Shown here piece by piece: positions 1-64,000 of a stretch of DNA of 64,000 nt. Source of the stretch: Podarcis pityusensis (Eukaryota); NCBI GenBank assembly GCA_964106645.2, contig OZ067039.1. One strand, given 5' to 3'. Both the position numbers and the translations under genes were made by a program. The notes beneath the pieces were generated by a model, which saw nothing but the letters and a program-made list of their open reading frames with translations, made no database searches and was not told where the DNA came from. Numbering within the stretch: the first letter of the stretch is position 1; each line of letters opens with the position of its first letter.

Positions 1-1590
1 GGAATGAGATAACTGATGCAGATGCTCCCCCCTCCCCCAGCACTCCCCTCTTCCTCTCTTCTCTCCACACTGCTTGTGAGAGGGCGGGAGTGCATATGAA
101 TGAGTAAGAAAGGATGGATATGTTTTCATGTTTTCTCCCTCTTATCATTTATGCAACAGCTGCTTTCCAAAATGCTCCTTCCTGGAATGTGAAGAAAGAT
201 GAGAGGGAATTCTGGGCAAGCAGAGCCATTGTTAAGCAATGGCTTCTTGCTGCTAATAAGAAACATTAGGAAACTGTGTCACTCAGGGCTGCAGTTCTTT
301 ACCAGAAGAAATGCAAGGGGGAAAGGAATGAGAGCTGGGAGTGGGGGTGCATCTTGAGAAATGGGCAGTGGAGAGATGGGGAAGGCATTGCTTGTGAGAC
401 GCCTATTATGGAATTAAATTGGTTTGTTCCACCACCTCCCAGGATCTTCTCAATGGAGTCTGCCAGAGTTGTTGGAAAGTATATTCTATTTTATGTGCAG
501 GGCTGGGTCCAAGATATTTTGGTGCCGGGGCAAAGGACAAAATTACACCTCTCTCCCATTCCATATACTAAAGGCAAACCAGACCTGAGAGCAGCAGACC
601 AGCTGCACAGGGTGGATAGTGTTATTCACACAGTTCTGTCTTCTACCATGAGACATTATTTGGGCAGTACTTCAGCATCTGAAATTTTTTTTGGTCAGTT
701 TAGTTGTCAGCAATCAAGCTTAAATACATATAAAATGTGACCCTCTTACTGGAAGCTTAAGATAGTTTCTGGGGTCTCCAGGTGGCCATTGTGGTGGAAT
801 GTATGTAGGTTGAATCCCTGTTGCTGACTTAATAAAGCTGGCGACTCAAAAAGATAGGCCTGAACATATTGCATGACAGGACTCTCACAGCTGGAAGCTG
901 CAAATATGCTTCCTGGTTGTTCCAAACACCACTGAGGTGTGGGCAAATTAATAAGCACAGGTCTGGGTGGCACATGCTAGGCACATAGCTTTGGGTTTTT
1001 TCTTATTTCAAGTCCTAGTTTGAGTTTCCTGTCTTCCATTAATTTCTTCCCATGAAGATGAAAATGTATTTGTGATTCAACATTGCCTCAAAGTGGCACA
1101 AATCCATATCCCTTGGACACACCAGTTCTTATGTTTATTATTTTCACTTCTTTAACAGAGCCATAGCATGCAGAACAGAGTATGTGGGTTGTGTTCAGTG
1201 TTCTCTATGAAATGTCTTCTCAGTTTCAAGAGTGCCTTGTGAAACCCATGTGTTCTTACCTTTAACAATATTATATTGATCCTGATGCTGTAGAGGAGCT
1301 TGAATCCTAAAACAAAATGTCACTACATAATGTCTAGGACAAGGCATGCTGTGCTGAGATCATAATTTCAAACTAAGGCTTCTTTTAAAAAATTGGAAAT
1401 ACTTTTCACTTTGGTGCCCTTTGTTTCTTTTAATCCTTGACACCAGTAGAGTACTACTGGAAGGAATATCTATAGTTCTTTTATGTTAAATTTCACCACA
1501 AATAATTGGTACGTATTTGTGAGGTTAAGCATGATAATAGCTGCTAACATCCTGGTCATAAGTTCATTGCTTAGAAATGAAACCCTACTA

Positions 1591-1938
1591 CAGTGGTGCC
1601 TCGCAAGACGAAATTAATTCGTTCCGCGAGTTTTGTCGTCTTGCGATTTTTTTCGTCTTGTGAAGCACGGTGTCGGGAAAGTTTTGGAAAAGCTTCAAAA
1701 ATCACCAAAGTCTTTAAAAACCTCAAAAAAGGCTACCACACCGCGTTCTATGAGTTGCTCCTCGAAGTCAAGTCGCAACTGTATTAACGGTGTTAAGAAA
1801 AAGGAAACAAACTTGCAAGACGTTTCCGTCTTGCGAAGCAAGCCCATAGCGAAAATCGTCTTGCGAAGCAGCTCAAAAAACCCTTTCGTCTAGCGAGTTT
1901 TTTGTCTTGCGAGGCATTCGTCTCTCGAGGTACCACTG
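1591..1938. mobile_element. Tc1/mariner (Tigger/pogo-like) MITE, subfamily A
   Basis: TA|CAGTGGTGCCTCG ... CGAGGTACCACTG|TA, with many internal GTCTTGCGA repeats. Confidence 0.9.
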
Positions 1939-2932
1939 TAGTTATTTCTAGTAGAGTTTGTTGAGGACCAGAGCCTAAACCACATGATCAACAAATAATT
2001 AGAAGTTGCCACGAACTAATGCCTGCTTTATTCATGTCTTCATGTCTGGAAGATAAGAGCATTTTCCTTTTGGCCTGGGAGATGCATGCTCAAATCCCAG
2101 CCCAGTCAGTGTTGTTCAAAATCATTGTGCAAGCTGAAGGCAGTCATTTCATTGAAAGCCACTGAAATAATAACTGACTGCCACTTCTTTTCATGGCTAC
2201 ATGTTTAGGGGAGATGAAGCCTAATGCACTTGATAATTATAGGAAAAGGCTCAGCTGGATATTGTACAGAGCTGTAATGCAACTGCCAAAATAAAAGTGA
2301 CTATCTGAGTAACACTCTGATGATCAGTAGAATGATTCTTTTCTACAAATATAAACTGAATTTAATAGGCTGTTTATATGGGTATTAAAGTTTATTCCAT
2401 ATTGTTCCTGGCACCCTCTGAATTTGGTGTTGGAGAAGTATGTGCAAGCTTATTAGTTCTAGGACAGAGTGCAATAAACAAAGAAAAAGAAAAGTTGAAA
2501 GGTGTTACCAGCCATTGATTGACATGCTAGGGCATCATACTCAATTACTTCTAAGCTGTCCTCAGACAGAAGAAATTGTGTATCCATCTGTTCCTCAAAT
2601 TTGAAACAGAGTTTACAGTCAAATGCACCAGCAGGCTGTTCTTAGTTCAGGACCCTAAGAATAATATCCATGACTAGACAGGTAGCCACTCAATGGTACC
2701 AGCCAAATGATGCCCTGATTTTTTTCTTTGAACTAGGAATCAATATAGGTTTTTAAGAAACAAACACTTAATGTGGGCAGAATTTCTGTCCCATCAACAA
2801 TTTCCTTGTAAAACTGCCAAAAGATTTCTTGGCTTTCTCACAGTGTTGTTATCAGTCCCTGGATTAGATGTGGAGCAGTGAGAGACATACATCTTTAGGA
2901 AGCCTCTGGAACTATGAAAGAATGTAATCCTG

Positions 2933-2934
<2 letters not shown>

Positions 2935-2974
<40 letters not shown>
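2935..2974. repeat. (GT)20 microsatellite
   Basis: Read directly from the sequence. Confidence 0.97.
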
Positions 2975-2976
<2 letters not shown>

Positions 2977-4989
2977 AATGGCATCATACTTTCCCCCTGC
3001 CCCAGAATGTATGGGGGAAATGGATTTTAACTTCTGTGTATTTTATCCATTGAGGATAAAGGAGGTTTGAGATGAGAGGTTGGATTGTGGGATAATTGGA
3101 CTGGCTGGGGGTTGATTCATAGCAAGCCACTGATTCAAATGGAAATGCTGCTCACAATCAGCAGTGCAGGAAAATGGCCTGAATACTATTCCTCTCTAGT
3201 AAAGGAAGTATGATGAGTTGCCAGCTAATGCATAGATTAAAAAAAAAAATGATGGAAAGAAACTAAATTATAGAAATGCTGCAGACAAGGAAGATCCATT
3301 CTAGACTTGGACACCTATGAGATTCTGGCGATTCTATGCAAGTAGAGCATGAGAGTTGCACCCATAGCCCTACAAATGAGAGAGAAAACTCAGGTCTGGG
3401 ATTTTTAATTGGCAACAAATTTATTAGAAAAACTCTGAAGGATCTGCAAATAGGTATTGCTGCTGTGTGAAGTGGTTCCTATAAGTCAGAGGATGTGGGC
3501 TCCTATAAGTCAGAGGATCATAATACATAATCCTTGGTTTTTTGGGCAAGCTTTAAAATGATTTACTTAGTTTATAGGTCTCAGATATGCATTTTCACTA
3601 TGCAGCAGCAATAAAATAATGCAGGCAAAAATAATCTTAGTTGAAATTCAGCAAGATGGCACTACATTATTTGCAGTGTGAAGAGTGGGGTGGATGACAG
3701 GAAACAGGCCTTATTTACTTCCTTTCAGGAGAGGAGAGAGTGTGAACTAAATTAGCCGACTGTAGCCGACTAGGAAATGTGGATTGTTAGGTTTGACTGC
3801 AAATCTCCCACACCTGGGACCTTCTGCATGCAAAACAGATGTGCCTCAAGGTGTTCACCATTTTTTCCCTTCACACCAATTCACCTAACCTAGCACTGTA
3901 TCTGCCAAAGTGGGGAAAAGGTGGGAGCCTGGACAATTGCCGAACTTCCCAAGCCCAGTGTGACTTAGGCAGAAGACCTGTAAAATCCAAAAGTAATCAG
4001 GAACTCCAGGGGAGGAAAAATTCCTCTGTGGCTGCAACCAAAATTGGAAACCAGGGGAAAAAATCCCTCACTGGGTCAAGGGTAGGTGGGTGGGTACTGG
4101 TCAAGACCCCACCGCAGAGGCTGCACTGGATAAAACCAGTCCCAACCCGAGTCCTTCCCATCAAAACAAAACCAGTCATTTTGCAGTTAGTTCCAAGGTC
4201 ATCTCTGGATGGTTGGCCGGGTGCAAACCATGTTCCCCTCCCCCCTGCAATTCTGAGGGTGGAGAAATAGTGTGATTTGATCTGCATGGAATTCATGTCA
4301 CAGCAAACAAGGTTATGGCAGCTAGCAAACAAAGTGTTTGTACTCTAAAGTGAGAGTGTGCAATAAAGGGACAGTGTGAATTTCTGATCACGGGGGTGAT
4401 ATGAATGAGTGCTTACATGCATCTGAACTCTCATGTCAATGCTGCAGTCTTGCTGGGAAGCAGCTACAGTCTTCAAACCAACCAGCTATGTGAGTGGGAG
4501 GAGATCGCTGATTACCATCAATTAGAAACTCAACATAGAGAATAGAAACTAGAAAGCTAGCATTAAAACTACATCCTCGGGCATGCTGCTAAATATGATG
4601 CCGTTCTTTTAGTAGCAGGCACTTATAGATATATTTATCTTTTCGCTTTTGGGGGAGGGCATGTAGGGAAGGAGTTAGGAAATATCTGAAGATATGTGCT
4701 TGGGGGGGATATCTTATTACTGAGGGTCAAACTACATGTGCTTGTCTTTTGTGTTCTGTAAATATAAGCTAAGGGAAAGCCTGAGCAGCCTTGCCACTGT
4801 GGAGGATGGGGAAGAGAAATGTAACTCTTCCACTCCCTGACACAACTCTGACCATCTCAACATGTCTGGTAGTGCTGGGGAGCAGGAGTATATGTCATTG
4901 TGCATGTTGTCACCAATAACATGGGGGAAATGTAACCATGCAGTTCTTGAAGTAAAGGTTTAAATAGGAGATTAAAATTTGAGGTAGTT

Positions 4990-5710
4990 GTCTCAGAAGC
5001 ATGTGTGCAGATGCTGTGAAGAAGGTAAATTCCATGTTAGGTATTGTTCAGGAAGAGATCAGAAATGAAGCTGCTAATATTATAATGCCTACGACCTGGC
5101 CACACTTGGCATGCTGTCTAAAGCTTTTGTCATTTTTGTCAAAACGGATACCGTGGAGCTGAAAAAGGCACAGAAAAAGGAAACTTAAAATGATCAGGAG
5201 CAACTCCCTGTAATGAAAGGTTACAATGTTTGTGGTTTTTCAGATTAGAAACACACACACACACACACACTTAAGTGGGGAGATGATAGAGATGCATAAA
5301 ATTACACACAACGTGGACAGAGTGGGTAGGGTTACTAGAACCCAGAGTAATCCAGTGAAGATGGGAGATTCACAACAAACGTGAGGGAAAAGGTACTCCT
5401 TCATGTTCTATGTAGTTGCACTGGTGAAGCCAGTGCCACAAGATGGGATGATGGCCACCAACTTAGCTTAAAAGTAAAATTAGACGAATTCATGGAAGAT
5501 AAGGCTATCGATGACTACTAATCATGAGAATTATATGCAACCTCTAGGATTAGTGGTGACATTCCTCAGAATACCAGTCTCCGAAGGGAAAAAAGGTAGT
5601 AGATTGTTGTTGCATTCATGTCCTGCTATTGGCCTTCCCAATGACATCTAGTTGGGAATTTTGATGCTGGACTTGGATGGGTCTTTATTCTAATACAGGA
5701 GGGATCACTT
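4990..5710 (+). mobile_element. Degraded CR1 LINE 3' fragment, interrupted by (AC)10 at 5251-5270
   Basis: Typical CR1 ORF2-end sequence (GGAGCTGAAAAAGGCACAGAAAA, GGAGATGATAGAG, TTAGACGAATTCATGGA); tail shared with 55792-56030. Confidence 0.7.
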
Positions 5711-8700
5711 GTGCTTTTATCTTCCTACATGACTTCTAAGAGAAACTCCCATTGGACACTTTCATTGAAATCAAAATGGTAACTTCAAATGTTAGTTTTT
5801 TCCCCCGTACCTGGCAGAGTGATATTTAAACTCCGCCCTCTATAGACCCTACTGTTCAGGGCTGCTGAGACTTCCCTTGGCCTTCTGTTTATGTAACACA
5901 CATCCTGATTGCATTCAGACAAATAATATATCTAATTTAGCCCTGAAAGCTTATCTCATTCTGGTTTCTCATACATGTTCCAGAATTGTTTTGTCAAATA
6001 ATTAATTCTTGGATTTCCGCTTTAAAAAGAAATAAAAATCGGTTTACAGTATATCAATGGATTACTCTGCAGTCATTATGACAAGTTCACAAATCTTAAA
6101 TAGTTTGCTTACATCCAAGTATCTTACCTTATTTTTCTTTTTTCTGATTGATTATAAATCCTCTGAACAGGAACTGTAATCATTTCTTTGTTCTGGGCAA
6201 CATCTAGTACAGTCAGTGCTTGTTCAAAAGAAAACTTGCCTATGAGAGGAAGCTAAAATAAAGATTCAGGTTGAGAGTAATAGATTTAATCCTTGAATTA
6301 AGGCACTTTATACTCATTGGTTTGCTTTCACAGTTTTTTGGTGTGTAGCTGGGAGAAAAACGATCTAGCTTGATCCCAAAAATTGACAAAGAATTGGTTT
6401 ATTTCTACATTCACCCCCTCCCCCACCCATGCACTAAATTACGTGTATATGGTCCAGATGCTCATTATTCACACTTACATGTTCTTTCTGTTGAGCATAA
6501 TCCCCTGGAAACTAGTAACTTTTCCACTGTAGATTTTGTATTTTATTAAAAAGTCATGTTATAATGGAAATGGACTGTTTATGGATTGTTCAAAACAATT
6601 TATCTGAAAAGAGCTACATCCAACTCTTTGGTCTGTGAAATTTCCATTTGGTCTTTGAGAGCGGGGAGGAGGAGGTTGGAAAGCAAAATATAAATGGAAA
6701 TTGCTCCATTAGCTGTTTGGGGCTCCTTAACATTTGCGAACTGTTGGTGCAGCAGAATCCCTGTAGTTAATCCATTATTTCAATTATGTTAAGCATTGAA
6801 GTTAGACTTGTGAAGGAAGTTGGCATTCAGACGGAAAGTACTGCAGAGCATAACTGTAAATGGTAGAAGGCTAAAGGCTGCCTATGCAAAAGCATAAAGC
6901 AAAACCACTAACACTTTCTACAAGCATTCATTATTCTTAACATAAAGAAGCTTTAAGTTGTTTTACACATCTTGGGAGTTGAATTACTTTAATGAGAGGA
7001 AAGAGGGATTCATAAATAGATGAAGTACATTCTTTTAAATGACCACTTGAGACATGTAGGAATGGAGAATAATTTTTCTCATCAAATAAGCTGTTCTGTT
7101 CTTGTTATTTATTGTGTTTTTAGATTTTGCTGGAAGCCGCCCAGAGTGTCTGTGGCAAACCAGTCAGATTGGTGGCTTATAAATAATAAAATTGTTGTTG
7201 TTACATTGGTCACAGGACATATGCCAGAAAACCTTTTTTCCATATTTCCAGTCAAAATTACTGTAAGTTTGACACTTGCCCATGAAACATTAGCTCATTG
7301 TGTATATTGCTGCAAGTGGAATTTTGGTTTTGATTCATGTTTTAGTGAGAACAGTTGTCATGAAGTAACAGATCAATTCTTGATGTTGCAAAACTGTTAC
7401 ATGAATCACATTGATTATATTTGTAGGGAAGATCAAGCTGGTTAACGGATAAATGGTTTAATGTTAATTGGAGTTCAAATAATATGAGCTAAAACACAAA
7501 TATTATGTAAAGAAGCTTACAAATGTTACATTTGTCACTATGGATTTACACACTGCAAACAGAAAAATGCCAAAACAAACCATACAATTAAACTGAATTA
7601 ACTGCATAACTCTCTAGATGTGTTGTATTGCCTCAGCAGCCCCGTGCTAAGGACAAATCTAGGGGGGAAACCTACCCACATGCTATTTCTGCATGTTTTG
7701 AACCCACTGTTATTCACCAAGGGTAGGAATCCATAAAAACAACATGAAGAACTGGTCCTTCTGCTTAGTTCTGTTGATTTGAAGGCACTGAATTTACAGT
7801 AGTTTCAATGTTGGGTGTGCCCTGATTTCCTAGCACGCACCCAGCTACATTTCATCTTTTTTGAACTAGCCAATAAATTTTACATTGTGTGGCTATGCAG
7901 TTTTCAAGTGTGTAGCATTCTGAGAGGGGAGACCTGTCAGGCAGTGCTGGAAAAAATAGATATAACCTTGGTATAAAGAATAGGAATAAAATTGTATTTC
8001 TACTCACACTGTTAGAGGAAGGTTGTTGTTTTTAATGTAAGGTTGCAGTTTTAATATGACAAAAGCTGGGTGATTAATTTGCCAAGGAAAAAACAATTTC
8101 ACTTGTCTTCAGAATAGAGAACAAAATGTCACTGTTGTTGTCCTCCTAGTAGAACAAATTGTGAGATTATTAACATTCCAGTTTGCAACAGTGTCCCTAG
8201 TTATGATTTTTTCACACAACAAATTATTTAATAGTATCACTCAATTCAGAATACTCTTCTAAACAGGAGCTAAATATGCTTTTTTAAGTACATTTTATTC
8301 CACCTTTTAAAACAAATGCTGGGGGAACAAGATTTGTACATCACAGCCAGTGTTGCAAATTGAGATATGAAAGCTAAGGAGCTAAATGGCACCTTAAACC
8401 TAGGTTATGGGCACAATGGAATGTCTAGGCGCACTTCTAGGCCTTCCCCTGCCCACCCCCCTAATACTCTTAAGACGGTCTTTTCTCCAGTCTTCAGAGA
8501 GTAGCTGCAAGTGGGGAGACAGAAAAAGGTCCTCATTTCCTTCCACTCTGCAATTTTAATTTGAAATCTTAGGCGCAGTACTGCACCCTGAGCTCAGAAA
8601 CTGCTCACACTAATGAAATTCCCTCTCGCAAAATGCACCTAGAAGTTTCAAACACTGATTACAGTATAATTTGCTAATCAAAGCCTGCTACTGATCTTTT

Positions 8701-9262
8701 AATCCCAACCCTTTCCAAACACCAAAGCTTTGCATAATAAGTTGCGGTTCTAGTATGTTTATTATCTCATTGACACAAAAGCATCTATAGCAAATAGCAA
8801 CCTTTTAACTACTTGTATATTGGTAAAAACATAGCTTAGACTGATACAGGAGAAAAACAAATAAACAGGAAAAGAAGATATATAAATATTGATCCAGATG
8901 TATAAGTGGCTAACTTGTGAAATGGAAATACATATTTTATTTAAATACATATTTTATGTAACCAGCAAGTATATAAATGACTGTTTATATATTAAACAAA
9001 ACACCTAGTCTCAGTAAGAGCTTGCTTTTTTCTTTTTCTTTTTTTGTAGACAGGGTTGGGGATGGACAACTGGGAGAGATTGCCTGACAAGGTAGCAGGG
9101 AGGTCAAACTTGGGCCTTGGTAGCACTTTCAAATCCATTTTTGCCTTGAGAGTTGCAAGAGATTCTCACTTTGAAAACTGATGTCTGTACCTTCCAAGCT
9201 TTATGCATGTGTATGGAGTGGCTTCTGGGGGTCTTTTGCCCAGATAAGAAAGTTCCAGTATA

Positions 9263-9474
9263 CAGTGGTACCTCGGGTTAAGAATTTAATTCGTTCTGGA
9301 GGTCTGTTATTAACCTGAAACTGTTCTTAACCTGAGGTACCACCTTAGCTAATGGGGCCTCCCGCTGCCGCACAATTTCTGTTCTCATCCTGAAGCAAAG
9401 TTCTTAACCCGAGGTAGTATTTATGGGTTAGATGAGTCTGTAACCTGAAGCATCTGTAACCCGAGGTGCCACTG
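9263..9474. mobile_element. Tc1/mariner MITE, subfamily B
   Basis: TA|CAGTGGTACCTCGGGTTA ... TAACCCGAGGTGCCACTG|TA; internal TAACCTGAA repeats. Confidence 0.9.
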
Positions 9475-10359
9475 TAGTTCCTTAAGTTTTTTTATAGCAT
9501 AAATTAATATTTATTTTTTGACTGAGAGGTTTTCAACCTTTTTGGGTCCACGGCTCCCTTGACCAACTACATTCTTTCTGTGGCACCCCTGTGGGACTCA
9601 GTTAGGTCACCCCTTGCCTGCAGAGCTGGCAGCCTCTCACCCTTTTTTGAACACCCTCCCTTGTGAAGTATTCCCTCAGCCTCCTCTCTTCTCCCCTCTC
9701 CTTAGGAGTCCTCTGGGCAACTGCAGCTGCCGCCCTTGGTCTCTAGCTTCCCCCCTGCCCCAGGTGTACTATGTGCTGCTGCTTCTCATTAAAGCATAGC
9801 TTATTTTTAATGGCCATTTAATGAGATTTGTGAACCAGGCCAATATATTTTCCACAATACACTGAAATATTGTGACTAAATCTTTACTTTTATTTCTCAT
9901 AGATTACTGAAATATTGTTTCTACATTTTGTAAGTAGCTTATCCTTCTCCCACCTTAAAGCTATCACAAGCAGAATATCTTAACATTTTGTTTTGTTTTT
10001 TTAACAGATAAAGCACTGTGTTTCATTCCAGTAAATATTGTTTTGTTAGCAGCTGTTATGTTCCTTGGAGTGCTATGAGAGCTGCTGTAGAGACCTCTGA
10101 AATATAGGGAAAGCAAACAGTTTCCGCTCAGCTTTTGTCAGTCTAGCAGTACTTTGTTTTAAACATGGGAGCCAATAAAGAGACATTGGTCCAGTTCATG
10201 CACAGTGCTCAAACATGGAACAGCATAAATGAGTAAATGTGGGTTCCCAAGGTGAAGTTTGCATCTGCTGTGCTCCTCATCTGCTGCTGCTGCTGCTATT
10301 GCTTACAGATTGTGATTTGTCTGGACAAGAAAAACCACAGCCTAGGTTCAGATGTATTA

Positions 10360-10608
10360 CAGCTGTACCTCTTGTTACGTCAGTCTCCGGTTGCGTTTTT
10401 TCAGGATACGAATGCGGCAAACCCGAAAGTGTATACTTCCAGGTTTCGCCACGCGTGCATGCACAGAAGCGCTCTGCGCGTCTCATGCGTGTGCAGAAGC
10501 GCTCTATCATGCTGTGTGTGCGCGCAGAAGTGGCAGTCTAGTTGTGGAGTTTTTGGGGTGCGAACAGCACCCTGGAATGGATCGAGTCCATAACTAGAGG
10601 TACCACTG
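10360..10608. mobile_element. Tc1/mariner MITE, subfamily C
   Basis: TA|CAGCTGTACCTC ... GAGGTACCACTG|TA; CpG-rich interior. Confidence 0.85.
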
Positions 10609-11671
10609 TACTGAGCCCAGCATCAACAGGACTGGGTAAATAATGCAGCAGGTGTGATCTTCACTTTTGGTGCCAATTTGTGCACACTGAATCATGCTTA
10701 TGTGTGAACCAGGCCAGCGAGTCACCAAGTAATTGGAAACTATCAAACCTGAATTCTTCTTTTCCTATTCTTAACAGTCAATGACATCTTGAATAAAATT
10801 TGTGGAAAGCATGTTGGCGGTTAAATGTGTTTTAGGATCCTTGCTAAGCACCACTTGCTTGCAATGGGTGTATCTGTACAGTATATGGTACACAAATACT
10901 TATGCAAATATCAGCTCAAGGACTAGATGGGAAATGCTGACTTCTCCCCCTAAATGGTAGTCGAATAATCATGTTGGCAATGATGAACATTAGTTTACTA
11001 GGAAAATGCTCACCACAGCAAAAATAAAAAGCATTTGATCCACCTTACAATCTCTTCCTCTTTAAAATAATATTTCATTTATCTTCAGTTTTATAGCCTG
11101 CTGTAAGAGCTTCCATTTTCAAAGAAGGATATGTACCTTGGAATGAAAGGGTTTATAATAGTTTGTTCCCTACTCAGTAGCAAGCAAAGCATATTATCTG
11201 AGCATGTCAGTTCAGGAATATGTACTATATTAATTCAAGATTTGTAACTGTTTAGAGAATATGATTCAGAAAAAAAACCCCTTCAGTTTCAACTGTTTAA
11301 AAGGATCTGATTCATACTCTAGAAACTGTGTCTTTCATATATATGTTTGGGATAAATAGAAATAATTAGTGGGGTGGGGAGCTAAACTCACATAGTCAAA
11401 TACACAGCTGGGAGATGTACTGGCAATACCAAGAAGTGCCTCTGAAAGATGAGCTGCCAATGAGAAAGGCCTTTTCCTGGCTTTGTTTCTGACCCTCCCC
11501 ATCAACAGTACTGTTCTTCTAGAAAGAAAAGGTGCCAGTACTCACCATGAAATTGTTGTTACAACAAGTGCCATACTTTTAGCCTTGAGTGCCCCCAGAA
11601 AAAGCAGTGCCCATCACTGATACTGTCTTAATTCATGGCAGCAAGGGATAATAGGCCTCTGGCAAAGGTTA

Positions 11672-11810
11672 GAATCATAGAGCTGGAAGGGACCCTGAGG
11701 ATCATCTAGTCCAAACCCCCTGCAATGCAGGAATATGCAGCTGTCCCATACAGGGATCAAACCTGCAACCTTGGCGTTATCAGCACCACGCTCCACCAAC
11801 TGAGCTATCC
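11672..11810 (-). mobile_element. tRNA(Ile)-derived SINE with a CR1-type 3' tail (POMSINE-like)
   Basis: Reverse complement reads TAGCTCAGTTGG (A box), CTGATAA loop, GGTTTGATCC (B box), then tail GGTCCCTTCCAGCTCTATGATTC; 7-bp TSD AAGGTTA (11665-71 and 11811-17). Confidence 0.85.
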
Positions 11811-12027
11811 AAGGTTATGTTATTACTGCAAAAAGCATGTTCTTCTCACTTCCATTTTGCTTTGAAATCTACTCCATTCATAACATAGTCTGGAGTGAAA
11901 CAAAAAGAAAGGGGAACTTTCTGCAAAGTGGAACTGGAAGGATCTGGAAGGTGGCATACCTGTGCCAATGACTGGAATGACCAATGGATGGGGTGGTGGT
12001 GGTCTGAATAATAAAGACTGGAAGAAT

Positions 12028-12072
12028 AACGCAAGAAAATCTTTAATAAAAACATTTTTTAAAAAAATAAAA
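12028..12072 (+). mobile_element. 45-bp L1-like 3'-end insertion
   Basis: AATAAA and A-rich tail between perfect 15-bp direct repeats AAAGACTGGAAGAAT (12013-27 and 12073-87); resembles the tail of the 23111 L1. Confidence 0.7.
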
Positions 12073-12479
12073 AAAGACTGGAAGAATTCAAGGCTGGACC
12101 TTCTCCATTTATTCACACCAGCCATTGTGTGAGGTGGCAAATGGTGGCAAGGAATTTGTGGCATCATTCTGTATCTTATGGCTGGCTTTGCTTACAGTAA
12201 TCGGGGTGTATTCCTCAGTTTAGGTTATAACATAATAAGCGGTGCTTATTTGAAATTATACACCAGTTATTTATGGTTATGTTAAAATGCAACATTAAAA
12301 TACGACATTTTTAATAATATAGCAAATGAAACCCTTCTTTGCACTGACAAAATAGTCTGCAAGAGTGTGCTGTGCATTTAAAAAAATGGTTTTAAGCTAA
12401 TTTAAGACAGAAGGGACACTTTGCAACAAATCATGTTGTAGTATGGTTTCTGGAGATCAATTACTGATACAGTGGAAAG

Positions 12480-12494
12480 AGCGCCACCTACTGG
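12480..12494 (-). promoter_or_regulatory. CTCF consensus site CCAGTAGGTGGCGCT
   Basis: Near-perfect match to the core CTCF motif, 2 kb upstream of PRKCD coding exon 1. Confidence 0.65.
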
Positions 12495-14488
12495 TTTGCC
12501 AGGATGAGACACTGACAAGCAAGTTTTTTGCAGATCTCATGTGGAAATCTACCTGTGGAACAGAATTGCTCTGTGATTAAGATTGACTTCAGTGTAAGGA
12601 AGTAGGAAAGGTTATATTTGTGTGGTTGCTAATGCAGGACAGGTGAAGAGTGTTGCTAAAAGCAATGGAGAAATTAAATATATATAGATATACTGTATAG
12701 ATATAATGGGGATTACGATTGTGAATTCATTTTTGTCTTTTAATTGAGGAAACCAAGATGTTTGTTTGCCCTACAATCTCATGCCAAAATACTCATCGGA
12801 TCTGAAAATATTTTTATAATAACACGCATGTAATTAAGAGAACAAGCGGACAGTAGGCAATGAGGTACAAATAATTCCGAATGATTTAAGCCAGCAAATG
12901 GGGGAAAGAAGAAAGACAGGATAGAACCTGATCTGATTTGTGGGTTGGAGTAGTTCTTGTTTTCGTTTTGTTTTTAAAGACTGAAACTACTAGGTGGCAG
13001 GGGAAAGTACTAATACCAGATGCTTTTGTACTTCATGCATATTTCACAAGTGAAATACTGGACTTCTTAATTATGCAGGCAAATAGATCACAGAAGTTTA
13101 TCTGTGTGAAAGGTTTCCCATGCACATGAATGATGATTCACATATTTTGAGGTTTAGATCATAGTTTCTGGCTGTAATGCTTGTAGCTTGTACTAAGAAT
13201 GTGCAGACTGAATGTCTTGTGATATGCTAGAAAATGTAAGGATGACCTCATGTCTATTTGTAAACATCTAACAGACTTCTTTTTAGTTTATCTTTTTCTT
13301 TTATATTGGACCACAGGCTTTCTAAAGCAGAGTTTTCTCTTAGTTCTGAAATATTTGTCATCTAGTGTTGCTTTAAAAGATGTATAGCTAATATATCAAA
13401 TTGGAAGCATTTTAACTTTAATGTTTATATTTAAGTATGCATGATTTGCTTATAATTTTATACTGTATTTTTTATTTATTCTATGATATGCTTTTATGTA
13501 AGCCACCTTGATTTCAATTTGGGAGTTGGGTGAGATATTAGTATTTTGAATGAGAAGACTTATAACATTAAAATCTTGATACCAAGCCGTCTAGACAAAG
13601 TAGGGGTAGTGATTTATTTAAAGTAAGATGAAGCAAACAAATGAACAACATTTGTGCTCTCATTTAGTCCAGAGAAGAATGAAACATTCTACTGATGACT
13701 TGTTTTTGGCGCTTGTGTCAGCCTTAAACACAATAACAGAACTGCAGGGAGCCAAACACATGTTTGCTTTCTGTTAATATATTTGTCATTAGCTAAATAC
13801 TGGTGAGGCTTAAGTGTCTTATCAAGATGGACAGTGATCTAGAGCAATAAGTTTCCAACAGCAGGATAAGAAAAATGAAGAGATTTATGTATGATGTGTC
13901 AGCTAGAAATGTTAATTATGGCCACTAGCCAAAGATATGTGGTTTGGTTCCAAAAAGTGTGCACTGTGATCAGAAAAGCACTTCTGCTCATCCAAGGAAG
14001 GGGCTCCTGCAGTTTTCAAATCTTCCGGCCATCTGCAGCCTCTCTTATGCCATATCTCACACCATTTCCCAAGGTCCTCAGACCTTATAGATCTGGTTTT
14101 GGGGGTACAGAAAGTGTGAAAACCTCTATTCCATGAGAAGAGCAAGACACTTGGTTCTTAGGAGCTGAGCCAATATGCACACAATAACATGATGCTTTTT
14201 GCTTTTTGGTTTTAAAAAGCTATATGTGAACTAGAATGTCTGGATTCAGATTTACTCTGAATTGGATTTATTATAATTTTACTGGAAAGAAACAAGCATC
14301 TAATATTTTCCCTATAAATTTAGTCAACTCAGCAGATGGGTATCAGAACACACCAGGAGTTGATTTCAAGCAAGGTTTACTGAGTCCTTTCTTCATCTTA
14401 TTTTCTCCACACGGCCCAATTTCTAACTCTAGCCTTAACTTTTTTGTCTGTTTTTCCCCTGTGTAGGTTTACAATTGTGCTATGAGAA

Positions 14489-40757
<26,269 letters not shown>

Positions 40758-40997
40758 TTTGTCAGCACAGAGGAACTTTCAGGTACTGCTGTAATGGAAG
40801 TTTTCGAGCACTCCATGTGAAATGTGATCAGAGGATACTGTCGTCTCTTTCCTTTCATTCCGAACAACACTCAATAGCAACTAATTGTGCCCATTCTGGC
40901 GGTAGCTTCATTGTGCATGGTTGAGTTTAAGTATCCTTGTGAATCATATGTAAATGACTTCCTCTGCAGTAGGGAAAATGTAAATTGTGTACGTGGT

Positions 40998-41009
40998 TAC
41001 TTGAATGTA
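40998..41009 (+). promoter_or_regulatory. Overlapping 8-mer seed matches for miR-26 (TACTTGAA) and miR-181 (TGAATGTA) in the PRKCD 3'UTR
   Basis: Sequence TACTTGAATGTA is complementary to seeds UUCAAGUA and ACAUUCA. Confidence 0.7.
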
Positions 41010-41094
41010 GTTATCCGTTTGGGGGGGGAATTATGTATATGCTGTATATTTTGCTCAAGAGGTGAAAGAGGTTATCGAAGGGTACTACCCTTCA

Positions 41095-41100
41095 AATAAA
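41095..41100 (+). terminator. PRKCD polyadenylation signal AATAAA (a second AATAAA lies at 41185-41190)
   Basis: About 340 nt after the stop codon, preceded by four TGTA(A/T)AT motifs at 40949, 40979, 41034 and 41043. Confidence 0.7.
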
Positions 41101-42042
41101 GTGAAATGGCTAGGCAGTTTTTAAAGTCCATCAAACTAAATAATTTGAGTTGATTCTGAGCTTCAAATATTGCTATTTTTAATTAATAAAAAGTGGCATC
41201 AATTGATTATGGTGCTTCTCAGGCCCTCAATCCAGCAGGTTTACAGCCTTTTAAGTTGTTCTTGCTTTGCTGTTCATGGATGAAGCCCCATCTAAAAGAC
41301 AGTGAAAGTAGTCTTTTTTTTAATTTAAAAACATGTGGGCCTTTCCTTATTAGACTACAGCTACCACAGGCCCCCTATCTGCAACCCAGTGAGTGAGGAA
41401 GTGAAGTGCTAGAGAACAAAGCTGTGTGTATGTGTGCCATTTAGTCCCCAACCCCCTTTGAGGATGCTGTCCTGTCCTCAGTGTTGGAAGAAAAATAGAA
41501 CTCCCAACTTAGTTGTTTAAGTGGGGAAGGGGATGCCATCTTGTCATTTATTTTTCCAGGCGTCAATCTGTATTGGGCACACGGTGAGGTAGAACTTGAC
41601 TTAAATGCAGTTGGGCAAACATTTAAATAAGCATGCATGAGACCGGGCAACACACCTTTAATGAAGGATGGTGGGCAGGTCTCATTTCAAAGAACCTGCC
41701 GTTAAAGACCTGTGTGGTTTGCGTCTAACTTTGGTCTCGTTGCCAGCCAATATAGGTCTAGTCAAGCCTCAGCACGCTTGAGAAGATGAAGGCTAGTTCC
41801 CGTAGGAGTATTTAAATACACAGTATGTGATAACTAATCATTGCTACCTTATATCTTGATCCAGATAACAGATTTTTAGGCTAGGCAGAAACACCCTACA
41901 ACATGTACAGCATGTTGAAACTGTGGGGTGGGTGGGATGTGGGGCAACAGGGAAGGAATGCTGTCAAACCAATGTATTGATTATGGATTGTTGAAAAACT
42001 TAGAAGGCTAAATAAAAATACATCTATTATCTGAAACGCTAC

Positions 42043-42825
42043 TGTCAAGGCTGCCTCAGGTCTCAGCTCACAAAAGACCAACGCCAATCTCTTCTTATAT
42101 ACAAAAGTGTTTATTGCAGTTCATTGTTTGCTTCATATCCGAGGCGCGCAGCCCCACGTCTGTACGCTTAGACCGTTGAAGTCCCCTCTGAGTCAGTCCC
42201 TCCCCTGCACCAGTTTAAGAGCCTTGCGCTGCTCCACCTCTTTCTCTCTTTCCTTTTCCTCAGGGTCTTCCTGCCCGCTGGGGTTTCGCCCCTCCTGGAT
42301 TCCCCTGACGCGCTATCCCCCGACTGCTCTTCCCCCCTCCTGCGGGCTTTAGGACCTGGCCCTTCCTCCGGGCTCCCTGTACTTCCGCGCGCCTCTACAT
42401 TTGAACTTGGCGCGCGCGCCCAACCTCTAACTTTCCTTTTGACAGTTACACTACTCCCTTCACTACTCCCCTCCCCTTCCGGGAGGGTGGCTTGCTCCGA
42501 CCTCCCTCCCTTCTCTGCTGCCGGAGCTGCTTCCCCTGATACACTGGAACCTCCACCCCCTTCGCTGCACTCTGGCGGGGAGGCTGGTCCTGACGCCCAG
42601 CTGCCACTTTGGGATCCCCCGCTGGCCCCCTGTTCCTGACACGTCCCCCCTGGGGCTCCCCTGGCCTTGACCACTGGCGCCCCCTTCTGGGAATCCTCTG
42701 ATTCGCTGGAAAGACTCATGGAATCTCTTGAGTCATTGTCATCCTCTTCCTCGCTGTCCTGGGATTCATCCCCATCGCTCTCCATCTCCTCCCTACCCTG
42801 TGCCTCTGTCCCTGAACCCCTGACA
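42043..42825 (-). mobile_element. Solo LTR (783 bp), probably Gypsy/Ty3-type
   Basis: TGTCA...TGACA termini; perfect 5-bp TSD GCTAC (42038-42 and 42826-30); minus-strand AATAAA at 42110-15; GC/CpG-rich. Confidence 0.9.
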
Positions 42826-45501
42826 GCTACCCTTCCTATTTTACCCTCTGAAAGCTAATGACCTGGACACTAACCCACAAAGCAGGCTCTTTTAAGCATG
42901 AGCCACCACTGACTTGGTAGCTAGGGCCCCTCCAGGCTAGCAAGAATATCCTCCAAGTATTCCTACTTCCCCCACTCCACTACCATAAATATTGCCTTCC
43001 CTGCAATGGCTTCCCCTGGGGCCTAAAATGGATACCCCTTGGAATTAATCCTCAGGGTGTCGATGCCAGAGCAACACTCTCTTTTTAGCTCTAATGCCAA
43101 CAGTGTTCTGGCATTGGTTCAGCCCTAGGCTTTGGGGGCACCAACATTAGAGCTCTGGTATCCATTAGAAAGGCTATGGTCCCCTGGGATGCTCTCTCAG
43201 GGACACATGACAGCATTTTTAAACATTCATGATTCTTTTTAAGATACACAGAATCTTTAGCTTTAATATTTTTGCTTCTTGAAAGTTGGGTTATGCTTCA
43301 AGGCAGAAGCTCACCACTTGCAACTTGAAATATCCCTACTGCGGAAACTCTTTGTTTTGATAGCTACAAATCTAGCCTTACTCTTGTTGAAAGTCACATG
43401 ATTTGTTAAGTCCAGCTTGCTGCAAGACGTATCTTTCCCATGTGCCAGGTTTCATAGGTTACTAAAAATATTTATTCTCTAGGCATCAACAGCAGACACT
43501 TTGGCTAAAGAGTCAGGCAGTACAATACTTCCTAGGAGTTTGTTTTTATAGGCAAAAGCACAAGTTTCCACAGCTACAAATACCACTATGCATTTGTAAA
43601 CTACTTTTTTAACACTGAGGTAATACTAAATTAAATAGAGGTCTGTCACGGTAGTCTACACGAGATTTGCTAGCTAGGACTCGGGGTGATTATCCAGATA
43701 TTTCATGAAATTAATAAGTTTAAAAATGACTCTGGGCTCAACACTGGCCTGATATAAACTGAATTCTCCTCAGGCAACTTCCTTTGTAACAGCAATTTCT
43801 AAATCTTCCATAAATTCAGAATGTACCTGTGGACATATTAGGCCACTTCCTAGAGCTACAAGTAAAAGTAAAACTGTATTAACTAAGGTATTTCCTATGG
43901 AATGTAGGTTTTATTATTTATTCCATAATTGATTTCCCTCCATCTGATTAACACTGACTAACATTACAGAAGCATTACAGAAAATTGCCAACTGCCTTCT
44001 GTAACATTTAAACTATTTCTTTATTTATACTGCCATCAGAAATCAGGAATCTTTTTCAGCTCAAGGGCCACACACCCTTCTTGGGGGTGCATGCGAGTGT
44101 TGGAAGGGGCAGAGAGGCAACTCAATTTAACTTTTGTAAATCAGGCTAGTTTCTACACACACACACATTCTATTCTTCAGGCAGACAAAGAGGCATTCAG
44201 CTACAAGAACACAGTCTAATCAGACAAAAACACAGCATGTGCAAAGAAGGGCCAGTAGGAGGTCTGGACTAAAAAGTCCAGAGATAGTTTTGCCTCCCAC
44301 CCAGGCCTAAGTTTCCCCATTCCTGCACTACTTTGTCAGCTTATTTCCAAACATCATCGCATGCTAAAGGAAAGTGAAAATTCCTTGATCAGCTGAGAAA
44401 AGAAATACAACAATACTATGAATTACAAGACAGCAGCTGGTGATGTCTACAAAACTACCTGGTTAAACAAGACAACTTCATAACCCATGGTTTGAAATTG
44501 GTTTGTTTGACACATCAACATTCTTTGAAACTGAAAGCTGGCCACACAGGAGAATGGGAAGTGGGAACATGAGAGCCAACTCTTTACTGGGTCTTGGGCA
44601 CATAGTGTTAATCCAGCTACTGACATACCTTAATTACATTAAATTATATTAGTTAAAATTCTTAAAATGAATGATTTGTGCCACGTTACCAAAGCATGGC
44701 TTGTACTTGCCAACTCAGTGTCCCATTACTCATCATCAACATCAGGTACACAAACAAACATTCAAGAATTTGTAGTGTTAGATGCCTGGTAACTTTCAGG
44801 GAAAATAGAACACTTCTAGACAGATCCTTCCTAGCCACCAGTCTGTGGTTAATGCAGACTACACAAGATAGAGTGAGCAGGGCAGAATTGATCCCAGGAT
44901 CATCCCATTGGTCCTAGAGGGAAAAGTACTGACTAGCAGGAAGGGTCATTATCTATCTGTTGTTTTGTTAAGAACAAAACAACCCTTCAAAAATAAGTTT
45001 GGAATTGGGTGAAAAAAGGATCCATCACACCATTTTCCATGTTTTTAGATTTTGTCAATAACAAAGACTCAGACTAAGATAAAATAGGAGAGGTTTAAAT
45101 ACTGAACAGGGTGGAGTTCAGTCAGCTTTAAGCATTTAAAGCCTCCAACTTATGAGGCACAATTAACAGATTACTCCCTAACCGCAATTATCTCCATCCT
45201 AAACAAAAATGAAAGGAATCCATCATCTCAGCATCTTATGAACCCTGACTTTGTGGAGCCAGCTGGTTAAAATCTGTCAAGTGGCTATTCTCTGTGGAGT
45301 GAAATCTCTCAACAATTCGATTTAAAAGAAATGATGCAAACACAGAGGAAGATGGAAAAGACGGAAAGAAGGGATGGCCGAGGAAAGAGTGATGAGTGAT
45401 GGCAGCTGGGAAAGTGATGAGAGTTATAGAAGATTTGCTACATAGCAGGGGGACTATACTGCTGTTGGCTCTAATTATTAGTGGGCTCTACCCTAGCCAC
45501 A

Positions 45502-45573
45502 GGGACACGGGTGGCACTGTGGGTTAAACCACAGAGCCTAGGACTTGCTGATCAGAAGGTCGGCGGTTCGAAT
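45502..45573 (+). mobile_element. Sauria-SINE-like tRNA head only
   Basis: GGGACACGGGTGGCACTGTGGGTTAAACC...GGTCGGCGGTTCGAAT (A and B boxes); similarity stops after the B box. Confidence 0.7.
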
Positions 45574-46744
45574 GGACATGCCAGGATACAGTGCTACACT
45601 TGCATCACTACATTAAATAAATAGCACTCTTTGATGTAAAAAATTGTAGAAAGATAGCTAGAAATAAAGTTCTGATTCTCTTTGATTCAAATTAATCCAG
45701 CATTTTCAGGAAACAACCCGAAACAATGACAGTGCTATTTAAACGCTGGCAATGGCAGCCTAAAAGAAGAGTCGTTTTATGAGTAATGGCAGGGGGTAAA
45801 TAAATTATGGCTGAAGGAGGAGTAGGTGTTTAAAAGAAGCAGTCACCTGTTTCTGCTAGTCTCAAAGTGCCAGCAACACTTCAAAAAACATATGTAAATA
45901 CAGCAGTGCTGCTTAAAACCAAACATTGACAGTTCATCCAGTGACAGTTCATCTAGCACTAACTCCAGCAAACCTCACAGTTCCTGGCCTGTTGTTGTAG
46001 AATATAAAAACCTGGAAATGACTCAATATTCATCAATAGCACTTGAAATATATGCTTGACCCAATTTGACAGATTTTAGTTTGAACATCGTTGCACTTGA
46101 GCTGGACATGAAGTGTCCAAAAAAAAAAAAAAAGAAAAAAATTCAGGAGAGAGAAAAGTCAATTAGCATCCCTCACAATTTAAAACAATGTTTATTAGCT
46201 TGGGATAAATCTCATGTAAGATTAAATTGAAGGCCAAATATATCCTTAGAACTAGGTGAGTTAACAGTCACATCCGAATTAGTCTCATTCAAAATCATTT
46301 GGGTCTACGATACATGTTATGACAAAAGGAAATGCTTTCATAACCTTTTCCATTTCTTGTACCTACTGAGAGGAATTTCACATAAGCAAAGCCACCGGCT
46401 ATCATTCAAGTGTACACTTAAAAGGAAACGGCTAGTAATGGGAACTCTCTGATAAATGTACCTGTCAGATCCATATTTTTAGAAACCCTCTTCACACTTT
46501 CAAAAGTAGAGGATGAAGCAGTCCTGTGGATCAACCAATACAAGAGGTCTTCTGGATTAGTTGATCACTAGAAACCCAGATGAAGCTGGTGGCACACCAA
46601 CCATCTAACATATTCGTTTTAAACTCATTTACTTTGAAGCAAGCAAACTCATTTCAAAGGGGCTCATTTCCAAATTGTGGAATTAGGATCACATCTTAAG
46701 TTAAATTAGAATCCAGAGCTTCCAAGTATTTTCATTTTCAAGTA

Positions 46745-49355
46745 TCAACATACAATTATAATTTATTCTTGCACACAATGATTTTTTCAGTTATACAATC
46801 TTGTAAATAGAAACTACTGTTATCACAGTATATTTAGATGTAGCCTATAAAAATATCTACTATACATAAAATATTTAGCCACAGTTTTACAGCACGTTGA
46901 GAAATATGAAGGTTGGGGGGGGGGAGAAAGCAAATACTTCTGGTTAAGAAAAGGTTAGAAGAAAATGCTACACCCGCCAATGAAGGCTAGCTTGCAGGCT
47001 AAGCTAACTTAGAGGAGAGTATTTTCCTATAGGAACCACATTTACCACTTAAAATCCAAAGTTATACCTGCACAATTTTCTGCTCATGAATCCTCAACTT
47101 TTCAGGGATGAACTCAAGCCCATTAAGGAGCCAATAATAATAATAATTACTTGTGGCTCACATCTAGAGAAGTTAGGGCTAGGCTGTTGACACGATTCAT
47201 CTGTGATTTAAGCCATTACCCAAAATCCCCTTCTCCAGCTGACACCATACTGTGGGCCAACAGCAGAGCTCTCCCTTTTCATCTACTCCAGTAAGTCGTG
47301 ATCTACCTGAATAAATACATTATGATGTCAAGGCATATTATCTTAAAGGATGGAGTACAGCTAAAGCGCTTCTGAAGTGTTTGATAGTTTAACACAGTCC
47401 TTTTTATGTTTCTGAAATAAGGTTGGCTTTATGGCTTATCTCCAGAACGCTGATTATATTGCTAAGCTACCTTATTAAAGAAATTAAGAACACGGCAGTA
47501 TGTTACATTATAGCACCCAGCCACATAAACGAGTCCCCACTTGGCAAAGCTTACATAGTCCATTGCAGAGAACTCTTAACATTAACAGCATGGCAAGGTT
47601 CGATGAGGTACCAGCACAGACAGCAAGGCAAAAAAGCATTCAAATCACACAGGACAAAGCTTTCTTCGGTTCAAGAACAAACAGGCACCTAATCTGCTGC
47701 TTGCTGATTTGTATCACATGGACAGATTATTTACACTATACGTTGGCTTAGTACAACAAACACAACTGGCCTAACATGCATGAAGTTTTATCACTAACAG
47801 GAATTTCTTTCACACGCCTCCCATTCATTTCAACAGGATATATCTGGAGCATATCCCTGTTGGGTTGTGACCCTAAAGCAGGACTGATCCAATTTCACTT
47901 ACAGCATAGTATCCCTCTTTGCATATAAATACTTGAAAATCCTAGAGGGCCCTATTCTTCACTATGCTCTTGAGCTCCACTAAAGGAATGCACAGAGGCA
48001 AAGATGTGGCTGCTTAAGGTTCACGGAAAGAAAGAATCCTGAGTCCTCATTTTGGGGGGGGGGGTGGAAGATTGTTTCCATTTATGAATGTGCAAATCCT
48101 GTTCTCATCAATAAAGTAGAAGATATGCAATAAAGGATCACTTTCATCTTACCCATCCAATGCATTTTAACTTAAATATCACCAATACATAATAAAAATA
48201 AAAACCCCAAACAGGTAATACTTCATCTGTGACTTTGGTTCAAGAAGATAGGTAAGAGCAAGCTTGCATTAATGCCAATAACTCCGGAGCGCTTCATAAT
48301 AATTTGGTCTCTCTAGTAATTTGTCTTATACCGTCCCTGCACTGTTATTGCCATTCACCTCTGGTAACCACCATGCACCATGCTAATTGCTTTATTGTTA
48401 TTATTATCTGCTCCACTTGGAGCAATGTTTACATTAGTGTCAATTAAAAATCCTCCCTTTTCATAGGCTTCTCTGCTTGGGGTTTGGAGTTTGAGGGGGT
48501 GTAAAAAGGGGGGGAGGACCAGGTAAAACAGTTAAGTAAAATATGCGGTTTTTAATAAGCAGACAAAATAGGTTTGCCGTATGCATGATGTGGAAAGGAA
48601 ACTATTCACACAGTATTCAAATAATAATAATAAACCAGGAGTTCTGGAACATTTCAACAAGATAGATGGAATGCATCTGGGAAAATATTACCTATTCTGG
48701 CTTTCCATTAAATGATGTGAAGCATCAAGTGGAGCCTTTAGTAAAATTACCTAGAAATTAGTGCAGCTACCAAAAAAAAAGAAAGAAAATAAATTGTTTC
48801 ACTGCAAAGCAATGACTTGGAGTGGACAACACTGCTTGTTGCTAAAATTGATATATTAACTGGATTAATATATCTCACAAAGAGACTGGTGGTACCTTTT
48901 GTTGTATACTAAAATAAATAGTTGGAAGAATCCTCGAAGAAACATTGGTAAAGATTTTATATATAATATAGGAATAAAACAGGAAATCACAGCAAGAAAG
49001 GCTTAGGAAAGTATTGCAGAAGAAAGCTAAGATACAGCATTAAGAGAGACACCAGCATTTCATACTTTTAACATCCACAGTCGAAGAACAACAGGATAAA
49101 GACAACATATATTAATTTAAAAGCAATTTCATTCTCTGTTCCACAAATACTTGGTCCATTTCAACCTTTAATGCCAACTTTGCCTTGTGCCAGACCCAGG
49201 CAGTTGAAACCGCGTCTTCGAGAAGAAGAGGAGTGCATGCATTTCTGTGTTGCTTGGCTTCCTTGAAGGCTGCCTTCATTCTCAGGTCCCTGAGTGGTTT
49301 CCTTAGCACTGCTTCAGCAGTTTGGGACGGTGCTGGCAAGGGGAGGTCAAAGGTG
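46745..49355 (-). other. PFKFB4: Probable long 3'UTR of the distal PFKFB4 terminal exon
   Basis: About 2.6 kb, AU-rich, with no young TE that I could see; minus-strand AATAAA at 46762-46767, alternatives at 48391-96 and 46191-96 (the last followed by a U-rich tract). Confidence 0.55.
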
Positions 49356-49415
49356 CTACAAATGATTAGGTACAGTCCTCAAAGCTTCTTCTCGAGAGCG
49401 GCTAACGCATACATT
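49356..49415 (-). CDS. PFKFB4: PFKFB4 alternative (duplicated) terminal coding exon (NVCVSRSREEALRTVPNHL*)
   Basis: Strong acceptor tcttgttctcttttcag|, phase 0, same 60-nt length as the canonical exon and 12/19 aa identical to it. Confidence 0.85.
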   Translation of the reverse strand, partial: NVCVSRSREEALRTVPNHL

Positions 49416-50827
49416 CTGAAAAGAGAACAAGACAGCAAGCTTTATATACTTCACTCAAACACAATGCTTGCCCTTTGGCCAATTCCTGAACACTTCTCAC
49501 TACCTATGGGCTTTCCTTTGCTAGTTCATGGAAATATGGTGAAATTAAGGCTGTAATCCTATGCACATTTACTTTAGCATAAGACCCACCGACATCAGTG
49601 AAGCCTCGCTTCCCAGAAAATATGCACAGAGTTGGGTTGGATAAAATCACAATTTTTTTGTCTTATCTGGTTCCTCTATATATTCATGCGTTGTAACAAG
49701 TTCCATCATTCCGGAATACATTTCTCAATATGCATCACTCTTCAGAGTTCCATTGTTCTGAACACCAGCTTATCAGAAACTCAGAGAGATCCCAATGTGA
49801 GTTTAGCTGCACTTTGAATGCTTGGTCTTAGGCCTCTGGGCCCCTTATGTAGCCCTAGGTGGAAGTCTGGTTTTTTCCAGTGTTCACTGGGAATTACCAA
49901 CATAAGCACATACTGCTAGCTGATTGAACAACCCAGATGAAGTGTTTTCATTATCACAGTCAATGCAATGACACATGCACAAGTCCAGGAGGGAGAGATC
50001 CTTGAGAGTCACAAGTTTGAACCCAGCTGCAATGCCTATACACAATACTTTTCCTTCCCTTTAAACCTGTAACTGTATTAGGCAACAAGCTATGTGATAC
50101 TACCACCTCTCATCACAGATAAGATATGTCATGACAGATTGAACACTCAACATACTAGTCTTCAGGCATTCCAGTGACATATGAAAACAACAAGCAAGCC
50201 GAGACAAATTGCTAAGCTCCGGCTCCATCACCCTCCATAAGTTGGGATGTTAAACATCTGAAGCAGACAACCTCCTACAGTCATGGAGGCTTCCAGTGTG
50301 ATTAAGGACCCAGGAAGATAAAGGTCTGAAATTGCTTAAGGAAGCCTCCACAGATACAAGAGGCTATACAAGTTAGATCAGTCTTTCTCAACCTTAGGTT
50401 TCCAGATGTTGGACTACAACTCCCATCAACCTTAGCTAGCAGGACCAGTGGTCAGGGATGATGGGAGTTGTAGCCCAGCCACATCTTGGTGACTCAAGTG
50501 TTGAGGAAAACAGTGGGTGAGGCTTAGTGCACTTCTCCCCACTTGCAAGTTGTTTTTACACACAAGTAGAATGTCTGAACAACCAAAAATTACCCCTCAG
50601 GGACTCAAAGGCTGCCAATTGCAAATCTCTATCCTAGAAGCTCATTCTATCCTAGACCACAGTCATTCTAGCAGCAGCCATTGGATGCAAGTTACTACCT
50701 GATCCTTGAGATCAAGTTAAACCGCCCTACATAGTTTTTGCTCAGGCCAAAAAAAGCCATTTATACATAGGCTTTGTTTTACCAGTGTAATGAAATGTAC
50801 AAATCGTTTTCTAGTTGTGTTCAGATC

Positions 50828-51009
50828 AGGGCTATTGGACAAGGTAGATCCCATGCATTGTATGCAGAAGACCCCAAGTTCAATCCCTGAGATCTCAGCT
50901 GGGGGGCAATACAAAACACCTCTGCCTGTGACCTTAGAGAGCTACTGCAGTACTGGGCTTACATGGACCAAGAGCCTGATCTAATATGCAGCAGCTTCCA
51001 ACATTCCTT
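50828..51009 (+). mobile_element. Squam3-like SINE, diverged
   Basis: ATGCAGAAGACCCCAAGTTCAATCCCTG ... GAGAGCTACTGC ... ATGGACCAA ... GCAGCTTCC. Confidence 0.55.
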
Positions 51010-51469
51010 ACACATTTTCAAACTCCTATTGGAGTTTTCAAAGTTTGTCCTGTCCAACTGCATCCGGTACTCAACTCTTCCGCACAATATGAACATTTTG
51101 TCCTGTCAGTGAGCCAGACTGACATGTACCCAAGGAGCTCTAATGAGTGCCCCAATGATCTTTACCTACCATCAAGCACACCATCATTTTATTCTAAAAG
51201 CCTGAACCAACTTTTTTCCACCATCAGAAGTGGTACATCTCCCCAAAAGCGAGATTTCCAGGTAACAGATTTGGAAGCAGTGAACTCATCTCTTTGCAGG
51301 ATGAAATGAGTCATCCTACTCTTCAATGGAAGTACGAAACACAAATGTGTAAGGCACATACCCAAGGCACCCTAATGATTATACCTGCTCCAGTGTAGGT
51401 TTGCATGGTTCATGGCAACTTTTAAGAAAATTGCTGCTAATACGTTTTCCATAAATAAATCAAAACAGG

Positions 51470-51800
51470 AATTTGTTTCTAAATGGGAGGTTTTCAAAGA
51501 ATATCTGAAAAATAAATATAGTAGTTTAAATTCTGTTGCAGCATTCGAGCATTCAAGGAACTTCAGTAATAGTTGCTAGGTAGATAGAAGAAATTAGATT
51601 TATTGAGAATAAGTTTAATTATGAAAAAAATGTGTATTGGCAATAAGTAATATGAATTTGAAATATGGAATGGACGGGAAGTTGGGTCTTTAGTGTTAAG
51701 ACCAATAGATGTTTTATTGTTTGCCAAGAAAATTATGTGTCTATGGTTATTTTTGTAATTTGTGTGTAATTTGGTATTTGTGTTTTTTTGTGTGTTTGTG
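51470..51800 (+). mobile_element. Old L1-like ORF2 end and 3'UTR fragment
   Basis: KWEVFKEYLKNK resembles WKKFKDYLQK at the end of the 23111 element and is followed by a T/G-rich UTR; approximate bounds. Confidence 0.5.
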
Positions 51801-52446
51801 TAAGCTGCTAGGGTTTCATACTACGTAGCCTGATCTTCCAGATCCTCTCCTCCCTGTATTACCTTGACCAGACATAGGCCTATGCCTGACCTTGACTATT
51901 ATCCAGGAAAGACATGAGATCCCTAATCAAAGCACTGTAGGGTGTTACAGGTCTTGCATCTGGCCTTTCAGATTGACATCAGTTAAACATCTTAATGGAA
52001 TCCAAGATATACATAGATACAGAAATCTTAACCAGTCCTGAAGAACAAAAAATCCACTATGTAGGATCTTTTGTTTCAGTTCTCAAATGCAAGACCACCT
52101 AGAGATTCACAAGGATATGTGCTCCTTTCCCTTACTTTGCCACGAGACATCATCATAATTGTGATATCGATCTTACAAAACTAAAACTCCTGGATTCAAG
52201 CCAGGGGGCTAACCTTTTCCAGCCAAGGGCTGCACTGACCCATGCCCAACGCTGTGAGCAGCACGGTAAAGTGGGCTAAGGCCAAAGAAGGAAATTAATC
52301 CCTTTTATTATCTTTCCATCTAAAGTCAACCCATTTCTTTCCTTCCCCAATTCATTCTATTTGTATTTTCTTTTATATACTTTTAGCTGATTGTTTTCCC
52401 TCAAAGTCCCACTTCCCCCACTCAAAATTCCCACAAATTCATTTTG

Positions 52447-52452
52447 TTTATT
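52447..52452 (-). terminator. Candidate poly(A) signal for the proximal PFKFB4 terminal exon
   Basis: Minus-strand AATAAA followed by GU/G-rich sequence; an ATTAAA at 54627-32 is an alternative. Confidence 0.4.
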
Positions 52453-52903
52453 CACTGTGATGCTGATGCCATTGGTTTTCTTTGTTCTGCTGACACGGGG
52501 AGAGGAGAGAAATTGCCAAAAACTTTTCAAATAAGAAGCCATCCTCTTAGCTGATGGGTTGACCACTCCTGATCTAAGCAATGTAACCATGAGCACCACC
52601 GAAGCTGATTCTCCAGCCCCAACCCCCAACATGAAGTTAAGTCTAGTGAAAATCAGTTGAACAAAGCAAGTGCCTCTGCTGGGAGAGAGGCTGTTCCTGG
52701 GAACATCTCTGGCCCCTATAATAGTTTTGTTTATATGTGGCATTGCAGGATTCAAGGGACAACCCTTTTTCTAATCTACCAAACTTGTTTACAAGATGCT
52801 TAGAATTTAGAGTATGTAAGTTAGCAGTAGCTACACTGCTTTGGTTTGGTTTTGTGAATCACCCTGGGAATTATTTGGCTGGCAGGAAGTATGAAATGAT
52901 TTA

Positions 52904-53145
52904 CGGTGGTACCTTGGGTTACATACGCTTCAGGTTACATACGCTTCAGGTTACAGACTCCGCTAACCCAGAAATAGTACCTCGGGTTAAGAACTTTACC
53001 TCAGGATGAGAACAGAAATCGTGCTCCGGCGGTGCGGTGGCAGCGGGAGGTCCCATTAGCTAAAGTGGTGCTTCAGGTTAAGAACAGTTTCAGGTTAAGA
53101 ATGGACCTCTGGAACGAATTAAGTACTTAACCCGAGGTACCACTG
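52904..53145. mobile_element. Tc1/mariner MITE, subfamily B (inverted relative to the 9263 copy)
   Basis: TA TSD and the same TIRs; its reverse complement aligns along the whole 9263-9474 copy. Confidence 0.9.
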
Positions 53146-54686
53146 TATTTATTTTTTAAGTATTGCAGTTTACTGGCCCACCTCGACATATGGGGAAGCT
53201 CCACCTTTTTCCTTTTGGAATTTTAGAGCATCATCTTGAGGCACAAATGCCATTGTGTGCACTAGAATGTTTTCTTCTCAGACCCCCCCCCCCCCAAAGC
53301 TGCTTTTGAATCTCCAAGGAGGTAAATTTATGTCAGGGGTTGGGAACTTCATGCCTGGGGGCTTCTCTGTCTGGGTCTCAGGACTCTCCTCAGGCTCCTC
53401 CTCTTCCTCCTCAGCAACATACCCTCTCTCCCCAGGCCACACCCCTCAGCAGCCCAACTTTGCACCATCTACAGCGTAGAATGTAGAAGCAGCAGGGAAA
53501 GCAGTAGTTGTGTATTATTCCTTTCCACAAGTGCCATTTCTTTACTCCATATTGACAGTGGTTCTATCCAGAAGTGTTCCAAATGCATGTTTACCCTGGT
53601 ATTAGTAATGTCTAGTAACTTCACGGGAGTAAGCAATAGCAGTTTGCCTCCGTTTGCCAAACCGTAGAAGAAATATATTTCTATGATTCTACTTTATAAA
53701 GAAAACAAATTAAGACATTACTACTATGAGTCCTCTTCATATAAATTATAAATTAGGGCTGCCACCCTATTAAAAACACCTTAGTTGACTGATTGAATCT
53801 ATTAACTAAAATTCATGCCATTTCCAGAAATTGCATCTGAATAGAATGAAAGAGTCCTGAAGCAAGAAGCATATTTCTTTTTTTCTTATAAAATGTTTAG
53901 TTTAGTTATAGCAGGCAACCTCTTAGAAGAGGCATTCCTTCTCATGTGAACGAAAAGAGAAAGGCCTCTTTTTAATGGGTGTTTAAAAGAGTCTTAACAC
54001 CACCTGCAGTTGTGTTTTTTTTAAAAACCTAACAATATTTTTAAATTAGCTTTTAAAAATCAGCTGTCAAAGTAATTAGAAGTACAAATTAAACTTTAAA
54101 TGATCAATTAATCCCATAATAAATTTTGCAGACCTTTTTTTGAAATCACAGAAATACATCTTCCACAAAGACAGGGGCAAGAACACTATTTCCCACAAGC
54201 TACTATTAAACAGTCATAGAATTCTATGGTTCTATGAATTAGCAGACTATCTACATTGCCGATACTATTCACTAGCTGCAGAACTAACTGTAGAAAGACA
54301 TGCTTCTCTATGTAAAACAATCCAATCACTCAAGAGAAAATAAAAATACTCATTAATAGACAACTGCCCCATATTATCTCCCAACAGGGTTTGAGTGTTT
54401 GATCAAGCTGTAATGGACATAAAACATCAGGTTTAAAATTAGCAATCACCAATTGATCAAGTGTTATATCAGAGAAGCCAGTAATCAGATGGCTCAGCCA
54501 ATTAGTTCCAATCCAGGGGGTAGGGGACAATAAGATTTGATTGTTTGATTTCTAAAAGCCACGAGCTACACAAAAACTGATATTATCTGTGGATGATTCC
54601 AAAGTGATTGGAACGATTGAAATAATTTTAATATAATATGATGAAAAGAAGCACCACACGTTTCATAGCTGATCAGGACACGGGCT

Positions 54687-54746
54687 TCACTGGTGAGCAG
54701 GGACAGTTACAAGGGCTTCCTCGGGAGGTCTTGAAATGTCTACATT
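54687..54746 (-). CDS. PFKFB4: PFKFB4 canonical terminal coding exon (NVDISRPPEEALVTVPAHQ*)
   Basis: acacag| in phase 0; the peptide matches the PFKFB4 C-terminus as I recall it and differs from PFKFB1-3. Confidence 0.95.
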   Translation of the reverse strand, partial: NVDISRPPEEALVTVPAHQ

Positions 54747-55140
54747 CTGTGTAATAATAAAAATACAGAGGAAAATGTTTATCATGCAACATGGCCGGTC
54801 AGCTTTCTTCACAAGTAAACAGCCGAGCTTGTTAAATTAACAAATATAGTCACTTATCTAGAGCAATAAAGCTTTTTTTAAAACAGAGACAGCGGAATTG
54901 CCCTCTTTATAGACTGCATTTAATAATTCTGTGGACCACAGGCTAAGTGCTGGCAGCTCTCCTCAAAACACACACACAGAAACTGCTTATGTTTAGAGTA
55001 TCTCAACTATATAACTATATTTAAAAGCTTGTAATTCATTACATTATGCATAGCACATTCATACTGCAAAAAGCAAGTCTTATCAGCCGGATACCATTAA
55101 ATAAAAGTGAACAGTTGGGAGGGGGTTGGGTGCCAGGAGA

Positions 55141-55303
55141 AGGGCCATAGCTCAGTGGTAGAGCATCTCTTGACATCTGCAAGCAGAGCTGGAGGAAAAG
55201 CTCCTATCTGAAAACATGGAGAGAGTCACTCACTGAATACAGACAGTACTGAACTAGATGGACCAATGGCTGAGTCAGTATAACACAGCTTCCTACATTC
55301 CTA
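55141..55303 (+). mobile_element. Squam3-like SINE with an internal deletion
   Basis: AGGGCCATAGCTCAGTGGTAGAGCA ... CTAGATGGACCAATGG ... GCTTCCTACATTCCTA. Confidence 0.7.
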
Positions 55304-55355
55304 TGTGCATAGGTTCTACTGGAATCATTTTAGTCATATTGTCCCCTGTATATTA

Positions 55356-55522
55356 CTGTATTTTTCCATGTATAAGACTAGGTTTTTTCCCCTAAAAAAT
55401 AATGTCAAAAATTAGGGGGCGTCTTATCCACTGATCCCTCTCCCCCCATTTTCTTAAACCTGGGTCCCCAAAAATAGGGGGCGTTTTATACATGGGGGCG
55501 TCTTATAGACTGAAAAATATGG
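55356..55522. mobile_element. pogo/Tc2-like MITE
   Basis: TA TSD; TIRs CTGTATTTTTCCATGTATAAGAC and (reverse complement) CCATATTTTTCAGTCTATAAGAC. Confidence 0.8.
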
Positions 55523-55791
55523 TAGTTCCTACTGTCTAGGATAGCATACATTTCCATGTCTTTCAGTCATGAAGCTATAACTACAGCCCTCAAATTATAT
55601 GGAGAACTCCCCAATAACTGAGTATTTGGCACAAAATTAGATCAAATCCTGCAACCATTAAGAGACTGTTCTCTTCTTTAAGTTACTCAGAATAAGTACA
55701 TGAGCTTTTTTTAAAAAAAAACCTCAGCCAGATGGGCGGGGTATAAATAATAAATTATTATAATGCTTCTGCTCATTGTGAGGAAGGACAA

Positions 55792-56030
55792 GATTGGACA
55801 ACTTCACAGAGGAGAGGACTATGGATGGTGGCTAGCCATGATGGCTATTCTCTGCCTCCACAACTGGAAGCAGCAAAGCTTCTGAATGACAGTTGTTGGA
55901 AAGCACGGGAGGGGAGAGTGATCGAATCCTGCTTGCTGGTCTCCCGCAGGCATCTGGTCAGCCACTGTGAGAACAGGATACTAGAGCAGATGAGCCACTG
56001 TCCTGATCCAGAAAGCTCTTCTGATGTTTT
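55792..56030 (+). mobile_element. CR1 3' end fragment (related piece at about 34805-34910)
   Basis: GGCATCTGGTCAGCCACTGTGAGAACAGGAT... shared with 5480-5710 and 34829-34860. Confidence 0.6.
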
Positions 56031-57840
56031 TATAAGAAGCTCTAATGGGCCTTAGAGCCGAGCCTCCTCTTCTGCCACCTCAGCCCTGGAAACCATTTCC
56101 TTTCATTGGCCCCTTCCAGACTTCTGAAATGTCACAAGTTGTGCCTTCACGTTCTGAAGTTTATCAGCACAGCAGGAACAGCTGAAGACAGAACTCTTAA
56201 GGTCAATTCACTGCTGAAGCATCATGGGTCTATGCTAGCACTGCATCATGGTTGTGCCAGTGCAACTGCAGCAGCAGTATTTATGTATCAGGAGCACAAA
56301 ATGCCGTGAACTTAGGTACTAGAAACCTCCGAACAAATGGGTTCAGAACAAACAACAGAAGAACAGAACACTATCCGTTGCCTTCTCAGAACCTTTAAGG
56401 CAAGGGTTGTCAATGCACTGCCCTCCAGAGGCTGTTGGACTCCAAATCCCATCAGCCCCAGCCAGGACAGCCAATGGTCAGGGATGATGCAACTTGTAGT
56501 CCAACAACATGTCAATCTCCCTTGCTTTAGGCTTATGCTAGCAGTGCCTCAACCCACCCTGGGAACTTGGGAACTCTTCAATTGTGGATAAAGAAGAAGA
56601 AGGAAAAGTTTCCCTTTGGGATAACACTACCTGTGCTTGCCATAACAGTCCTGATTAATGCAAAACAGAAAAACAACAAACATGGCTGAGAAGCAGGAAG
56701 TGGAGCGGGAGAAATGAGGACTAGGCCACCACCTGGATGAGGGCACACTCTCTCTCTTATTCACTCACTAGCCCAAATGAGTATCTAATCACAGGAACTG
56801 TCTGCGGCTAATGAATATCATCACTACTTTTCACATCTCTCTCCTTTCTCTCCACTGATAACCAGGAAGGCTAAGAGGGGGAAAATAAGCAGCACATTTT
56901 ATTTATTCATTTCCTTTAGAGCACTTCCTTACTCCTGAATATATAAAAAGACCTTTAAGCAGTCTACAGAAAGGGGGAACCCTCATATGAAACAGTTCAC
57001 AGAAATTACTAATAAATATTTACAGACAGCATATTCACCTTCTACAACACCTCTCAGCCTCCTGGCTCTCATCCATGGCCCAAACAAACTTTCAGACTAA
57101 CCCCAAAATAACTCACAACAAAGAGGGTTCCTGAAACGTGCTGGCATTACCATAGTTCTTTACTCTCGGGCTTGCTTTTATGGGCAATCAATCCTAAGAA
57201 ACAGGTGAAACTGTGTTCTATGGGATTTACTCCCAACTATGTGAGTAGGGAACTGCACCCCTGTGTGTGTACACAGGTTGGCTAGTAATATTGGAAGACA
57301 TGTATATGGCCGGCTTGTATTCTTATTGTGACAAAACATCGTTAAACCTGCTACCCAAAACTGTGCAGCTTACAATAACTACTTACTTTCAGTATCCAAA
57401 CATTGTAAAACAGGAATTTGGCAGCCAGGGCTGGCTAAAATTGTGAGCAGCCTTGGAAAAAAAGTCTTAGTGGCTGTTTTGATTCATTTGATATCCAGTA
57501 TCATTTTACCATAATCAAGAATATGATGGCAAGAACATGGTAAAAAATCTCCCATGAAACTTCACTAAAAATAGAGTTACTGCTCAATCCTAAAGGACAA
57601 TCTTATCACTGTCAAGAGGATACCTACAGTAACCAAAATATGTTCCTTTACGATGAGCCAGAGACCCTGCAACTCAAACCTATGAGACACTGAGCAGCTG
57701 ACAGAAACCAATCCTAAATCTCAAAAATATATTCTAATGTTTTCATCCAGGTTCTGTTCTTCCTGCAGTTTCACACAATTACGCACCATGAAGCCAGATC
57801 AGAACTGAATGCTGGTATTGTGCCGCTGCATCAACCAACC

Positions 57841-57884
57841 CAAACAAACAAACAAACAAACAAACAAACAAACAAACAAACAAA
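57841..57884. repeat. (CAAA)11 microsatellite
   Basis: Read directly from the sequence. Confidence 0.95.
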
Positions 57885-59417
57885 CACATGGTAGCCTTTC
57901 AAGGACTTGCACATTTTACAGAACGAGCGTTTCTTAAACGCTTCAGCATGTCCAGAAAAGCTTCTCTCTCACCTTTTTATTCACACACAGTTTAAATGGA
58001 AACCGTTAACAGCTGCCTACCAACCAAGTGGCCATGGATGAGTCATTTGTGAAACACTCCTTGATCAAAAGAGTAAGGCAACACTGTTAAAGCTGCTAAA
58101 AACACACAGCATTCAGATCCAACAGAGCGACTTAACGCAATGAAAATACTGTCTTGAGTTAAGTAAACAATTGGGTGGCAGCACAACTGCAGCACAATTC
58201 CTAATCGTGGCAGTTTTTAGGGCTTTCATTGAACAGCTTGCTATCTGCTCTGCATCACTGCTCACCATAGCATCACCTGAATACAAGGCTACCGACTGTC
58301 ACAATTGAGGCACTGTTATTTCCCCGAAGTGGAGTCGTATAATTAGCTGCCAAATTCACTCAGATGACATACGCTGTATTATGAAAGCATTGTGCAGTTA
58401 GAGAGTGTCATAATGTTGTCATGAAGGAGAGAAGATTCCATGAAACGCAAGTAAAGCAGGCATGAAGATGATGAGTTGTCAGAGAATAAAACAATTTCCT
58501 TTGTTTTGCAGAGCATTTATCTGAAGTTCCAAAATCCACTACAAGCTTCATTTTAAAAAATGCTCAAATTAAATGACTGTTGTGTGCGCCACTGCACATG
58601 ACCTCTTGTTCTATTTCATTTCTCCTCAATAAGTCAGAGACCATGTGCAGAAGGTGATGACATCACAAAAAATAGGTATATAATGAAGATCTGGTCATTT
58701 TCTAGCATCACAAAGGAGCAAACACAGCAAATTTCCCTCTATTTTTAATGGTATATAATTAGGCATTTGTGTGCTAATTCTCTAGTAGAAATAATGACAT
58801 GTTTGGGAGCTTCCAATCTTATCATCACCCCAGGCCATTCAAACCAATGACACTAAACTATCTCACTTTGGTTACTGTTTCTCAAGGGACTTATTAAAAA
58901 ACTTGCAGAATAATTACCACTGGTTCAGTCTACATAAATATATCTTGCAATGCATTATACATAGCCCTTGATTTTTATTCTAATGTTCACCAAACCCACA
59001 CATGCAAGAGTGACAAGATATAAGAGGCCCGACTTCATACTTGAGCAGGCCATTTATCCTGTGCAGGTTGTACTTTTGTTTGACCTCATAACTTGGGCTA
59101 TAAATATGCACCATTTTGTCATACTTGAATCCAATAACATCAACAGGCATGACCAGCACATTCTTGTTATCCTGACTCAAGAGCGGCAAGGGTTTCACCA
59201 GCGATATATCACCAAGATGAAGGCACCATCGTGCTCTGGCCCTCAAAACAGTCCTGGCCAATGTATTGATTCATCACCCAGGCCTAGTGCATACATGAGA
59301 GATGGGGGGAGGGGGATACATGGCTCTCTTGATTGGCAAATCATGTAGACACCTCCCCACGCAGCTAGTAGCCTCTTAATAAGTACAGTCATCCCAACTT
59401 TCAGCATGCCAGAGAAT

Positions 59418-59435
59418 TCAGTGGGAGGCTTCCTT
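59418..59435 (-). CDS. Candidate short alternative PFKFB4 terminal exon (KEASH*)
   Basis: About 50 nt of U-rich tract ending ctcttcattttag|, phase-0 compatible; minus-strand AATAAA at 58974-79. Confidence 0.35.
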   Translation of the reverse strand, partial: KEASH

Positions 59436-59727
59436 CTAAAATGAAGAGCAAAGCGTAAAGTCAAAATCAAACAAAACAAAAGTACAAAGAAAACTGGTCC
59501 GAGCTCTCCTTCACATCCACACAGGCAGCTAGCCACGGAGAAGCACCCACACAATTTGGGTATCTGGCATTAATGAGGCTGCTTCAATAATGTGTGAAAG
59601 TAGTCAGAGTGGCCTAAATAAGGCATAATGCAAGAAAAAGGGTGGGAAAAAGAAGAAGGGGCTGCAACAAAGGTTGCGGTAACATGCCTGCAGGGCATTA
59701 AATATGAGAGAATAGCAGCATACTTTG

Positions 59728-59787
59728 TAATATAATATAATATAATATAATATAATATAATATAATATAATATAATATAATATAATA
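59728..59787. repeat. (TAATA)12 microsatellite
   Basis: Read directly from the sequence. Confidence 0.95.
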
Positions 59788-60043
59788 TATAATACACACT
59801 TACATACTTGGTTGTGTACAAACCTATACTCCAAAGGTGAAGCTAGATATCAAAGCACAGGTACCTACAATATTCCCACAATATCCTTTAGGAATGGAAA
59901 ACTGGGGCAGGAGAGAGTGCTTAACTCTTTCCCTGCTTTTCTTTCTTGTTCCCAGTTATTCAACTTTAAACCAGTCTCCATCACCACCACCATTCCGCCT
60001 GCAGAGTTGCAAATTCTCATTTGTGACAGCAGAAGACACCTAC

Positions 60044-60108
60044 CTGTGGTTTGTCTCTGTGCGTATTTACAGCTTCAACATTCAGAAATATAGACTCCAC
60101 CTTGCAAC
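60044..60108 (-). CDS. PFKFB4: PFKFB4 penultimate coding exon ([21 protein letters not shown])
   Basis: ttacag| ... |gtaggt; 65 nt, ends in phase 0. Confidence 0.96.
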
Positions 60109-60330
60109 CTGTAAACAGAAGTAAACTTTCAGATGTTTGTCTTCCTTGTTTTGGGAGCCGCCATCACTGTAAAATCCGTTCTTGTTTCCATCTCCACATT
60201 GGGAATGATAATACTTTAAAAGTCAGTAATGACTAAGCCCATTGAAACTAATGGATCTACTCAAGAGTATGACTTAAGATACAAAAGCATTAAGATACAA
60301 AATGAATTTGCAATTCACAATTTATTTTGG

Positions 60331-60345
60331 ACACTAGATGTCACT
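60331..60345 (+). promoter_or_regulatory. CTCF-like site ACACTAGATGTCACT
   Basis: 13/15 match to CCACTAGATGGCACT. Confidence 0.35.
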
Positions 60346-61408
60346 ACAGACTTCTGTTTGCTTAAAAGAACAACCACATATTAAGAGTGCTCCACTCCAG
60401 CTACAAAGAACAAGAACACAGTGAATGGTAACCAATGTACTTTAGCTGAACCAGCTAGAATTTCAAAATTCAGGATTCAAACTCTCTCAGGCTTGAGATC
60501 AGAAAAGGAAAAGGAAGCCAAAGCTTATGCCGCTTCAGAAATTTTATAATGGGCAAAAGGAAACGGAAGATAATACTTAAGATTAAATCAGTTCATAGGG
60601 CAAGCATTTCACACACAACAGTGACGTCAACTTACAAATACATCAACAGCATGAGTTCTAATTTTTATCCTTCACACACCAATAATAAACTCAATGCCCT
60701 AGTGTATACCCTTTAGTCAAAATGGCATCATCTACACACAAGGAGGTGGTAGCAGCAGGGTTCGTACAGGTACAGAGAAAAACCACACAAAACAATGGGG
60801 AAATCTCCCCCAAACAGCCCAATGAGGACAGGACATAGAATGCTGACTTGTCTGCTAGGCAGGGGAAGACTGAAATTTGGGACGGAGGGACATGGAATTG
60901 TGTTTCCCCAAAGAGAGCATGGTTTGCTGGCATCCTTAACACCACCACACTACATTTTATTGCCAATCTGTTTCATGTAAATTCCTAGCCTGCCCCAATC
61001 TGAAGACTCAGGAAGAACAGAGACAAAAAGAATAAATTTTAATTTTAACAGGATGATTAACTAAGCAATCAAATCCCAGTGATGACCTGCACATTTACAA
61101 TCTGCAGTGTGCAACCCTATGCTCACTAACGTGAGAGTAAATCTCTCTGAATTCAATAGGGCTTACATCTGAGTAGGCATGCGTAGGATGGTGCTATAAT
61201 AATAAATAATAATAATAAATTTTATTTATATCCCGCCCTCCCCAGCCGAAGCCGGGCTCAGGGCGGCTAACAACAATCAAATATGAAACACTGTCATGGA
61301 CTTTCTGGTAACTTTATTAAAAAAGTGAACAATTCCTTTTGATATACAAATAACTTTAAACTATTGGATACCTGCCATCGACAAATGTGATGTTTTCCAT
61401 AATAATTA

Positions 61409-61638
61409 CAGTCATACCTCAGGTTACAGACGCTTCAGGTTGCATTTTTTCGGGTTATGGACGCGCCGAAACCCAGAAGTACCAGAACGGGTTACTTCCG
61501 GGTTTTGGCGGTCACGCATGCGCCGAATCGCCGAATCGCAACCCGCATGTGCGCAGACATGCCGCTGCAGGTTGTGAATACTGCGGGTTGCGAACGTGCC
61601 TCCTGCACGGATCACGTTCGCAACCCGAGCGTCCACTG
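61409..61638. mobile_element. Tc1/mariner MITE, subfamily C
   Basis: TA|CAGTCATACCTC ... GAGCGTCCACTG|TA. Confidence 0.85.
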
Positions 61639-61694
61639 TACAGTTAATAGCTGAAATACAAACAGATTCATAGAATACATTTTGAACAGCTTAC

Positions 61695-61757
61695 CATAAG
61701 CCACTGGGGTTAGCTTTAAGACAGTATGCAGTGGGCACTTGAGATAAGGCAGTTGTT
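61695..61757 (-). CDS. PFKFB4: PFKFB4 exon ([22 protein letters not shown])
   Basis: ttttag| ... |gtaagc; 63 nt, in frame. Confidence 0.96.
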
Positions 61758-61845
61758 CTAAAACAGATGGAGAGAAAATAAACTTAATAGAGAGTAACAG
61801 AAATGCCCCTCTTCCAAACCACTAACCATGTTAGTGCAGCAATGG

Positions 61846-62490
61846 AACTGGTCCCCAACATGGCACCTGCACTTGCCATAGTACCCCTAGACATTTTACT
61901 TTGTGTCTACCGGGGCTCCAAGCCACTCACAAATATATATATATATATTTGGGGGGGGGGGGAATACAGCTTTTCTTGAAAGTCTCTCTCTCTCTCAAAC
62001 CACATTTAGCAGTGGTTGTGCAGCAAAGGAAGAGATGTGTAGGTCTCCAGCTGCTCTGCCTGCTTCCTTTTTGTTTCCCAGAAAGCCTCTGGGCCCCACA
62101 TATGCATTCTTCATTGGAAGAGAAAGAAAAGAGTGTGGGGACTCTCAGAGGATGGTGCCTAACCTTCCTGTGCCCCATCCCCAAAACACAACAGAAAAGA
62201 AAGGAAATAAAGGGCTTCTGCCACCGCTTGCATTTTGTTTAATTGTCTCTCATTGTGTATATCTTGCTGCTGCTGCTTGCTTGCTTGTGGCGGGGGGGGG
62301 GGGCAGTGCTTATTTTTTGGAAGATATTTCCTGCTTGTTTTGTCCATGGGGCAATTTGTGTTATTTGCCCTTTCGATTATCAGGTTGTTGTTTTCTTCTT
62401 CTTCTGTGAAACTGAAGAATTTTGTGGTACCTGTGATAGCTTCTTAGATTTCCAAATGTTCCCCTGAGTCCAAAAGGTTGGGGATCCCTT
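61846..62490. mobile_element. Degraded hAT-like non-autonomous element
   Basis: Terminal inverted ends GGTCCCCAAC ... GGTTGGGGATCC; approximate bounds. Confidence 0.5.
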
Positions 62491-62936
62491 ATTTATTTAT
62501 TCAATATAGTTTTATCCTATCTCAAAGAAAACTGAAGCGACTTCCATCATAAAAACAAACAGGCATGATACAGCCATGCCGTCTCTTGGCAACAAATCCT
62601 TTGAGAACTCAGATATCCAAAATTCCAGAAGTTGCCATAATAAAAAGCACCCAGAATTTAAACTCCTGAATAAAAGCTCCTAACTACAGGCTTCAGGAAC
62701 ACAGATTTAAGGAGGGTATTCCACAGGTGGAGCACCATTATGGGACAGGGATGGGGTGGAACAGATCTCCCCTGCCCTGACAACAGAAGGCTGAAAAACC
62801 CAGAGAGTGTCTTCCCTAGATGATCTTAGAGCATAGGAGGTTCACAAAAGCAATGCTGATATCCCAGAAAAGCAAGTGTTGATTAAAGAAGCATTTGACC
62901 CATGCACAGGTGAAAATGTAAGTCTGACATGAGTCA

Positions 62937-63191
<255 letters not shown>

Positions 63192-64000
63192 TCAACAATA
63201 TAATCAACCTCTTGACTGTATACACAGAGCAAACAAAGAGCTGTCCATTATAGACAAAACATAATAAGATGTTCTGCAGATAAGTGTGCATACACACGTA
63301 CAAGACAAAACACTAAATTTAAACCAATTTATCTTGAAAGAATGCACCATCACAGAAATCAGTACCAAAGTGAGTGTGGTTAAGCTGTATCATATACTTA
63401 ATCATTCCCATTTTATTTCATTTCATTTAAAAAGCTCTACTTAATAAATTTGTAGCTTTGCTGTCTCCCTTCTCTGATTTCCATCATGTTTGTAAGCTTA
63501 ATTGAGTAAGCCATATTGAATGCTCTCAAGCACCAGAGTCTTCTATATAAAGGAAGGTTTATCCATTTTGTGACCGACAGAGTCCTGCTGCTGTTAAAGA
63601 TCTCCATAATAGTTTGCCTTTTATAAACCTAATAAGATAACCAGTAGGTCCACTGCAAATCAAAAACTGTAATTTTGTTATTTCCCTTATGATGAAAACC
63701 CAATTATCACTTGATCTGGGGGTATGACCAAAAATATGATACATATTCACCGTATTAGTTAAACCTTCAACATTTACCTCTGTTTGTACATATTTGTGGT
63801 ATCAAATAGTACCTGAACATCTGTCTATAGAAATTCTCTTTCATTGTTGTGTACAAGGCAAACAGCTAATCCCATGCTGAAAGGATTATCTTTATTAAAC
63901 CTTTTTCCCATTTTGATTAATACAAATTACCTGATTTATACAAATTACCCAAGGTATCTAAATTTGCTGCCAGTTTGTAAATTGGACTCAGAACATGTTT

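Follow-up and report, generated by a model that had tools for sequence, protein, structure and literature searches.

PFKFB4 sets fructose-2,6-bisphosphate levels and, to our knowledge, has been studied almost exclusively in mammals, where it has one tail. Among the related enzymes, alternative splicing of the 3' region of PFKFB2 varies the C-terminal regulatory segment and keeps the catalytic core (PMC13446353), and six PFKFB3 transcripts arise from variable-region exons (PMC7926708). An initial annotation of the window, by which we mean the whole 64,000-nucleotide stretch of Podarcis pityusensis DNA analyzed here, proposed that PFKFB4 has a second, anciently duplicated terminal exon encoding an alternative C-terminal tail. 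Our analysis led us to conclude, with a probability of roughly 0.8, that minus-strand positions 49415-49356 open the true downstream terminal exon of PFKFB4, that this exon lies behind an 87-nt cassette coding for the mammal-type tail, and that skipping of the cassette would give the alternative tail. We found no description of a two-tail switch of PFKFB4 in the searchable literature, and no paper on non-mammalian PFKFB4 tails or on the function of the alternative isoform. What is added here is the lizard layout of a cassette and a shared terminal exon, the contrast in conservation between these two exons, and the absence of the terminal exon at one placental locus.

The gene was identified as PFKFB4 by its bisphosphatase-domain exons, its conserved end and its 94-95% DNA identity to Podarcis PFKFB4 loci. 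All of its features described here are on the minus strand of the window, which contains no N. A bisphosphatase-domain exon at 63050..63179 encodes 43 residues plus 1 nt, and in an exon-by-exon search its segment 63179-63051 was 98-100% identical to database PFKFB proteins, with the matches named PFKFB4. It is followed by an exon of 22 residues (61695..61757), the peptide of which lies between an ag acceptor and a gtaagc donor, and by the last constitutive coding exon (60044..60108, 21 residues), which ends in phase 0 with ..NTHRDKPQ and the letters ...CACAG before a gtaggt donor. The penultimate exon and the tail in the window are identical to those of Podarcis muralis PFKFB4 X1 (P0224); this and other database proteins, among them P0228 and P0378, represented the full-length forms in our comparisons.

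Two tail exons follow, 5.3 kb apart. The canonical one is preceded by an intron end reading ...attattacacag and by a flank (54747..54846) that is conserved among lizard, turtle and bird. It starts at 54746, and from there to 54687 it reads AAT GTA GAC ... CAC CAG TGA. The cassette as a whole occupies 54660..54746, with coding positions 54746-54690 (NVDISRPPEEALVTVPAHQ), TGA at 54689-54687 and 27 nt of untranslated sequence before a weak donor, AAAC followed by gtgtgg, of which the intron part starts at 54659. As a continuation after 60044, its first letters are AATGTAGAC. The initial annotation had described, 5.3 kb further on, a phase-0 acceptor with 19 codons and a stop, and we confirmed this on the minus strand. 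The intron here ends ...cttgttctcttttcag, within a polypyrimidine tract and AG acceptor at 49416..49440 (gcttgctgtcttgttctcttttcag), after which the exon reads AAT GTA TGC ... CAT TTG TAG; its first letters from 49415, as the other possible continuation after 60044, are AATGTATGC. The coding segment at 49356..49415, recognized from its sequence and from its relatives, comprises the 19 codons of NVCVSRSREEALRTVPNHL and the TAG at 49358-49356. The putative 3'UTR of this exon (46180..49355) is roughly 2.6-3.2 kb long, as judged from contig extents and from AATAAA signals at 46767-46762 and 46196-46191, which start 2588 and 3159 nt past the stop; the first of these agrees with the earlier description of about 2.6 kb of UTR-like sequence.

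Direct reading of both exons bore out the reported identity of 12 of the 19 residues, seven of the 12 being encoded by different codons. The two tail copies of the window are near saturation for synonymous differences (pS 0.68, pN 0.34). A six-frame scan of the window returned matches of at least 11/19 at the two tail exons only, and the best matches in 30 block-shuffled windows were 6-8/19; the resemblance of the two exons is therefore true homology, and chance is excluded. Exchange of the tails alters seven of the last 19 residues, including PP to SR, with N1, V2, R6, E10, A11, L12, T14, V15, P16 and H18 shared. Every alternative-type tail conserves a Ser at position 7 with acidic residues after it (RS[RS]E[ED]).

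Evidence that the downstream exon is spliced came from sequencing runs containing the stretch 46700-49500, among them 18 small data sets of RNA type that derive from several related species. The share of words of 46700-49500 found in the RNA-type runs was about 0.4 each, equal to that in DNA runs of relatives, and one DNA run, probably the source, held 0.97 of them. We compared contigs of the RNA-type runs X1, X2 and X9, and of the relative's DNA run X20, with 48860-54855. X1, X2 and X9 come from relatives about 3% diverged from the window and not from its own species; their RNA nature was a guess, and we took them as RNA because of a GT..AG joint and spliced contigs. Over 48860-49415, contigs that stop at the acceptor had depths of 54, 89 and 78 in X1, X2 and X9, and those on the intron side had depths of 21, 13 and 26. 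The end points were 49415 in X2 and X9 and 49418 in X1, and in X20 the contig passed straight through with no break at the 49415 acceptor. The contigs ending at 49415 are 2265, 2292 and 3242 nt long and thus reach about 47170, 47130 and 46180. X2 (depth 22.4) and X9 (depth 42.7) also contained a joint that links 49415 to 54660 across 5244 skipped bases and reads CT..AC on the plus strand, that is, GT..AG on the minus strand; this joint was absent from the DNA run X20 and also from X1. These observations showed that the 49415 acceptor is used in RNA of relatives, and that the canonical exon is usable as an 87-nt internal exon (54746-54660), its acceptor and donor both used, spliced onto 49415.

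The X1 contigs gave a different picture. One of them (record 8) crosses 54660 unbroken and reaches 54751, 5 nt past the acceptor, where 19 non-fitting letters follow; as CACAG ends both the intron and the exon that stops at 60044, this extension fits splicing from that exon. The X1 terminal exon exceeded the adjoining intron in depth by about 34 and had no joint to 54660, so that this excess calls for another partner, and the contig stop at 49418 is the point at which the intron and the 60044 exon, which have CAG in common, cease to agree. From this stop and the excess depth we infer a direct junction from 60044 to 49415 in X1, contig depths being a poor measure. A search with a 90-residue C-terminal piece found no lacertid transcript fragment with the direct junction; the sole fragment that spans it is the ENA fragment P0438, in which ...NTHRDKPE is followed directly by NVGVDRSREEALRTVPNHL, the tail being spelled as in birds and turtles. 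Near the acceptor, the intron (49416-51450, minus strand) was deeper in the RNA-type runs than the canonical region (20.7 and 12.9 against 7.4 in X1), and its depth rises towards 49415, which could represent intron retention, an extended form of the exon or an internal start. The intron between the tail exons also holds high-copy repeats at 50260-50659 and 52860-53259, with depths of 10^4 to 10^6 in all runs and numerous joints and loose ends that stem from other copies.

The initial annotation had pictured two mutually exclusive last exons, and this part of it held incompletely: there are two alternative tails, but the canonical exon also serves as an internal 87-nt cassette joined to 49415. 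In the strict form of this arrangement each terminal exon would have its own poly(A) site and the canonical exon would always be terminal. It would account for the position of the canonical exon, which is last in mammals (cheetah), for an ATTAAA 54 nt past the canonical stop, with an AATAAA at the aligned place in Calypte, and for the contigs that extend downstream past 54660 (X1 record 8, to 54135, and X9 record 27). These read-through contigs, however, are equally explicable as a retained intron. The GT..AG joint from 54660 to 49415 in two RNA runs makes the canonical exon internal, the same internal layout is found in Xenopus isoform X5, and X2 had zero coverage of 53660-54659, so that the canonical exon had no UTR of its own in that sample. 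We therefore considered strict mutual exclusivity improbable, although polyadenylation at a separate site may occur alongside use of the cassette. The canonical exon of Calypte has TT for GT 27 nt past the canonical stop (locus L003, 53430-53460), and an AATAAA lies slightly further on, so that in birds the canonical form may be terminated by polyadenylation and not by splicing.

We compared the locus with those of two Podarcis genomes, Chelydra, Calypte, Xenopus, Salmo trutta and cheetah. Both exons are present in the two Podarcis genomes, where the alternative tail is identical to that of the window at all 19 residues and the annotated gene ranges extend exactly as far as the alternative stop codon. 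The proposed search for an orthologous exon in other sauropsids likewise succeeded: the alternative tail matches that of the window at 17/19 residues in both Chelydra (canonical exon at 49283, alternative exon at 56204) and Calypte (53370 and 58012), and at 14/19 in Xenopus. In these five genomes the alternative exon is always downstream of the canonical-type exon, with the same order, phase and length, and the phase-0 acceptor, the 19 codons and the stop position are kept in all six genomes when the window is included. The two exons of Xenopus laevis (L006, 52019-52471) consist of a 72-nt canonical-type exon with no stop, an intron of about 320 nt and an alternative-type terminal exon, and isoform X5 reads the first and then the second in frame, giving tandem tails. 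In Salmo trutta pfkfb4b there is one tail exon, of the canonical type, with nothing similar up to 10 kb downstream. The two-exon layout therefore dates back at least to the common ancestor of frogs and amniotes. The initial annotation knew of no such exon in human PFKFB4, and the cheetah locus, the sole placental one checked, has the canonical exon only, with no match of at least 9/19 within 10 kb downstream; at least one placental mammal thus appears to have lost the alternative exon. In the window, Podarcis, Calypte and Xenopus, the convergent downstream neighbor is PRKCD; its last coding exon lies at 40400-40760 (plus strand) of the window and ends near 40757. In cheetah, COL7A1 and UCN2 instead lie upstream of PFKFB4, and the 10 kb that follow it contain no called gene.

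The two exons differ in how they have been conserved. For the alternative exon, the window and Chelydra differ by 10 synonymous and three non-synonymous changes (pS 0.71), and Chelydra and Calypte by eight synonymous and no non-synonymous changes; these counts, together with the orthologues, indicate that the alternative exon is under strong purifying selection, in agreement with the earlier proposal of an old duplicate kept in this way. The flanks of this exon showed no conservation among lizard, turtle and bird. For the canonical exon, lizard and turtle differ by three synonymous changes only (pS 0.21), and its flanks are about 70-80% conserved over 80 nt on each side among lizard, turtle and bird. 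The flank at 54747..54846 matched in 66/95 columns against Chelydra, including a 15-nt turtle insertion, and in 62/86 against Calypte, and its last 25 nt before 54746 are almost invariant in the three lineages; the sauropsid cassette flanks are absent at the cheetah locus. Regulated cassettes are usually marked by nucleotide-level constraint that covers a short exon and its surroundings, and the low pS and conserved flanks of the canonical exon, which are typical of such exons, fit a cassette role and the joint observed in RNA. The cassette donor AAAC/GTGTGG is kept in Podarcis and Chelydra, and Calypte has AAC/TTGGGG at this place; as Calypte lacks the GT, the splice from cassette to terminal exon may not be universal.

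Isoform tails were tabulated from PFKFB matches obtained by the exon search, by searches with the matched proteins and from cluster members, and they include the human protein P0178; the query P0093 was an orang-utan model. The tail NVGVDRSREEALRTVPNHL, which shares 17/19 residues with that of the window, ends the predicted PFKFB4 of Calypte anna (X1, which represents a cluster of 388 sequences), ducks, geese, Chelonia mydas and Chrysemys picta. Among squamates, the tail of Ahaetulla prasina X3 (P0378) is identical to that of the window at 19/19 residues, Crotalus tigris X2 ends in NVCVSRSREEALRTVPNNL (18/19), Sphaerodactylus X2 in NVCITRSREEALKTVPNHL and Anolis sagrei X1 in NVCVNRSRDEALRTVPNHL, and canonical-tail isoforms are found in the same species for Crotalus tigris (X1) and Anolis sagrei (X2). 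Amphibian PFKFB4 ends NVDVDR[ST][ST]EDALQTVPNHL in Xenopus laevis X1-X4, Pelodytes, Eleutherodactylus and Ambystoma, so that in this group PFKFB4 usually carries the alternative type. These annotated isoforms of relatives, with the contigs that end at the acceptor, upheld the claim of an alternative C-terminal tail whose exon is spliced in RNA. They also removed the implied novelty, as the alternative-tail isoform is already known from RefSeq/UniProt models for squamates, birds and turtles and is standard in amphibians. The passerine isoforms P0384 (Ammospiza X1) and P0392 (Passer X1) have a third, unrelated tail, PKLE[RS]KTSS.E.AGQ.GEGN, after ...NTHRDKPE, which suggests that songbirds have yet another alternative terminal exon.

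It could also be argued that the downstream copy is a relic, never translated in the lizard of the window and functioning only as 3'UTR after a cassette that contains the stop, as the sole directly seen junction onto 49415 comes from the stop-bearing cassette. We regarded this as less probable still than strict mutual exclusivity. Against it, the amino acids are conserved from frog to bird to lizard while synonymous change is saturated, and the 19-codon frame, stop position and phase-0 acceptor have survived in 6/6 genomes. RefSeq alternative-tail isoforms exist in four squamate genera, P0438 spans the direct junction, and X1 combines a break at the exon boundary with excess depth in the absence of the cassette joint. 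A chance resemblance, or a copy inserted from a paralogue (for example PFKFB1) and unlinked to PFKFB4 splicing, can be dismissed, because, although the tails of PFKFB1 and fish PFKFB-like proteins also read NVDV.R..EEAL.TVP.H., shuffles gave at most 8/19, and across six genomes the exon has kept its place, phase and length 3' of PFKFB4, to whose exons it is spliced.

The favored reading, a terminal exon shared behind a cassette, distinguishes two transcripts and takes the terminal-exon arrangement to be common to amphibians, turtles, birds and squamates. With the cassette included and spliced to 49415, a splice that was itself observed, the protein ends in NVDISRPPEEALVTVPAHQ and the downstream exon is solely 3'UTR. 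The usual rule for nonsense-mediated decay requires a stop-to-junction distance of 50-55 nt, and because the cassette stop is 27 nt before the junction, the cassette-included mRNA is too short-spaced for this decay. With the cassette skipped, 60108-60044 would join 49415 in phase 0 and the protein would end in NVCVSRSREEALRTVPNHL, as annotated in other squamates and predicted here for lacertids. This switch would replace only the last 19 residues, after the bisphosphatase core. The two tails may differ in their effect on the kinase/bisphosphatase balance, phosphorylation or partner binding, and the Ser at position 7 of the alternative tail is a candidate phosphosite. An AlphaFold2 model of Ahaetulla X3 (48-row alignment, human P0178 left out) had a mean pLDDT of 57, with the tail below 50, and was set aside.

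More tentatively, and with appreciable doubt, we suggest that tetrapods inherited a two-tail PFKFB4 switch in which frogs mostly skip the cassette, sauropsids use both tails in sample-dependent ratios and placental mammals lost the terminal exon, the tails tuning the enzyme differently, for example via the Ser of RS[RS]E[ED]. If this were true, the mammalian tail would be a derived, fixed state, and the terminal exon was possibly lost when the PFKFB4-PRKCD neighborhood broke. The second tail itself, as found in frogs, turtles, birds and squamates, has been maintained by strong selection at least since frogs and amniotes shared an ancestor, and it may be the main form in some lizard samples. 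Work on PFKFB4 in Xenopus and chick (neural crest, embryo patterning) uses a protein with a non-mammalian tail.

The closest counterparts of the lizard exon are the RefSeq/UniProt ...TVPNHL isoforms, which include those of Ahaetulla prasina (X3), Crotalus tigris (X2), Sphaerodactylus (X2), Anolis sagrei (X1), Calypte anna (X1), Chelonia mydas (X6/X9) and Chrysemys picta. Their exon is the same as that of the lizard, in the same place after ...NTHRDKP[QE] and with the same length and stop; these entries are automatic models, and they show no sequence-level difference from the exon of the window. Amphibian PFKFB4 resembles that of the lizard in having an alternative-type terminal exon (NVDVDRSSEDALQTVPNHL, 14/19) with the canonical-type exon just upstream, used as a cassette in X5. 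However, the frog cassette is 72 nt long and has no stop, so that its inclusion gives a tandem tail, whereas inclusion of the lizard cassette ends the protein, and the intron between the tail exons is about 320 nt in the frog and 5.2 kb in the lizard. The mammalian PFKFB4 tail, NVDISRP[PS]EEALVTVPAHQ, is the same as that of the lizard cassette exon and is represented by the rat testis enzyme (PDB 1BIF/2BIF/3BIF), the constructs of these rat structures including the canonical tail; in the mammalian gene (cheetah) the canonical exon is terminal, unlike the cassette use seen in the lizard. Finally, the tails of PFKFB2 and PFKFB3 are long, carry mapped phosphosites and are not duplicates of one another, whereas lizard PFKFB4 swaps two paralogous tails of 19 residues each.
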